Shown here piece after piece: positions 1-64,000 of a stretch of 64,000 nucleotides of DNA. Position numbers and translations under genes: made by a program. The DNA lies in the IMG/VR virus record IMGVR_UViG_3300005764_000015, positions 1 to 64,000 of that record; one strand, 5' to 3'. This DNA comes from an uncultured virus (IMG/VR IMGVR_UViG_3300005764_000015). Taxonomy: Duplodnaviria > Heunggongvirae > Uroviricota > Caudoviricetes. The notes under the pieces were generated by a model. That model saw only the letters and a list, made by a program, of their open reading frames with translations, was not told where the DNA came from and did no database searches. Numbering within the stretch: the first letter of the stretch is position 1; every line of letters begins with the position of its first letter.

Positions 1-1
1 G

Positions 2-1123
2 AACGGCTGGACGCTCGACGGATCGCATCATCCCGACCTGTGGTACACGGCCTTTTTCCTCTCTGACGGCGAGCGGTATTACGTCGATGAGATCGTGAAC
101 TTCGCGCTCTATCTGCGCGCGGCCGATACCGCCGGGACGCTCGGATATCAGCACCATAACTGGTGGGCAATAAGTCATTACAACGGCAGTTATCAAGCAC
201 GCGGCTATGCCTGGGGGCATCGCACGCTGGGCGGCGCCGTCACGCTGCTGGATCAGAGCGATCCGCGCTATCAGTTCCTGACGAAGCACTGGGAATACGA
301 CGCGAGAGTCGGCGAGGGCGCGTATGAGATCGTCAACGGCAAGTACCCGCCGGCCGACCCTGCCTGCACGGGCTTCAACGTCGCGACATCGAACGCGGTC
401 GCCGATATGTGGTGCTGGGGCAAGCTATACGTCGGCCGCTTCCAGAACGCTTCGCTGCCGCAGCCTGCTTTGTGGAGCAATGCCAACGCGGTACCGCTTC
501 CGGCTCCGCGAAGAGCGGCGAATAAGCCGGAGCTATACCCGTTCGATTGGACTAAGATCGTCGCACTTTACCCGCCCTGGATGTCGCACTACAAGCAAAT
601 CATTGCCACCTGGAACGGCCAGCGCGAACTTGGCTACGACGATGCAGTGCAGCAGCGTGAAGCGACCGGCGAGATGAGGATGCTGATGTCGCCGGGCCAC
701 AATCGCTGGCTGGCGGCCGAGGCGGAATGGCCATCGACGCTGGACGATGGGCATGGAGCGGGCGATGCAGCCAAGCCGGGGCGCTACATCATAACGACCG
801 ATGACTGGCGTAGCGCGTGGCTCAATGGTTTCGTCTCGAATGGCGCCGGTTCGTGCGACGACGCGCCACCGTTCGATTTTGATGCCGTGAATTTCTGGAG
901 ATGCAGCGGCTACTGGGCCTACAGCTCGTCCACGCACTCACTGGAGACGTACGCATACTCGTTCCGCGCCACGGCCGCGGGCTGGGTCGGCCTCCAGACG
1001 ATTGCGCTGGACGGCTCGACACCGATCACTGGCAGGCAGGTGTGGGACTGGGTGAACAGCGACGAGGCAAAGCTGCGCACGGCGCAGTGGGGCGACGATC
1101 CGCGCTATGCCATCGTGCCTTGA
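2..1123 (+). CDS. 5'-truncated Trp/Tyr-rich protein, possibly a YetA/exo-rhamnogalacturonan-lyase-like C-terminal toroid domain
   Basis: Frame is open from base 2 (NGWTLDGSHHPDLWYTAFFLSDGERYYVDE..., later QARGYAWGHRTL). Looks more GC-rich than downstream DNA. Confidence 0.45.
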   Translation, partial: NGWTLDGSHHPDLWYTAFFLSDGERYYVDEIVNFALYLRAADTAGTLGYQHHNWWAISHYNGSYQARGYAWGHRTLGGAVTLLDQSDPRYQFLTKHWEYDARVGEGAYEIVNGKYPPADPACTGFNVATSNAVADMWCWGKLYVGRFQNASLPQPALWSNANAVPLPAPRRAANKPELYPFDWTKIVALYPPWMSHYKQIIATWNGQRELGYDDAVQQREATGEMRMLMSPGHNRWLAAEAEWPSTLDDGHGAGDAAKPGRYIITTDDWRSAWLNGFVSNGAGSCDDAPPFDFDAVNFWRCSGYWAYSSSTHSLETYAYSFRATAAGWVGLQTIALDGSTPITGRQVWDWVNSDEAKLRTAQWGDDPRYAIVP

Positions 1124-1583
1124 GACTTACTTCGGCCCCATGCAGGCAGGCCACACCAGATAGTTTGTGTCAAGCATCGGGAGAAAATTTCCGAAAAAAA
1201 TCCCGATCTGTGGGTCCACCTGATCGGGTACACTCCACAGTACCGGGAAGCCCCCAACGATGGTGCCTGAGGGACCTTTGCGGGTGTTTTCGGGTCATAT
1301 TTTCAATGGTTTAGGGGAGGCAACGTGTTCAGGAATCTACCGGAGCAGGATAATCGGTTTTTCCCTGTAAAAACGCAGGAAACAGCCAAAAAAGCCGAAA
1401 ATAAGCCTACAGCAACGCAGGCGTCACAGCATTTGTTGATCACGGAGCCGCCAATTCGCTCGGTTCTGTATGCATCACCCTACATTCGGCTAGAAGGACC
1501 GCACCCAATGCCGAACTGGTGGTGGCGTTTCTGGTACTGGGCGCTACTTGGCTGGAAATGGAAAATAAATTAGCAGTTTGGAC

Positions 1584-1612
1584 TTGCGCACAGGTTCAAA
1601 CCTGTGTAGACT
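1584..1612 (+). promoter_or_regulatory. Sigma-70-type promoter with palindromic operator in the spacer, leaderless start
   Basis: TTGCGC-17 nt-TAGACT; palindrome CACAGGTT-CA-AACCTGTG at 1589-1606; ATG at 1619. Confidence 0.65.
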
Positions 1613-1618
1613 GGTGAT

Positions 1619-1972
1619 ATGAAGCAGTTACCTCTATTCTCACCACGGCCCTACTCCGGGACGCCGTTGAACACGCCAAAGGGCGTGTGTCAGCGTTGTG
1701 GTGGTCTGGGCCAGGTGGCGGAGATCATCGACGACGAAAAGGCAGAAGCCCTGGTTCCGTGTTACGCGTGCCACGAATTCTGCCGGGTCTGCAAGAAGGT
1801 GGTCAAGAAAAGCGGCCACGACTGTGTAGCGGCACCCAAGCCGGTGCAGGCGGAAACGACTGCGACCTGCACGTCGTGCGGCAAGATGGTCCGAATCGAC
1901 GGTGCCATGCGGACGCAGGACATGCAGTATTACCATCAGGGCTGCCCGGCGCCCGATCGGAAGGCAATTTGA
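1619..1972 (+). CDS. Cys-rich zinc-finger phage protein
   Basis: CQRCGGLG, CYAC, CRVC and CTSC motifs. Confidence 0.7.
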   Translation: MKQLPLFSPRPYSGTPLNTPKGVCQRCGGLGQVAEIIDDEKAEALVPCYACHEFCRVCKKVVKKSGHDCVAAPKPVQAETTATCTSCGKMVRIDGAMRTQDMQYYHQGCPAPDRKAI

Positions 1973-2136
1973 AAATCCAGTGCACAGCCCACACGCCGCG
2001 GAAGGACTTCAAGCACGTGATGTCGTGCATCCGGTGCGGTGCGTTGATCAAGCTGTGTACGTGTGTTCAGGACCGCGATGGAGATGTCGATCCCTATTGC
2101 CGCAAGTGCAGAGGGACAGGATGGATCAAAAGATGA
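1969..2136 (+). CDS. Small zinc-finger protein
   Basis: TTG start overlaps the upstream stop; CIRC, CTC and CRKCRGTG motifs. Confidence 0.6.
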   Translation: MKIQCTAHTPRKDFKHVMSCIRCGALIKLCTCVQDRDGDVDPYCRKCRGTGWIKR

Positions 2137-2621
2137 GCTCACGAGTCGAATTAACAGAAAAAGAAAAATTGGAGATCGAACAGCTGAAGGCGCTACCGCT
2201 GCCCAGAAAGCTGGAAGGCGAGTGCGCCGGCTGCCATCGCGGCATCCCGGTGGGTTACTTCGCGCTGGTCACGAAGTGGAAAACGCGGACCTGGACGGGC
2301 GGGACGAAGGTCATGGTGCCCGCCGAGCAGTGGTGCCAGGACTGCAGGCCGGTCGCAGCAGGCAAGAGTCCCAGCAAAAACGGCAGCAGCAGCAAGAGCC
2401 ACCCGGTGATCGAGAACAAGGTCAGCAACACGCCGTTGAACGAGCTGCTGGCAAAAAAGTTGAAGACGGTCATGTCCAAAGAAAAGGCACATTCGCCGCG
2501 GTGGATGATGAAGCGTCTGGGTATCAACCCGGAGCAGAAGCAGCAGGTGGTCGACACGCTGAAGAAGCTCTACAGCGATAAGCAGATCGAGTTCGAAGAC
2601 GGGCAGTGGAAATTGGTGTAA
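2133..2621 (+). CDS. Zn-ribbon plus probable C-terminal winged-helix protein
   Basis: ATGA overlap; CAGC...CQDC; C-terminal VVDTLKKLYSDKQIEFEDGQWKL. Confidence 0.6.
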   Translation: MSSRVELTEKEKLEIEQLKALPLPRKLEGECAGCHRGIPVGYFALVTKWKTRTWTGGTKVMVPAEQWCQDCRPVAAGKSPSKNGSSSKSHPVIENKVSNTPLNELLAKKLKTVMSKEKAHSPRWMMKRLGINPEQKQQVVDTLKKLYSDKQIEFEDGQWKLV

Positions 2622-2623
2622 CG

Positions 2624-2770
2624 ATGCTCAAGAAGATGATGAAGAAAATCGAGAAAGCCGGTTTCGAGATCACCGGCCGCAGCAGACGGGGATTTCAGGT
2701 TGCGGGGTACATCGACGTCCTGCAGTATTGCTGGCACGAACAGTCGTCTGAGCAAGTAAAAGTGTGTTAG
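2624..2770 (+). CDS. Small hypothetical protein (48 aa)
   Basis: MLKKMMKKIEKAGFEITGRSRRG... fills the gap directly after the previous stop. Confidence 0.45.
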   Translation: MLKKMMKKIEKAGFEITGRSRRGFQVAGYIDVLQYCWHEQSSEQVKVC

Positions 2771-2785
2771 CATGGAAAGTAGTGA

Positions 2786-2882
2786 CGTGGCATTTCCAGC
2801 CAGGGCGTCGAAAGACACTGCAAGGACCAGCGCGGTAGACTGTGGAAGCGAACCTGAAGCTGCCCTGGCTGGAAATGCCATG
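2786..2882 (+). ncRNA. Candidate structured RNA
   Basis: Perfect 19-bp inverted repeat 2788-2806/2862-2880 enclosing a GTC-GAAA-GAC tetraloop hairpin; TGtTAGCAT -10-like element just upstream. Confidence 0.45.
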
Positions 2883-2907
2883 AAGATTGGTTACACTGTA
2901 GTTTCTC

Positions 2908-3615
2908 GTGACACTCGACTTCAGAGGCGCAGAGCAACTGTGGCATGCACTGGCTGGAGTCCTGATTGCGCAGCATAACTCTGCTTATTTTTCCACCCCG
3001 CATGGAGAAGTAGCCAAATTGCTCCGGCGCTTTCGGTTGTATTCCGGTCTGGTTGCCGAGCCGACGATTCCGCTAGAATTTCACCTGCCAGATAGCAATG
3101 ACGATGTCAGCATCGTAGAATCCATCGCCGACGCTTCGGGTCTACCCTACACCACCACGATGCCGCGGTTGATCCTGCCTGAGGGACCGTACAGCGACGG
3201 AAATCACATTGTTATCGCATTGGGGGACATACATCCCGACTTCGAGCTTCCGGTGTCGGCGTTGCGGGCAATACTGCGGCTGGCCAAGACTTATACGGGC
3301 AAGGTATATATGATCGGGCTGGGCAAGCGCCCGGAAGTAGCATTGATGGAAAATGAAATCCTGTTTCAGCTGAGATGCCCCGAAAAGGAAAAACTGTTGT
3401 CCACAGCCAAGCTGGTGATCGGCACGCCCAATGACTGGACTTGGCTAGCATCTGCTTGGCAGAAGAAAATCGTGGTCCTGTATGCCGACAGCCAGCCGAT
3501 GAGGAAATGGTTTCCGTTCGCCGATGACAACTTCGGCAGAGTCCTGTTCAGCCATAATAACCTGGACATAGCCAACTTAGTAGCTCAGGTGCGGGTGTTG
3601 ATCAAGATGTTGTGA
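2908..3615 (+). CDS. Glycosyltransferase family 9-like (heptosyltransferase-fold) protein, divergent
   Basis: C-terminal LLSTAKLVIGTPNDWTWLASAWQKKIVVLY resembles the GT9 'A.l.ig.DsG..HlAaA...P.v.lf' pattern. Confidence 0.5.
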   Translation: MTLDFRGAEQLWHALAGVLIAQHNSAYFSTPHGEVAKLLRRFRLYSGLVAEPTIPLEFHLPDSNDDVSIVESIADASGLPYTTTMPRLILPEGPYSDGNHIVIALGDIHPDFELPVSALRAILRLAKTYTGKVYMIGLGKRPEVALMENEILFQLRCPEKEKLLSTAKLVIGTPNDWTWLASAWQKKIVVLYADSQPMRKWFPFADDNFGRVLFSHNNLDIANLVAQVRVLIKML

Positions 3616-3625
3616 GGAAAATAGA

Positions 3626-3952
3626 ATGACTGATGAGATGATGAAGCTGCTGAAGAAGATAGGAGAAGGCATCAGCCAAGAATTACTGCCGAAGATGAAG
3701 GCATCAGAGTTCATAATGCTTCTTGCCGATCCAGAGGGAGCAGAGGATGTATTCTTGCTGCTGCAAGCAGGTGCAGCGTTAATGCTTAACAAGCCGATCA
3801 TCGTCGTAGCATTGAATGGATACAGAGTTCCCTACAAGCTACGCATGATATCCGAAGCCGTGATCGAGACGAACGAGTTTGATGATGCAGCAAAGGAAAA
3901 GGTGCGGGCTGCATTAGCCAAGATCGTGGCCAGAAAGGCAGCAATGCAATAA
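3626..3952 (+). CDS. Hypothetical protein (small alpha/beta domain)
   Basis: GAGG RBS; 108 aa ORF with AALMLNKPIIVV. Confidence 0.65.
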   Translation: MTDEMMKLLKKIGEGISQELLPKMKASEFIMLLADPEGAEDVFLLLQAGAALMLNKPIIVVALNGYRVPYKLRMISEAVIETNEFDDAAKEKVRAALAKIVARKAAMQ

Positions 3953-4146
3953 TGCCCTGCGAAGACTGCAAGCGGATGAAGGAGCAGCTCGATTATGCCA
4001 TCGAGTTCCTGCGCACGGAGATGGAATGGGAGTATTGGCGTGCAGAGTGGCTTCACGACGATGTAGAGCAAACAAATTGCTCGATGGAGAACGCACGCAA
4101 GCTGCGCAATTTCCTGATAGAATGTGGATATAATCCGAGCCGCTAA
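3952..4146 (+). CDS. Small hypothetical protein
   Basis: TAATG overlap with the upstream gene; N-terminal CxxC. Confidence 0.55.
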   Translation: MPCEDCKRMKEQLDYAIEFLRTEMEWEYWRAEWLHDDVEQTNCSMENARKLRNFLIECGYNPSR

Positions 4147-4175
4147 ATAGTTACTCATTCACGGAGGTGACGTAA

Positions 4176-5525
4176 ATGAAATCGTTCTGCATCCTCTTTG
4201 CGATCCTGACTGCGCAGCTTTGCGGGCAGGCTCTGAGCACCTTTACCTGTATGCCAACATCGTTCGGTGCAGGATCAGCAACTGCATGCACTGCGGGGCT
4301 GACGGCACCAGCCGGGACCGCGGGCTTCAAGATAGCGATATCGGTGCAATTGGCACGCAGACGAGAGCACGGAGGCAGGACTGCCACAGGCATTACAGCC
4401 CCGGCATCTGTCACGGTCGGCTGGACGAGCTCGAAAGTGACATTCAATGTTACGACGACGACATCAACGCCTGCGCAGACAGCAACGATTACAGCAGCAG
4501 CCGGGACGGTGAGGCTAACGCAGCAAATAAACGTGGTTGCAGGCGCCACGATTGTTTATTCGATTACAGCACTTACTTGCAATCCGGCTATGTTGATTCC
4601 CGGCGAAAATACATCATGCACCGGCAGCCTGTCACCCGCAGCCCCACTTAGCGGATTCAGCGCATCGATCACGAGCAGTTCCGCGAATCTAACGGTGCCC
4701 GCATCGGTCAGCATTCCCGGCAACTCGTCCAGCTTCAAATTTCCGGTTACAGCTTCGGCGCTAGCCACCGGCATAGAAAAAGATACGATCACAGCCAAGG
4801 TTGCGGGTGCAACGAAGACAGTTGCAGTTACGATTGATCCAAGCGCGAAATTTCAATTCCGCGTAACGACCACGGAGATGCCGTCGCTCGTGGATTCCGC
4901 GACCGTGACGCCGGTCGTGAAACCCACGGGATGGACCGGCACGCTGACGGTGCGCGGCGGCGGCAGCGTGATCATGAATGCGACCGGCGCGGGCGCGGCA
5001 TTTCTGAACGGCGGCAACCAGGGCAGCGATGCCGCATATGTGAATTTCACGAGCGCATCGTTCGGCACCGTGTTCAACAATTCGTCGGAGATCTCGCTGT
5101 ATCTCAGATCCGGCTACACGTTCGCGGAACGGCAGGCGCTCGCAAGCCCGAACATGCGCAGCGCCTTCGAAATCTACGACGCCAACGGAAGCTGGTGGAG
5201 TTTCAACACGTACACGAGTACGGACGGCGCGCTGCGGTTCGGGTTCGGCGCGAAGGGCTACGCGGCGGTATACGCGATCCCGGCGGGCACGGAAGACGCA
5301 GTGTTCGGCAAAGGCGTGATCGTGAAAATTCGCATTACATGGGATGCCAGCACATTCAGCCTGTGGGTGAACGGCCAGATGGTGCAGACGAATTCGGTTA
5401 CGCAGCCGAAAAATCCTTCGTGGGGATCGACATCAGCTTTTACGATCGGCGCGCGCAGTGTTCGCTTATCAGGTGGCGGCTTTTACTCCAGCGATGACAC
5501 GGTTGCAGAGTTCATGATGAGATGA
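4176..5525 (+). CDS. Secreted protein with Ig-like repeats and a C-terminal LamG/ConA-like domain
   Basis: GGAGG RBS; signal peptide MKSFCILFAILTAQLCGQ; two Thr-rich beta repeats (C.P....G....CT..L..PA); FSLWVNGQ...FTIG at the C-terminus. Confidence 0.65.
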   Translation: MKSFCILFAILTAQLCGQALSTFTCMPTSFGAGSATACTAGLTAPAGTAGFKIAISVQLARRREHGGRTATGITAPASVTVGWTSSKVTFNVTTTTSTPAQTATITAAAGTVRLTQQINVVAGATIVYSITALTCNPAMLIPGENTSCTGSLSPAAPLSGFSASITSSSANLTVPASVSIPGNSSSFKFPVTASALATGIEKDTITAKVAGATKTVAVTIDPSAKFQFRVTTTEMPSLVDSATVTPVVKPTGWTGTLTVRGGGSVIMNATGAGAAFLNGGNQGSDAAYVNFTSASFGTVFNNSSEISLYLRSGYTFAERQALASPNMRSAFEIYDANGSWWSFNTYTSTDGALRFGFGAKGYAAVYAIPAGTEDAVFGKGVIVKIRITWDASTFSLWVNGQMVQTNSVTQPKNPSWGSTSAFTIGARSVRLSGGGFYSSDDTVAEFMMR

Positions 5526-5557
5526 TGAGATAAGGGCTTAGCCGTGCTCTATAAGCT

Positions 5558-5585
5558 TTGACATAGCCAAGGTTCATGTTAGTAT
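5558..5585 (+). promoter_or_regulatory. Sigma-70-type promoter for the HNH/portal region
   Basis: TTGACA-16 nt-TAGTAT with extended -10 TG. Confidence 0.5.
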
Positions 5586-5589
5586 CTGG

Positions 5590-6090
5590 GTGACGATGAG
5601 AAAGATTCCAGATACACTAGCGGCACAGCAGGCTCGGTTTTCGAAGTTTGTTGATAAGAGTTCGTCGCCTAAGGGCTGTTGGCTTTGGACCGGATCTAAG
5701 GATCATTCTGGCCATGGTCACATAAAAATGAAGATGGCAGATGGCCATTTTGAATTTCAGGCTCATCGCATTGCACATATCTGGTGGATAGGACCTATTC
5801 CAGACGGTTTGTATGTTTGCCATAAACGCATTGATGTGTGCGGCAATGCAGCTTGCGCAAACCCTGCACATCTTTATATTGGAAACAGCTTTGATAACTT
5901 CGCTGATGCAGTAGCTGACGGGCGCCGGCGCCATAACGCTGCACTAACCGAACAGCAGATTGGGCTAATAAAAGCAATGTATACTGCCAACATTGTGCAT
6001 GGAGCTATTTCTGCTATAGCACGAAGGCTAAACCTCAGCAGAGCTACCGTTAGTGCTGTCATAACAGGCAGGATACGGAACCGTATATGA
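5590..6090 (+). CDS. HNH homing endonuclease with C-terminal HTH
   Basis: KFVDKSSSPKGCWLWTG, AHRIAH, VCHK...CANPAHL...DN; HTH AIARRLNLSRATVSAV. Confidence 0.9.
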   Translation: MTMRKIPDTLAAQQARFSKFVDKSSSPKGCWLWTGSKDHSGHGHIKMKMADGHFEFQAHRIAHIWWIGPIPDGLYVCHKRIDVCGNAACANPAHLYIGNSFDNFADAVADGRRRHNAALTEQQIGLIKAMYTANIVHGAISAIARRLNLSRATVSAVITGRIRNRI

Positions 6091-9000
6091 TTGAAATTTT
6101 GCGGCGAATGCATAACAGCTTTCGTGCCCGGTTACTCAAGCACTACCGGACGAAGGAAGTCGTGCGGGTGTTTCAGATATCCCACGCACAGGAACTGAAG
6201 GATTTGCCATATCATCAGTGGCCCGCCGTGCAGGCGCGGCAGACGCAGGAGATAGCAGCAGTGAAGGCCGGGCGCCTGGATATCGTAGATAGAAAATCCT
6301 GGGCATGGCCGTTCATCCCAGCTACGATCAACCGTCTGGCAACGCCGCTGATGAAAGCGACGCCTTACGCACTGCGGCGTATGTCTCGCACGCCTGTGCC
6401 GCGCAGAGCCATCAACCTGATTAAAAACGCTTTGATCGGGCAGGCCTGGGATGTGCAGCCGATAGATGGCGTAGCAGTACTTGACTCAGATAAGGAGCGG
6501 GATGCCCGCATACGGATCGCCAAGAAAATATTCACCCATCCGAATAATGAAGATAGCTTTCAGACGTGGATGGAGCAGGGGCTGGAGGACTTACTCATCT
6601 TCGGCTCATTCTCAACGGAGCTGTCACTTACGCCTGACCCGGAACGCCCGATAAAAATGTGGGCAGTGAATACAGAGAGCATTCGCATATTTCCCAACTG
6701 GGCAGAATCGCTGTCGCAGGACTATCCTCACTACGCGCAGATGACCGGATTAAAAGGCGAGCGCGGAGCCGTTTTGTTCTACGATGACGAATTAATGTAC
6801 GTGCGTGACAACATAGCCACGGATACACCATTCGGCACGGGCAAGATGGAAGTCGGATTTCGCTCGATCACAGATTTTCTGGGCGTGCAGGACATGAGCG
6901 GCAGAGCAGGCACGGATCAAGTCCACAAAACGTGGTTGTGGTGGGAGCAGCCACAATGTTTTGACGATCAAACGGAAGTGTTGACAACGCGGGGATGGGT
7001 GCCATGGTCTGGTACTTTAGATACCGATTGCTTTGCTACTCGTAGTGCTGATGGAAAGTTCGAGTGGCAGCAATGCACAGCTTTGCATAAGAAGCACTAC
7101 AAGGGCAATTTGGTCCAGTTTCAGAATCGTAATCTTCGCATACAAGTGACGCCGAATCATCGAATGTTTGGGCGTTACAAGTATTCGGGCAGACAGGATG
7201 GGAAGCATATCTATTATTTCGGTGACGAGCAGTTTGCGCAAGCGTGCGATGTGATTAGTACGGTTGCCAATAAACCTGGAAAGGGCAGTAAAATATCCGT
7301 TGGCTCAGATATAGCACGGATGACTACACGAAAGCCAAAATGTCACATTGATAGGCCAGATCCGAATTGCAAGCGATGTAGAAATCGCCTGGTCATGCGA
7401 AGGTACTATGATCGCATATATCAGGGCATAGCGCCTGGCCAGTCTAGCAAGAAAACCCCTGCCGACTTTGTTATTCCAGCTAGATCTAAGTGGGTAGACG
7501 GCGTGCTGCCGGCAGAAAAATTTACAGTAGGCAAATGGGAGTTTGATTGGCAAGATTGGGCAGCATTCCTTGGAATATGGATGGCTGAGGGTTCTACTAG
7601 CGGCAACATGCATGCAGCACGCTTAAAGAAAAAGCAAGGGGTAAAAGAGCCTGGTTATATAGCTGCGATAGCAGCATCAGCAGATGGAAATGCTTTCGCT
7701 CATCAGAAGAAGCATTGCACTGATATCCATACGTTTAAGGTAATCGTGGCTCAGAGCAGTAAGGCCAATTCAGAGAAGTATCAGGCTATTAAGTCCTTGA
7801 TGGACAAGATGAACTTGCCTTACTACACGCACGGCAATGCCTTTACTTTTACTTGCCGAGACATTTGGGAACATCTCGCACAGTTTGGAAATAAATATAC
7901 CAAGTGGGTGCCAGACTACATTAAGGACGCGCCTTCTGATGTTATCAGCACGTTTGTGCATTGGGCTTGTATAGGTGATGGCTGGCTTAGGGGAAATAAG
8001 GGTGCCAGAGGATACTTCACGACCAGTCGAAAACTAGCTGACGATCTGCAAGAACTATTTCAGAAGATAGGTAGCAGTGCCAGTATTGGTCGATCGAATG
8101 CGCATGTTGACAAGCATGGACGCTGCATATCACCTGGCTATTCCGTGATAGAACAGACGACTGAAGAGATCAGCTTAATGCCTAGCGCTTATAGGCCTGG
8201 TCGAGGGATGTGCAAGCCGCAGCTAGTGCCATATGATGGGATGGTGTACTGTGCGACAGTGCCAAATAGCACTCTATACTGTCGCCGAAATGGCTATGCA
8301 TTTTGGAGTGGGAATTCCGAGGCAGCCTATCAAATCGTGCGCAGGCATATCCAGAACGAGCTAGAAGGGCAGGCAAAGATATCGATCGTCGGCGGGATGA
8401 AGAAGCCAGAAGTCATCGAGGTGCAGCCGACGGTCGAATCCGACTTACTGTTGGGCTGGCAGGAAGTGCTGATCCGGATGATCGGCAACGCATTCGACTT
8501 ATCGGCGATGGCACTTGGCGTGGAACACGACGTGAACAGAGCAGTGGGTGAAGTGCTAGACGACCGTGACCACAGATCGGCCGTGGTCCCGATGGGCAAG
8601 CGCCTGGCAGAAGCACTTACGACGCGCGTCCTACACAACAAATTGCATTGGTACGATATCGAGTTCGTCTACCTGAATTTGGACGACCCGGATATGGTCA
8701 CCAAGCTCGACATGCTGACGCGGATGTACAGCGCCAATGCCGAGACGCCAAACGGAATCAGAATCGGCATGGGCAAGCAGCCGCTGGATAGCCCATTCGC
8801 AGACCTTACGCAGTTTGAATGCATGTTGCTCAACGTGCAGGCGCAGGTGTACGCCCAGGAAGAAGCCGCCAAGACTCAGCAGGAAATGCAGCCGCCAGCG
8901 CCGCCTGCAGGACCGGGCGGTCCCAGTGGTCCCGGGCAGGGGCCGGGGACGACGCCTGCGGTCAATGGACCGCCCCAAAAATCGATCCCACCGGGGCAGG

Positions 9001-9548
9001 CGCCGGGGAAAAAGGGCCTACCACCGGGGCAACAGCCGCCGACTACAGCACCCGGCGGTCCTGGCGGGCAGAAACCATTAAAGATAAAGCCCAAAGTTGC
9101 CTCGCCAACCAAGCTCAGCCTTCCGAAATTCCCTATCTCCGGCACTGCATATACCGCCATGGAACTCGCGGAAATGCCGGTGGATCAGCTTCGCAACCTG
9201 TTCGACCAGGAGCAGATGCCGCCGGTCAAAAATGTCATGCACGACATGGAAAATCAGGAGCCGGGCATCCTCGAACAGCTGTCGGAAGAAACGAAGGAAT
9301 TCTTCGAAGAGCGCAAGCAAAAGGAACAGGCGCAGCATCGCGTCAAGCCGATAGATCCGAAAATCATCAAGCAGTGGGCCAAGGAACAGCAGGACCGCCT
9401 GAAGGAGCACAGCAAGCGTACCGCGTCCTATTCGGAATTCGTTGAGAAACGCGGTCAGCAAGCCATGAAGCCCGGCGGCCCGGGATCAAAGGGCATAATC
9501 CCCAAGGCAGGCAAGCCGGGGCAGATTAATCCGATAGTCAAGCAATAG
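6087..9548 (+). CDS. Phage portal protein containing an intein, with a Pro/Gly-rich C-terminal extension
   Basis: Portal-like motifs (IFTHPNNEDSFQTW, DELMYVRDN...PFGTGKME, TPNGIRIGMGKQPL); position upstream of the head genes. Confidence 0.85.
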   Translation: MIEILRRMHNSFRARLLKHYRTKEVVRVFQISHAQELKDLPYHQWPAVQARQTQEIAAVKAGRLDIVDRKSWAWPFIPATINRLATPLMKATPYALRRMSRTPVPRRAINLIKNALIGQAWDVQPIDGVAVLDSDKERDARIRIAKKIFTHPNNEDSFQTWMEQGLEDLLIFGSFSTELSLTPDPERPIKMWAVNTESIRIFPNWAESLSQDYPHYAQMTGLKGERGAVLFYDDELMYVRDNIATDTPFGTGKMEVGFRSITDFLGVQDMSGRAGTDQVHKTWLWWEQPQCFDDQTEVLTTRGWVPWSGTLDTDCFATRSADGKFEWQQCTALHKKHYKGNLVQFQNRNLRIQVTPNHRMFGRYKYSGRQDGKHIYYFGDEQFAQACDVISTVANKPGKGSKISVGSDIARMTTRKPKCHIDRPDPNCKRCRNRLVMRRYYDRIYQGIAPGQSSKKTPADFVIPARSKWVDGVLPAEKFTVGKWEFDWQDWAAFLGIWMAEGSTSGNMHAARLKKKQGVKEPGYIAAIAASADGNAFAHQKKHCTDIHTFKVIVAQSSKANSEKYQAIKSLMDKMNLPYYTHGNAFTFTCRDIWEHLAQFGNKYTKWVPDYIKDAPSDVISTFVHWACIGDGWLRGNKGARGYFTTSRKLADDLQELFQKIGSSASIGRSNAHVDKHGRCISPGYSVIEQTTEEISLMPSAYRPGRGMCKPQLVPYDGMVYCATVPNSTLYCRRNGYAFWSGNSEAAYQIVRRHIQNELEGQAKISIVGGMKKPEVIEVQPTVESDLLLGWQEVLIRMIGNAFDLSAMALGVEHDVNRAVGEVLDDRDHRSAVVPMGKRLAEALTTRVLHNKLHWYDIEFVYLNLDDPDMVTKLDMLTRMYSANAETPNGIRIGMGKQPLDSPFADLTQFECMLLNVQAQVYAQEEAAKTQQEMQPPAPPAGPGGPSGPGQGPGTTPAVNGPPQKSIPPGQAPGKKGLPPGQQPPTTAPGGPGGQKPLKIKPKVASPTKLSLPKFPISGTAYTAMELAEMPVDQLRNLFDQEQMPPVKNVMHDMENQEPGILEQLSEETKEFFEERKQKEQAQHRVKPIDPKIIKQWAKEQQDRLKEHSKRTASYSEFVEKRGQQAMKPGGPGSKGIIPKAGKPGQINPIVKQ
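6957..8315 (+). mobile_element. Intein with LAGLIDADG homing endonuclease (453 aa)
   Basis: Q|CFDDQTEVLTTRGW N-junction, block B VTPNHRM, LAGLIDADG-like FLGIWMAEGS and ACIGDG, C-terminal VYCATVPN...WSGN|S; lower GC. Confidence 0.92.
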
Positions 9549-9556
9549 CTTTAGCC

Positions 9557-9586
9557 TTGTCCACGAGTTCGAACCCGTGGTATAAC
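9557..9586 (+). promoter_or_regulatory. Sigma-70-type promoter with palindromic operator, leaderless start
   Basis: TTGTCC-18 nt-TATAAC with extended -10; palindrome CCACGAGTTC/GAACCCGTGG at 9561-9580; GTG at 9592. Confidence 0.7.
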
Positions 9587-9591
9587 AGGGC

Positions 9592-10695
9592 GTGGCTGAC
9601 AAAGATACCAAAACAACGGCAGATGACGGGTTTACGTTCAGCTCCACGTCTGAAGAGGCAGTGGGCGTTGCCTTCGGCGGTCCGCATATGTTTCCAAGGC
9701 TGGCCGGTGAAGACATCGGGCATCTAATGGTCCGCGGGGCCGAGACGATAGAGCCGGAGCTGTTCCGAAAACTGTATCCACGGCGTTACGCAGAGATCGG
9801 CGGGTTTCACTCAGCCAAAGTAGTCGCAGCATTCCTGACGGATGCAGTCGCCTCAGCTCGATGGCTCGACCTGGAGAATCTTCCAGCTGCAACGCGGTTG
9901 CTGTTGCCTGGATTGAAATTCCTGATGGAAATGAAGATGCCGATGATGTTTCTCGATCCGAAACTGGTCGAGGCAGTCAAGCGGACAGATTTCCCGGACG
10001 CGATCAACTGGCAGGAAATGCATCTGCCGTACGAGCATGGCATCTTCATGCTCCCGAAGGGAACGCTGGTGCATCCAGTCGACGGGGAAGCAGTCTGTAT
10101 CATCTATTCGCGGATGCCGCCTGGTATCTACTACCCGCCGGAACAAGGAAAGCTGCCGAGGCTGGAGCACACGCAGGGGACATTCTCGTTTCTGGCGTTA
10201 ACGACCAAGAACGGCGTCTGGTACGATGGGAATTTGACAGATGAATCGTCGCCGCTGGTGAAGCTGAATAATCTGTTCTACAGCATCGGTGAGGAATACG
10301 GGCACGGTCCGCATCTGCCAACGCCAACGATTCTGGATCACAAGCTGAATCACGAGGACAGCATATTCCTCGAATCGGTCGCCACGCTGATGTTCGGCAC
10401 GTTCATGGTGATGGACGCAAAGCCGGAGCTACATGAGAAGGCAAAGTTAGAAAGAAAGGTCAAGAGCAAGATAGGGCCGCCGATCGAATACTGGTCGCCT
10501 AACGTTATCGGCAAGTATTACAAGCCAAAAGTAATCCGCACCGATCACGGCACCCACGCCTCACCCAGAATGCACTGGAGACGGGGCCACACACGGGAGC
10601 AGGCGCATGGACCGCAAAGGTCACTTAGAAAAACAATTTGGATCGAGCCTATGTTAGTATCAGCTACGGCAGAAGAGAAGGATAAGCATGGCTGA
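9592..10695 (+). CDS. Conserved phage protein of unknown function (C-terminal HWRRGH motif)
   Basis: SPRMHWRRGHTREQAHGPQRSLRKTIWIEP. Confidence 0.75.
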   Translation: MADKDTKTTADDGFTFSSTSEEAVGVAFGGPHMFPRLAGEDIGHLMVRGAETIEPELFRKLYPRRYAEIGGFHSAKVVAAFLTDAVASARWLDLENLPAATRLLLPGLKFLMEMKMPMMFLDPKLVEAVKRTDFPDAINWQEMHLPYEHGIFMLPKGTLVHPVDGEAVCIIYSRMPPGIYYPPEQGKLPRLEHTQGTFSFLALTTKNGVWYDGNLTDESSPLVKLNNLFYSIGEEYGHGPHLPTPTILDHKLNHEDSIFLESVATLMFGTFMVMDAKPELHEKAKLERKVKSKIGPPIEYWSPNVIGKYYKPKVIRTDHGTHASPRMHWRRGHTREQAHGPQRSLRKTIWIEPMLVSATAEEKDKHG

Positions 10696-10993
10696 CGATA
10701 ACGGGGCAGGAAGAATAGATCGCATAGAGCAAGCATTGGAGCGCCTGGTAGACACGATGGCAATGGCTGATCGTCGCCTTGAGGCAAGATTTACGCAGTT
10801 GAGTTACTTGATCAACGATATGCATGAAGCTACAGCCAAGGAATTCAAGTTTATGCTTGGCTGGCAAGTCATTGCCCAGGAACAGATGGACAAGCAGACT
10901 GCGTTGCAACGGGTGAGAGATGAGCGTATAGAAAAGCTTATCCTTGCCATTGGCGAACTGATCAAACGGTTGCCAGAAAGAAAGGAAGGGTAG
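10688..10993 (+). CDS. Small coiled-coil protein
   Basis: RIDRIEQALERL...DERIEKLILAIGELI. Confidence 0.7.
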   Translation: MADDNGAGRIDRIEQALERLVDTMAMADRRLEARFTQLSYLINDMHEATAKEFKFMLGWQVIAQEQMDKQTALQRVRDERIEKLILAIGELIKRLPERKEG

Positions 10994-10997
10994 CAAT

Positions 10998-11405
10998 ATC
11001 TGGTTATTTACGATACATGGATTTTTCAGTGTTTCAGTGCTGGGCAACAGCGTGATGGTGCGCGCCAGATGCAGGAGTCATCTGGAAAAGCTGGTCAAGC
11101 GCTTCGAAATTCTCAAGTCGCCGGCCATCGAGGAGACGCCGCAGAGCGATTACCGCTTCAGAATTCGCATTGACCGGAAGCGATACAAGCAGCTGGTGTC
11201 CGCACTGGCAGAGCAGCAGAACTGGACTAACTTCAAGGAAGCCGTGGAACTGACCGCGGGCCAGACAGTAGAAGATGAGCTTTACATAGAAGCATTGCAC
11301 AAGATCTGGCAAGTCATGTTCGACGTGCAGTGTGACTCGCTGTGCGGCACGCAGTCGAAAGGACTGCCAGCCGCCACAATTGCTCGGATACGAGAATGGC
11401 TATGA
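10998..11405 (+). CDS. Hypothetical protein, apparent ATC start (or mutated start)
   Basis: AAGGAAGGG RBS then ATC-TGG-TTA-TTT-ACG (xWLFTIHGFFSV...VRAR...DYRFR...NFK); in-frame stop at 10959. Confidence 0.6.
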   Translation: MWLFTIHGFFSVSVLGNSVMVRARCRSHLEKLVKRFEILKSPAIEETPQSDYRFRIRIDRKRYKQLVSALAEQQNWTNFKEAVELTAGQTVEDELYIEALHKIWQVMFDVQCDSLCGTQSKGLPAATIARIREWL

Positions 11406-11646
11406 GCAGGGCGACGAAATGCTCAAGTCTGCTGAAGGCGAGCTTGAGAAGGGCGTGTTCCAATCCTACCAGGAAGTGCTGGAACATTTGTTCTACAAGT
11501 TTAATCGTGACGATCGCCCGAACGGGCAGACTGCTCATAGTTTATCTGTGGGCGACGTGGTTGTTCTAAACAATATGGTCTGCATGATGGGCTTTGCACA
11601 GATCGAGTTTAATCCAGTGGTTGTAAAGGAGCAGAATGAACGATAA
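11332..11646 (+). CDS. YodL-like domain protein (start uncertain)
   Basis: LEHLFYKFN...HSLSVGDVVVL. Confidence 0.55.
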   Translation: MTRCAARSRKDCQPPQLLGYENGYEQGDEMLKSAEGELEKGVFQSYQEVLEHLFYKFNRDDRPNGQTAHSLSVGDVVVLNNMVCMMGFAQIEFNPVVVKEQNER

Positions 11647-12013
11647 ACAGAAAGTCCCACTGAATGTCGGCTGGCTCAGCGAGAACGACTTGCTGACTAA
11701 GGCAGCTGGTATGTTGGGCTATGAATTGGGGCCAGCAAATGAGGAGTCGATCATCGTTACTGGTCACAAAGATGCCAAGCCCGCGGACTACCCGTCAGTT
11801 TATCCGTTCTACATGATGTGGGACGAAAACCTGATGTTTACTGTGGCACAGCTGCTTGAACTGGGCTTCGAGCCAGGAGAGTTTAAGTATTGTGAGTGCT
11901 GCAAAAAGCTCCAGGTTGATTGTGATCGTGATGTTGCAGAGTCAATGGATGTGCTGCGGGATCTGGGAGCGCTTGGCTACGATCAGATGCATCAGGATCT
12001 AAGCGACGATTAG
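11636..12013 (+). CDS. Hypothetical protein
   Basis: AAGGAG RBS; 125 aa. Confidence 0.65.
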   Translation: MNDKQKVPLNVGWLSENDLLTKAAGMLGYELGPANEESIIVTGHKDAKPADYPSVYPFYMMWDENLMFTVAQLLELGFEPGEFKYCECCKKLQVDCDRDVAESMDVLRDLGALGYDQMHQDLSDD

Positions 12014-12021
12014 GAGCAAAC

Positions 12022-12288
12022 ATGGAAGATCAAAAGCCGGGCGATACAATATTTGTGTCTAAAGTTGAGCTAGCAGGCTGGGGTGGAGGTCCCGGCATGA
12101 CGTTCGCAATTCGTTTAATCGGCAATGCAACGGTCAGGATGGCACCGGATTTCCCTGGTTTAATTGAGTATACGGCGGATGAAGATATATTTGATGATCC
12201 GTTTCGTAATGAGCGAAAGCAGCTATACAAGAAGGGCGATGTTCTGCTCTTTGCTCCAAATCATGTTCGGCTGATGGAGGCAGTATAG
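12022..12288 (+). CDS. Hypothetical protein
   Basis: AGGAG RBS; 88 aa; followed by a terminator. Confidence 0.65.
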   Translation: MEDQKPGDTIFVSKVELAGWGGGPGMTFAIRLIGNATVRMAPDFPGLIEYTADEDIFDDPFRNERKQLYKKGDVLLFAPNHVRLMEAV

Positions 12289-12338
12289 AACAGAACAGTT
12301 ACAATAGTTTAATCAACGCTTTGGTTGAAGACCGCCTT

Positions 12339-12367
12339 GGCCCGGTGCAATGCCGGGCCTTTATTTT
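12339..12367 (+). terminator. Intrinsic terminator
   Basis: GGCCCGG/CCGGGCC stem followed by TTTATTTT. Confidence 0.8.
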
Positions 12368-12407
12368 GTCTGATGTTTGCTCGGATACGAGAGGAGTAAA
12401 TCCCGTT

Positions 12408-12441
12408 CGCCGTTGGCTGCTCCAGGGAACGTTAGTATCCT
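12408..12441 (+). promoter_or_regulatory. Putative late promoter (CGCCGTWGGC class)
   Basis: CGCCGTTGGC box; TTGGCT-17 nt-TATCCT; same box at 18680 and 35012. Confidence 0.5.
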
Positions 12442-12460
12442 CGCTCTAGGAGCACCAGCG

Positions 12461-13051
12461 GTGATTACAGCAAGTCCAGCTACCCTGCGCAGGCTAATTC
12501 TTCAACGCCCCGGCACGCTGCTGCAGCCCATTCAACCCAAACCATTACCCAACCTGCAGCGATTCAACCTGATGGGCGGTGGTCCCGGCTCCGGATGTCA
12601 TGGCGACCAGTGTGGGCGTCCTGCAGGCTCTGGATCGGAGCAGAGCCGTGCAGAGCGTGCTTCGGCAACATACAAGCCTTCGACCAGAGAAAAGCAGCGG
12701 ATAGCAGACGAGTCGGAACGTGATCTTAGCATAGCGTTGAAGATGGACCGCACGCCCGACAACGCAGCCTTCGATTTGAAGATTCCTGCAGCACCACCAG
12801 CAAAGGGCGTCGGTGTGGAAATCAAGACGTTCATCGACAACTCGAACAGCAAGATCACGATGCACAAGGAATCGCTGGCGCGGAAGGTCAAGGCTGCTAA
12901 GAAAGAAAAGCTAAACGCGCATACGGTGGTGGTCGATAAGAGAGAACCCGGCACAGAACGCTACTTCTATCGCAAGGGCGTCGGTTCGTTCTATCTCCGC
13001 ACCATGAAAGAAGTAAGCATCAAAGAATTGAGAGGGATACTAATCGCATGA
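12461..13051 (+). CDS. Tagged effector 1: PD-(D/E)xK-type nuclease
   Basis: AGGAG RBS then GTG at 12461; tag GGGPGSGCHGDQCGRP; NAAFDLK...GVEIKT catalytic-like motif. Confidence 0.65.
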   Translation: MITASPATLRRLILQRPGTLLQPIQPKPLPNLQRFNLMGGGPGSGCHGDQCGRPAGSGSEQSRAERASATYKPSTREKQRIADESERDLSIALKMDRTPDNAAFDLKIPAAPPAKGVGVEIKTFIDNSNSKITMHKESLARKVKAAKKEKLNAHTVVVDKREPGTERYFYRKGVGSFYLRTMKEVSIKELRGILIA

Positions 13052-13326
13052 GCTACGAAGTAATCGGCGACAGCAAGCCGCTGGGACAGTTTGCCAGCAA
13101 CAAGGGCTACACGGACCTGATAGACGCTGCAGATGCCGCAGCAGACAAGTATCCCGCACTGCAGGGGCTGTTCGATACGGGCAGGTCAAAGAATGTAGCC
13201 AAAGTCATCACGGAACTGAACACACTTGCGGCAACGGCTTCTAAAGATGTAGCTTCGACAGCAAGGACGCTGGTTTCACTCATTGCAGGGAAAAAGAAAA
13301 TTGTCATATCGGATGGTGTCTCATGA
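13048..13326 (+). CDS. Small protein coupled to effector 1 (candidate immunity/partner)
   Basis: ATGA overlaps on both sides; 92 aa. Confidence 0.6.
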   Translation: MSYEVIGDSKPLGQFASNKGYTDLIDAADAAADKYPALQGLFDTGRSKNVAKVITELNTLAATASKDVASTARTLVSLIAGKKKIVISDGVS

Positions 13327-14735
13327 AGCTATTCCTACCGCCTCCAGCAATGCCACCCGACTTAGCGAGCAGCATATTGCTCAGAATGCGTGTCCGCTAC
13401 ATCAACGCCGGAGGACCTGGATCGGGCTGTCACGGTCCTAACTGCGGCAGACCGCCGGGGCCTGGAAAAGATGCCCCGATGGGTGACGCGCCCGGCAGCA
13501 CCGGGTTCTTACTCAAAGATCGCGGCTGGACAGAAACCGGCAAGCAGGACCTGAAAGGCAAGACAGCCCGCGTGTATGAGCACCCGATCCACGGGAAGTT
13601 AGTGGTTTCAAATAACTGGTACGAGCATTACGACAAGGGTGGCACGAAAGTCGGCGAGAAGACAGATCTGGTGAAGGGTACACCGCTGTCGGAAAAGCTG
13701 GCAAAATACATGGATGACAAGGGTGGCATGTCGGGCAAGATAACTCCGCCTACCAAGCCTACGCCTCCGCCACCGACAATCACCAAGCCTGCGCCCGTGA
13801 AACCGCCACCGCCACCGCCAGAAAAGAAAGCCAAGCCAGAGCCGCCCGCGCCAGCCGTGGTCAAGCCCGGCACTTACGAAAAAGGCGCCGAAGAATTCCA
13901 CGCTGCCACGCTCAAGCTACTAGATACGCCAGGGCTGGACACCGCCAAGCAAGCTATCGAAAAAGCGCAGGCAAACTACGAAGCTGCTACCAAAGAGTAC
14001 AGCGCATTTACGAAGACGCTTTATGGAAACGAAGGCGCCTGGGATAAGCCGGAAAACAAAGCCAAGCTGAGCGAGCTGTACAATAAGCAGGATGAAGCCA
14101 ACGATGCGCTTCACGAAGCGAAGGCCGCACAAGAGGCAGCCAAGACAGCAGTGAGGGACAAGTTCAATACGCTTTTGCGCGGTGGAGCTCCTGCAGCCAA
14201 GATCGGAACAAAAGCTTACGGAGCATTCGGTATCGGCAATCTAGCGTCTAAGTCAGCAGCAGCATTGGGGCAGATGCTACCGCAGAAATTCGTAAATTAC
14301 GCCAAGGTGGATACCTGCAATTTCAAGCAGAAGGGCGGCAGGAGGGCTTACTACAGCGAGGAAGGATTCCCCGGCGGAGCGGTGTTCATCAATCCCGGCA
14401 GCGGCAACGTCCAGACTGGAGTTCACGAGATGGGGCACTGGCTGGAATACAAAGTGCCCGGCTTACAGAAAGAAGCAACGGATTTTCTCAATCGCCGAAC
14501 AGCGGGAGAATTCGCACAAAAGCTGAAGAAGCTCACCGGCAAGAATTACAAGTCCAGCGAGGTAGCCAAGCCGGACAAGTTCACTAACCCGTACATTGGC
14601 AAGATCTACCCGCATGGGGCTACAGAAATCATCTCGATGGGCATGGAACAGCTGTACCACAACCCGGCGGGATTCGCCAAGGATGACCCGGACTACTTCA
14701 AGTTCATGTACAGTGTTATTCATAAAAAGAGGTAG
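13323..14735 (+). CDS. Tagged effector 2: zincin metallopeptidase
   Basis: INA-GGPGSGCHGPNCGRP tag; Pro-rich linker; coiled coil; VHEMGHWLE and downstream EIISMGME. Confidence 0.8.
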   Translation: MKLFLPPPAMPPDLASSILLRMRVRYINAGGPGSGCHGPNCGRPPGPGKDAPMGDAPGSTGFLLKDRGWTETGKQDLKGKTARVYEHPIHGKLVVSNNWYEHYDKGGTKVGEKTDLVKGTPLSEKLAKYMDDKGGMSGKITPPTKPTPPPPTITKPAPVKPPPPPPEKKAKPEPPAPAVVKPGTYEKGAEEFHAATLKLLDTPGLDTAKQAIEKAQANYEAATKEYSAFTKTLYGNEGAWDKPENKAKLSELYNKQDEANDALHEAKAAQEAAKTAVRDKFNTLLRGGAPAAKIGTKAYGAFGIGNLASKSAAALGQMLPQKFVNYAKVDTCNFKQKGGRRAYYSEEGFPGGAVFINPGSGNVQTGVHEMGHWLEYKVPGLQKEATDFLNRRTAGEFAQKLKKLTGKNYKSSEVAKPDKFTNPYIGKIYPHGATEIISMGMEQLYHNPAGFAKDDPDYFKFMYSVIHKKR

Positions 14736-14737
14736 AT

Positions 14738-14989
14738 ATGCCGACGACGATTCTTATCAACGGTGCACGGGCAACGGTCGACAACGATGGTAAGTGGACT
14801 CTGGGCAAGAGCCTACCGCCGCAGATGGGCAAGATACTGCAGCAAATAACGAAGCATGCCCTGGCCGAACTTAGCCCGGCAGATGGCGAGCCGAGCCACG
14901 AGATTGCCAGTAAAGCCGTCAAGGCGCTTGGCGGAAAAATCATCGAGAGCACCATCGTCGACGATGCGCCGCCGGATGCAGTGCTATGA
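14738..14989 (+). CDS. Small protein coupled to effector 2 (candidate immunity/partner)
   Basis: GAGG RBS; 83 aa. Confidence 0.6.
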   Translation: MPTTILINGARATVDNDGKWTLGKSLPPQMGKILQQITKHALAELSPADGEPSHEIASKAVKALGGKIIESTIVDDAPPDAVL

Positions 14990-16092
14990 TAGAAAAAATC
15001 ACGATCCACTTTGATACCGATTTCCAAGCAGCAACGGATGCGGTGGCCCCAGATGACCTCAGCGACAGTGAGTACTACACCGTTACACCAGAGCAGGCAG
15101 AAGAGCGCAGAAAATATTTGACGTCGGAAGGCCCAATAGAAACGCTGGAAAGCATGCTTGCCATGCTAGACGCGGAAGCAGCACTTGATGCAGTAGAAAG
15201 TGGCGAGGCAGATGTCAACCTAAGTGCAGCAGAAGAAATGTTCAATCGCATAGATGCTGGCGGGCCTGGCAGCGGCTGTCACGGTGATAACTGTGGTCGC
15301 CCGGCAGGTGCAGGCGGAGAGGGCATATCCAAGGCTTACGCAGATAATTTGTCGAAGGCCAAAGCGCTGCTGGAAAAATATGCAGCAGACAAAGAGCCTG
15401 AATATCAGGGCCACGTGAAGCTGCCGAATAAAACCATGTACAACAAAGATCGAACGAACAGGTGGATGCAGAGGCTGGAAGAAGGCCAGCCTCGAGAAGA
15501 AGCAGCAAAAGGGCTGGGGCTGTATGTCGAGCTAGCCAACTCGATGGGTCTGGGACCGAAGCACTTACAAGCCGTGGCCAAGTACATGGATGACTGGACG
15601 AATGAGTCGGATGCGGGCGGCGGAAAATACGTGCAGGAAAAAGGCCAGGAAATCGTCGACGGCCATTGCTGCTCGGATGCGCGTGCCAAGGCCATGATGG
15701 TGGAATATCTGATTACGCAGGCAAAGCTCGAGAAGAAATATCCAAGTGGAATGATTCCCGTGCTATATCGCGGCGTGTACGGCGACCATGCAGCAGGCTT
15801 GAAAGACCAGGCTTCAATGGCGCGCACTAAAGAGGTCAGCATTCGGACCAGAGGTGCAGAAAGCTTTTCGGCGAGTTACGAAAAGGCAAAAGACTTTGCT
15901 GATAGCCACGAACATGGCGTGGTCATCGAAGAACACAACGTGCCGATCACGCATGTAATTTCGTCGTTCGACACGTCGCCGGGATACTTTGCTGGCCTGG
16001 CAGATGAGCGGGAGTATGTACTGTCTCATCCGGGTGCGGGCATGAAAGTGCCCAAGCAGCATATCAAAGACGTGTCGATGTACGGAGATTAG
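14986..16092 (+). CDS. Tagged effector 3: ADP-ribosyltransferase (R-S-E type)
   Basis: Acidic N-terminal segment; IDA-GGPGSGCHGDNCGRP; LYRGV, ESFSAS, EREYV. Confidence 0.75.
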   Translation: MIEKITIHFDTDFQAATDAVAPDDLSDSEYYTVTPEQAEERRKYLTSEGPIETLESMLAMLDAEAALDAVESGEADVNLSAAEEMFNRIDAGGPGSGCHGDNCGRPAGAGGEGISKAYADNLSKAKALLEKYAADKEPEYQGHVKLPNKTMYNKDRTNRWMQRLEEGQPREEAAKGLGLYVELANSMGLGPKHLQAVAKYMDDWTNESDAGGGKYVQEKGQEIVDGHCCSDARAKAMMVEYLITQAKLEKKYPSGMIPVLYRGVYGDHAAGLKDQASMARTKEVSIRTRGAESFSASYEKAKDFADSHEHGVVIEEHNVPITHVISSFDTSPGYFAGLADEREYVLSHPGAGMKVPKQHIKDVSMYGD

Positions 16093-16093
16093 C

Positions 16094-16222
16094 ATGGCTG
16101 ACGAAGAAGAAAAAGAATTCGACATAGACTTGTCCGACGATCCCAACAGCAAGTGGATGCACCAGATGCGCGAGAAAAAGAAGGAGTACGAGCCAGAGCC
16201 GGATCCACTGGAGGACGAATGA
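16094..16222 (+). CDS. 42-aa acidic peptide after the ART (not in the ORF track)
   Basis: GGAG RBS; MADEEEKEFDIDLSDDPNSKWMHQMREKKKEYEPEPDPLEDE; stop overlaps the next ATG. Confidence 0.6.
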   Translation: MADEEEKEFDIDLSDDPNSKWMHQMREKKKEYEPEPDPLEDE

Positions 16223-18639
16223 GCTACGTCGACGAGATAGAAAATAATCTCTCTGACTTAGAAGAGTTCCTTGCCCGAATCGAGGCCGGCGGACCCGGCA
16301 GCGGTTGCCATGGACCGAACTGCGGGCGCCCGCCCGGTTCGGGCAAGGGAGGCACGGCACTGCACGATGCTCCAGAAGGCGCGCCAGGCGTCGGCACGAC
16401 CGGCACGCTAATGAAGGACTTCGGCTGGAAGAAAGTGCCCGGTGGGGAAACTACCGTCAAAGGCCATCCGGCAACGATGTACACGCATCCAACGCATGGC
16501 ACGATGTTCGTGACCAAGAATTGGTACGAGCATTACAAGGCGGGCGAGAAAATCGGAGAAAAGACGGAGCTGGCCAAAGGCAAGCCACTCGCAGAGAAGC
16601 TGAAGACGTATCTGAAGGAGAACACGCCCCGGCCTGGTTCTGGTCCGGTAGCGCCCGCGCCGACGAAGCCTGCAGGCCCCAAACCGACCGGAACTACTAC
16701 TCCACAGCCGAAGCCTATCCCTGCCACAGCCGCTCAGATCCCCAACCGGGACGCAGAGTTCAAGTTCAAGGAAGACGCGGGCCATCTGGGCGGCGCCCAT
16801 GACAAATATCTCTACACCGACAAGCTCGGAAAAGAATATCTGTTCAAGCCAGCAACAACGCTGAGCGGGGATGTCTCGCCGTTGATGGCACACGCCGATG
16901 AAATGGCATCGCGGATAGCGCAGAAGCTGAGGCCCTACGCATTCGAACACGCCAGAGCAGCAGAGCTTACCGTGCCCGGCCAGGGCAAGGTGGTCGGCAG
17001 CGTGCACGAGATGCTGCCGAACATCATGCAGAACAAAGACTTCAGCGGTGTAAAGCCGAAGGACTTAAAGCCAGAAGACTCGGCACAGCTGCAACGTGAG
17101 CAGGTAATCGACTGGCTGATCAGCAACCACGACTCGCATGGCGGCCAGTTCATCCGCAGCGAAGGCGGAAAAGTAATCGGCATCGACAAGACGCAGGCAT
17201 TCAAGTACTTTGGCAAAGATAAGCTGGATGTTGATTACCATCCGAATGCAAGCTACGGCGAGAAGCCGCCTTACTACAATGACATGTGGAAGGCGGTGAA
17301 AAAGGGTGATCTGACAGTCGACCCGATGCAGTCGTACAAGACGATTCAGAAGGCACAGGCAATCCCTGATGATGAGTATCGCAACATACTCATGCCTTAT
17401 GCCAAAGAAAGATTCAAGAACGACGACAAAGCCGCGAACGAATTCCTTGACAAAGCCGTTGGCAGGAAAAACGCTCTAAAGGCAGACTTCGAGAAATTCA
17501 TCGGTGGTGTGTACGGCAAGCCGTTCACGTTCAATAATGGCTTTTCCGGCACTGGGAATCCTATTCCAAAACCCGCGGGCGCCGGACCGAAGCCACCGTT
17601 GCAGCCGGGAGATAAAGGCAGGCCAGCGCCGGTAGAGGAGCAGAAGCAGCGCCTGGCGGAGATGATACAAAAGCCTTCGGAAAAAGGCCAGGGCACGGCC
17701 GGCCACGTCATTGCCTGGGAACCGTATGTACCGCCAGATAATCCGCAGTTCAAATCGCGGATGGCTGAGGCACATCAAGTGGTGGCAGATGTGATGAGCA
17801 AGTACAGCGGCCCGAGCCAAAAATATCTGCATAATTTTGACGATGACAAGCGCTGGGAATGGGAAGCTAAAATCAACAGCGGAAAATCTCCCGTAGATGC
17901 AGCAAAGGGCCTGGGCGTCTATCCAGAGGCATTTGCTAAGATGGGATTTTCGCCGGGAGAGATGCATGACATGATCGGCACCATCAAGGGCTGGACGGGC
18001 AGCTCGTCGGGAACGAATGGTACTAAGGTGCAGGAAGCAGCGCAGCAGATTATTAACGGCAAGTGCTGTAGCTCAAAGGTGGCTCGTGCCTTCGAGTTGG
18101 AGTACGCCTTAACGCAGGCAAAATTAGCCAAGCAAGTAGATTCGGCAGGTAAGCTCAAGATTCCGGTGTGGCGGGGCGTGAATGATACTGACGAGCCAGG
18201 TTACGCCAACCAATTAGAGGCAGCTGCAGCCAAGCATGACTTCGTAGAAACGGTCAACCGCGGTGCTGAGAGTTACTCGACCAGCTTGGATAAAGCTAAG
18301 CAATTCGGTCGAGTCATCCTACAGATACACAACGTGCCCGCCAAGCAAGTGCTTACTTCAGCACTTACTAATCCCGCAGCATTTACAGCTCACCATCACG
18401 AAGCGGAAATGGTGGTTGCTCACAAGGGCAATCAGAAGCTGCTTGCGAAAGATGTGATCATCAAGCATTCGGGACCGTACACGGCGCTGCTAAAGTCGGA
18501 GGCAGAGAAAGAAAAAGGATCGTTGGTGCTAGATCTGACGGATGATGTGAACGCAGATTGGTATGCAATAGCTGCCAGACGTATGCATCTGCCACCAAAT
18601 GAGGATTATAAGATCTTCGTTATGGAAGCTGTAGAGTAA
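16219..18639 (+). CDS. Tagged effector 4: PI3/4-kinase/HipA-like kinase fused to an ADP-ribosyltransferase
   Basis: GGAGG RBS, ATG at 16219; IEA-GGPGSGCHGPNCGRP; LGGAHDK, YLFKP, DWLISNHDSHGGQF, IGIDK; then VWRGV, ESYSTS, EAEMV. Confidence 0.8.
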   Translation: MSYVDEIENNLSDLEEFLARIEAGGPGSGCHGPNCGRPPGSGKGGTALHDAPEGAPGVGTTGTLMKDFGWKKVPGGETTVKGHPATMYTHPTHGTMFVTKNWYEHYKAGEKIGEKTELAKGKPLAEKLKTYLKENTPRPGSGPVAPAPTKPAGPKPTGTTTPQPKPIPATAAQIPNRDAEFKFKEDAGHLGGAHDKYLYTDKLGKEYLFKPATTLSGDVSPLMAHADEMASRIAQKLRPYAFEHARAAELTVPGQGKVVGSVHEMLPNIMQNKDFSGVKPKDLKPEDSAQLQREQVIDWLISNHDSHGGQFIRSEGGKVIGIDKTQAFKYFGKDKLDVDYHPNASYGEKPPYYNDMWKAVKKGDLTVDPMQSYKTIQKAQAIPDDEYRNILMPYAKERFKNDDKAANEFLDKAVGRKNALKADFEKFIGGVYGKPFTFNNGFSGTGNPIPKPAGAGPKPPLQPGDKGRPAPVEEQKQRLAEMIQKPSEKGQGTAGHVIAWEPYVPPDNPQFKSRMAEAHQVVADVMSKYSGPSQKYLHNFDDDKRWEWEAKINSGKSPVDAAKGLGVYPEAFAKMGFSPGEMHDMIGTIKGWTGSSSGTNGTKVQEAAQQIINGKCCSSKVARAFELEYALTQAKLAKQVDSAGKLKIPVWRGVNDTDEPGYANQLEAAAAKHDFVETVNRGAESYSTSLDKAKQFGRVILQIHNVPAKQVLTSALTNPAAFTAHHHEAEMVVAHKGNQKLLAKDVIIKHSGPYTALLKSEAEKEKGSLVLDLTDDVNADWYAIAARRMHLPPNEDYKIFVMEAVE

Positions 18640-18640
18640 A

Positions 18641-18714
18641 ATCGAGTAACAAGCGGAATATCGAGTAACTGGTTCGCTTCGCCGTTGGCCGTTCCTGCTC
18701 CTACATCGTAGACT
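18641..18714 (+). promoter_or_regulatory. Putative late promoter for the head operon, with an upstream direct repeat
   Basis: ATCGAGTAAC twice (18641, 18660); CGCCGTTGGC at 18680; TTGGCC-18 nt-TAGACT. Confidence 0.5.
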
Positions 18715-18728
18715 CACTTTGTTAAACG

Positions 18729-20165
18729 ATGGCACAGAGACTGGAACTAATCCAAGGATCGGTTAGCATAACCGCACAGGAGACTCATCCCAACAAGATG
18801 AAATTCCGCGGAGTGCTGGTCCGTTTGGATGAGCCGTCAACCCGGCCGCCGAACGGAGCCGAAGGGCACCGAATCTACGTTCCGACAGCGGTTGCAGCCA
18901 AGCGGTTGCAGACTCTGGTCGGCATGGGATTAAATTACGCTGAGAACTTAGATGGCCATCAGCAGAGAAGAAAAGTCGGAGTTATCCAGAAGGCAAATAT
19001 CGAGGGCAAGGATCTGTGGGTTGAGGGAATTGTTTGGAAGCATGACTTTCCCGAAGCCACGGATGACTTGAAGCAGAAGAACCTGGGCATGTCGATGGAG
19101 ATCGGGCAGGTAGCGGTCGACGACATCAACGCAGATGTGTGGGTGCTGAACGACTTCTATTTCCTGGGCGCCACGATTCTGTTCCGTGATGCAGCAGCCT
19201 ATGAACGTACGCAAGCAATTGCTGCGCAGGCAAACAAAGGGAGCGCAAACATGAAGAAACCGACGGTAACAAAGCCAGCAGCCGTACAGCGGATGGACGC
19301 TGGCGCCATTGCACAAATCGCCACGCAGGCTGCTGTGGAAGGCGTGTCCAAGCATTTCGCGGGCACGTTCAACCGGCAGACCAACCTGCTGGCAAGGATG
19401 GCCGCACAGTTCGAAGACGTGAACTCGCGGCTTACCGCCCTAGAAGCCGGGGCTGTCACGGATGACGAGGACGACGACGAAATCGACGACATCGACGCAG
19501 AAGGCAACGTCGCACCTCCGCCTGCGGCAACAGCAGTTCCGAAAATGACGACAAAGAAAAAAGTCGCCGCAGCCGATGACGAGGACGATGAGGACGATGA
19601 GGACAAGAAGGCGGACGAGGACGACGACGAGGAAATCGAATCCGAAGCCATCGACAAGGGCGATCTTGAAGAGATGGGTCCGGACACTGCCGGTGGGGAC
19701 CTCGGCACGCCGGCGCATCAGAACGAAGACGACGAAAACAAAGGGAGCAGAACGACCTTGAACGACGACGTCGGAAAGACCGTAGCTTCGGCGGCTTTGA
19801 AGTCGCTTCGCAAGCAGGTGGCCAAGCTGACAGCAGGGCACGTGCAGCTGCAGCAGGAAAACAAGCGGCTGAAAAAGCAGCTGGCTGCCACGCATCGCCA
19901 AGTTACCGCAGCAGCCAACGATGTCACCCGGCGCTCGCGGCCAATCCACAATGACGTGCAGGGTCTGCTGGCAAAGAGCGGCCTGGATCCGATGAACATG
20001 CAGGCCTCGTCCCAGAAGCTTTCGGTCGCCGAAGTGGACGCACTGATCGCCTCGTCGCTTCCGAATGTGGACGTCACCACGCGGATGACGCTCAAGAACA
20101 AGATGCTCGAAATGGGGCTGATGGAAGAAGGGGCAGTCCACCGGCAGTTGATTCCACGGGGCTAA
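18729..20165 (+). CDS. Prohead protease fused to an acidic/coiled-coil scaffold
   Basis: N-terminal DGH...KVGVI...LWVEG...LGMSME; Asp/Glu tracts; coiled coil; immediately upstream of the capsid gene; internal GGAG+ATG at 19251. Confidence 0.8.
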   Translation: MAQRLELIQGSVSITAQETHPNKMKFRGVLVRLDEPSTRPPNGAEGHRIYVPTAVAAKRLQTLVGMGLNYAENLDGHQQRRKVGVIQKANIEGKDLWVEGIVWKHDFPEATDDLKQKNLGMSMEIGQVAVDDINADVWVLNDFYFLGATILFRDAAAYERTQAIAAQANKGSANMKKPTVTKPAAVQRMDAGAIAQIATQAAVEGVSKHFAGTFNRQTNLLARMAAQFEDVNSRLTALEAGAVTDDEDDDEIDDIDAEGNVAPPPAATAVPKMTTKKKVAAADDEDDEDDEDKKADEDDDEEIESEAIDKGDLEEMGPDTAGGDLGTPAHQNEDDENKGSRTTLNDDVGKTVASAALKSLRKQVAKLTAGHVQLQQENKRLKKQLAATHRQVTAAANDVTRRSRPIHNDVQGLLAKSGLDPMNMQASSQKLSVAEVDALIASSLPNVDVTTRMTLKNKMLEMGLMEEGAVHRQLIPRG

Positions 20166-20201
20166 GTGCCCGGAAAGAAAAAGAAGAGGGAGACGCAGAC
20201 A

Positions 20202-21182
20202 ATGGCAGAAAAAAGACCAGCAGTCTTTCAGGACTTCACAGCAGCAGCGGACTACCTCGGACCGGGCGCTATTGAAGTCAACCGTTACCAAACGGAAATC
20301 GTGGACATGGTGCGGAGACGGTTCGTGCTCGGCCAGCGGATCAATCAAACGCCGGCCACCGGGCAGCCGTCGCGTTACTTCGAGCAGCTGGCCATCCCGA
20401 CGGCCAACTTCGTCGATCCGCGTGCACTGTCCGCCACGCCGTCGCAGCCGCAGCGCCAGGAAAGAGTCCTGATGCTGAAGGCAATCACGGCTCAAATCAA
20501 CTACGGGATTTTCGACGTCGAGGTGAACCAGCAGCAGGGCCAGTTCGCGTACCTCGAAGCGAAGGATCTCACGGACACCGTTGACGGGTGTCTGAAGGTG
20601 CATGACCAGGGCCTGTGGAACGGCAACGACACGGACCTGATCGTCAGCACGACGGCGCAGTATTACGGCGTCAGCGGCCAGCTGGTCGCAGGCGCCGGCA
20701 CTCCAATCGGCAACCCGATCATCAACGTGGGCGCCGCGCCAGCCAGCCTGGTCGACGCAGTGAAGACCGGCATGGCAGCAATGGCAGCCAGGACGGACTT
20801 CGAAGTGCGGCCGTCGGCCTTCTACTCGAACCCGCTTTTCCTCGACCTGTTCGACAAGGAAGCCAAATCGCTGCAGCTCTACTACAATCAGGTGGAAATC
20901 CTGCCGGGCGTGGTGGTCGAGGGCATCCCAACGCAGCTCGGCATCCTGCCCCTGATCGGCGACCCGGCGGTGACGGTGTTCGGGACCACGACGAAGACTT
21001 ACACCGGCTTCATCGTGTCGGAAGACATGATCGAATATCACTATCTGACCGACCCGCTGCCCAGAGTTTTCCAGCTGGGCTTGCTGGCAAATTTGGCCGC
21101 GCAGTATGTGGTGGTCAAGTTCGGCGCGCCGGTAGCCAAAGGTGCCGGTTACGCACATCAGGTAATTCAGACGGTTCGTTAA
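20202..21182 (+). CDS. Major capsid protein
   Basis: 326 aa after the scaffold; strongly biased codons; GLWNG...YYGV; followed by a terminator. Confidence 0.82.
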   Translation: MAEKRPAVFQDFTAAADYLGPGAIEVNRYQTEIVDMVRRRFVLGQRINQTPATGQPSRYFEQLAIPTANFVDPRALSATPSQPQRQERVLMLKAITAQINYGIFDVEVNQQQGQFAYLEAKDLTDTVDGCLKVHDQGLWNGNDTDLIVSTTAQYYGVSGQLVAGAGTPIGNPIINVGAAPASLVDAVKTGMAAMAARTDFEVRPSAFYSNPLFLDLFDKEAKSLQLYYNQVEILPGVVVEGIPTQLGILPLIGDPAVTVFGTTTKTYTGFIVSEDMIEYHYLTDPLPRVFQLGLLANLAAQYVVVKFGAPVAKGAGYAHQVIQTVR

Positions 21183-21214
21183 TTTCGTTCGGCGGAGAGT
21201 CCGAACCTCTGGGA

Positions 21215-21257
21215 GGGCTTGCATCTGTAAGAGGCATGGCAGGTGCAAGCCCATTTT
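21215..21257 (+). terminator. Intrinsic terminator after the capsid gene
   Basis: GGGCTTGCATCTG/CAGGTGCAAGCCC stem followed by ATTTT. Confidence 0.7.
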
Positions 21258-21283
21258 GTTAGGTGTATAACGGTTTGTAGGAG

Positions 21284-22168
21284 TTGCTAATTGTGTCACC
21301 GACGGTCACTACCACCGAACTGAACGTGATGCCGGCAGACCTAAAGCCGTACATGCCGATGTATATCCTGCCCGATGACTTTAGCACGTTCGGCTTACCA
21401 TCCGACCCGAACTGCAATGCCGCGGGGCTGGTACAGTTCGCGAGCGCATACATCGACGAAGCCTGCGGGCGGATTGACGGGGACGGCAGTGGTTCCTTAG
21501 CCTACTCCACCTATGTGCAGCGGCTGCTGCTACAAACAAGAAATCGCAATCTCATCCACTTAGCCATGAAGCCCATCGTGCCGGTGGATCAAGCGACGGT
21601 AGACGATCTGATAGCACTGGCAGCGGCCGCTCCGACGGGAGAATACAGTTCCCTGTTTCAGAATACGCAGCCTTACTACACCGGCGTGCTTCCGACCACG
21701 ATCAACAGCTACAACGGCACGCCGTCGGGCTTCATAGCAGCATCCGGTCGATACGGCTACACGCGGCAGGACCGCAGCGTGGGATATCCTGATTTATATG
21801 CCATGATCAACCCGCTGAACCTCGTTACCATGTGGGGCGGCCCGGCACCGTGGGTGCCTGTGGACGCCACAATGATCGAGTACGATCCGAAAACGGGTGA
21901 GGCATGGATTCCGGCGGGCTTACAGCTGCAGGCTTACTCAGAAATCCTTTGTATCTACAACAGCGGCTATGACCCGCGGAAAATCCCGTACACGATCAAA
22001 GCAGTGGTGGCCGGATTAGTGAAGAACGCAATCGTGCGCGGCGGCGTGACCGGAATCACGTCGTTGAATTTCGGCAAGCTGGGAGCCAGTTACAGCTTTT
22101 TCCAGGACTTGCTTGATCCGATGCTGGACAGGATGCTGACTCCGTTCAAGACGGTGAGAGGTTACTAA
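21284..22168 (+). CDS. Head-tail adaptor/connector protein (start possibly 21293)
   Basis: ASAYIDEACGR; YNSGYDPRKIPYTIKAVV; C-terminal MLTPFK. Confidence 0.7.
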   Translation: MLIVSPTVTTTELNVMPADLKPYMPMYILPDDFSTFGLPSDPNCNAAGLVQFASAYIDEACGRIDGDGSGSLAYSTYVQRLLLQTRNRNLIHLAMKPIVPVDQATVDDLIALAAAAPTGEYSSLFQNTQPYYTGVLPTTINSYNGTPSGFIAASGRYGYTRQDRSVGYPDLYAMINPLNLVTMWGGPAPWVPVDATMIEYDPKTGEAWIPAGLQLQAYSEILCIYNSGYDPRKIPYTIKAVVAGLVKNAIVRGGVTGITSLNFGKLGASYSFFQDLLDPMLDRMLTPFKTVRGY

Positions 22169-22169
22169 G

Positions 22170-22613
22170 ATGCGACTGGATGAAATGCTTTTGCTGAGTA
22201 AGTCAGCTACAATTCAGGCTGGCAGTGCAAAGAACGATGGCGAGATTTTCCGCGAGATGCACGACACACTGCAACAGCACGGCTTCCAGCAGGAAAGCAA
22301 GGACGACCACCACGCCGACTACCGGCACCAGAACGGAGACTTAGTCAAGCTGCGGCATTCGACGAGCAAGATGTACCCCGAATCCAAGGCGGCTGGTAAT
22401 TTTACTCTCAAGCCGCAGATGGCTTACGACAAGCGCGGCATCCCTGTGGATCGTCCTGGCGTGTCAACAAAGGGCAAGTCGTTCCGCCAGCTGCACGAGG
22501 ATTCGGATGCTGAAGGCAGCGGGCATGAAGCGTTGAAGAGCACGCTGGAGCAGTTTGGTCACAAGCCGGCCTACGGGCCGCCAGAAAAGGCAGGAAAAAA
22601 TGCGACTAAGTGA
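22170..22613 (+). CDS. His-rich putative internal head protein
   Basis: MRLDEMLL...IQA-G; LQQHGF...YRHQNGDLV domain. Confidence 0.6.
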   Translation: MRLDEMLLLSKSATIQAGSAKNDGEIFREMHDTLQQHGFQQESKDDHHADYRHQNGDLVKLRHSTSKMYPESKAAGNFTLKPQMAYDKRGIPVDRPGVSTKGKSFRQLHEDSDAEGSGHEALKSTLEQFGHKPAYGPPEKAGKNATK

Positions 22614-22995
22614 TGCAGTAGCAATGCGGAATATGGGCACCTTCGGCCGAACTATCATGGCAGGTGGCCCGGGCAGCGGTCGCCATCCCGGTGGCGGAAG
22701 CCAGGAAGACCAGGCAAAGGCGGATGGAGGGAAGCTTCACTCTGCCCTGTCGGAGCATGGCTTTAAGTACTCTAGCACCGAACACGACGACCCGAGCGGA
22801 GTTGATGAGCACACATACTCGCATCCGAATGGCGAGAGCGTGAGCTTTGCCAGCTATGGCGGCGGCCCGTCGAAAGGCGGCAACACCGAATGGGAGCACA
22901 AAGACTCCAGCGGTGACAGAATCCGCAGAGGTGAAGGTGCCAAGTCGTTCGGTCAGCACATGGAACGCCATTACGGCGTAAATAAAATGAAATGA
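22600..22995 (+). CDS. Putative internal head protein with variant tag
   Basis: MRLSDAV...IMA-GGPGSGRHP; LSEHGF...YSHPNGESV...WEH. Confidence 0.65.
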   Translation: MRLSDAVAMRNMGTFGRTIMAGGPGSGRHPGGGSQEDQAKADGGKLHSALSEHGFKYSSTEHDDPSGVDEHTYSHPNGESVSFASYGGGPSKGGNTEWEHKDSSGDRIRRGEGAKSFGQHMERHYGVNKMK

Positions 22996-23480
22996 GCAAC
23001 TGTCCGCCTATCCCGAATTTAGCCTGTGCATTGGGCAGCATGCTGGACTTTCAGTTCAACATGGCAAAATCCGGTCTGCCTGCATGGCTGCGAGTTAGAA
23101 ATTTTCCCGACGTGCAGAACGAGGAGGCCATCCAGCTTGGCTTCGACTTACAGCCGACCGGAGGCAAGGGCGGCGTGGGCACGACAGACATGCGGATCAT
23201 GCCGCAGCCGATCATAGAAAATGTCTCGATGCATAACATCGGCCAGAGCCTGGGCAAGCTGTTGTTCGGCGCCAGGAAATTTACGGTGTCGCAGACGTTT
23301 GTCTGCAATGCCATGGCACAGCTGCACTTACAGCAGTGGCGGGACGTGTGGGAGCATCCGAAAATCGTCGGCATCGTAACCGAGGGCGTTTTATTCAGCA
23401 TCGAGAGCGTCGGGCATACCGATATACAAGGTTGTCCGGTAACATGGGAATTGCTGTGCAATGCCAATGAGAGGAAGTGA
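22992..23480 (+). CDS. Putative head-closure/neck protein
   Basis: Position, size and beta-rich C-terminus (LFSIESV...TWELLC). Confidence 0.5.
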   Translation: MSNCPPIPNLACALGSMLDFQFNMAKSGLPAWLRVRNFPDVQNEEAIQLGFDLQPTGGKGGVGTTDMRIMPQPIIENVSMHNIGQSLGKLLFGARKFTVSQTFVCNAMAQLHLQQWRDVWEHPKIVGIVTEGVLFSIESVGHTDIQGCPVTWELLCNANERK

Positions 23481-23659
23481 CTATGCCGTTGAAGAAAGGC
23501 TACGGAAAGAAAACCTTCCAACATAACGTAGCCAAGTCGATCAAGGAAGGCAAGAAACCAAATCAAGCCGTAGCTATCGCGTACAACCAGCAGCGGGAAG
23601 CAAAGCGTGACGTAGCTTCGGCCATCGGCTTCATCAAGAAGATGAAAGGCAAATCATGA
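23477..23659 (+). CDS. Small basic conserved phage protein
   Basis: MPLKKG...NVAKSIKEGK..QAVAIAY. Confidence 0.65.
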   Translation: MTMPLKKGYGKKTFQHNVAKSIKEGKKPNQAVAIAYNQQREAKRDVASAIGFIKKMKGKS

Positions 23660-23904
23660 AGGATGTATTTATCCGGCGCAAGCACCTACACGGGAACCTG
23701 TCGGAGCTGCTGCGCTGTCAGGTGCTGTCGGAAAACGGGGACAAGCTGCGAGTCAAGCCGGAAGGCTCGATGGCTCCGATAGAAATCAATCGATCGGAAG
23801 TAATGCCGGCAAACAAGATGACGGGAGCCAAGGATAGAGTAGCACTGGTACAGCAGCTGTTTCCGACTTCAGCCGGTGCCATGCATAACCGGCTTCCCAG
23901 ATAG
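23656..23904 (+). CDS. Hypothetical protein
   Basis: ATGA-coupled 82 aa ORF. Confidence 0.55.
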   Translation: MKDVFIRRKHLHGNLSELLRCQVLSENGDKLRVKPEGSMAPIEINRSEVMPANKMTGAKDRVALVQQLFPTSAGAMHNRLPR

Positions 23905-24013
23905 ATGACGGATTCAACAGATGAAAGAAGAAAGGAAGTTCAGAATGAGAGTCCAGCTTGAGAACGACGAGTTAGCGACGCCGAAACCGTCAAATAAGTC
24001 AGGAGACGGAAAT

Positions 24014-24607
24014 ATGGCCGACACGAAAGAAAAAGAGCATCAGCATAAGCAGACTACGGTTCAGGAGCATTCCGGCACCGTTGCCAAGACGCACAAGGAC
24101 GGCGAAGAAGTCGAGACGCTCGTAGCCAGCACGAATCTGATCGGCGACGCGACCACGCTGCTTGGCATGACACCGACCGCAGCAAGCGTCGCTCTCGCCA
24201 CTAACCCGAACGGACCGCTGCAGGACATCAGCGGCAACGTCGGGCTGGTGCTGAACCATTTCAAAGAGGCGGCAGCGCTGCTGAAAATCGTCAACACTGT
24301 GACCGATGCGGCAGATACAGACAAGGCCAAATTCACCGGCGTTGTCAACGCACTGACCGGAGGCGGCAGCCCAAGCGGGACCCTGCTCGCAGATATGGCT
24401 TCAGCCTTAGCCACGGCGCCGACGGCAGCCAGCGCTGCATTGGCCATCAGCCCCAACGGCCCGATCATCGACGCGCCCGGAAGCGCCGATCTGGTCAATC
24501 TCATGCTGAAGGAAGCAAAGATGATCCTGGCCCTCGTCAATCGCGTGATGGACGCGTCAGATCCGATGAAGACCATCGTCGGCAATCTGAGCCAAGCATT
24601 GGTGTAA
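24014..24607 (+). CDS. Virion-associated protein with two internal helical repeats
   Basis: AGGAG RBS; PTAAS.ALA..PNGP..D..G...LV....KEA occurs twice. Confidence 0.65.
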   Translation: MADTKEKEHQHKQTTVQEHSGTVAKTHKDGEEVETLVASTNLIGDATTLLGMTPTAASVALATNPNGPLQDISGNVGLVLNHFKEAAALLKIVNTVTDAADTDKAKFTGVVNALTGGGSPSGTLLADMASALATAPTAASAALAISPNGPIIDAPGSADLVNLMLKEAKMILALVNRVMDASDPMKTIVGNLSQALV

Positions 24608-24610
24608 CTT

Positions 24611-25003
24611 ATGGCGCCGGGCGGATGCTGCAGCGGCGGCGATGAAGTCAATGTCATCGACTTCACACAGGGAGATGACTGGGCGAGCAGCGTTACTGTC
24701 TACGATGACAGTGGCGCTGCAGCCGACCTGACCGGATTCACCGCCGAAGCGCAGATCCGCCGAGATGTAGCAGATCTTGATCCAGAGGTTGCAGCAGAGA
24801 TAACGACGGAAATTGTATTGCCCAATATCATCGTGCTGTCGCTGTTACACGGAGTAACAGCGTTACTGTCGGGCAATTACGTGTGGGATCTGGAGCTGAC
24901 GTCGCCCAACGGTGCCGTGCAGACGATCCTCAGCGGCACGGTAGTCGTTACGCCGGAAGTAACCCGACCTGCCGGCCTGGTCTTGCAATACTCTGAGATA
25001 TGA
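24611..25003 (+). CDS. BppU-N-like / fibre attachment protein
   Basis: QGDDW...[13 protein letters not shown]...YVWDLEL...[15 protein letters not shown]. Confidence 0.7.
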
Positions 25004-28000
25004 ATGGAAACGGAAACGGCAAGAAATTCACTGCATCGCTTCGGAAGCCACCGAAGCAGCTTTCCGCATCGCTAAAACCAGCCCAAAAATTCAGCACAAG
25101 CGGCGTAGTGACAGAAACCATGCCTGTGCCAGGGCCTCCCGGCCCGCCGGGGCCAGAAGGGCCGCAGGGACCTATCGGACCTGAAGGACCGCAAGGCACA
25201 ACCGGAGCGCCCGGCACACCCGGAGCACAGGGCCCGCCTGGAGCGCAGGGAGCAACTGGCCCGCAGGGGCCGGAAGGATTGACCGGGCCAAAAGGCGTGC
25301 AAGGCGATCCGGGGCCTATTGGACCGCCTGGAAATACAGGGCCAGCGGGGCCTGCAGGACCGATGGGGCAGCCCGGCCCGATGGGACCACAGGGCACGCA
25401 AGGGCCGACCGGACCGCAGGGCATAGATGGAGTGCCCGGTCCGCAGGGTCCGCAGGGATCAGCTGGTCCGATCGGTCCGCAAGGTCCGCAAGGCGTAATC
25501 GGCTTGACCGGGCCACAGGGAGCCAAAGGCGATACCGGAGCACAGGGATTGCCTGGGCAGCAGGGACCGGCAGGCCCGACTGGAACTCAGGGTCCGATGG
25601 GGCCGAAGGGAGACCCAGGCACGACGGGAGCAACCGGCCCGCAAGGTCCAGCTGGAACGCAGGGGCCAGTCGGCCCAGCCGGAGCAGCCGGTGCCACGGG
25701 ACCAAAAGGAGATCCTGGAATAGCAGGCCCGGCAGGACCTCAAGGGCCGCAAGGAAATCAGGGAGCACCCGGTGCGGTGGGAGCCACGGGTCCGCAAGGA
25801 GCGCCTGGCACGCCGGGAGCAGCAGGCCCAGCAGGACCGACAGGGCCACAGGGAGTAACGGGTCCGCAAGGCTTGCAGGGAGCGACTGGAGATCCCGGCA
25901 CACCCGGAGCACAGGGGCCGACTGGGCCAACCGGACCGCGCGGTGCCACCGGCCCGGCAGGACCGCAAGGAATTCAGGGTCCGCAGGGAGTTGGAATAGA
26001 AATAAAAGGCACCGTGCCCACCGAGGCAAACCTGCCAGCAACAGCTAATCCCGGCGATGCTTACATTGTAGCAGACACCGGGCATATGTGGGTCTGGGAT
26101 GCACAGACGGGCTGGGTAGATGCTGGAATGGTGCAGGGACCTCCCGGCCCGCAGGGCATTCAGGGGCCTGCCGGCGCCACCGGAGCAGTTGGCCCTCAGG
26201 GTCCGCAGGGAGTGCAAGGAACTCAGGGTCCGAAGGGTGATCCGGGTTTGACGGGAACGACGGGGCCTGCAGGCCCTACGGGGCCACAGGGTGTGCCTGG
26301 TCCCGAGGGGCAGGCGGGCCAGACAGGGCCTCAGGGGCCGACTGGGTTAACGGGAGCAGAAGGGCCTGTCGGACCGCAGGGACCACAGGGTGCCACCGGC
26401 CCTACGGGGCAGCAGGGCGCGACGGGCGATCCTGGCCCTACCGGACCGACTGGAAATACCGGCCCTGCCGGTGCAGCTGGTCCGCAGGGTGCAGCTGGTC
26501 CGCAGGGAGATCCTGGCATTCAGGGACCAAAAGGAGATCCTGGCCCTACGGGTCCGCAGGGGCCACAAGGCGTGCCTGGACCGCAGGGAATAAAAGGCGA
26601 CACTGGCGCGCAGGGCGCGACCGGGCAGCAGGGGCCGCCTGGAACGACCGGAGCCACTGGCCCTGCCGGTCCGCAAGGCACACAGGGCTTGCCAGGGCCA
26701 CAGGGCGATCCTGGTGCAACTGGTGCGCAGGGACCAGCTGGAGCGACTGGCGCGACTGGAGCACAAGGCCCGAAGGGCGATACGGGTGCAGATGGAGCGA
26801 CTGGGCCTCCCGGCGCAACTGGCAATACCGGACCAGCAGGGCCGCAGGGATCTCAGGGCGTGAAGGGCGATCCTGGCACGCCTGGTGCGACTGGCCCGGC
26901 AGGTGCACAGGGGCCAGCAGGTCCGACTGGCGCTCAAGGTCCGCAAGGCCCGCAGGGATTGCAGGGTGCCCAAGGTCAGCAGGGACCCGTGGGCGATACT
27001 GGTGTCGCGGGGCCGCCGGGACCGATAGGCCCTGCAGGCCCGGTGGGGCCGGAAGGTCCGCAAGGCGTGCAGGGTCCGGTCGGACCAACCGGAGCGACTG
27101 GCCCGCAAGGCCCAAAAGGCGACCCTGGACCGCAGGGCGTAGCCGGACCTACCGGCCCAATCGGAAATACCGGCCCTGCTGGCCCTCAGGGAGTAAAAGG
27201 CGACACAGGGCTGACCGGCCCGCAAGGCCCGATTGGAAATACTGGCCCTCAGGGCGCGAAAGGCGACCCCGGCGCGACGGGAGCTACCGGGGCAACGGGA
27301 CCGCAGGGACCAATTGGAAATACAGGCCCGGCTGGCCCGCAAGGACCTACGGGTGCAGATAGCACGGTGCCCGGACCGCCCGGAGCGACAGGGCCAGCAG
27401 GTCCGCAGGGACCAAAAGGTGATGCCGGACCACAGGGCTTGACCGGCTCGCAAGGCCCTCCCGGCGCAGCCGGATCGACCGGACCGATTGGGCCAGTAGG
27501 GCCGCAGGGAGCGCAGGGAAATCCCGGCATTCAAGGGCCGAAAGGTGACACGGGAGCTACTGGCCCGCAGGGATTGACAGGACCACAGGGATTAACAGGA
27601 CCACAGGGAGTCGCTGGTCCGACCGGACCTACGGGAGCCACGGGTCCGCAGGGACCGATTGGAAATACGGGTGCCACAGGCCCGCAGGGTCCGCAAGGTA
27701 TACCAGGAGTCATCCAAGGCGTGCAGGACGAGGGCACGAACCTGCCCGGGCGTCAATATATTAATTTCATCGGCGGTGCAGTTACCGCAGTAGATGACTT
27801 GGCCAACAATCGAACAAATATCACGATCCCAAGCGTGACGCCAGCCGGAAGCACGGGCTACGTACAGTTCAACAACGCCGGAGCGTTCGGCGCATCGTCC
27901 GCATTGTTCTGGGACATCACCAATACGCGGCTCGGCATAGGCACGACGACGCCGAATGTAAAGCTTGACGTGAGAGGCAACGTCCAGATCGGCAGCACGG

Positions 28001-30861
28001 GCGTGACCGGCAGCACGGGATGGCCATTGGTCATCGCAGATAGCAGCGGCCTGGGCACGAAAGAAATGGACGGCAGCGGCGTCAGCAAGATAGAGACGTA
28101 TGTCGGCTCCGGCGGTGCCAACGAGCTGAGGCTGCTCAACAGCATGAAGCTGATCGGGCAGGCGCAAGACTTGGTGCTCGGCACAAGCAGCTTCGGGCAG
28201 GCAATCAGAATATTAAATTCCGACGGCAGCACGCGGCTGAGCGGGAACCTTACCTTCGCCACAGATAATTCGTACGATATAGGCGCCAGCGGTGCCGTGC
28301 GGCCGCGGAATATTTTCGTAGCCACGAGCATATACACGCCGTCAGCAACGATCTCCGGCTTAGCAGGCGTGGGCACGCGGATGGTGGTGACAGATGCCAA
28401 CGGGTTGCTGGGCGCGCAGGCAATTCCCAGCGGCGGCGGAGGCGTTACCTCTGTCTTTACCCGGACGGGTGCGGTGACTGCACAGGCAGGAGATTACACC
28501 GCAGCACAGGTGACCAATGCAGTGTCTACTGCTGGCAGCTATGCAGATCCTGCATGGATCACATCGCTGAGTTACAGCAAGCTTTCGGGTGTGCCAGCTG
28601 GAGCAGTAGCCAGCGTTTTCGGAAGAACAGGCGCAGTAGTTGCAGCAAGTGGCGATTATACAGCAGCACAGGTGACCAATGCGGTGAGCACGCTGGGAAG
28701 CTATGCAGACCCTGCGTGGATCACGTCGTTGAATTATAGCAAGATTGCCGGTTCGCCATCGACTGCACAGATTGCCGCGATGCAGACGCCGTGGTTGCAG
28801 AATATAGATGCGGCAGGGTATAGCCTGAATCATCTTTCATCGATCCAAGGCCCGACGGGCGCCGGGGATCATACCGTCTACATTCTTGGCGGCGGTGGGT
28901 TGCAAATTGGCCCGTTGACTGGTCAGCACTGTATCTGGATCGGAGGCGATGACACAACGCTGGACATGTGGTGGGGCGGTGCGGGTCAAGACCGTTGGGT
29001 TACTGGTTTGATCAACACTACTGCGGTCGATGCAATTTCCCCTACTGGAAACGACTTTGCGTTCCGGGCGTGGAACAATGGGGCCTATCAATCTACACCG
29101 CTGACACTGTTCAGAGGTACGGGCTACGTCGGAATCAATAAGCCTACCGCTGCTGCCTACCAGCTGGATGTTGCAGGCGATGTTGCTGTTACCGGCTATA
29201 TCTACTTCAACAGCGTCGGCGGTGCAGGCAATCAGGCTTACATCTACAACAGCGTCGGCACGTTCTCGATGATCGCGCCCAACGGCGTGAATCTCAACCT
29301 GGAATCAGACGGCACGGGCCGGGTGTTGATGTCGACCAACGGCACGCGGCGGCTGGTGGTCCATTCCGGCGGCAACGTGGGCATCGGCCCCAGCATGAAT
29401 CCGTCTTACACGCTGGATGTGCAGGGCGATTGCAACATCAGCGGTACTTACTGTGTGAACGGTGTTCCACTTTCGACTGGGCAGAACCAGACGCCGTGGC
29501 TATCCGACATTGACGGCGGTACGCACCTCCTCAGCAACATCGGCGTGGGCGGATCTCTCGTCGCCGGGATCACATTGAACAACTACGTCTCATACGCCCT
29601 CAAGGATTCTAGTGGTAGTGGTCGGAGCGTGACGTTTCTTGACAATGCGAACCCGGATAACCTACATATCCGTAACAACCAACGTGGTGTTGGCGGCGCG
29701 ATCACCTTTGACACCCAGGCTGGTGGCGTAGAGAGTATGCGAGTCACTGCCACTGGATACCTCGGTATCGGCACGACGACGCCGGCCTTCCCGTTGTCTT
29801 TCGGCACCGGACTCGGAAACAAGATCGCTCTCTATGACAATGTTAGCGCCTTCTTCGGCTTTGGTATTCAGCCTGGTCTGTTCCAGGTATTTGCCAATAG
29901 TTCCGGCGACCGCATTGGTTTTGGCTACGGCAATAGCGCATCGTTCACGGAAGGAGTAAGTATAACGAATGGTCGTCTTGGTGTAGGAACTACCGGCCCG
30001 TTTTATTCTTTGCACGTCGCTTCGTCAGCAACAAGTGGATCTACGCCCGTTTATCATTCGGCTAATACTCCGTTCTCGATTGATAATCCAGGCAGTGCAG
30101 AGCTAGTAATAGCCATGTTGGGCGCTAGCCCATACACTTACTGGATTCAGAATCGCGGGCCAGCCGGTGCTTTCCCGATCGCGCTGAATCCTGCTGGTGG
30201 ATTTGTCGGGATAGGAACTTCATCTCCTCAGTACCTGCTTGAAGTCAATTATAATGCCAGTCAGCTAGGCACTGCAACTGGTAATTCTTTGAATATAGCT
30301 CGGTTTGATTTTATTGCTTCGAATAATGTCTTTCTACAGATAACTGGCAGTCGTACATTGAGCGGCAGTGACTGGACTACGGCTGCTTTTAAGTTACAGC
30401 ACGTTGTCGATTCGACTCAGATGGGATATATCTCGTTCAATCCATCGAATGCGAATACTCAGAGTATTGGGTTTGGATATGGATCTAACGAATTATTCCG
30501 GATTGGTGGGGATGGTATTGTTTATGTTGCTAGTTCCTGGGCACGATTTGCTATACAGACTGCTGGGGTGTCTGTTGCTGCGATGCTTTCAATGGATGGC
30601 AGCGGCAATACGATTTTCGACGTTCCGAACACTGGCACTGCTAACGGTTCGATGATTCTTAGTACCAAGGGCACTGGTCGAGTAATCGCCAGGCAGTCCG
30701 GTTACACGAACATTTTCGTCCCGACTTCAGCAATTCCAGATGGAGAAGTGATTGGAACTTGTATGGCATTTTGGCTAGATCAGGGAAGCAACCGGATTGT
30801 GTTTCGAGTCAGGTATAACGATGGAACAACAATGAAGACCGGATACGTTACTTTAGCATGA
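25000..30861 (+). CDS. Collagen-like fibre protein (1953 aa)
   Basis: About 860 aa of Gly-X-Y with one interruption ([12 protein letters not shown]...WVDAG), then GIGTTTP-type fibre repeats. Confidence 0.9.
25132..27710 (+). repeat. Collagen Gly-X-Y coding repeat
   Basis: GPQG/GATG/GPTG triplets. Confidence 0.9.
28444..28746 (+). repeat. Tandem duplication of about 55 aa within the fibre
   Basis: [39 protein letters not shown] occurs twice. Confidence 0.85.
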
Positions 30862-30931
30862 GAAGGAGAAGTTAGATCATGAGCGTTGGGTTGATACAGA
30901 TGCCACAAAGAAAAAGAAAAAGGAGATAGCA

Positions 30932-31225
30932 ATGGCATTGACTTACACAGACTCCAACGCGCTCATGAACGACTTCGACTTTCGCGGGCGCATCAAGGTA
31001 GCTGCACTTCACTATGCGGACTACATCATGAACGAAGCAACCAACACGCCTGGCCACACGTCCCGGCTGCGCTGGGCCAGTGCTACGTTCCAGAGCCCGG
31101 ATCAGGCGGCCCAATCGTTGCATTCGCCGGTGGTAATGGACCCGGCGGTGCAGGCAGATGGTGCTGCCATCATCGACACCAACCTGCAGAGCGCGGTGGA
31201 GAACACGATCAACAAATTGATCTGA
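30932..31225 (+). CDS. Fibre-associated small protein
   Basis: AAGGAG RBS; follows the fibre gene. Confidence 0.65.
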   Translation: MALTYTDSNALMNDFDFRGRIKVAALHYADYIMNEATNTPGHTSRLRWASATFQSPDQAAQSLHSPVVMDPAVQADGAAIIDTNLQSAVENTINKLI

Positions 31226-31254
31226 GGATAGAATGACGAGGAGGATAGAAAAAG

Positions 31255-31641
31255 ATGCAAACAGTATTCCTGACGTTCTATAAGCGGATCACTCTGTGGA
31301 ATATGGTGGGCAACCATAGCGTGAGCGGACTCAAGCAGGCAGAGGTATATCTGCGGTTGATCGGCAAGCTACGCCCGACGGACGAAGAAACGGAATCGGT
31401 TAATCTTCAGAACAACGGGATGGGTGTGAGCTGGCAGCTGCCGGTGCCGACGTTCGGCGACAAGGACATAGAGCTGGAGCGATCGGAAGCAGATGCACTT
31501 ATCGCAGCCATAGAAGTAGCGCAGTTCCGGGTGGTAGATGCAGCGTGGCTGCAGGAGATAGCAGACCAGCTAAAGAAGAAACCACCAAAAAAAGAAACAG
31601 ACGAGGCCAGGGCAGAGGTTGAAGAACCGGTGCTCAACTAA
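31255..31641 (+). CDS. Putative fibre chaperone (paralogue of 53192..53578)
   Basis: Shared DIELE.E and D..WL....QL pattern. Confidence 0.6.
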   Translation: MQTVFLTFYKRITLWNMVGNHSVSGLKQAEVYLRLIGKLRPTDEETESVNLQNNGMGVSWQLPVPTFGDKDIELERSEADALIAAIEVAQFRVVDAAWLQEIADQLKKKPPKKETDEARAEVEEPVLN

Positions 31642-32150
31642 TGAAAGTGACCATGGAATTCGAGGGCCTGGAAAAGCTGGACAGACTGTTCAGCAACGTG
31701 GGCGGACCGCTGTGGGGCGGCGTGAAGGTGGTCGGCAAAGCAGCCGCCTATGCACTGGTCTGGGAATGGGGATCAGCGCGGATCACGAAGCCAGGCCCAA
31801 AGACGACATGGGGCACCAATCCCGCCGGCGATACGGTGGTGCTTACGCTTACCGCGCCGTACGGCTACATTCGCGTGAATAAGGACCAGTACCTCAGCAT
31901 ACTGCGGGAGGAGGTTAAGAACGCACGCCTGACAAGGGTAAAGCCGGAGAACTTCGAGAATGCTCTAAAGGACGCCCTCAGCAGGGCTGAGATTCGCTGT
32001 TCGTTATTAATCTCTGAAACTGCCCCTATCGACAGTGGTGACTTGAGGATGAGTATTCAGCCAACGGGAGTTAACGCACCGATTCTGTTCACCGGGACGC
32101 CGAACCTGTTCGGGCCCACCGAATTTGACCTCGGGACTGGCTGGATTTAA
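31641..32150 (+). CDS. HK97 gp10-like tail completion protein
   Basis: MEFEGLEKL...; APIDSGDLRMSI. Confidence 0.65.
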   Translation: MKVTMEFEGLEKLDRLFSNVGGPLWGGVKVVGKAAAYALVWEWGSARITKPGPKTTWGTNPAGDTVVLTLTAPYGYIRVNKDQYLSILREEVKNARLTRVKPENFENALKDALSRAEIRCSLLISETAPIDSGDLRMSIQPTGVNAPILFTGTPNLFGPTEFDLGTGWI

Positions 32151-32155
32151 GAACT

Positions 32156-32680
32156 ATGTGGTATCGTGTCTCATCTATGGGTAGACCAAGTATGGGGCGG
32201 GATACTGCATCGCTACAGCAGCGCTTTTTACGCTACGTCGACAAGACATCTTCGCCTAAGGGCTGCTGGCTTTGGACGGGCGCAAAAGATCGGGACGGTT
32301 ATGGCAGCTTTAAGATACGAGTTGATGGTAAGTTAGAACAGCGCGCGCATCGCATTGCGTATATCTGGTGGAAGGCACCTATTCCAGATGGCTCGTGGAT
32401 GCTGCATAAAGTGGAGTGCAGTGATTCATCGTGTTGTAACCCGGATCATGTGTATGCCGGGAACGCAAGGCAGAATTCAAACGACGCTATAACTACGGGT
32501 GCTATGCGTCGGGGAGAGGCATCTTCGCATTCTAAACTAACTGCTTTGCAGGTGCGTGTGATAAGGGCATTGTATCGGCGAGGGCAAGGGACACAAGCTA
32601 GTTTGGCTCTTGAATTTGGCGTAGTTCCCTTTGCTATATTTCAGATTATTAAACGTCGGACTTGGAAGCACGTCAAATGA
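32156..32680 (+). CDS. HNH homing endonuclease (start probably 32177)
   Basis: YVDKTSSPKGCWLWTG, AHRIAY, CCNPDHV; SKLT HTH tail. Confidence 0.9.
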   Translation: MWYRVSSMGRPSMGRDTASLQQRFLRYVDKTSSPKGCWLWTGAKDRDGYGSFKIRVDGKLEQRAHRIAYIWWKAPIPDGSWMLHKVECSDSSCCNPDHVYAGNARQNSNDAITTGAMRRGEASSHSKLTALQVRVIRALYRRGQGTQASLALEFGVVPFAIFQIIKRRTWKHVK

Positions 32681-33297
32681 AGCTGGACGACTTACTCGCG
32701 CTGCATATATGGTCCCGACAGGGAAGGATCATCACTGCCAAAAAGCGGCAGCCGATCGTCTACAATCCCGACGCAGCAATCAAGGCTCATGTAGACGCCA
32801 CAGCGGGGAAGCTGCATGATTACTTCGCCAGTGAAAATACCGCGGGCAAACCTATGCGCGCCATGCTGGGCGAGCTGGTCAAAAACGCACGCATGCTGGG
32901 CTTCGAAGATGGCGCGCATTACTCCGGCAAGAAGCTCACCGATGCCTACGTCCAGAAGGTCGACAAGCATGCAAAGAAATACAGCCGCGAATTGGCGTCG
33001 CAGATATCGCAGACGACCAGGAAGGGCCTGAAGAACGAAACGCCTTACGTCACCACGAGTGACCGCGCCACAGCCATAGCCGCCCATGAGGGAAGAAAGG
33101 CCTACAACAAAGGGCTTTTGGAAGCGATGGGAGGAAATGGCTTTGGAAAATCCTGGATGACGGGAGATAGCCCGTGCCCGGACTGCCAGGACAACGAAGA
33201 TGATGACATCATAGATATGAATGATGTGTTTTCCAGCGGGGACGATACGCCGCCAGCACATCCTAATTGCGGTTGCACCTTAGGAGTCCACGTATAA
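32677..33297 (+). CDS. Short MuF/SPP1 gp7-like head morphogenesis protein
   Basis: RATAIA.HE, KSW....PCPDC...PPAHPNCGC. Confidence 0.75.
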   Translation: MKLDDLLALHIWSRQGRIITAKKRQPIVYNPDAAIKAHVDATAGKLHDYFASENTAGKPMRAMLGELVKNARMLGFEDGAHYSGKKLTDAYVQKVDKHAKKYSRELASQISQTTRKGLKNETPYVTTSDRATAIAAHEGRKAYNKGLLEAMGGNGFGKSWMTGDSPCPDCQDNEDDDIIDMNDVFSSGDDTPPAHPNCGCTLGVHV

Positions 33298-33323
33298 TGG
33301 TGCATTGTTGTCATAATACGTCG

Positions 33324-33386
33324 ATGACTAAAGCGCAACGCATATTCAATCTGATAGTCAGACGCAAGATTTGGAAAAACATATGA
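33324..33386 (+). pseudogene. Relic C-terminus of an HNH endonuclease gene (20 aa)
   Basis: MTKAQRIFNLIVRRKIWKNI resembles HNH C-termini in the window (IFQIIKRRTWKHV, VWKIISRKTWKHV). Confidence 0.5.
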
Positions 33387-33856
33387 GTGCTACAAGCGCG
33401 ATAGTGATGGAAGTCGGCGAGATGTCCCGGAAGAAATTCTACAATCAGGATTTCTCCGGCAAGGATCTTTCGCACAAGAAGATGAGATCGAGCTTCTTTT
33501 ACCGCTGTAACTTCGACGACGCAGACATGTCGCATGCGGATGCCGAAGGAACGGAATTTGTCGGCTGTACCTTCAATAATTCGATTTGCTATTACTCCAA
33601 TTTCAAGGATGCAAAGTTAGCCGGGAACGTGTTCAAGCCAAAGGATGCTTACGGCATTACGCTTACGATGAGCTGCAAGACCTTCGATCAGATGGAGACG
33701 AGACAGCTGTGGTGGTACGGAATGTTGCTTTTTGCCACGATGATGGTGCCTGAACGCGAACCCGTCGACGAGGACCTCAATGCAGGGCTGATTAACCTCA
33801 TCGGCGCTGAACGGTACGCCAAGCTTAAGACCTTGTTCAGCAAGCGGGAAGTGTAA
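33383..33856 (+). CDS. Pentapeptide-repeat protein
   Basis: QDFSG KDLSH...CNFDD ADMSH ADAEG TEFVG CTFNN...SNFKD AKLAG. Confidence 0.8.
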   Translation: MSATSAIVMEVGEMSRKKFYNQDFSGKDLSHKKMRSSFFYRCNFDDADMSHADAEGTEFVGCTFNNSICYYSNFKDAKLAGNVFKPKDAYGITLTMSCKTFDQMETRQLWWYGMLLFATMMVPEREPVDEDLNAGLINLIGAERYAKLKTLFSKREV

Positions 33857-33870
33857 TGTACTATTGGTTG

Positions 33871-34407
33871 ATGCCGAAGCTAGATGTAAACGAACAGCGT
33901 GATCGTTTTTTCTCGCATGTTGATAGAACCTCTTCGCCTAAGGGATGCTGGATTTGGACAGGTACTCTAAACGCTTCTGGCTACGGCAGAATCAAAATTA
34001 CTTTCACCGATGGAACATTTGAACGGTTAGCTCATCGTGTGTCGTACAGGTGGTGGAAAGGGCCAATACCGATGGGTCTGTTGGTTTGTCATATCCGAGC
34101 CTGCAGTGATTCAACTTGCGTCAATCCTGCCCACCTGTACACGGGTACAGATCAAGACAACACAGATGATAGGGTCGCTGTAGGTAATCAGCCAAAGGGC
34201 AGAACCCACCACATGCACTTACATCCAGAATACGCCGCGCGTGGTGCTGCTGCCGGACGTAGCAAGCTGACTGATGTGCAAGTGCGCGTTGCACGTGCTT
34301 TGCATAGACGTGACCACATGATAAAGAGCATTGCTAGACGTTTCGGTGTAACCGCAACGGCTATCTCCGCTATTGTGCATAGCAAGACATGGAGGCATCT
34401 GTGGTAG
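33871..34407 (+). CDS. HNH homing endonuclease
   Basis: HVDRTSSPKGCWIWTG, AHRVSY, VCH...CVNPAHL...DN. Confidence 0.9.
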   Translation: MPKLDVNEQRDRFFSHVDRTSSPKGCWIWTGTLNASGYGRIKITFTDGTFERLAHRVSYRWWKGPIPMGLLVCHIRACSDSTCVNPAHLYTGTDQDNTDDRVAVGNQPKGRTHHMHLHPEYAARGAAAGRSKLTDVQVRVARALHRRDHMIKSIARRFGVTATAISAIVHSKTWRHLW

Positions 34408-35003
34408 AGGCGATCGATACCTATTTTCTGTTCGTCAAGAGCCAGATGGCAAAGCTGGATCCAACGCAACGCTTTGGACCTATTGTGGCCAGTCGAGATT
34501 GGCCGCAGACGCCGCCGAAAGACAGCACGCTGTATCTGCTGTACCTTAGCTCGACGCCGATCTCGCCCGGCACAGCATCGGTGACCTTCTATCAGCATAT
34601 GCTGCAGTGGGTCTGGCTGGTGATGGGCGACGACATAGAGCCGACGGAAAGAAAACAGAACCGCGGTGACAGATACCGCGTCCACCTGAACATGCAGAAC
34701 AACCTGCAGGACGCGAATTACCCGGGCTTCTGCCAGAAGATGGCTTACACAGCAGACAGGGACGGCAACCTGTCCAGCAACGGTTTTACCCTGCCGGAAT
34801 ACGGCGGGGCAGAAACGATCTTCTGGACTACACCAAGATTCATTCCGAGATTCGATGCAGAGAGATCGGGCTTACTCTACGGAGTAGCAGCCGTGGAAGT
34901 GGATGCGTGGGAAGATATTACGCTGAAGTTGCAGCAGCCGTATCCGCAGCCGGTTTTGACGAAGGATGTGCGTGCTAGAATAGACGCGTTTAACAGATCG
35001 TAG
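34389..35003 (+). CDS. Putative tail terminator protein
   Basis: Immediately upstream of the tail tube gene; size. Confidence 0.55.
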   Translation: MEASVVEAIDTYFLFVKSQMAKLDPTQRFGPIVASRDWPQTPPKDSTLYLLYLSSTPISPGTASVTFYQHMLQWVWLVMGDDIEPTERKQNRGDRYRVHLNMQNNLQDANYPGFCQKMAYTADRDGNLSSNGFTLPEYGGAETIFWTTPRFIPRFDAERSGLLYGVAAVEVDAWEDITLKLQQPYPQPVLTKDVRARIDAFNRS

Positions 35004-35011
35004 ATGTGCTC

Positions 35012-35046
35012 CGCCGTAGGCTGTAGCTGATAATGACGTCTATTAT
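35012..35046 (+). promoter_or_regulatory. Putative late promoter for the tail operon
   Basis: CGCCGTAGGC box; TAGGCT-18 nt-TATTAT. Confidence 0.45.
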
Positions 35047-35087
35047 TGTAGGGCAGACCAGGCTTAGTGAATAGAGGAGAAGGACGA

Positions 35088-36197
35088 ATGGCAGGAGCAA
35101 ATCTTCCAAAGTCATTAACGCAGCCATTCCGACAGGGCCAGCTTAATGTTGGTTCCGGATGGCGCGGTTATTTTGCCCCATTCAATCAAGCAACAGCAGT
35201 GAATCAGACGTCGACGTCGATCGGGCCCACAATGTACGACTTGGAAGTTTTGGGCCGGTTCGTCGACGCGACTCCACCTGCTGGCTGGTTTGACATCGGG
35301 TTGATTCGAAACTTCAAATTTACGCCAGGCTCGAAAATCGGAAATATCGTTTCCGGTTACCGCGGAGCAGTGCGGGCCAAGTACCGCGGAGAGGTGGCGG
35401 AAAAGTTCAATTTCGCATTCGCGGAAATGTCGCGGACGGCGATGCGGCTGGCGACCGGCTCGCAGGTGTTCAACCTGCTCAAAACGGCCGGGAATGCCAC
35501 GCCGAACACGCAAGGGCCTTTGAATTCGCCTGGCGTAGCCGGCGTTCCGATGATAGCCTACTCGCCGAGTGGGATGACGGGCGGGCCGTCGGGCATACCG
35601 ACGCTTTCGGTCGCCACCGGGACGGGCTCGCAATTCCCTGTCGGCTCGATGATTGTGTGCGACATCGACTACGACCCGGCGACCTACGGCTTTGTGGGAG
35701 ACGCAGGTGCCAACGTGTTTCCGGGTGCCGTGACGGACGTCGACTTCATTCGCAAGACTTCCGATTACGTAGCCGGTGTTCAGCAAATCGTTACAGCCGG
35801 CGGTGCCGACTTACTCGTGCTGACCGGCCCGTTTGTCGGCGGCGGCAACAAGGTCGGCATACAAGGGATGGGGCCGACAGCTCCGGCGCCGCCTGCGAAG
35901 GTGCAGGCCATAACCGGCTACGCATCGCGAGAAGGCGGCACTTACATCGCAGAGTGGTCGGCGGTGTTCAAGCTCGACACGGCAGACTTCTCGCAGCTTC
36001 TGCTCTACTACCCACGCGTAGCTCCAGACGCATTCGCCGGCCTGGGCGAAGTGGCCATTCAGAATATCTCGTCCATGCAGGAATACGACATGGATGCATC
36101 GTTCGAAGCAATGGCCTTTGACGATCCGTTGGATGGCGAGACTGTGGTCCGGTATTCGGCCTATTATCCGCATCCCGGAACAAATCCGGCGCAATAG
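35088..36197 (+). CDS. Major tail (tube) protein
   Basis: PPAGWFDIGLI motif; upstream of the chaperones and tape measure; followed by a terminator. Confidence 0.75.
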   Translation: MAGANLPKSLTQPFRQGQLNVGSGWRGYFAPFNQATAVNQTSTSIGPTMYDLEVLGRFVDATPPAGWFDIGLIRNFKFTPGSKIGNIVSGYRGAVRAKYRGEVAEKFNFAFAEMSRTAMRLATGSQVFNLLKTAGNATPNTQGPLNSPGVAGVPMIAYSPSGMTGGPSGIPTLSVATGTGSQFPVGSMIVCDIDYDPATYGFVGDAGANVFPGAVTDVDFIRKTSDYVAGVQQIVTAGGADLLVLTGPFVGGGNKVGIQGMGPTAPAPPAKVQAITGYASREGGTYIAEWSAVFKLDTADFSQLLLYYPRVAPDAFAGLGEVAIQNISSMQEYDMDASFEAMAFDDPLDGETVVRYSAYYPHPGTNPAQ

Positions 36198-36213
36198 CTT
36201 CCTTGCAGGGGGA

Positions 36214-36272
36214 GGCCCGGCTCAGCTCAGAGCCTTACCACGCGCCAGCCATAAGCTGGGCCGGGTCTTTTT
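36214..36272 (+). terminator. Intrinsic terminator (14-bp stem, large loop)
   Basis: GGCCCGGCTCAGCT/AGCTGGGCCGGGTC followed by TTTTT. Confidence 0.65.
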
Positions 36273-36328
36273 GATAAAGAAAGTAGGTGAATAAAGATGT
36301 GGCGGCTAAAGTTAGAAAAGGATAGCTT

Positions 36329-37054
36329 ATGGCAGACCACAATTTCCCTTCGCCGAAAGAAGTTGCTGAAATTCTCTCTACCGAACCTGAATACGATCTC
36401 TCCACACTAACCGCAGAAGAAAAACCCATAGCCTTAAAGTTGATCCCGCTCGTCGTGGGCCGAGTGCGCGAGACGGTGCGGGTGGATCTAGAGGCAAAGA
36501 AGGCCCGCGAACTCGAACAACACATCCAATCGCTCAGCGCTCAGAACGCCGAGATGATGGAAAAAGAAATAACCAAGCTCAAAGAGTCGAACAAGCCGCC
36601 GTCGCCGGAAGACCTGAGCAAGCTACTCAGCCAGGAATACGCCGAGATGACCGTGCGCCTGGTGGTGCGTGACGGCAGCGGAAGAAAAGAGCGCACGTTC
36701 GTCATCCGCGAGCTACCGCAGTCGATCGAGATGCGGCTCTTCAAATCCATATTCGACTTACTGCTGCCCAACGTCAAAAAGCTGAGCGCTGCAAACTTCG
36801 CTCCCGGTTCGAGCACAGAACAAAAGGTGCAGCAGGTAGTTGACATGCTGCCCGAAGCCATGACCCTGATGTCCGATCTATGTGCCACGTGCCTGGATCC
36901 ATACGGCGATGAGAAAATAAATGGAGATTGGGTGCGGATGAACATGAGTTCCGCACGGATCAGAGACGTACTGGAAGCACAGGTTGCCGTAGGGCGGATC
37001 CGGGATTTTTTCTCTCAAGCTGTCCGCATAGTCCCAGAATACCTGACTCAGTGA
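36329..37054 (+). CDS. Tail assembly chaperone (gpG-like)
   Basis: Between the tube and tape measure genes; contains RDFF near its end, at the slippery site. Confidence 0.75.
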   Translation: MADHNFPSPKEVAEILSTEPEYDLSTLTAEEKPIALKLIPLVVGRVRETVRVDLEAKKARELEQHIQSLSAQNAEMMEKEITKLKESNKPPSPEDLSKLLSQEYAEMTVRLVVRDGSGRKERTFVIRELPQSIEMRLFKSIFDLLLPNVKKLSAANFAPGSSTEQKVQQVVDMLPEAMTLMSDLCATCLDPYGDEKINGDWVRMNMSSARIRDVLEAQVAVGRIRDFFSQAVRIVPEYLTQ

Positions 37055-37449
37055 CTAATAGTGCATTACCGGCGGTGGCAGCTGCGGCCAGTTGGATGGA
37101 ATCGTTTCATATGCCAATGCGTGAGATTTATAAGCGATTTACTAAGTCGGAACTGGCGATCATGGGCTGGCGTAGCGCCGAGCTAGCTTACAACATGCAT
37201 GTATCCCACGGGAGAGGGGCCAACGATGGTGCCAGACGGCCCCTGATCGACGAAGATATGGATCTACGGGGCCGGTCCGAGCCGGATGTGGAGCATCAGT
37301 TACGGGTTATGGGCGAGGCGCTTGCCCCCATTGCCAAGAAGATGGTCAACGAGCGTGGAGAGATAGATCTGCGTCGCCTTACCGGGCCTGAGGCACTGCG
37401 TTACTTTGCAGTTTTGGGGATCCCCATTGGAGGTCGCGTACTAAGATGA
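37006..37449 (+). CDS. Tail assembly chaperone -1 frameshift extension (gpGT-like)
   Basis: T TTT TTC heptamer at 37006-37012; -1 frame open to 37449. Confidence 0.7.
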   Translation, partial: FFLSSCPHSPRIPDSVTNSALPAVAAAASWMESFHMPMREIYKRFTKSELAIMGWRSAELAYNMHVSHGRGANDGARRPLIDEDMDLRGRSEPDVEHQLRVMGEALAPIAKKMVNERGEIDLRRLTGPEALRYFAVLGIPIGGRVLR

Positions 37450-40400
37450 GCCCCAGCGGAGCGTCAGCAACAGAGCAACTGCTTCTGAAATTCGGTCTTG
37501 ACTTATCGCCGCTGAAAGAAGCGTCGGCAGCAGTCAAAGCCACTATTCAGGAATTGAACAAGTTCGCAGCCGATATAGCATCAGGGCCGAGCGATGAAGA
37601 TTTGTCACGAGTCAAGGAGATGACTGATGCGTTGCTTCAGATGCAGAAGCTGAAGCAGGAACAAGCTAATGCAGAAGCAGCTGTGAATGCAAAGGCCATG
37701 CAGGAGAAGCTGGCGGCCCAGCAGATAGCAACAGAAGCAGCAAGAACAGAAACAGAAGAGGCACGCAAAGAAACAGCCGAGATAGAAAAACAGTTAGCCC
37801 TGCTGAGAGAAAAGAACGCCGAGAAGAATAAAGAAAAGCATCATGAAGAGGGCGGCCTGGGAGAGATGCTTCAAAAGTTTGCCACTGGTGGTGTCGGCAT
37901 TATGGGAGGCGGGCTGGCGCAGGCAGGGCTGCTTGGGTTGCTGGGCGGTGGTACATTTGCCCTGGCTGAGAAGGCAGTTGATCATCTCCTTGAAAGCATT
38001 GAGCATTTAAAAGAAGCACTAGAAGAGGCTTTTGTCACAGCTGAGAAAATGGCAAAGCCTTTGGCCGCTCTTGAAAATATAGCTCAGAAGTCGGGCACGA
38101 GTGCCGAGAAGGTGATGGAAGAACTGGATGCAGCGACGGGTCATGTGGTGAATAACATGACGCTGCTTCAGTACGGCATGACGGCCATGAATAACCTGAC
38201 TGACATCTCCACTGAAAAGATGGCCGAGTGGGCTAAGAGTGCTAGCGATGCTGCTACTGCCATGGGGCATACGCGCGAAGAAGGTATAAACGCCTTGTCA
38301 CGCGCTATACAGACCGGGCAAACGCGTATGCTGGCGCACATAACGGGTATTCGGGCGCTGAAAGATCACTACAAGCAGGCTGCACCGGCGTTTAGTGAGG
38401 CTGCTGATCGCCTTCGCAAGATAGATGATGTAATGGGTCAGATAAATACGAAATTGGAGGGCATGGAAAAGGTCAGCACTATCAAAGGTGCGTGGGCAGA
38501 GTTGAGCAAGCAACAGGAAGAATTCTTTGTCGGCTTCTTTATAGGTGCACAGAAGTCGGTTCTTTACAAAGATCTCGTTGCAATTATCAAAGATCTGGCT
38601 ACAGCCCTTGAGCTGGTGAATCCATTGATGGAGAAGCTAGGCTCATTAATAGGCGATATTGCCGGATGGGTGGTGAGGCTACAGCCACTTTACTGGGCTT
38701 TCAGAGGAATATTGGTCGAGATCAAAGGTGCCGCTAAGGCTGTTTCTGATTTATACAATGAGATCAGAAAGTTGATGGGCCTGGAAGACGAGCGCGAAAA
38801 GAAGAAGCAAAAGCCAGAAGAAGAAGAGAGCGCGCAGCACATGCAGTATGCAGCCAAGATGGCAACGATGGATGACGCCATCCTTCAGGCTCAGAAAAAG
38901 GCTGCATCCGAACATACAATTGCATTACTAACAGAAACCAAGAAGCGCGTTGAAGAGCAGCTAAAGCTAGAACGCGAGGCCATGTCGCGCGGTGAGGGCC
39001 TTGCCAAAGATCATCAGGACAGAATAGCAGCGTTAGAAAAAGATCGCTTGAAGAGCACCAAAGATCTTATCAGGGCCCGATATGTCTCTGAGCAGGACGC
39101 TCTGCACGACAAGCAAATGCTTCTGTTCCAGACTACCGGCAGGACGGGGACGACGCCGGAGCTGATTAAAGAGCAGGAAAAAGTCAATGCCGAGATAGCC
39201 GCAAGCAGCCAGAAATTCAAAGATGATATGTTGGCGGCAAACGCAGATGCCAGCCGCGAAGATAAAGAGCGTACTCTGAAGGATGCCCAAGAGCTGATAA
39301 AGCTTCACGAGGAGCAGAACAAGCGCATCTCCGAATTAGATAAGGCCGCGCTGGAAGATCGTAGGTCAGCTAATGAAGCCGCATATCATCGAGACCGCAA
39401 GGGCCTGGAAGACTACTTCGCGGATCGTAGGAGTATGGAACAGGCAGAGCACGAGGCTACGGAGCAGGACTTAATAGCGCAGAGGCAATTACACGCTGAC
39501 GAGCCGGAGAAAGTAGCGGAAATAGACAAGCAGATTCAGCTAGCGCATAATACCGCCAGGCAAAAAGCAAGGGAAACAGACGATGCTGAAGAAGATGCCA
39601 AGCTCAAGCGTTTAGATGAGCATCTGAAGCAGGAGTTAGAAATAACTCAATCAGCCCTCAAGGAACAGAAGACAGCTAACGAGGAGTATCTAAAAAGTGG
39701 CCTTGCTAACTGGGATGACTATTATCAGGAGAAGCTGAGGTTAATCGATGCGAACAGGAAGGCTGAGTTAGATCACATTGATGCCCTAAAAATAGCTCAT
39801 GCCGGAGAAGTTCATTACATCGAACAGCTGAATTATCAGCGGGGCCAGATCGAGCGTAAATACGCAGCTGAACGCCTAGCTGCAGAGGAAGCTGAAGGCA
39901 AGGAGCACTTAGCGTTCATCAACGAGCGCTACGGCATGCGCCAGCAGATAGCGCAGGCGAAGCTGGCACAGTTTCAGGCTCAGCCGGGCATGCAAGGCGC
40001 TGGGGCCGGAATTATAGAAAATGAGATAGAAGTACTCAAGCAAAAGCTGGCAGCCTTACCAGATGTTTTAGCCAAGAGCCCGCAGCTGTTGAACGAGGTT
40101 AGACTGGCAACGATCCAGCTTAACACCGAGCTGAAGAAGCTCGAGCTGCAGCTTATACAGATGAAAAGCGTTGCATACGCTGCAAGCACTGCCTTTCAAG
40201 GCATTGGCAATCAGATCGGAAAGATATTTACCTCACCGTTTGCACAGAATCTCGCGAAGATACTCAATATCGGAGCCGGAGCAATGCGCTCATCCGTTGA
40301 GCGCCGGGATATCATGGCAACGCCTTGGAAGAGAGACGAGACAGGCGCATTTGTAAAAGGCTCCGAAAATATGACTTTGTTCGTCAACAAGCTGGGCGCT

Positions 40401-41618
40401 GCAGTCGGAGCCGTGGGCGATTTTGTTACAGCAATTACGCAGGCACAAAGCGCCATAGCCGGTGGTCTTGGCGGCGCCATGTCCGGTGGCGGCCTGGGCG
40501 GCATGATTGGCCAGACTATGGGCAGTTTGTTCAAGAGCATTGGCAAGATGGGCGGCCCAATCGGCGAGGCAGTTGGGATGGTGGTTGGCGGTGTGATGGG
40601 CGCCATTACCGGATCAAAGAACGCGGCGATAAAGAGGAACATAGACCAGCTCAAGAACCAGATGCAAGCCATTCAGCTAGCCCTGAAAGAAAACGCCAAC
40701 AACATCGCACAGACCATCACGCAAATACAGGGGCTGATCAATCAGGCAAGGATGGAGCAGGCGCAGTCAAAGAAGGGTGGCGAGCAGTATCAGAAAGTCA
40801 TCGACGACTACTCACAGCAGCTGCAAGACCTGCAGGTGCAGCAGCAGGGAGTCATCCGGGATATGAACCAACAGCTGGCAATCCTGCAGGCGCCGCTGGG
40901 CGGGCAAGACTTTTTGAAGTCGCTGCAGGACATCTATACCAGCTACAACAAATTCGTGGGCGCTGCACAGAATGCCAACGACTTAGCATCAGCAAATCAG
41001 TGGCTGGATCTGAGCTTGAAAAATCTCGCCAGGACTACGGAAGAATACAACGAGCAGCAGCTGTCGGAATTCAATCAAGATCAACAGAATGCCGTCAACG
41101 ATGCCATCAAGTTAAACGACTTACTGCTCGAGCGGCAGCAGCTCATGAACCAGATGGCAGATCAAATCCGGGGCGTGCTCAGCCAGGGTTCGCTACAGCG
41201 TCAGGCAACGAGAGCACAGACGGCAGGCGAGCAGATAGCTCAGATCAAGCTGGACACGGACAAGCAGCTGCAGCAGCTGAACGCCGAGATAGCAACGACT
41301 CAGTACAAGGTGGCCAGTGAGCAGCAGATCTTTAACTTAGCTACGACACGCATCGGTCTGGAAATGCAGCTGGTCGGCCTACAGAATGACCAGACAGACC
41401 GTGACATGGTCCGCATCGAGCAATTGCAGCAACTGGTAGCCGGGCTGAAAGACGTAGCCGGGTTCGCTCCTGGCGTACTTGCCAACGTACAAAAGGGATA
41501 TAGCAGCGCAGCTGGCACACCAATGAGCATGCAGGACATCCTGGATGAGTACTTTGCAGCCGCCTACGCCTCCCGCTCAGCGTACGGATATGGCGCCTTC
41601 CGGGGCCAGAATCTATGA
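37446..41618 (+). CDS. Tape measure protein
   Basis: 1390 aa helical, Ala/Glu/Lys-rich with Gly-rich hydrophobic segments. Confidence 0.88.
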   Translation: MSPSGASATEQLLLKFGLDLSPLKEASAAVKATIQELNKFAADIASGPSDEDLSRVKEMTDALLQMQKLKQEQANAEAAVNAKAMQEKLAAQQIATEAARTETEEARKETAEIEKQLALLREKNAEKNKEKHHEEGGLGEMLQKFATGGVGIMGGGLAQAGLLGLLGGGTFALAEKAVDHLLESIEHLKEALEEAFVTAEKMAKPLAALENIAQKSGTSAEKVMEELDAATGHVVNNMTLLQYGMTAMNNLTDISTEKMAEWAKSASDAATAMGHTREEGINALSRAIQTGQTRMLAHITGIRALKDHYKQAAPAFSEAADRLRKIDDVMGQINTKLEGMEKVSTIKGAWAELSKQQEEFFVGFFIGAQKSVLYKDLVAIIKDLATALELVNPLMEKLGSLIGDIAGWVVRLQPLYWAFRGILVEIKGAAKAVSDLYNEIRKLMGLEDEREKKKQKPEEEESAQHMQYAAKMATMDDAILQAQKKAASEHTIALLTETKKRVEEQLKLEREAMSRGEGLAKDHQDRIAALEKDRLKSTKDLIRARYVSEQDALHDKQMLLFQTTGRTGTTPELIKEQEKVNAEIAASSQKFKDDMLAANADASREDKERTLKDAQELIKLHEEQNKRISELDKAALEDRRSANEAAYHRDRKGLEDYFADRRSMEQAEHEATEQDLIAQRQLHADEPEKVAEIDKQIQLAHNTARQKARETDDAEEDAKLKRLDEHLKQELEITQSALKEQKTANEEYLKSGLANWDDYYQEKLRLIDANRKAELDHIDALKIAHAGEVHYIEQLNYQRGQIERKYAAERLAAEEAEGKEHLAFINERYGMRQQIAQAKLAQFQAQPGMQGAGAGIIENEIEVLKQKLAALPDVLAKSPQLLNEVRLATIQLNTELKKLELQLIQMKSVAYAASTAFQGIGNQIGKIFTSPFAQNLAKILNIGAGAMRSSVERRDIMATPWKRDETGAFVKGSENMTLFVNKLGAAVGAVGDFVTAITQAQSAIAGGLGGAMSGGGLGGMIGQTMGSLFKSIGKMGGPIGEAVGMVVGGVMGAITGSKNAAIKRNIDQLKNQMQAIQLALKENANNIAQTITQIQGLINQARMEQAQSKKGGEQYQKVIDDYSQQLQDLQVQQQGVIRDMNQQLAILQAPLGGQDFLKSLQDIYTSYNKFVGAAQNANDLASANQWLDLSLKNLARTTEEYNEQQLSEFNQDQQNAVNDAIKLNDLLLERQQLMNQMADQIRGVLSQGSLQRQATRAQTAGEQIAQIKLDTDKQLQQLNAEIATTQYKVASEQQIFNLATTRIGLEMQLVGLQNDQTDRDMVRIEQLQQLVAGLKDVAGFAPGVLANVQKGYSSAAGTPMSMQDILDEYFAAAYASRSAYGYGAFRGQNL

Positions 41619-41696
41619 TAGGTGGTCCTAAGTATCGGGTACAGGGCCAGCGACGCTGCCTGACGGGCCCTACAGCGACGGAAACAGGGGTTTGCC

Positions 41697-44600
41697 ATGG
41701 CCTTTAAACTCATGATCAGCTGGAGTGGCGCCGAACGCGACTACACCCGGTATCTCATTCATCAGTCGCTGTCGATCAGTGAATCGCTCAACGTTCCTAC
41801 CACCTGCACGTTTTCGCTTTCGCCGATAGACTCGATGTTCGTGATCCCGCCCGAACACGCCTACATCGACCTGTACGGCACGCTGAAGAATAAAAGCCTG
41901 TTCACCGGCTTTATCACCGTACAGCCGAAAATGGTCTACATGGCCCTTTCGCCGACGCCGATCATGGGCGGCCAGTTATTCGAGTACCAAATCAACTGCT
42001 CGAGCGATGAGCACTTACTAAATATCAAATCGGTGCCGTTCATACCGGCATATCTGAATCAGTATCAGGGAGATATTCTAGCGTCGATAGCAGAAGTGCT
42101 GTGCCCCGGCTTCTTTGATACAACGATGCTGCAGAAAGGCGATATAGTCCCGTACTTCGAGTACAAGCCAACGCAGTCGTGGTCCGAGTTAGCCAAAGAG
42201 TGGGGAGATGCAACGCGCTTCCGTAACCGGGGCAGAAATAAAAAGCTGGTATACGCACCGTACGATGACGCACCGCTCGGCATAGGCTACGACGAAAGAA
42301 AAGCTCAGCGGACCTTCGATCCAAAGGGCCTGAATACGGATGTAATGACAGTGCCGCTGGTGAACGATGTTACGATCATCGGCAGAGCAGAGGCCGGAAA
42401 CAATCGCGAGGACTATTTTATCGGCGACGGCTTTACTGGCACCTTTCCGCTGCACCACAAGACGTTCGAAGGCGCATCGGCATTGCTGTTGAACGAGCCG
42501 TGGACTAACACCGATCTGAACAAGCAGAACTGGTATCTGCTAGACCCGTACATGGAATTCGATTTTACCGCAGGTGCATTGAATATCGTCACGCCTGCGC
42601 CACCGCACAAGCTGGGCGACTCCTATCTCCAGATGAACAACGGCTTGGAAGTAGCGGGCAGCATAGACTTAGAGCACGGCGAGATTACGTTCAACGGGCA
42701 CTGCGAGGGAATAATCGGCGGCCTGTACGGCAGCTTTGATGAGAACACGCAGGATAAATTAATAGCCGGGTTTGTCATCTCTACGACCGACAAGCTAACG
42801 CCGCCAGCAATTATTCCGTTGCCGGGCGGCGGAGGCATGCAGGGCATAGGCTATGGCGGAATACAGATAGCAGCATTTGCCGTGCAGCAACCGACAGCCA
42901 AAGATGCGGAACAAATCGGCGACGTGATCATTACGAAGCCGAACCATAACTACGTGCTGCAGACGCTGATTACAGCTCCGATGTATACCCGGTACAATCA
43001 GGTGTACCGCACGCAGGATGGCACAGAGTTCGGTGGGACTGTAGATAGCGTGCCGTGCTCGATCACGTTTGCCGTGCAGGATTGGGATATCCTGGCAGTG
43101 AAGGTCGGCACAGATTTCTTTTACGAGCCGACGATCACGAAGATAGCATCGCTAGATATCGAGTTACCGGCTTTCCTTGCCTACGCACTGATCAATAATC
43201 AGCAGCTGAATCTAACGCTTGGCAATACGGTGGTCGCAGCGATGCCGCAAGGCTCTCTGTTCGCACTATGTGGGCCGTCTGGATTAGCAAGACCAACCGG
43301 GTGGCTGCCGATGCTGCCGTGGACGTCGGGCTGGGTCAAGAAAGGCGACATGTGGGCAACGGGTTTCATCGGCCCGGTGCTGCCGTGGCCTAGCCCGGCA
43401 TCGGGTAACATCGTACCCGGGCCGTTGATGCTGTCAGACACAGCAGTGCAGGAAGTGCTGGGCAACGGCCTGGAATTACAGGTAGCTCAAATTACGCCTG
43501 GCAATGAGTCGGATACGCTCGGATTCTACAACCAGAATCCGCTTACCATCCCGGCAGCAGGAACGCCGTTGCGGTTTCAGTCCTGGGAATCGCAGGCAGC
43601 AATAGCCAGAATACAGAACAAAGATTCGATTGACAGTGAAGCAGATATCGTGGGAGATGACGGCATACGATCAGCAGTAGTAAGTGACCTGACTCCACTG
43701 CCACGCACAAGCGAAGACTGCGACAACGCGGCATTGGCCTATCTGCACGACCGCGGCATGGTGCTCTACAAGGGCACTTACACATGCACGAGCTTTTTCT
43801 TCACCGGAGACGACAAGGACTGGCAATATTTCCCTACGTGCGGCAGGGAGTTATTCATCCACGCCCCGAAAAGAAAAATCGACCAACAGAATTATCTGGT
43901 CACCACGCTGAAGATCAGCATTCTCGACTTACAGACGGAATTGCTCTCGTATGAGATCGGATTCGGCGCCGACTTATACCTGGAAAAGATGCTTAAGAAT
44001 TTCATAATGCCAGATCCGGCCACGGTGCTCACGTTCAAAGACAAAGCAGATCCGCCAGATCCACGCTACACTACGCAGGTTGGAAATTCGTATCTGCCGG
44101 ATCTCAACAATGTGCAGATCTCACTGTTCCAGATCGTAGATGATCGGTGCCGCGTGGAAGTATTCGATACATGGCTTACAGATCCAGACAACCCGTGGGA
44201 CGGTGCAATAGAAATCAGGCGCCAGGATCATAATTGGGGCAACAAAGATCTGCCGGATTACGTCGATCTGGTCAGCCCGCCTATTACCGAGTCGGATGGC
44301 ATTTACTCGCTGGAATTCGACTTACTTCGCAGGCAGTACGACCAGACGTGGTATCTGCGGCCAGTGAAAGATGGCATCTATTCGCGTAGATCAAAAGTGC
44401 TTCGCCTGATGTGGCCCATGAAGCCAGATCAGCCCCTATACATCGGCGCCACGGCCATACGGGAGCAGCCGAGCCAAGAAATGGGGATGATAGATTCGTA
44501 CAACGTGCAGTATGGCTTTAACGGCGATGTGCGGAATATCTGGGGAGTAGAAATAAGAGGTGCGGATAATAGAACGATCCTGGTGCAGAAGCAGTGCACG

Positions 44601-46265
44601 GCAGCAGCATCTGACTTACTGATAGACTTAGCACAGACGCCGATGCCGTTCATGCCCGCGCCATACAATACCGACTTTGAAATTTACGCTTACTTTTTCA
44701 ACCAAGCATGGATTTACTCCGATGGCCTACCGATAGATGTAAGGCGGATGGCAACGCTGGACATGCCGCTTATCTGGTCGCCCGGATACGCCAACATCGG
44801 GCCGGGCGATACGTTTGATATGTGGGGCAACTTCGGAATAAAGCCCTTCTATAAGATGACCGAAGACGGGACACCGATCGTGTCGTTCACCATGATCGGC
44901 AACCCGGCGCCAAACCAAGTCAGCAAGATCGTGGGCGAGCCCGTCCTGCTTATCGCTACAGCAACAGACGCCGGAGCTTCTATTCCACCCGGCAAATACG
45001 CGGTAGCCGTATGTGCCTGGGATGGCGTGGTGCCGAGCGATCCTTCCGTTCATCCCAGCTTCAAAGAGTCGCCGATGTCGAATGTGATATACGTTGACGT
45101 AGCGCAAGGGCAGGCCATAGATATTACGATAGACCCACCTGACTTAGCAACAGCACAGGAAGTATTTATCAGCGCCACGAATAATAATCAGATCTGGTTT
45201 TGGGTCGCCAAGATCGGCGCTACAGATACGTCGTATAGAATCACGTCAGTGCCGCATTGGAACGTGGGCGCACCCGATGATGAATTCGATCATTTCCGGG
45301 TGCAGAATAAAATCGAATGGCATGCAGGCATCCTGGGCGCGCAGGTGCATGGAGTTATCTGGAATAAGTTGCAGATCGGCATGACGAATGTGAATGGCGA
45401 AGACTACCATTTTATCCCGGGCTCGCTGGTGGGCCGCTCAATTAGCATGTTAGCCAAGTACGATCCTGATGTGGAAATACCAATCGTCAATTACAAGATC
45501 ATAGATAACGATGAAGAGTGGATTCAAGTCGGCCCAAATACGTACAACCAGATACCGCCTGACCTGACTACTATCTTTGCAGAGAATGATGTAATCACGA
45601 TTCGGTGCAGGCCAGAGCAGATCACATCTAACAGCTACGTGGACCCGCTGTGGATCAACCCGTTCAGTGCCAACAAGGATGCTAACGGCAACTATGTGCT
45701 GGATGACAACGGGAATAAAATCTACGGCCTGAGACCGCACGAAGAAACCGGCCGCCTGTGCTGGATCATAGATGGCCCTGGAAGAGGGCAGGTGCGCGCC
45801 ATAGCTGATAATACGGATACAAAAATCACGCTGTCGAGCGACTGGGATCCGGCTAACATGCCGACAGCAGATAGCGTGATAGTCGTGGTAGACGCACAGT
45901 GGAGGCCCACTTATGATACGCAGCAGTACGAAGTAGCTGACAGATTTTCCTACGGCCCAATCGTAGATCAGAACTTCGGCACGTTCGGGCCTGTGGCACA
46001 GCCTGATGTGCAGAACCTCGGCGGCATCACCTGGATACTGCGGCTGCTGACGATCAGTGCAGACGGTAGGTACAACGATACGGATGATAGAATTCCCATG
46101 AGAGAAGCTTATGCCTTCCCGGCCTTCGGGACATCGCAGAATGACATGGGCACGATCAGCTGGGATACTGGCGGTGCAGACTTAACGCCGCAGGGACGCA
46201 GAGTGTTCCGGCGCGGAACGCGGATGAGAGTGATCAATGGAGTGTTTGTGAAGTCAACGATGTGA
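41697..46265 (+). CDS. Tail tip/baseplate hub protein
   Basis: 1522 aa beta-rich protein directly after the tape measure gene. Confidence 0.7.
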   Translation: MAFKLMISWSGAERDYTRYLIHQSLSISESLNVPTTCTFSLSPIDSMFVIPPEHAYIDLYGTLKNKSLFTGFITVQPKMVYMALSPTPIMGGQLFEYQINCSSDEHLLNIKSVPFIPAYLNQYQGDILASIAEVLCPGFFDTTMLQKGDIVPYFEYKPTQSWSELAKEWGDATRFRNRGRNKKLVYAPYDDAPLGIGYDERKAQRTFDPKGLNTDVMTVPLVNDVTIIGRAEAGNNREDYFIGDGFTGTFPLHHKTFEGASALLLNEPWTNTDLNKQNWYLLDPYMEFDFTAGALNIVTPAPPHKLGDSYLQMNNGLEVAGSIDLEHGEITFNGHCEGIIGGLYGSFDENTQDKLIAGFVISTTDKLTPPAIIPLPGGGGMQGIGYGGIQIAAFAVQQPTAKDAEQIGDVIITKPNHNYVLQTLITAPMYTRYNQVYRTQDGTEFGGTVDSVPCSITFAVQDWDILAVKVGTDFFYEPTITKIASLDIELPAFLAYALINNQQLNLTLGNTVVAAMPQGSLFALCGPSGLARPTGWLPMLPWTSGWVKKGDMWATGFIGPVLPWPSPASGNIVPGPLMLSDTAVQEVLGNGLELQVAQITPGNESDTLGFYNQNPLTIPAAGTPLRFQSWESQAAIARIQNKDSIDSEADIVGDDGIRSAVVSDLTPLPRTSEDCDNAALAYLHDRGMVLYKGTYTCTSFFFTGDDKDWQYFPTCGRELFIHAPKRKIDQQNYLVTTLKISILDLQTELLSYEIGFGADLYLEKMLKNFIMPDPATVLTFKDKADPPDPRYTTQVGNSYLPDLNNVQISLFQIVDDRCRVEVFDTWLTDPDNPWDGAIEIRRQDHNWGNKDLPDYVDLVSPPITESDGIYSLEFDLLRRQYDQTWYLRPVKDGIYSRRSKVLRLMWPMKPDQPLYIGATAIREQPSQEMGMIDSYNVQYGFNGDVRNIWGVEIRGADNRTILVQKQCTAAASDLLIDLAQTPMPFMPAPYNTDFEIYAYFFNQAWIYSDGLPIDVRRMATLDMPLIWSPGYANIGPGDTFDMWGNFGIKPFYKMTEDGTPIVSFTMIGNPAPNQVSKIVGEPVLLIATATDAGASIPPGKYAVAVCAWDGVVPSDPSVHPSFKESPMSNVIYVDVAQGQAIDITIDPPDLATAQEVFISATNNNQIWFWVAKIGATDTSYRITSVPHWNVGAPDDEFDHFRVQNKIEWHAGILGAQVHGVIWNKLQIGMTNVNGEDYHFIPGSLVGRSISMLAKYDPDVEIPIVNYKIIDNDEEWIQVGPNTYNQIPPDLTTIFAENDVITIRCRPEQITSNSYVDPLWINPFSANKDANGNYVLDDNGNKIYGLRPHEETGRLCWIIDGPGRGQVRAIADNTDTKITLSSDWDPANMPTADSVIVVVDAQWRPTYDTQQYEVADRFSYGPIVDQNFGTFGPVAQPDVQNLGGITWILRLLTISADGRYNDTDDRIPMREAYAFPAFGTSQNDMGTISWDTGGADLTPQGRRVFRRGTRMRVINGVFVKSTM

Positions 46266-46272
46266 GGAAAAG

Positions 46273-49200
46273 ATGCCGACTTATCCAAATGCAATACCTC
46301 GAAACACATGGGACAAGCATGGTGAGCGTGTCTCGATTCTCGATTATCTCGCTGACAAGGGCAACCCTACGGCAGCGTTCAACGCGGCAATCCAGCATGC
46401 ATCAAAAGTGCGCGGCGGGTGCTCGATTCAAATCCCGGTGGGCGAGTATGTGATCACGCAGCCGATCGTGGTGGATGTACCGAATATCGTGTTCCACGGC
46501 GAGGGTGAGAATTCGGTGGTGCAGAGGGATCTACACTTCCAGGGCGGCGATGCCATGTTTGTTATTAAGGCATCGAATATCACGTTCCGCGATTTTCTGG
46601 TTGACGGCAACATCACGAATCCGGATCATGTGGTAATTCAGGGTGGCAACTTTATCATCGATGGCTCATCTTATCCTTTAGACCCGATGATAGATCCGTT
46701 TACTTACAACAGCTCGTTTTGGGTCAAGTCAGATGCAGGGCCGGTGGATCAGGTTCGTTTCGAGCGGATTACGATTCAGCATACAGCGGGCTATGCCATC
46801 ATCTTCGATGCCCGGCACGAGTACCTTACGCACATGCGGGTCACGGATTGTCGATTCCTGAACAACCGGCCCCATCTATTCGGTGTGACCGCCAGCGACG
46901 TTGCCTACGGGGCGTGGACGGGCGGAATACTCATGGAGGGCGACGGTTCGTCCAATGCCTGCCATGACGTGCTGGTGCATGGCTGCTCGTTCATGCGCAT
47001 AGACGGCAACTGCGTGTGGTCGCACCTGTACGGCTTCAACCGCCTGCACAGCAACATCCGGATCAAGAACAACGATTTCCTCGACATAGGGCGAGACGGT
47101 GTGCTGATGGGCGGCATAGACGGCGGCGTGGTTGAAGGCAACACCATGCGGCGGATCGGCTACATCACGATAGATGATGATAATATGTCTGCCCCGAAAT
47201 GGTTGAGAGATCAGTGGGCCGTCGGCATAGATACCAGCGGGCTTACGGTCGGCGTGAACTATGTCAACAATGTGCTGACATCGTGTAACGGCGGGTATAT
47301 CGACTGCGACGGATATTCAAGCGGTACGATCGTCGGAAATAAGTGCCGGACGCCAGCACCAACCGATCCGGATTACGCAGCAGATCAAATCGGCGCGCCG
47401 GGATGGGGCGGCAGAGCAGCTGACGGGCAGTCGGACTGGGCTTACGGCATAAACTTCGGCAACACGAGCCATGCCGCGACCGGAGACAGAGGCGCACGCG
47501 GAGCCACGATCGTCGGCAATAATTTTCAGAATATGGGGCGAAATGCCATCGCCCTGTACGCTGCAAGAGACAGTTACGTATCCGACAATGATATCTATGT
47601 GCAGCCAGCGCCTTCGGCCAGCCCGATCGTGGTCGGCAATATCCTGTATCCTGATCCACCGGCAGACGATACGCGCGGCTTCAATAATGTAATCATCAAT
47701 AACCGCATTTACTGGAGCCCGACCATCTACGCCCCAGCGGTGCTCGAAGATGCGAACCTGAGCGGCTACGGCCAGAATTACGCTTCGGGCGAGGGGAATC
47801 AAATCCGTGCCAACGACCTGATCGGGACGACTTACAAGACGTACGAATTCATGAAGGACCCGTCGTCGACGAGCAGCACGGCACACCATTACGCCAGCAA
47901 CTTCGCATCAGCAACAGGAGACGCACGGCTGCAGCAGACCTCGACCCATTCCATCCGGCGGGAGGGCAGAGGAGATGATGGCACGAGCGTACTGCGCGTC
48001 TACAACGTAGATACGGGCACTGCCCAGCTGCACATGCAGCTGCAGGCTTACGCCCGGGTCGATATGACAGATCCGAGTCATCCTGTGCCTGTGAGGATGC
48101 CGTTGTTAAATGTCTCGCTGGGCGCGACAGCAGGGACCGGAAATATTTCCACGGGTAATAGAACGCAGGCCGGATTCGATGACTGCGTGCTGACGGGCAA
48201 AGTGTACGGCGATGCTTTGTGGTGCCTTGGATCAGCTACTTATCACGATGCAGATGCTGATTTACTCACAGCAGACGTGGGATTAATCCGGTACAAGACG
48301 GGGACGCCGAATAAGTTTCAGATGTCGGTGTCGGTAGATGGCAGTGGAAAACGCGTGTGGCAAGACTTCGGCGGCGGAGGAGGCGGAGGCAGCGTCGGCG
48401 GCACCGATAAATCCATCGTGTACAACATGAATGGTAATTCATGGGGCGATCAGAATTTACAGTGGGATTACGATCAGCAGGTAATGACGGTATACGGCAA
48501 GTCAGGGCAGCCCGGTATTCAGGCAATTAACTCCTATATCCGCGCCGACCAGGGCTTTATCGTCACGCAGCCAGCGTGGAATGCCTTCAATGGTGCATCT
48601 TCCGGTGCCGGAGCTTTTTTGGGTGCCGTGAGTGTGGCGCCGTATACTCCGCCAGCTACAACGCCGCCAGCACCGCCAGCGCCAGCACCGAATGGAGGTT
48701 ATATCGACTTAGCACAGCTCGGATATGCGAGTTACCCGCGGCCACTGGCCGGTGCTACGTTCGATAATACGCAAGTACTCATGTGGAACGCTGGCCAGAA
48801 TGACACGCCTACAGATGCCATAAATCACACTACCGGCCTGATGCTGAATACGTTCGTCAATGCAGCAGCAGGATTTGCCACGATGGCGACTACCTGGAAC
48901 GCGATCCAGGCTCCAGCAGGCGGCGTGTATGGCGAGTCGCTCGGCGCGAGCAAGTATACGCATATCGGAGTGCATGCGACAGATTTGGTACAGGGCGACC
49001 TGACGACGAGCGATTCGCTGACGCCAGGGACTATGTTCTGGAATTCGACGTTGAATCAGCTTAGAGTATATGATGGTAATAGCTGGTCTACTGTTGGAAC
49101 AGGCACGACGGGTGGAGGCGTACCGGGTGGCATAGATAAAAGCATTCAGTACAAGGTCGGAAGTAATTTCGGCGGTGATGCGAACTTACTCTGGGATTCG

Positions 49201-52200
49201 ACGCTTAGAGTGCAGACGATTTTGGGCGTAGCCGGGCAGCAGGGGCTGATCGTGGACAAGGGATACACGATGTCGAATGGCTACGTATCGACGCTTGATT
49301 CATGGTCAGCAATTAATACGATTGGGACGGGTTATGGCGGCGGTGCAGTAACTGCCGGATATGCAGTGGCACCGCATGGAAGCCGCGGTGGGTACATCGA
49401 CGCAGCTCCGCTTGCATCGCAGAACTTTCCGGTAGCGCTGCCGGGACTAAGTGCATTCGGTAGCAATGACGTGCTGATGTGGGTGTCTGGAGTAAATGGT
49501 ACGACGTCGGCTACGGCTCCACAGGGTGCATACGGCCTGATGTTGAACAGCTTTGTCAACGCTTACGGCGGGTTTGCCACAGCCAATACACAGTACAACA
49601 GCGTGCAGACAGCGGGCGGACTAAATGCCCGGTCGATGGCAGTTACGAGTTACGTGCAGGTCGGCCACGGAGCAACCACACCTACGCTGACAGCAGGCGA
49701 TACCTTCCAGGCAGGGGCACTGTACTGGAGTGATACGAATAAAATGTTGATGGCCTACGATGGCACTAAGTGGATATCGCTGGGCCTCGGCGGTACGGGC
49801 GGTGCTTTCGGCAGCATTCAGTACAACAAAGGTGGCGTGCTGACGGGTGATAATAATCTGGTCTGGAATGACACGGCACAGTCGATGGCCGTGGCAGGCA
49901 AGGCAGGGCAGGCTGCCATATCTGTGACTACAGGTTACGTGACGTCAGTGGGCGGCTTTGTCAGCACAGCAGATAGCTATAACGCCTTTCAGGGAGCAGC
50001 AACGGGTGGCGGTGCGTGGATGGCTGCTTACAGCACATCTGCTTTCAACAGCAAGGGAGCTTACTACAGCGTTTCAGCGCTGGGATATGGCAGCTTTCCG
50101 GTTGCCGTGACCAGCGCCTCGTTCGCCGCCACAGACGCGCTGCTGTGGGTATCAACTACGAACGGGACTACGACTCCGGTCACGACGGTAGCATTGAATA
50201 CGAATATAGCTGTTAACTCAGCTGTGGGCTTTGTTACCGGCAATGCCAGCTACAACAGCATTCAGGCGCCTGGCGGTGGCGTGTTAGCAAGATCACTGCA
50301 TGCAGACAAGTACATCGACGTCGGAAATAGCGCAGGACCGCCGACCAAGACGACGAATGCGAATTTCCGCGATGGCAATTTGTACTGGGATACGACACAG
50401 GGCAATTACCAATACTACAAAGCCGGTGCGTGGCAGGCATTTTCCGGCGCCGCAGCCGGAGTGGATAAGAGCATTCAATATAACAAGGCCGGCGCATTTG
50501 CCGGAGATACGTATCTTTATTACGATGACGCAGCCCATACATTTTTTGTTAACGCCACAGCAGCCAACAAGCCAGCAATAGCCGTGACCGGGTATATGCA
50601 GTCAACCGGCGGCTTTCTCACTACAGCGGTGGGCTACAATGTAATCCAAGCCAGCATGGCAGGCGGCGTCTACGCGGCAGCAACGACTGTAGCTCCAGAT
50701 CCAGGCAACACTGTCGGCGGTTACATGGCAGTGAAGGCACTGACTTACTCCGGCAACCAGCCAGTCGCATTGGCGGGATTTACCTTCGATGCCAACACGG
50801 CGTTGCTGTGGGCGGGAGGTGCCAACGGAGCAACAGCAATAGCGCTGGGCTTGAATACGAATGCATGGATAGATGCAGCAAGCGGACTCAGAACCAGTAA
50901 TGCCAGCTATAATGCCATTCAAGCATCATCGGGAGGTGTGTATGCACGTTCGCTGCACTCGCTGTACTATGTTGACATCGGGCAAAGCAGCGGTGCTCCG
51001 ACGGCAACGACCGGAGCCGCGTTCCGCGCAGGCAATATATATTGGGACACTTCCGGTACGCCTGGAATAAGAGTGCATAACGGTTCAGCGTGGGTGCCGC
51101 TGGTGCCTGCAACGTCCGTGCCCGGCGGTGCCAACAGAGCCGTGCAATACAACAGCAACGGCAGCTTTGGCGGAGATACAGCTAACTTCTATTGGGATAC
51201 TGCAGCGAAAGTGTTGTATCTGGTAGCTGCCGACGGCGCCAGCCCTGCCTTGGGCGCAACCGGGTATCTGCAAGCGAGTGGCGGCTTTGTCACTGCAGGA
51301 ACTAGCTATAACGTGATCCAAGCGCCTAGCGGCGGGTCGCTGGCACGACTGCACAAATCGACTTACTACACGCAGCTTGGAAATAATAACGGCGTGTCCG
51401 GCGGGACCGGCGGACCGGGCCTGATCGGCGGAGATCCGAGCTTCACAGCCGGAGCAATTTACTGGGATGTCGGCTATGCACAGCTTAGAGTCTACGATGG
51501 CACGACGTGGGGCCCGATCGTGGCGCCTTCATCGGGTATCGGAGGCGCACTGACCACTCCCAGAATTCCCTATGCGCTGAGTTCGAACACGCTGACAGAT
51601 ACGCCTAACCTGTTTTGGGAAGTGTCGACGAACGGGCTGAATACGACAGCACTGGGAGTGAACTCACCTACGCAAGCTTCGTGCGTGCGCATCAGCTACG
51701 GCCGTGTGGATAATGGCGGTTATATCACGGTGCCCGATGCGGCGAGCTTTTATACGTCTGCTGGATGCAGTTACAACGGCACTTCATGGGTAGCAAAAGC
51801 TTCATCTGGGACCATATTGGCAATGGTTGGCACGCAGATAGCCTGGTATCAGAGTGATAATAACCCGGTGAATGGGGCCTATGCCGTAACCGAGCGAATG
51901 ATCATGACCAACGCCGGAATAAAATTCCGGTTTACAGCTGGGAATGCCCTGCAGGTGCTGAATACAGCAGAAAATACGTGGGGCGGTGCAGTGTTCGGCT
52001 ATCTTGGGATTAATTGTCCTAGCCCGGTGTCAGCAGTTAGAATTTCCTACGGTGCCAGCAATAATGGGATGTTTCTGACTTCGACATCGCCATCGCAGGC
52101 GTTTGTGTCCGGTGGAGCCTACTATAACGGCTCTCAGTGGATTGCTACGGATACTTCATCGTCGGCTATACAATGGAACGCCGGGCAGATAGCCTTTTAT

Positions 52201-53157
52201 GCTCAGACTGGGCTTTCGGTCGGCGGTGCCTTCAATATATTTCAGCGCGGACTAATAGATACAGCTGGGAATTTTGTCTGGTATTCCAGTGTATATTGCG
52301 GATTGAAGTTGATCATACAGTCACCTGCGTATGTAGGCGGTGGCGTGATGCTTACCAATTATCAGAACAATGGCAATTATATGGTTCTGAGCATGGGGTA
52401 CGATGGCAGCAATAATCTTTACCTTGATAACCGCAGTTGGAACGACATTTACATCCGTCCTGGGGATAACCGATATGTCTTTATGGGTTCGGGCGCTGGT
52501 AACGACTTTGTGTGTCCGAATGGAGATAATAACGCGTCGCTTGGGCACCCGTCGTACCGCTGGAAGAATATCTACTGTGTAACTGGGCTTGTTGCCTCGC
52601 TTAATGGGGTAGCAGGCGCAGTGACTCTCGTTGCCGGAGCAAACATTACGATTACTCCTTCCGGCCAAAACATTACGATTGCAGCTACTGGTGGCGGTGG
52701 CGGTAGCTATACCGGAGGCACCGGCGTTACGGTATCCAATAATGTGATTTCGATTGGGCAGGCTGTAGGCGCTACTAACAGTGTGAATTTTGCTAACGTC
52801 ATAACGTCTAGCTATATACAGATTAACTACAATCCTGGCGGCACGAACTGGGGCCTCTATCTGCCATATACGTATGTGTATTCGAAGGGTGTAAACTCGA
52901 CAGATACCTCATGGAATGGCATACAGTCTGCTGGTGGTATTTCGGCGAGTTCAGGATTTTACGTGCCTTCGCAAGTTCAGGTGATTGACAGTGGCGGTGT
53001 TTTCGTAGGTAAGGGAGTAAGCTGTCAGAGCTACGGTGTAGGCTGCTCTGGTGTGAATGTTTATAGCAATGGCTGGTATTACGGATGGACTGGGTACTTC
53101 ACCGATGCTAATAACATCCTGCGGCATGTGGTCGGCGGCATCATTGTTACTGCTTGA
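46273..53157 (+). CDS. Tailspike/fibre: N-terminal pectin-lyase-like beta-helix plus repeated modules
   Basis: TAAFNAAI...IPVGEYVI...FHGEG; parallel beta-helix repeats; five G..KS(I/V)QYN-type modules. Confidence 0.8.
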   Translation: MPTYPNAIPRNTWDKHGERVSILDYLADKGNPTAAFNAAIQHASKVRGGCSIQIPVGEYVITQPIVVDVPNIVFHGEGENSVVQRDLHFQGGDAMFVIKASNITFRDFLVDGNITNPDHVVIQGGNFIIDGSSYPLDPMIDPFTYNSSFWVKSDAGPVDQVRFERITIQHTAGYAIIFDARHEYLTHMRVTDCRFLNNRPHLFGVTASDVAYGAWTGGILMEGDGSSNACHDVLVHGCSFMRIDGNCVWSHLYGFNRLHSNIRIKNNDFLDIGRDGVLMGGIDGGVVEGNTMRRIGYITIDDDNMSAPKWLRDQWAVGIDTSGLTVGVNYVNNVLTSCNGGYIDCDGYSSGTIVGNKCRTPAPTDPDYAADQIGAPGWGGRAADGQSDWAYGINFGNTSHAATGDRGARGATIVGNNFQNMGRNAIALYAARDSYVSDNDIYVQPAPSASPIVVGNILYPDPPADDTRGFNNVIINNRIYWSPTIYAPAVLEDANLSGYGQNYASGEGNQIRANDLIGTTYKTYEFMKDPSSTSSTAHHYASNFASATGDARLQQTSTHSIRREGRGDDGTSVLRVYNVDTGTAQLHMQLQAYARVDMTDPSHPVPVRMPLLNVSLGATAGTGNISTGNRTQAGFDDCVLTGKVYGDALWCLGSATYHDADADLLTADVGLIRYKTGTPNKFQMSVSVDGSGKRVWQDFGGGGGGGSVGGTDKSIVYNMNGNSWGDQNLQWDYDQQVMTVYGKSGQPGIQAINSYIRADQGFIVTQPAWNAFNGASSGAGAFLGAVSVAPYTPPATTPPAPPAPAPNGGYIDLAQLGYASYPRPLAGATFDNTQVLMWNAGQNDTPTDAINHTTGLMLNTFVNAAAGFATMATTWNAIQAPAGGVYGESLGASKYTHIGVHATDLVQGDLTTSDSLTPGTMFWNSTLNQLRVYDGNSWSTVGTGTTGGGVPGGIDKSIQYKVGSNFGGDANLLWDSTLRVQTILGVAGQQGLIVDKGYTMSNGYVSTLDSWSAINTIGTGYGGGAVTAGYAVAPHGSRGGYIDAAPLASQNFPVALPGLSAFGSNDVLMWVSGVNGTTSATAPQGAYGLMLNSFVNAYGGFATANTQYNSVQTAGGLNARSMAVTSYVQVGHGATTPTLTAGDTFQAGALYWSDTNKMLMAYDGTKWISLGLGGTGGAFGSIQYNKGGVLTGDNNLVWNDTAQSMAVAGKAGQAAISVTTGYVTSVGGFVSTADSYNAFQGAATGGGAWMAAYSTSAFNSKGAYYSVSALGYGSFPVAVTSASFAATDALLWVSTTNGTTTPVTTVALNTNIAVNSAVGFVTGNASYNSIQAPGGGVLARSLHADKYIDVGNSAGPPTKTTNANFRDGNLYWDTTQGNYQYYKAGAWQAFSGAAAGVDKSIQYNKAGAFAGDTYLYYDDAAHTFFVNATAANKPAIAVTGYMQSTGGFLTTAVGYNVIQASMAGGVYAAATTVAPDPGNTVGGYMAVKALTYSGNQPVALAGFTFDANTALLWAGGANGATAIALGLNTNAWIDAASGLRTSNASYNAIQASSGGVYARSLHSLYYVDIGQSSGAPTATTGAAFRAGNIYWDTSGTPGIRVHNGSAWVPLVPATSVPGGANRAVQYNSNGSFGGDTANFYWDTAAKVLYLVAADGASPALGATGYLQASGGFVTAGTSYNVIQAPSGGSLARLHKSTYYTQLGNNNGVSGGTGGPGLIGGDPSFTAGAIYWDVGYAQLRVYDGTTWGPIVAPSSGIGGALTTPRIPYALSSNTLTDTPNLFWEVSTNGLNTTALGVNSPTQASCVRISYGRVDNGGYITVPDAASFYTSAGCSYNGTSWVAKASSGTILAMVGTQIAWYQSDNNPVNGAYAVTERMIMTNAGIKFRFTAGNALQVLNTAENTWGGAVFGYLGINCPSPVSAVRISYGASNNGMFLTSTSPSQAFVSGGAYYNGSQWIATDTSSSAIQWNAGQIAFYAQTGLSVGGAFNIFQRGLIDTAGNFVWYSSVYCGLKLIIQSPAYVGGGVMLTNYQNNGNYMVLSMGYDGSNNLYLDNRSWNDIYIRPGDNRYVFMGSGAGNDFVCPNGDNNASLGHPSYRWKNIYCVTGLVASLNGVAGAVTLVAGANITITPSGQNITIAATGGGGGSYTGGTGVTVSNNVISIGQAVGATNSVNFANVITSSYIQINYNPGGTNWGLYLPYTYVYSKGVNSTDTSWNGIQSAGGISASSGFYVPSQVQVIDSGGVFVGKGVSCQSYGVGCSGVNVYSNGWYYGWTGYFTDANNILRHVVGGIIVTA

Positions 53158-53191
53158 TTCGTTATCATTAGGAAGGTGAGGAGGCTAGAAT

Positions 53192-53578
53192 ATGGCAGCG
53201 ATATTGAGAATGACCGTACAGCAGCGGTTGAACTTGGAAGGCATGCTTCGCCAGCAGAAGTCAGAGGACGGCGAGGCACTGATGACCAGTTACGAGCTGC
53301 TAAAGAAAATCCGTATCCCGACTGAAGACCGTGTGCTGTACATGCGTGAGATACAGACACCGCAAGGACCAGCGACAGAGTTCTTTAACAGAACAATCAA
53401 TGCCGCGCCTTCGACCGATATCGAGTTAGAATCTGCAGAGATTCGAAGACTAGAGGGCACGCTCAAAGATTGGAAAAATTATTCGCCAGAAGATGTCGAA
53501 TGGTTGATCGACTTAAAGAAGCAGCTATCCGCCGTCAACAATGGCACTGCCGCGGCAAAGAAAAAGTCAGCCAACTAG
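53192..53578 (+). CDS. Putative fibre chaperone (paralogue of 31255..31641)
   Basis: GAGGAGG RBS; follows the second fibre gene. Confidence 0.6.
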   Translation: MAAILRMTVQQRLNLEGMLRQQKSEDGEALMTSYELLKKIRIPTEDRVLYMREIQTPQGPATEFFNRTINAAPSTDIELESAEIRRLEGTLKDWKNYSPEDVEWLIDLKKQLSAVNNGTAAAKKKSAN

Positions 53579-53579
53579 T

Positions 53580-55091
53580 ATGCCGATAGAAGTGGTGCTG
53601 ACCAATCGGTACGCCTATGTCACGGAAGCCACCGACGCCGACTACGAAGCTATCTCCAAGTTTTGGAGCTTCTATCCGCCGGGTTACAGATTCTCACCGA
53701 AGTATCTGTACGGCAAATGGGACGGGCGCATCACCATGCTTAAGGAAGGCAAGGTGCCTGCGGGCCTGTTTCGCGCCACAAGAAAAGACGCTGTGAAAGA
53801 CTTGGGCGTTACGTTCAAGGTCCGCATCGACTTACCGAAGGTGAATGGCTACCACGCGCCAGAGGCATCACTCGACGAGAAGTACAGATACCAGGAAGAA
53901 GCAGTGCTGAACATGCTTGACAACGTGCCGAGGGGCGGCGGGATAATCCTGTCGGCTACCGGCACCGGAAAGACAGCCGTAGCCGGGAAGTTTTTCAAGT
54001 GCCTGAAAGAGCACTGCCTCTTTGTGGTCGACGAGCTTGGGCTGCTATACCAGTCGCAGAAAGAAATCGAGCAGTGGGCAGGCGAGCCGGTGGGCTTGGT
54101 GGGCAACAGCAAATACGAGCCACAGCGGCTGACGGTGGCCACTATCCAGACGCTGCACAAGCACCGCGATGACTTAGAATTCAGAAGATGGTTCCGGAAG
54201 GTGAAGATCGTGATCGTCGACGAGCTGCACGAGCAGCTGTCGCGTCGCAACTTCAAGATCCTAGAAACGATCAAGCCGATAGCGTGCTACGGTCTAACTG
54301 CCACGCTGCAGCTTAGAAGAAAAGAAATCAGAACGAAGGCTTACAGCTTTGCCGGGCCAGTAATTTATGAGTTCCCGCTGCAGAAGGGCATAGAGCAAGG
54401 AGTGCTTACCAACGGACGAATGCTGCAGCTGATTTTCGAATACGAGCCTATCCCGGAAGAGGACTATCAGCAGTCCTACGAAGTGCAGGTGTGGGACAAC
54501 GAAACGAAGCTAGCAGCAGCGCAGAAAGTAATCCGCTACCTCATCAAGCAGGGCCACTACGTGATTGCGTTGGTACACAGGCCCGTACACGTCAAAGCCC
54601 TGCACGCGATGCTGCTAGACGTGCCCCATCGTCTTGCATACGGTGCCATAGATCCGCATAGCCGGGTCCGGTCACGCAGGAAATTCGACAAGGGTGACCT
54701 GCAACTGATCATAGCCAACAAAGTGTTCAAGAAGGGTATTAACGTTAGACGTGTCGATGTGATGATAGACATGGCCGAACTCAAGTCCAAGAACGATGCC
54801 TGTCAAAAATTTGGGCGGGGAGTACGGCTGCATCCCAGCAAGACGGAGCTGCTATACTTGGACTTCGGCACAGACGGTGAAAACCGATACAGCAAAGCAG
54901 CCAAATCGAGAGCCAGAGCCATCAAGGCGATGGGGATCAAAGTCAGAAAAGTACGCGTAGATGATCCGGCCTCAGCACTAGCAGCAGTGAAGGCCGAGTT
55001 GGAGATGATGGAGCGGAAGCAATGCCCCAAAGCGACCGTGCAGCTAAGCATGTTCAAGAAGGCGGGGAAGCGTTCGAGTCGGGCGAGCTGA
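53580..55091 (+). CDS. Superfamily 2 DNA helicase (UvsW/XPB-like)
   Basis: SATGTGKT, DELH, GLTAT, QKFGRGVR. Confidence 0.9.
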   Translation: MPIEVVLTNRYAYVTEATDADYEAISKFWSFYPPGYRFSPKYLYGKWDGRITMLKEGKVPAGLFRATRKDAVKDLGVTFKVRIDLPKVNGYHAPEASLDEKYRYQEEAVLNMLDNVPRGGGIILSATGTGKTAVAGKFFKCLKEHCLFVVDELGLLYQSQKEIEQWAGEPVGLVGNSKYEPQRLTVATIQTLHKHRDDLEFRRWFRKVKIVIVDELHEQLSRRNFKILETIKPIACYGLTATLQLRRKEIRTKAYSFAGPVIYEFPLQKGIEQGVLTNGRMLQLIFEYEPIPEEDYQQSYEVQVWDNETKLAAAQKVIRYLIKQGHYVIALVHRPVHVKALHAMLLDVPHRLAYGAIDPHSRVRSRRKFDKGDLQLIIANKVFKKGINVRRVDVMIDMAELKSKNDACQKFGRGVRLHPSKTELLYLDFGTDGENRYSKAAKSRARAIKAMGIKVRKVRVDDPASALAAVKAELEMMERKQCPKATVQLSMFKKAGKRSSRAS

Positions 55092-55612
55092 TCAAGGCCA
55101 AGCTCGATCATGCTATCCGGTACATAGCCACAAAGAGCACGCACGCCACACTCCACGGTCGCCTATCTTCAGATGAGCAACACGCAGTAAGGCTGTTAAA
55201 ATCCCGTCAGCGTATGATTGACCGGGAATGGCATGCCGTATTCGGGAATGGGAAAATGAAGATCAACGCAGTAGCAGAACTAAAGCTTTCCAAGCCAGAT
55301 GACGGGACTCTGTTCCGGCTTGGCGAGAAGTGGCATTCGCGCGGCCGACTAGACTGCAAAGCCTGTGCCACGACTATGTTGGAAGACCTACCGATTCCGG
55401 TGCCGGTTTCCCGGATCTGCCCCAAGTGCAAAGACGGCGTAGAACACGCCTACGATGTGCAAGAATTAAAGCCTTTACCCGAGGGTATTGTCCTAGGGGA
55501 CGGGGACGTCGTAACGACGGTGCCTGAGGGAGGAAACAAGCCCATGAAAGTGGTTGTAACCCGGTACTTCCACTGCGACGGGTGCAACAGCCGGGATCAG
55601 GTGGTGTTATGA
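55022..55612 (+). CDS. Hypothetical Cys-motif protein
   Basis: CKAC, CPKC, CDGC. Confidence 0.6.
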   Translation: MPQSDRAAKHVQEGGEAFESGELIKAKLDHAIRYIATKSTHATLHGRLSSDEQHAVRLLKSRQRMIDREWHAVFGNGKMKINAVAELKLSKPDDGTLFRLGEKWHSRGRLDCKACATTMLEDLPIPVPVSRICPKCKDGVEHAYDVQELKPLPEGIVLGDGDVVTTVPEGGNKPMKVVVTRYFHCDGCNSRDQVVL

Positions 55613-56010
55613 TAGCCGTAATGCTGTTTTGTACTTTTGCCGTCGTCCTGTTAATTGCTTTCGGGTCGAACGTGACGAGGATACAGAACCTGGAAAAGAA
55701 TGCCTTGAACATGCAGCAGCAGGCGCAAGCCAGGATAGCAGCGTTGGAAGCAGAGCTTATGCAAGCCCGGCAAGGCCTGATGCAGTCGCTCGAAGCACGG
55801 TTGGACCAGCAAAAGAAATTGACCGCTGCACTAGAAAAGATCGAGACCATGCAGCACGGCAGACTGTTCGACCAGACATTGGCAAAGAGCGCATTGGAGC
55901 GCGGCGACCGCTTCCGGGGCGTGTTGGAAGCAGTGCTGAAAGCGCAGGGAGTAGACGAAGATAAAATCGCGACTCTGGTCGAAGTAGCCGAAGAGGAACC
56001 GGAAAGCTAG
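55609..56010 (+). CDS. Membrane-anchored coiled-coil protein
   Basis: N-terminal hydrophobic helix followed by heptads. Confidence 0.65.
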   Translation: MIAVMLFCTFAVVLLIAFGSNVTRIQNLEKNALNMQQQAQARIAALEAELMQARQGLMQSLEARLDQQKKLTAALEKIETMQHGRLFDQTLAKSALERGDRFRGVLEAVLKAQGVDEDKIATLVEVAEEEPES

Positions 56011-56213
56011 CTTCCGATTTCATCCTCTCTGAAAGAGAGTCATAGCTACCGCATAGCCATAATGATAGCCGTGATCATAGCCATAGCAGTAGCAAGCGAA
56101 AAGATATTCCTAATATACGTATTACGAGAAATTCCCGGCGCATGCGGGACCGACATCGAACCTTTCCAAAACGCCTGGGATACAGCTTCCAGCCGCATAC
56201 GTTACCATACAGC

Positions 56214-56792
56214 ATGACCGGATCGGGCAGTAGCAGAATGTCGGAAATGTGGGGCGCGGCCAATGCCATAATGACAGAAGTGGAAAATTGGCTGCTCTCC
56301 AGAGAGCGCAAGCAACTGAGGCTGAATTTCCGGGTGCTCGACCAGGCACGGCTGCTCAAGTTACGCGTATGGGAGCAGAGATACTGCGTCGGAATACCGG
56401 AAATACTCGATCTGATCATGCCGATCCTCCGCGCCCAGGTAAAGAGGATCAGAAAAAGCGGCGGCCTGGGCATCACGGTCGCAGCCATGACGGGTGACGG
56501 GGCGGAAAAGATCCTCGTGCAGGAACTGAAAAAGAAATACCCCGACGGCGAGAACGTGACAGTGCTCAGAGAGCGCATGAGAGAGCAGCAGCTGCAGGCC
56601 GAAGAAGAAGCGGACAACGACGGAATGAGGACGAGGGACCGCAGCGTGCGATCCGTGCTAGATTCGATCAGCATCGGGGACTTTGCCAAAGCCTACTCCA
56701 GCAGCATCATACGAAAGCGCATGCGCGTGCAGTCGGAACTGAACAACCCGGTGCGTAGAAGAAAAGCCTATCGAGGCAATTGTTGGAGATGA
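56214..56792 (+). CDS. Hypothetical protein upstream of the helicase/primase block (start uncertain)
   Basis: TACCAT -10-like hexamer 5 nt before ATG 56214; basic C-terminus. Confidence 0.6.
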   Translation: MTGSGSSRMSEMWGAANAIMTEVENWLLSRERKQLRLNFRVLDQARLLKLRVWEQRYCVGIPEILDLIMPILRAQVKRIRKSGGLGITVAAMTGDGAEKILVQELKKKYPDGENVTVLRERMREQQLQAEEEADNDGMRTRDRSVRSVLDSISIGDFAKAYSSSIIRKRMRVQSELNNPVRRRKAYRGNCWR

Positions 56793-56796
56793 TTCA

Positions 56797-57399
56797 ATGG
56801 AAACGCCTTTACCTTTCTACATTCCAAGCGCAGCTGACAACCCGGAATCATTGAAAGCGCCGGGAGTCAGAATTACCCTGCCGCCAACGATGATAGATAT
56901 GTCGGCTCATCTATCCACGCTTGACTACACCGACGACTCGATGATGCAGTCGCTCTGCGTAGCCATCGCCACAACCAGAAAAATCCGGCGCACCTCCGTG
57001 CCCAATCTCACCGCGTTTGCCCAGTCGAGGCCGGACACGCTGCTGGACGCCATGAACATGGCAAAGAATGAAGGATTCATAGACCGGATCATGACGCTGA
57101 CGCTTATGCAAGATTTGGTCAAGGCCATCTCGAACGGGTTTGTCATCCTGTTTGAGACGAAGCTGACGCCGACCGTGTTCGATGACGCAATCCTCGATGA
57201 TAACATCTCACCGTATCAGCAGCTAACGCCGTGGAAAGAGCCTAACGGCAAGCCGTGGCTAGCAGCTCATGGCGTAGGCATCGGCTACCACTTACCGAGG
57301 CAGATGGTGGTGAGCCTCATTTACAAGCACCTGTACGAAGTACCAATGTCGTACATACTCACCGGGACGAAGACACCGCAATTATGGACACTAGACTGA
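56797..57399 (+). CDS. Hypothetical protein
   Basis: GGAG RBS; 200 aa. Confidence 0.65.
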   Translation: METPLPFYIPSAADNPESLKAPGVRITLPPTMIDMSAHLSTLDYTDDSMMQSLCVAIATTRKIRRTSVPNLTAFAQSRPDTLLDAMNMAKNEGFIDRIMTLTLMQDLVKAISNGFVILFETKLTPTVFDDAILDDNISPYQQLTPWKEPNGKPWLAAHGVGIGYHLPRQMVVSLIYKHLYEVPMSYILTGTKTPQLWTLD

Positions 57400-57632
57400 G
57401 AGCACTGAACTCGCTACCGCGGGCCTCACAGAAGCAGATAGACCTTATTCAGCGGCTACTAAATGACTGCGGCTACGGCGATCTAGCCAAGAGAAATGCC
57501 TACCTGTCAGCCAAGACAGAGCGGGACATCAAGTACGTAGATGACCTTAGAAAAGTAGAAGCAATCTGGATCATAGATGAGCTGATGAGATACAGAGAGC
57601 AACTGTGGATAGAACGTTCGAAGAAGAGCTGA
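57384..57632 (+). CDS. Small hypothetical protein
   Basis: ASQKQIDLIQRL...L.K.EA...IDEL pattern. Confidence 0.55.
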   Translation: MDTRLRALNSLPRASQKQIDLIQRLLNDCGYGDLAKRNAYLSAKTERDIKYVDDLRKVEAIWIIDELMRYREQLWIERSKKS

Positions 57633-58528
57633 AGAGAATTGCTAAGCGGCGAAGATGGGCTTTTATTGAACTTACGTATGCTGAGAAAATGGTCGAGCAC
57701 AATCGACTTTGCAGTTCTGGTAGACGTGCTCTGCTGAAGTACTTAATGACAGTATTTCACGGTGCAAAAGAAACGACATTTACTTTTCAGCGTAGGTATG
57801 GCATAAATGAAAAAGTAGAAGTAGAAGATTTATACGATGTGAAGTACGAATGGGCACTACATGACTTATCGCTTTGGAGTAAGGAGTGCGAAGCTCTAGC
57901 TTTAGCTACTTCTAATAATGCTATGTACGCATATCTCAGACAGCAATATGGTTCTGGGATAAAGGTGGTAAAGACTTTGCGCTGGTTATTACTGTCTCAG
58001 CACGTACCTCGCAAGAGTGTGCTGTTTGTAGAGACGTGGCTGAAGCCTGCAATGCAGAATGACTTTCTCCAAAAAGTTGATACACTATCGTCGCCTGACG
58101 GATGCTGGTTGTGGAAGGGTGCAACAAAGGATGAAGGCTACGGCAAAGTGTTTCTGCGTATGCCAAATGGAAGTATTGAACGCACTGCTCATCGCGCTGC
58201 CTTCATTTGGTGGGTTGCTGCTTTGACGAAAGCAAGACCCTGTGTTTTGCATAGAAGTTTTTGCAATAACCGAAACTGTCTGAATCCAAGCCACTTGTAT
58301 GCCGGGACAAAAGAAGATAATACAAATGATAGAATTGCTTGGGGCAGCAATAACTACTCTAGTGGCATGAATAACCCCAATAGTAAGTTGACAGAACTAC
58401 AAGTTAGAGTGATTCGCTCTTTGTACTCTAGGACGCGCATGTCCCAGCAAAAGCTAGCCGATATTTTTGGTACAACTGATACAGCGATATGGTCTGTCGT
58501 CAATCGAAAGACATGGCCTAACTTGTAA
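57605..58528 (+). CDS. HNH endonuclease with a ~150-aa N-terminal extension
   Basis: KVDTLSSPDGCWLWKG, AHRAAF, VLH...CLNPSHL...DN; low GC. Confidence 0.85.
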   Translation: MDRTFEEELKRIAKRRRWAFIELTYAEKMVEHNRLCSSGRRALLKYLMTVFHGAKETTFTFQRRYGINEKVEVEDLYDVKYEWALHDLSLWSKECEALALATSNNAMYAYLRQQYGSGIKVVKTLRWLLLSQHVPRKSVLFVETWLKPAMQNDFLQKVDTLSSPDGCWLWKGATKDEGYGKVFLRMPNGSIERTAHRAAFIWWVAALTKARPCVLHRSFCNNRNCLNPSHLYAGTKEDNTNDRIAWGSNNYSSGMNNPNSKLTELQVRVIRSLYSRTRMSQQKLADIFGTTDTAIWSVVNRKTWPNL

Positions 58529-58529
58529 C

Positions 58530-59852
58530 ATGGATAGTGAGCTCAGACTACAGCTGCTGCGCGCGCTGGTCCGGGACCGTCAGTTTCTCAAGTCATCCTG
58601 GCGGGACGTAGATCCGACCACGTTTGCGGAGAAGGAAGAGCGCACGATTGCTAAGGCGGCCTTAGGCTTTTGGGAGAAGTACGAGTCGCCGATTGGACCT
58701 ATGTTGCGATCGGCTATAGATGAAGAAATCTCCAAGAATGGGATGGCGGTTAAGACCAAGCAGAAGCTGAAGGACTTGGTCAATCTAATACAGGCGCAGA
58801 AGCTAGAGCCAGTTTCTCTATTAGCGCTGCAGGACAGAATAAAGTCACTAAAGCATAACTCGTTCTACGAAACAGCATTAGACGAAATCATTACCGCACA
58901 CGAAGCCCACGAGTTCAACGTGGAGATGCTTCGCGAAATAATCGAGAAGGCTGCGATCGAGTTACAGACTGGGAAAGTCGAAGCCAGAGACTATCTAGAC
59001 CAGCTCGAGAACCGCATAACTCGACGCAACCATTGGGACGAATTGAAAAAGTACCCGATGCTGCTAATAGATCCATTGGATGAGAAGGTCCGATCTATTG
59101 GTCGCGGGCATATCGGCTTGTTACTCGCCCCGTACTCCAGTGGCAAGGGCTTAGCACTAGCATACATAGCTACAGCCTATGCAATGCAAGGCTTGAAGGT
59201 TCTCTTCATCACGCTAGAGGATCCTTTGGATCAAGTCGAGGATCGGCTTGATGCATCATTAACAGGGCTGCCGTTATCGCGGTTGCAACAGCTACCTAAT
59301 CGACTTAGGAAAAGGTTCCGACGCATCAAGAAGCAGATGCGTGGGCGTATCCATATTGTTGATGGCACAGAGGGTGGGTGGACACTTTCACAGATAGAAA
59401 AGTTATGGGAGCAAGAAAGGCAAGCAGGCTTCGTAGCCGACGTCATTATCATAGACTATGACGATGAAATAGAATGCGAGAAGCAGTTCAAAGGTGAAAG
59501 TGCAAGGAGGATGGAGTTTGCTTGGGTGTACCGCCGGATGAGAAGGATGGCAGCCAAGCTTGACGTAATACTCTGGACAGCCGCACAAGCTTCGAGAGGT
59601 GCTGAAGGTAAGCGTATTGTAACCGGCAAGGATACTGCAGAGGACATTTCCAAGGTGCGTAAGGTGACCTTTGCGATAGGTATTGGTGGAGATCCGAGGG
59701 AGGAGAACACGAAGACTCTGTATGTAATCCGCCATCGCTTAGACCGTAGTAGATTCGCAGTAGATATAAAAACGAATTTCAGATGTGGATTGTTTTATGA
59801 TAGAGAAGCCACCCTTGCCGCGAAACGGCGCCCTCGCAGACCTGCAAGCTAG
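58530..59852 (+). CDS. DnaB-like replicative helicase
   Basis: APYSSGKG Walker A, FITLE, IIIDY, WTAAQ, AED. Confidence 0.88.
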   Translation: MDSELRLQLLRALVRDRQFLKSSWRDVDPTTFAEKEERTIAKAALGFWEKYESPIGPMLRSAIDEEISKNGMAVKTKQKLKDLVNLIQAQKLEPVSLLALQDRIKSLKHNSFYETALDEIITAHEAHEFNVEMLREIIEKAAIELQTGKVEARDYLDQLENRITRRNHWDELKKYPMLLIDPLDEKVRSIGRGHIGLLLAPYSSGKGLALAYIATAYAMQGLKVLFITLEDPLDQVEDRLDASLTGLPLSRLQQLPNRLRKRFRRIKKQMRGRIHIVDGTEGGWTLSQIEKLWEQERQAGFVADVIIIDYDDEIECEKQFKGESARRMEFAWVYRRMRRMAAKLDVILWTAAQASRGAEGKRIVTGKDTAEDISKVRKVTFAIGIGGDPREENTKTLYVIRHRLDRSRFAVDIKTNFRCGLFYDREATLAAKRRPRRPAS

Positions 59853-60324
59853 ATTCCTGAAGCACGTAGATAAGACGTCATCGCCAAAGGGATGTTGGCT
59901 GTGGGTTAGCTCTACGCGTGGTGGTGGTTATGGCAACATATCAATTCGCATGCCAGATGGACACATGGAGTGTCTTGCGCATCGAATAGCTTATATCTGG
60001 TGGATCGGCCCCATTCCAGCGGGAAAGGAAGTCTGTCATAGAGGATTTTGTAATAATCCACATTGCGTAAATCCTGATCACTTATACGCTGATACACATC
60101 AGCAGAATATGGCTGTTTCGATAGCTTTAGGCACGTTTAACTTTTTTCTGGTCAGAAGAGGTGAGCAGGTTCATGGCTCTAAGTTGACTGACTTGCAGGT
60201 TAGAGTAATTCGTGCTCTTGTTCGCAGAGGGATGATGCAGAAGAACGTTGCTAAGTGCTTTGGCTTAACACACGGCGCCGTGTGGAAAATAATTAGCCGA
60301 AAGACGTGGAAGCATGTTACTTAA
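59785..60324 (+). CDS. HNH homing endonuclease (start uncertain)
   Basis: HVDKTSSPKGCWLW, AHRIAY, VCH...CVNPDHL. Confidence 0.9.
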   Translation: MDCFMIEKPPLPRNGALADLQARFLKHVDKTSSPKGCWLWVSSTRGGGYGNISIRMPDGHMECLAHRIAYIWWIGPIPAGKEVCHRGFCNNPHCVNPDHLYADTHQQNMAVSIALGTFNFFLVRRGEQVHGSKLTDLQVRVIRALVRRGMMQKNVAKCFGLTHGAVWKIISRKTWKHVT

Positions 60325-61276
60325 AGAGGTCTTAGAAGCAGCGGGCGTCGAGTACCACGAGTCAAGGTCCAAGAAATACGAAGTTACGATGAACTGCCCG
60401 TTCTGCGAGGAACGCGATGAGAGCCCGGACCACAGATACAGACTGGGACTCAACCTTGACCAGGGCCGGGGCCACTGTTTCAATTGCGACTGGAAATCCA
60501 ACAGCTTCAGCTTCACGCTGCGAGAGTTCTGTCGCGTATTCGGCATCAAACGCAGAGTAGCACTGCGGGCAGCAGAGCCGGAAGTGAAAGAAGAAAAAGC
60601 ACCGCAGATCACGGGCTGGCCGGTGGGATACGAGCCGTTTCTATTCGGGCAGAAGATGGAGCCGTTCGAGCACAAGGCGTACAGATATCTCCAGCTGCGG
60701 GGAGTGACCAAGCTACAGGTAGAACGCCATGAAATCGGCTATGCAGAAGTAGGGCCGTTTGCCGGTAGAATCGTGTTCCCGGTGATCGGGAAAAAGCATC
60801 GGATCTATGGTTGCGTGTCGAGGGCAGTCAGCCGCAGCCTGGAGCCGAAGTACCTGAACACGCCTGGTATCAAGCTGCTGTGGAATGCCTATCGCAAGGG
60901 CAAGCGTGCGGTGGTGGTCGAAGGGATCATGGACGCACTGGCAGTCGAGCGCGCCGTACCCTGGACAGCAGAAACGGTAGCCGTAGCGCGGCTGGGCAGT
61001 GCTATCACCCGGCTGCAGCTCCACGCATTGGCCAAGTATGAGGAAGTGGTCATTCTACCCGATTGGGATGTTCCGGGTGTCCAAGGGGCGGCGAAGCTTG
61101 CAACGATGCTGCTTGAGGGCGGAAAACCGTCCAAAATATGCGTTCCCATCGTGATGGATGACCGGGACCCGGCTTCCATGGACCCGCTGGATATCGTGCT
61201 GGCAATAGACTCAGCAATCCCGTGGTCCCGTAATACTGAACGTAGACTGAGACTTGCAGCATCCCGCGCTGCATAG
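60314..61276 (+). CDS. DNA primase (Zn finger plus TOPRIM)
   Basis: CPFC...HCFNC; RIVFP; PKYLN; VVEGIMD; PDWD. Confidence 0.9.
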   Translation: MLLKEVLEAAGVEYHESRSKKYEVTMNCPFCEERDESPDHRYRLGLNLDQGRGHCFNCDWKSNSFSFTLREFCRVFGIKRRVALRAAEPEVKEEKAPQITGWPVGYEPFLFGQKMEPFEHKAYRYLQLRGVTKLQVERHEIGYAEVGPFAGRIVFPVIGKKHRIYGCVSRAVSRSLEPKYLNTPGIKLLWNAYRKGKRAVVVEGIMDALAVERAVPWTAETVAVARLGSAITRLQLHALAKYEEVVILPDWDVPGVQGAAKLATMLLEGGKPSKICVPIVMDDRDPASMDPLDIVLAIDSAIPWSRNTERRLRLAASRAA

Positions 61277-61284
61277 GAGGACAG

Positions 61285-61848
61285 ATGAGCCATCTGGTCG
61301 AAGACGACAACAACATAGCAGTTCTGGAATTTATCCACTATATGTGCACGGCACGAGAGCCGGATGTGCTGGAAATGGGCGCGAAGCGTAGCAGGGCAGA
61401 AATCAGCACACTGCATAAATGGTGGATACCGCATGCGAAGTCATTCACCGGCACAGACTTCGAGTACGGCTTTGATGTTGACGTGCTGGCAGATGCCCAC
61501 AGCATGTCCAAGACGTGGAAAGAGCCTACGTTCGACGCCATCATTAGCTGTGCAGTGTTCGAGCACCTGGAAAAGCCGTGGATCGTAGCGGAAGAAATGG
61601 CCAAGATCCTCAAGCCCCGCGGTGCAGTGCTGGTGCAGACGCACCAGAGCTTCCCGTTGCATAGTTACCCGAACGACTACTGGCGCTTCTCAGCAGACGC
61701 AATGCGGGTGCTGTTCCATCGGGGCATCGGCTTCGAAGTGAGAGAATCCGCTTATCAGTTTCCCTGTCGCATCGAAAGCGAGCGAGACCCCGGCGGGCGC
61801 AATCATCCTGCATATCTGAACATCAACTGTTTCGCGGTGAAGCTCTAG
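61285..61848 (+). CDS. Class I SAM-dependent methyltransferase
   Basis: VLEMGA, FDAIISCAVFEHL, ILKPRG, HSYPNDYWRF. Confidence 0.85.
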   Translation: MSHLVEDDNNIAVLEFIHYMCTAREPDVLEMGAKRSRAEISTLHKWWIPHAKSFTGTDFEYGFDVDVLADAHSMSKTWKEPTFDAIISCAVFEHLEKPWIVAEEMAKILKPRGAVLVQTHQSFPLHSYPNDYWRFSADAMRVLFHRGIGFEVRESAYQFPCRIESERDPGGRNHPAYLNINCFAVKL

Positions 61849-61850
61849 CG

Positions 61851-61879
61851 TTGTACCTGCCCGGATTCTGTTATATTCT
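61851..61879 (+). promoter_or_regulatory. Sigma-70-type promoter
   Basis: TTGTAC-17 nt-TATTCT. Confidence 0.5.
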
Positions 61880-61885
61880 GTCAAT

Positions 61886-62015
61886 GGCTCCAAGCGCTGA
61901 ATGCTGGCCCTGGAATAAAGCGCAGCAAGTCGTAGGGTGGAGCGGGGCACAGGCGATGGTGGTAGCCCAAAAGAGAGGCGGATCGGCCATCCGATTAGCA
62001 TTCACCTGGATGGAG
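61886..62015 (+). ncRNA. Candidate structured RNA or leader
   Basis: TGAATGCTGG (61898) pairs with TTAGCATTCA (61995); nested CCCTG/TAGGG and GATGGT/GCCATC stems. Confidence 0.3.
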
Positions 62016-62044
62016 TACTAACGCCTCCCACCAAAGGAAGAAAT

Positions 62045-62242
62045 ATGGATGCAGATGATCGTAATTATAAGCCGCAGAAAACGCTGGACGAGAGACTGGA
62101 CGCTTTAACGCAGTCGGTTGAGCTGCTGGCAGAGATGCACAAAGCAAATGAGGTACGGATGGAGCGAATGGAGCGCTCAATTACCGCAGCGGCTGTGGCG
62201 TTTTTGCAGGAGTGGGCCAAGAAGAACGGCAACGAGTCATGA
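62045..62242 (+). CDS. Small coiled-coil protein
   Basis: TLDERLDALTQSVELLAEMH. Confidence 0.65.
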   Translation: MDADDRNYKPQKTLDERLDALTQSVELLAEMHKANEVRMERMERSITAAAVAFLQEWAKKNGNES

Positions 62243-62445
62243 GCCGCCTGACGCAAGAAGAGATTGATGCCCTCAAGGGCACCGAAGAGTACGCCAGCGC
62301 ATTTGCCACGGCATTGGAAATTCACAAGAAGGTGCACGACCCAAACGCCACGCATTTTCGTGACTGCATAGAATGCAAGAGCGGCTTTGCCCTGCTGCTG
62401 GGCGCCGGCCTACAGAAGCTAAAGAATGAAGATAATCCTCATTGA
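62239..62445 (+). CDS. Small hypothetical protein
   Basis: ATGA overlap; H..H...CIEC. Confidence 0.55.
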   Translation: MSRLTQEEIDALKGTEEYASAFATALEIHKKVHDPNATHFRDCIECKSGFALLLGAGLQKLKNEDNPH

Positions 62446-63370
62446 CGCAAAGAACGCCCTGTTCCGATACGGCTGGGCGTTCAAAACGCTGCAGACGTCG
62501 GACGGCACTTACACCGGAGCCGTTTACGGCATCCTGGGGCTGCTGCAGCGACTCAAGCGTCACCACAGCAACGCTCGCTTTGCGATGGTGTGGGATGGCG
62601 AGGGAAAGTCGTGGCGGCATGATTACTGGGCGGGCTACAAGTCGAACAGAGTCAAGAACGGCCCCATAGCCGACGGAGTAAAGAGGATCCTTGCCCAGAT
62701 ATCGACCGTGACAGAAGCCACGACTATGCTGGGCATACCGCAATTCCGGGTGCCTAGGCTGGAAGGCGACGATGCCATAGCGTTGGTAGCAAAGCGGCTG
62801 ATCGGCGAAGACCACGAAGTAATCATCTACAGCAGTGACAAAGACTTTCTGCAATTAATGCCGCTGGGCGTGAAAGTCATCCACAACGCTGAAGAGCCGG
62901 TGAACGTGGGATGGGTGAATTTAAAATTCCGGTGCGCGCCGGACAAGGTGCTGCTGGTCCGGTCCATCGCCGGAGATCCATCGGACGCAATACCGGGCAT
63001 ACTCGAAGGCGTGGGCGTGGTTCGTGCAGCAGATATCATCAACGCCGGATGTAATCCCAGCTACAGCGATTTCGAGATGCATGACCTGCGGCTGCAGCGT
63101 GCATGGAAGCATCTAATTCCTCGATGGGATGAGATACACAGAAATTACACGCTGATGAAGCTGGTGGATTTCAACACGCTGCCGAAGCGTTATTCGGTAA
63201 GCGAATGCCATTGCATCGGCACTGCCATTGAAGACTGTGTGAAGAGCCTGTTGAATTATTCTCCCGGCCACAGATACAGATCCTTTCTGCAGATGATGGG
63301 CGCGCTGGAGATGGCCCAATTTATTTCCGAAAGACACAGTCTGTGGCAGTTACAACGCCTGCCAAAATAG
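62426..63370 (+). CDS. 5'-3' exonuclease / RNase H (FEN-like)
   Basis: ILIDAKN, WDG, YKSNR, EGDDAI, SSDKDFLQL, GDPSDAIPGI.GVG. Confidence 0.9.
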   Translation: MKIILIDAKNALFRYGWAFKTLQTSDGTYTGAVYGILGLLQRLKRHHSNARFAMVWDGEGKSWRHDYWAGYKSNRVKNGPIADGVKRILAQISTVTEATTMLGIPQFRVPRLEGDDAIALVAKRLIGEDHEVIIYSSDKDFLQLMPLGVKVIHNAEEPVNVGWVNLKFRCAPDKVLLVRSIAGDPSDAIPGILEGVGVVRAADIINAGCNPSYSDFEMHDLRLQRAWKHLIPRWDEIHRNYTLMKLVDFNTLPKRYSVSECHCIGTAIEDCVKSLLNYSPGHRYRSFLQMMGALEMAQFISERHSLWQLQRLPK

Positions 63371-63768
63371 TGCGAAACATTCCTATAAAGCACGCATCGA
63401 AAAAAGCCTAAATCATAACTCGTTCCAAGCCCTTGATCTTGCAATAACGGAGTGTTACAGTACCGTTGTTCTGGTACGGGTTTCGATGTGTGTACAGTGC
63501 AAGTACAAGCCCGGTATATACGCGTTTTGTTGGTAGCAAGCGCATTCGCAACGCCGTAACCAAGCTGTAACGTTGACGTAGTGAGATCAAGATGAGAAAG
63601 GCTCAGAAGAATGTATCCTACATACAGACCAGCGTCGTCTGCAGTGACGCCTCATAGAAGATGCTCTACACCCGGATCGCGCAAAAAGCCTGGGGCACGG
63701 TTCGCGGGGCCTAGAATTTCCTAACCGATAATTTTGGGCTATACCAGGAAAAAGAAGAGCTTAATACT

Positions 63769-64000
63769 ATGATGTCTGAAAAGAAGATATCCCGTAATAT
63801 AGCTAGCTGTACGGGGCTGATTATTTCGCGATCCCGGCAAACGTATGCTATGATTGCACCTGAACACAAGCGGCATATCGACCTTGAAGACGTAGTCCAG
63901 GAGGGCTATATAGCCGCGTTGGAGGCTGAGGCCTGCTTCCGGCCCCAAGGGGCAAAATTTTCCACGTTCCTATTTAATCGGTTGACGTTTCGGTACAACC
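63769..64000 (+). CDS. 3'-truncated sigma-70 family factor (region 2)
   Basis: Manual translation: ...IDLEDVVQEGYIAALEAEACFRPQGAKFSTFLFNRL; absent from the ORF track because it has no stop in the window. Confidence 0.75.
   Translation, partial: MMSEKKISRNIASCTGLIISRSRQTYAMIAPEHKRHIDLEDVVQEGYIAALEAEACFRPQGAKFSTFLFNRLTFRYN

Follow-up and report, generated by a model that had tools for sequence, protein, structure and literature searches.

Two genes in the head module of an uncultured phage encode R-S-E ADP-ribosyltransferase (ART) domains, and the same DL(S/T)DDxNxxW element follows both. It is a separate 42-aa gene (g42) after the ART of effector 3 (E3) and a fused tail on the ART of effector 4 (E4), as a sequence-only reading of this DNA had pointed out and as we find here. 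The locus raises the question whether the two elements are related by descent or resemble each other by chance, and what a detached piece of 42 residues might do beside the enzyme.

The effector cluster

The window, the whole 64-kb stretch of DNA that was analysed, is best explained as part of a soil phage with a head module that includes four virion-cargo genes, E1 to E4. These genes lie between the portal gene (6087-9548; Phage_portal match, E 6.6e-19) and the region 18729-21182, which we read as putative protease/scaffold and major capsid genes, the family searches having named neither. E2 contains a metallopeptidase-type module, with the motif HEMGH. A nucleotide search of the phage collection gave no match.

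The gene order is as described earlier, with a small gene after each of E1, E2 and E3, and E4 is without a downstream partner gene, being followed by a 90-nt gap and then the putative protease/scaffold gene. The argument that had been built on a downstream partner for each effector is weakened, since one of these neighbours, the 92-aa gene g92 that follows E1, is itself a module of polyvalent proteins. Its whole length is homologous to the N-terminal module, residues 1-92, of the 1,059-aa protein P0030 (40% identity, E 6e-18), and because of this homology the small genes resemble modules that have come loose rather than immunity genes. For g83 and g88, also small genes, a tail-like nature was considered and rejected; they had no significant match to homologues or tail profiles. 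The tail profiles also gave no match to the non-ART effectors E1 and E2 or their neighbours.

E3 (14986-16092, + strand, 368 aa) has AGGPGSGCHGDNCGRP in its N-terminal segment, followed by an R-S-E ART domain (about 15382-16089, + strand) that stops 12 residues past the last core strand and is without a tail. Its catalytic motifs are LYRG, ESFSAS and ERE, and it scores 18.2 bits against Pfam DRAT (PF07357), under the curated cut-off of 25. E4 reaches 32.9 bits against the same family, above that cut-off, and has the motifs VWRG, ESYSTS and EAE. The catalytic Arg and both Glu (R262, E341 and E343 in E3) are invariant across the 33 aligned sequences.

E4 (16219-18639, + strand, 806 aa) has AGGPGSGCHGPNCGRP, a small domain shared with E2, a middle domain, the R-S-E ART and the tail. 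We read the middle domain from its motifs as possibly kinase-like, a reading with no tool match; it resembles mycobacteriophage minor capsid/ART fusion proteins, the sole match for E4 in the phage collection. The domain architecture of E4 recurs in the homologue consensus. The ART domain (17782-18465, + strand; residues 1-228 of P0001) was modelled by AF2 with a mean pLDDT of 87.4. The tail (18466-18636, + strand) begins with a flexible linker, continues with the strand LVLD, the helix DVNA and the helix WYAIAARRM (18523-18585), and ends in YKIFVMEAV, a strand-like segment of low confidence. It holds LVLDLTDDVNADW at 18523-18561, where the sequence-only reading had placed it, and the g42 sequence was likewise correctly located. 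With the E2-shared small domain, the mycobacteriophage-capsid/ART-fusion-type middle domain and the ART, E4 has at least three regions and in this is like a polyvalent protein, in which several unrelated effector domains share one chain. E1, E2 and E3 each encode a single effector, which makes the whole cluster an unbundled variant of such proteins.

Relationship between g42 and the E4 tail

g42 and the E4 tail share 8 identities over 20 ungapped residues ending at the Trp, about the divergence of the E3 and E4 ART domains themselves (37% identity, E 5.9e-34). In a six-frame translation of the 64 kb the pattern D[LIVM][ST]D[DE] occurs only three times, at 11996, 16127 and 18532, all on the + strand. 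The number expected from composition is 0.29, and within-peptide shuffles have a mean of 0.41.

The occurrence at 11996-12010 (+ strand), which came from the motif scan, is a DLSDD at the extreme C-terminus of a 125-aa ORF (11636-12013). A terminator-like hairpin (12339-12359) parts it from the effector cluster, and the Trp found five residues past the stop of the ORF falls in the overlapping start region of the next gene. It was rejected as a third copy of the tail because neither tail profile matches it, and it is probably an unrelated chance occurrence.

A chance resemblance of two acidic stretches might be argued for g42 and the E4 tail, given that the motif is short, that one of its three DLSDD occurrences (11996) looks fortuitous, and that at least three occurrences were reached in 6 of 300 shuffles. 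Against this stands a profile HMM built from the tails of 10 metagenomic homologues from outside the window and run on its 1,701 stop-to-stop six-frame peptides, which picks exactly the two elements in question. The 42-aa frame ranks first (E 3.4e-4, 16.8 bits) and the E4 tail second (E 0.11, 9.0 bits), and the next best peptide has an E value of 1.7. Both elements are also directly 3' of paralogous ART domains, and the tail is kept in 23 of 31 homologues. A phmmer search with g42 of a 32-sequence database matches the post-ART tails of P0028 (165-188, E 5e-5) and P0032 (371-394, E 1.5e-4), as well as those of P0022, P0035, P0030, P0027 and P0020. These matches and the HMM ranking already contradict the chance reading, which is hardly credible, and the resemblance of g42 to the E4 tail is, as judged from these comparisons, homology.

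The tail among ART homologues

With the E4 ART plus tail as query, phmmer was run exhaustively against 1.84e9 representatives and returned 34 matches. Among the 31 ART homologues from outside the window, 23 carry the tail in cis, seven are without it (P0008, P0011, P0014, P0015, P0016, P0017 and P0021) and one has a stub; the claim that the peptide is specifically ART-associated and conserved by ART homologues thus stands. The E4 tail segment aligns with the homologue tails. The homologues, in chains of 700-2,800 aa, have ART, InPase, NUDIX, GNAT, topoisomerase IB and kinase-like domains, and segments of E1, E2 and E4 match internal parts of the polyvalent ones. With the E4 ART plus tail, a protein-homologue search in the 156-499 aa range found none, and tblastn against the phage collection gave no match. 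When viral contigs were scanned with the E4 ART, the sole find was an IMG/VR contig of 117 kb; it matches 12,855 bases of the window at 100% identity and is not independent of it.

In four giant polyvalent proteins (P0022, P0032, P0034 and P0009, with the ART internal in the last) the tail leads into the next module, which opens with AGGPGSG, an order collinear with E3, the 42-aa gene and E4 here. In P0020, P0027 and P0030 it is followed by an InPase domain, and in others it is the C-terminus. The alignments show a tail that trails the ART whatever element comes next, and that is accordingly ART-specific and not a generic linker. They also show DL(S/T)DDxNxxW as the apparent core of a conserved C-terminal extension of an R-S-E ART clade. 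The extension has a short beta-strand (hhhD-L/G-T/S), a turn or helix, and a helix that opens at an invariant Trp and contains basic residues. A basic residue stands five positions after the Trp in 9 of 11 type I tails, that of g42 included (R in six, K in three).

In the AF2 model of the E4 ART plus tail, made with the 33-sequence MSA, DSSP assigns a strand and helices to the tail. The pLDDT is 71/86/71 over residues 241-270 and below 50 for residues 233-240 (the linker) and 272-283. The best VIA matches of the ART model are Vis (Z 6.5), HopU1 (6.2) and C3 (6.0), with 153-156 aligned residues each; the top matches are all R-S-E ARTs with Z 6.5-5.0, including ART2.2 and Certhrax, and every Z is below 8. 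A Foldseek search against the PDB gave no match at E <= 0.001, the E-values being 0.017 or higher. Most VIA alignments with solved ARTs stop near model residue 234, and the tail is predicted to lie outside the canonical ART fold. Seven homologues are without it, so it seems dispensable for the fold. Both its position outside the fold and its absence from 7 of 31 homologues suggest that the tail is accessory rather than structural.

A separate gene for the tail of E3

g42 (16094-16222, + strand, 42 aa) reads MADEEEKEFDIDLSDDPNSKWMHQMREKKKEYEPEPDPLEDE and is assigned as a detached post-ART tail of the internal-junction type. Its conserved core FDIDLSDDPNSKWMHQMREKKK (16118-16183, + strand) was delimited from an alignment with 10 type I tails, the HMM match and the secondary structure of a read-through model, and consists of one strand and two helices, one of them short and the other initiated by W and bearing a basic run. 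The composition is acidic, with D/E at 17 of 42 residues. The stop codon of E3 (TAG, 16090-16092) is separated by 1 nt from the ATG of g42 at 16094, and a Shine-Dalgarno-like GGAG (16084-16087, + strand) lies 6 nt 5' of this ATG. The stop codon of g42 (TGA, 16220-16222) overlaps the E4 start as ATGA. The E4 ATG at 16219 has GGAGG at 16210-16214, 4 nt upstream (16210-16222 in all, + strand), and a GTG at 16153 was dropped as the E4 start because it has no SD site. P0004, which is E4 in the library, is 806 aa long and is matched by the query over residues 522-806; this fits the ATG at 16219. Codon-usage log-odds are +6.8 bits for the g42 frame and -17.9 and -29.0 for the other + frames, where real genes score 12.3 +/- 6.1 per 126 nt. 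We infer that g42 is translated as a peptide.

The exact g42 protein is called on three contigs (JGI, Logan and ENA). The split also recurs unchanged in contigs from two other coded soil samples, X4 covering 16037-16187 and X5 covering 16122-16572, with 0 differences at each junction, though the runs may stem from one sampling campaign. Searches for other free-standing tail peptides gave no match among proteins of 23-74 aa, nor among proteins of 16-90 aa with a profile of 12 tails (247 candidates); the power of such a search with a 40-residue profile is low because E-values are scaled to 5.8e9 proteins. In the ESM Atlas the 42-aa peptide found no usable match. Contigs coding the tail-less homologues P0011, P0017 and P0014 were not found among viral contigs, and those of tail-less homologues were not found among metagenome contigs (profile plus P0014) or genome contigs (profile plus P0021). 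In the protein searches made, the free-standing tail peptide occurs in this phage only, and no recurrent two-gene architecture was seen.

A programmed +1 frameshift at GAT-TAG-C could join E3 to the tail and restore the fused architecture. The tail frame is +1 relative to E3 and open from 16046, GGAG lies just 5' of the stop, and the read-through product is predicted to fold like E4. In this model, E3 was read through into g42 with X at the break, and the same strand-helix-helix appears with pLDDT 71-80; the covalent link is artificial and the MSA has cis tails, so that the model speaks for compatibility and not for binding. However, the GAT before the stop cannot re-pair in the +1 frame (ATT), and there is no slippery sequence. 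In prfB the SD-like site is a few bases upstream of the frameshift codon, whereas here GGAG overlaps the GAT codon and is at an ideal distance (6 nt) for initiation at the ATG at 16094. A frameshift is therefore very improbable.

It is also unlikely, if less so, that g42 is a non-functional leftover of a former E3-E4 linker, untranslated or translated without consequence. Its occurrence in this phage only among the searches made, its very short and acidic sequence, and the seven homologues that work without a tail would all fit a leftover. Against this, g42 fits the family tail profile better than the E4 tail does, its core is as conserved against E4 as the ART domains are, and it has an intact start and stop, an SD site, ATGA coupling and gene-like codon usage.

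g42 encodes a segment that is fused in related enzymes, so it looks split off from a larger multi-domain virion protein. The explanation we favour, and consider rather probable, is that it is a gene-fission product of an "unbundled" polyvalent virion protein and still serves as the accessory tail of the ART. E1-E4 would be the counterparts of modules that in relatives are joined in single giant polyvalent proteins, with E4 keeping the extension fused, in the terminal form. For E3, a split of the gene would have left the extension to a translationally coupled micro-gene, which supplies it as a peptide of 42 residues; g42 would be the internal-junction form, which in relatives comes directly before the next AGGPGSG module. 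The peptide may dock in trans on the ART of E3, much as the E4 tail would in cis, and once docked could be an accessory or regulatory element of the enzyme, with an effect in either direction. The order is collinear with that of the single-chain relatives, the micro-gene has coding-like features, and the split is reproduced in other soil runs.

Possible function of the tail

The tail may instead be an ART inhibitor that silences a virion-packaged toxin in the producing cell, although this is doubtful. It would act in cis in E4, where it might be removed or displaced by proteolysis or ejection, and, with the same small likelihood, as a micro-antitoxin that works on E3 in trans. Proteolysis in the head might be what removes it. 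In favour of this reading, the tail is conserved and ART-specific, it appears accessory by its place outside the canonical ART fold and its loss in 7 of 31 homologues, and its flexible linker (pLDDT below 50) could be cut. The basic residue five positions past the Trp in 9 of 11 type I tails, together with the ExE motif in both ARTs, makes a pseudosubstrate conceivable, ExE being the motif that goes with arginine-specific ARTs. The fold matches include precedents in the "autoinhibitory form" of pierisin-1 (5h6n, a weak match with Z 3.2) and the mosquitocidal holotoxin (2vsa, Z 3.1), in which linkers block the active site. It has also been proposed that polyvalent proteins are possibly inactive until processed (Iyer et al. 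2017, PMC5512222).

More specifically, the tail could, at a similarly low probability, be a built-in pseudosubstrate or cap that silences virion-packaged polyvalent ARTs until ejection or processing, with g42 as a free 42-residue micro-antitoxin. As a tentative picture, the beta-strand would anchor the tail and the conserved basic residue after the Trp would be presented. Against inhibition in general, the trans form turned up nowhere but in this phage in the searches made, unlike true toxin-immunity pairs, and the neighbouring "partner" g92 is a polyvalent-protein module and not an immunity protein. Cis and trans forms would also need different release mechanisms, since a trans inhibitor is not removable by cleavage of a linker. 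Gene fission with a retained accessory role remains the preferred reading.

With the post-ART tail, a metagenomic clade of R-S-E ARTs has a conserved accessory element that was previously undescribed, and this phage amounts to a natural experiment, with one ART paralogue carrying the element fused and the other having it free. The locus bears on how injected effector enzymes are kept from doing harm while the phage is assembled, and on how giant polyvalent proteins divide into working units. It shows gene-by-gene unbundling of polyvalent proteins, with the AGGPGSG boundary motif kept in each piece, which points to a functional signal (packaging or cleavage) over a passive linker. If the inhibitor or cap reading were true, g42 would be the smallest ART inhibitor known and would form, with the E4 tail, a cis/trans pair made by nature, on which the taming of injected toxins by the phages that carry them could be dissected. 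If the tail is merely structural, the locus would be a neat example of gene fission and of limited interest beyond that.

Comparison with known systems

Pierisin-1 (5h6n), mosquitocidal toxin (2vsa) and ExoS/ExoT (6gnk, 6gn0) also have a short linker-joined segment past the last ART strand, and in these toxins the segment controls activity. The fold matches to them are weak (Z 3.1-4.3) and cover the ART core only, and the tails have no sequence homology to the one described here. An L-D-L core is common to the present tail and the ExoS motif; the C-terminal LDLA-type tail of ExoS/ExoT is bound by 14-3-3, and to our knowledge bacteria have no 14-3-3 proteins.

Tre1-Tri1 (6drh), TreX-TriX (8s2m) and the Listeria ART-ARH system (8za7), chains of which are among the fold matches, likewise have an R-S-E ART beside a separate small-protein gene. 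Immunity proteins of the Tri1, TriX and ARH type are folded domains conserved as separate genes, whereas g42 has 42 aa, has its homologues in a segment that the enzyme family carries in cis, and is unique as a separate gene in the searches made. The searches of small proteins (16-90 aa) revealed no conserved separate inhibitor gene in relatives of the ARTs studied here, and 23 of 31 carry the element in the enzyme chain.

Like T4 Alt, the R-S-E ARTs of this phage are apparently encoded with late or structural genes and are presumably packaged and ejected to modify host proteins. We know of no detached tail peptide for T4 Alt. There is no sequence match to Alt in the phage collection, and the N-terminal targeting region differs. 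Alt is described as a virion-packaged R-S-E ART that is injected with the DNA (PMC5512222).

A further close parallel is that of the phage polyvalent proteins described by Iyer, Burroughs, Anand, de Souza and Aravind (2017; PMC5512222). The parts of that account consulted hold neither the post-ART tail nor the AGGPGSG boundary motif, and a full-text literature search for AGGPGSG gave only unrelated uses of the string among the matches listed. As portrayed in those parts, polyvalent proteins are multi-effector, virion-associated and encoded among head genes, as the proteins of this cluster would be, and the likeness extends to the metallopeptidase-type module (HEMGH in E2) that lies alongside. 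The present locus differs from those descriptions in its ART, which is R-S-E (DRAT-like) and extends polyvalent proteins to this class, and in its modules, which are in separate translationally coupled genes, down to a 42-aa piece.

Cargo genes of the head module

The cargo genes E3 and E4 encode ADP-ribosyltransferase (ART) domains with a conserved, ART-specific C-terminal extension, which in E4 is part of the same chain and after E3 forms a detached, coupled micro-gene, g42. The window genes are on the + strand, and the four cargo genes lie between the portal gene (6087-9548; Phage_portal, E 6.6e-19) and the putative protease/scaffold and major capsid genes (18729-21182), whose identities are a reading of the gene layout and which obtained no family name from family searches. 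E1 (ORF 12377-13051), E2 (13323-14735, containing HEMGH), E3 (14986-16092) and E4 (16219-18639) are separated by small genes of 92, 83 and 42 codons. The start of E1 is ambiguous, with the ORF opening at TTG 12377 and an ATG immediately before GGGPGSG at 12572. A strong, terminator-like hairpin at 12339-12359 (9 pairs, 7 of them G-C, and a T-run), between an 88-aa gene and E1, suggests that a new transcription unit begins at the effector cluster.

The portal gene encodes 1,153 aa, of which the Phage_portal match spans residues 744-892 only. Its first 750 residues give weak LAGLIDADG_3 and odd PHROG matches (thymidylate synthase, PhoH-like), so that it probably contains an intein or some other insertion. 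The IMG/VR virus record from which the window comes is 78 kb long, and the window covers its first 64 kb; the same sequence is contained in a 117-kb IMG/VR contig (100% identity over 12,855 bases) and is present in soil-metagenome runs. No nucleotide relative was found in 50,697 phage records.

ART domains and the shared segment

E3 and E4 have paralogous R-S-E ART domains in their C-terminal parts (37% identical, E 5.9e-34). E4 passes the Pfam DRAT cut-off of 25 with 32.9 bits and E3 scores 18.2 bits; the catalytic Arg and the Glu-x-Glu are invariant across 33 aligned sequences. The AF2 model of the E4 ART and tail has a mean pLDDT of 87.4, and its fold matches are all R-S-E ARTs (Vis, Z 6.5; HopU1, 6.2; C3, 6.0), with Foldseek E-values of at least 0.017. 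The E3 ART stops 12 residues past the last core strand, and E4 runs on for about 57. The middle domain of E4 (16780-17560, residues 188-448) has no match in Pfam, and matches 12 mycobacteriophage records at 32-37% identity, five of them annotated 'minor capsid and ADP-ribosyltransferase fusion protein'; its motifs SNHDSHGGQF and GIDKTQAF look kinase-like.

The sequence-only reading placed one acidic peptide, DL(S/T)DDxNxxW, in a separate gene after the E3 ART (g42, 16094-16222, +) and in a fused tail on E4, and both sequences read as it gave them. Aligned without gaps, they share 8 identities over 20 residues ending at the Trp. The six-frame translation of the whole window has 3 instances of the pattern D[LIVM][ST]D[DE] (0.29 expected by composition; 3 reached in 6 of 300 shuffles). 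A profile of 10 type I tails (see below), with the window sequences excluded, was run against 1,701 stop-to-stop window peptides (105,166 residues) and ranks the g42 frame first (E 3.4e-4) and the E4 tail second (E 0.11), the rest having E of at least 1.7. A 23-tail profile leaves this order unchanged (E 0.061 and 0.56). The likeness is family-wide homology. A 125-aa protein without an assigned function (11636-12013), of which another source in the protein collection holds a copy identical at 124 of 125 residues, also has a C-terminal DLSDD; it has no match to the tail profile among the window peptides.

g42 and its junctions

The g42 ATG follows the E3 stop (TAG, 16090-92) by one base, with GGAG 6 nt upstream, and its own stop overlaps the E4 ATG as ATGA, with GGAGG 4 nt upstream of the latter. 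Its codon-usage log-odds are +6.8 bits, compared with -17.9 and -29.0 for the remaining + frames; per 126 nt, real genes score 12.3 +/- 6.1 and off-frames -24.2 +/- 12.1. The exact peptide is called on three contigs (JGI, Logan, ENA), and g42 is probably translated.

An assembly error as the source of the E3/g42/E4 split is ruled out, since both junctions recur with 0 differences in other runs: X4 has that of E3 and g42 on a contig of 151 nt (16037-16187), and X5 has that of g42 and E4 on one of 451 nt (16122-16572). These coded runs come from other samples and studies, maybe of one campaign; run X3 is possibly the source sample. E3 and E4 share one frame and g42 lies in the +1 frame; this and the two stops in the E3 frame (16090 and 16099) rule out simple read-through from E3. 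A +1 slip at GAT-TAG-C, which would make E3 and its tail as one chain, is unlikely, as no codon there is able to re-pair. Within g42, a -1 shift at G-AAA-AAG (16174-16180), which resembles the A-AAA-AAG slippery site of dnaX, would, as the sequence reads, lead into the E4 frame, open from 16102.

The tail among ART homologues

With the E4 ART and tail as query, phmmer was run exhaustively over 1.84 billion representative proteins and gave 34 matches at E <= 0.001, of which two are E4 and E3 themselves and one, P0037, was left out as a non-ART protein matching the tail only. This leaves 31 ART homologues, 174-2,847 aa long. The motif might not have been conserved near such homologues; instead, a MAFFT alignment places the segment in 23 of the 31, 10-45 residues past the last ART strand. 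It is absent in seven (P0008, P0011, P0014, P0015, P0016, P0017 and P0021), and P0009 ends in a stub (…NVLWLN). Type I tails (n=10) read KKhhhhD-h-(T/S)-D-xx-(D/N)-x-(N/D)-W-L-H-xx-R-K, and type II tails (n=13) read hhVDGTxQSH..PPxW, then PxEVIxhxh at the true C-terminus. Searched with phmmer against the 31 homologues and P0037, g42 matches the tails of P0028, P0032, P0022, P0035, P0030, P0027 and P0020, and in P0031 a site upstream of the ART. P0037, a 352-aa repeat protein, has five copies of …NLDLDSTDDFDGDWFSIA…, resembling LDLTDDVNADWYAIA in the E4 tail (E 3.7e-4), either by chance or through a shared short motif.

In P0022, P0032 and P0034 the tail leads into a further module at its AGGPGSG, in P0009 that of the internal ART leads into EAGGQGSG, and in P0020, P0027 and P0030 it is followed by an InPase domain; elsewhere it stands at the end of the protein. 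Since it is present whatever comes next, the tail is part of the ART and not of the linker, and other AGGPGSG boundaries within the same proteins have no preceding tail. The single-chain order of ART, tail and AGGPGSG module is collinear with E3, g42 and E4. The form of g42 is that of an internal junction (WMHQMREKKK), and E4, the last module, additionally bears YKIFVMEAV, a terminal strand-like stretch that is characteristic of tails at a C-terminus.

Predicted structure and role of the tail

In the E4 model, a linker (residues 233-240, pLDDT <50) is followed by a strand LVLD (248-251) and helices DVNA and WYAIAARRM, with pLDDT of 71/86/71 over residues 241-270 and <50 for the final 14. As DSSP assigns a strand or bridge only with backbone pairing, the model has the tail attached to the ART domain. 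Alignments with solved ARTs reach no further than about residue 234, making the tail an addition to the canonical fold. A read-through model of E3 and g42, with X at the break and an alignment of the same 31 homologues and E4, repeats this pattern (a bridge at I-D, helices DPNS and WMHQMREKKKE, pLDDT 71-80). With an artificial link and cis tails in the alignment, the model shows no more than compatibility. g42 probably docks on E3 in the way of the cis tail.

The tail is not core fold, since seven of 31 homologues lack it, and its role is probably accessory or regulatory. The sequence-only reading proposed the peptide as an ART inhibitor, in trans for E3 and in cis for E4. The cis/trans relation and the ART linkage hold (profile ranking; tail in 23 of 31), and the case for inhibition is circumstantial. 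It draws on the flexible tether before the modelled tail, on the basic residue that 9 of the 11 type I tails (counting g42) have five positions past the Trp, beside ExE-type ARTs, and on the precedents for ART inhibition set by pierisin-1 and MTX, both weak entries among the fold matches. No other free-standing copy turned up among proteins of 23-74 aa, nor among 247 candidates of 16-90 aa, which argues against a dedicated antitoxin, though the search has little power with so short a profile.

Relation to polyvalent proteins

E1-E4 each have AGGPGSGCHGxxCGRP near the N-terminus, and the coding pattern for GGPGSG occurs 6 times in the window (0.04 expected). (I/L)-x-AGGPGSG followed by C/R and H is found in five head-module proteins, at 12578-12594, 13410-13426, 15259-15275, 16288-16304 and 22663-22679; the versions are GGPGSGCHGxxCGRP in E1-E4 and MAGGPGSGRHPGGG in ORF 22555-22995. 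The same motif marks module boundaries of the giant homologues, up to 7 per protein. Its retention even with the modules as separate genes may mean that it serves as a signal for packaging or cleavage. Searching the literature in full text for AGGPGSG gave unrelated uses only, among the matches listed.

The 92-aa gene between E1 and E2 (13048-13326) matches residues 1-92 of the 1,059-aa homologue P0030 over its whole length (40% identity, E 6e-18), with the MSYE start and VISDG ending in common. The small genes, which had been taken for partners of the effectors, are therefore better read as detached modules than as immunity partners. The 13 homologues scanned contain InPase, NUDIX, topoisomerase IB, GNAT and second ART domains, and the E4 architecture is visible in the consensus of the long ones. 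These homologues are polyvalent proteins in the sense of Iyer et al. 2017 (PMC5512222), and the E1-E4 cluster appears to be an unbundled one.

The locus is a variant of polyvalent virion effectors, a known kind, and a gating effect of the tail on ART activity would widen its interest. In the 2017 survey, polyvalent proteins contain H-Y-D ARTs, and Alt/VIP2-family ARTs, placed in the R-S-E-2 clade, are stated to be absent from genuine ones (PMC5512222). The R-S-E (DRAT-like) ARTs of E4 and P0006-P0036, found here beside InPase, NUDIX, GNAT and topoisomerase IB domains, are an exception to that statement.
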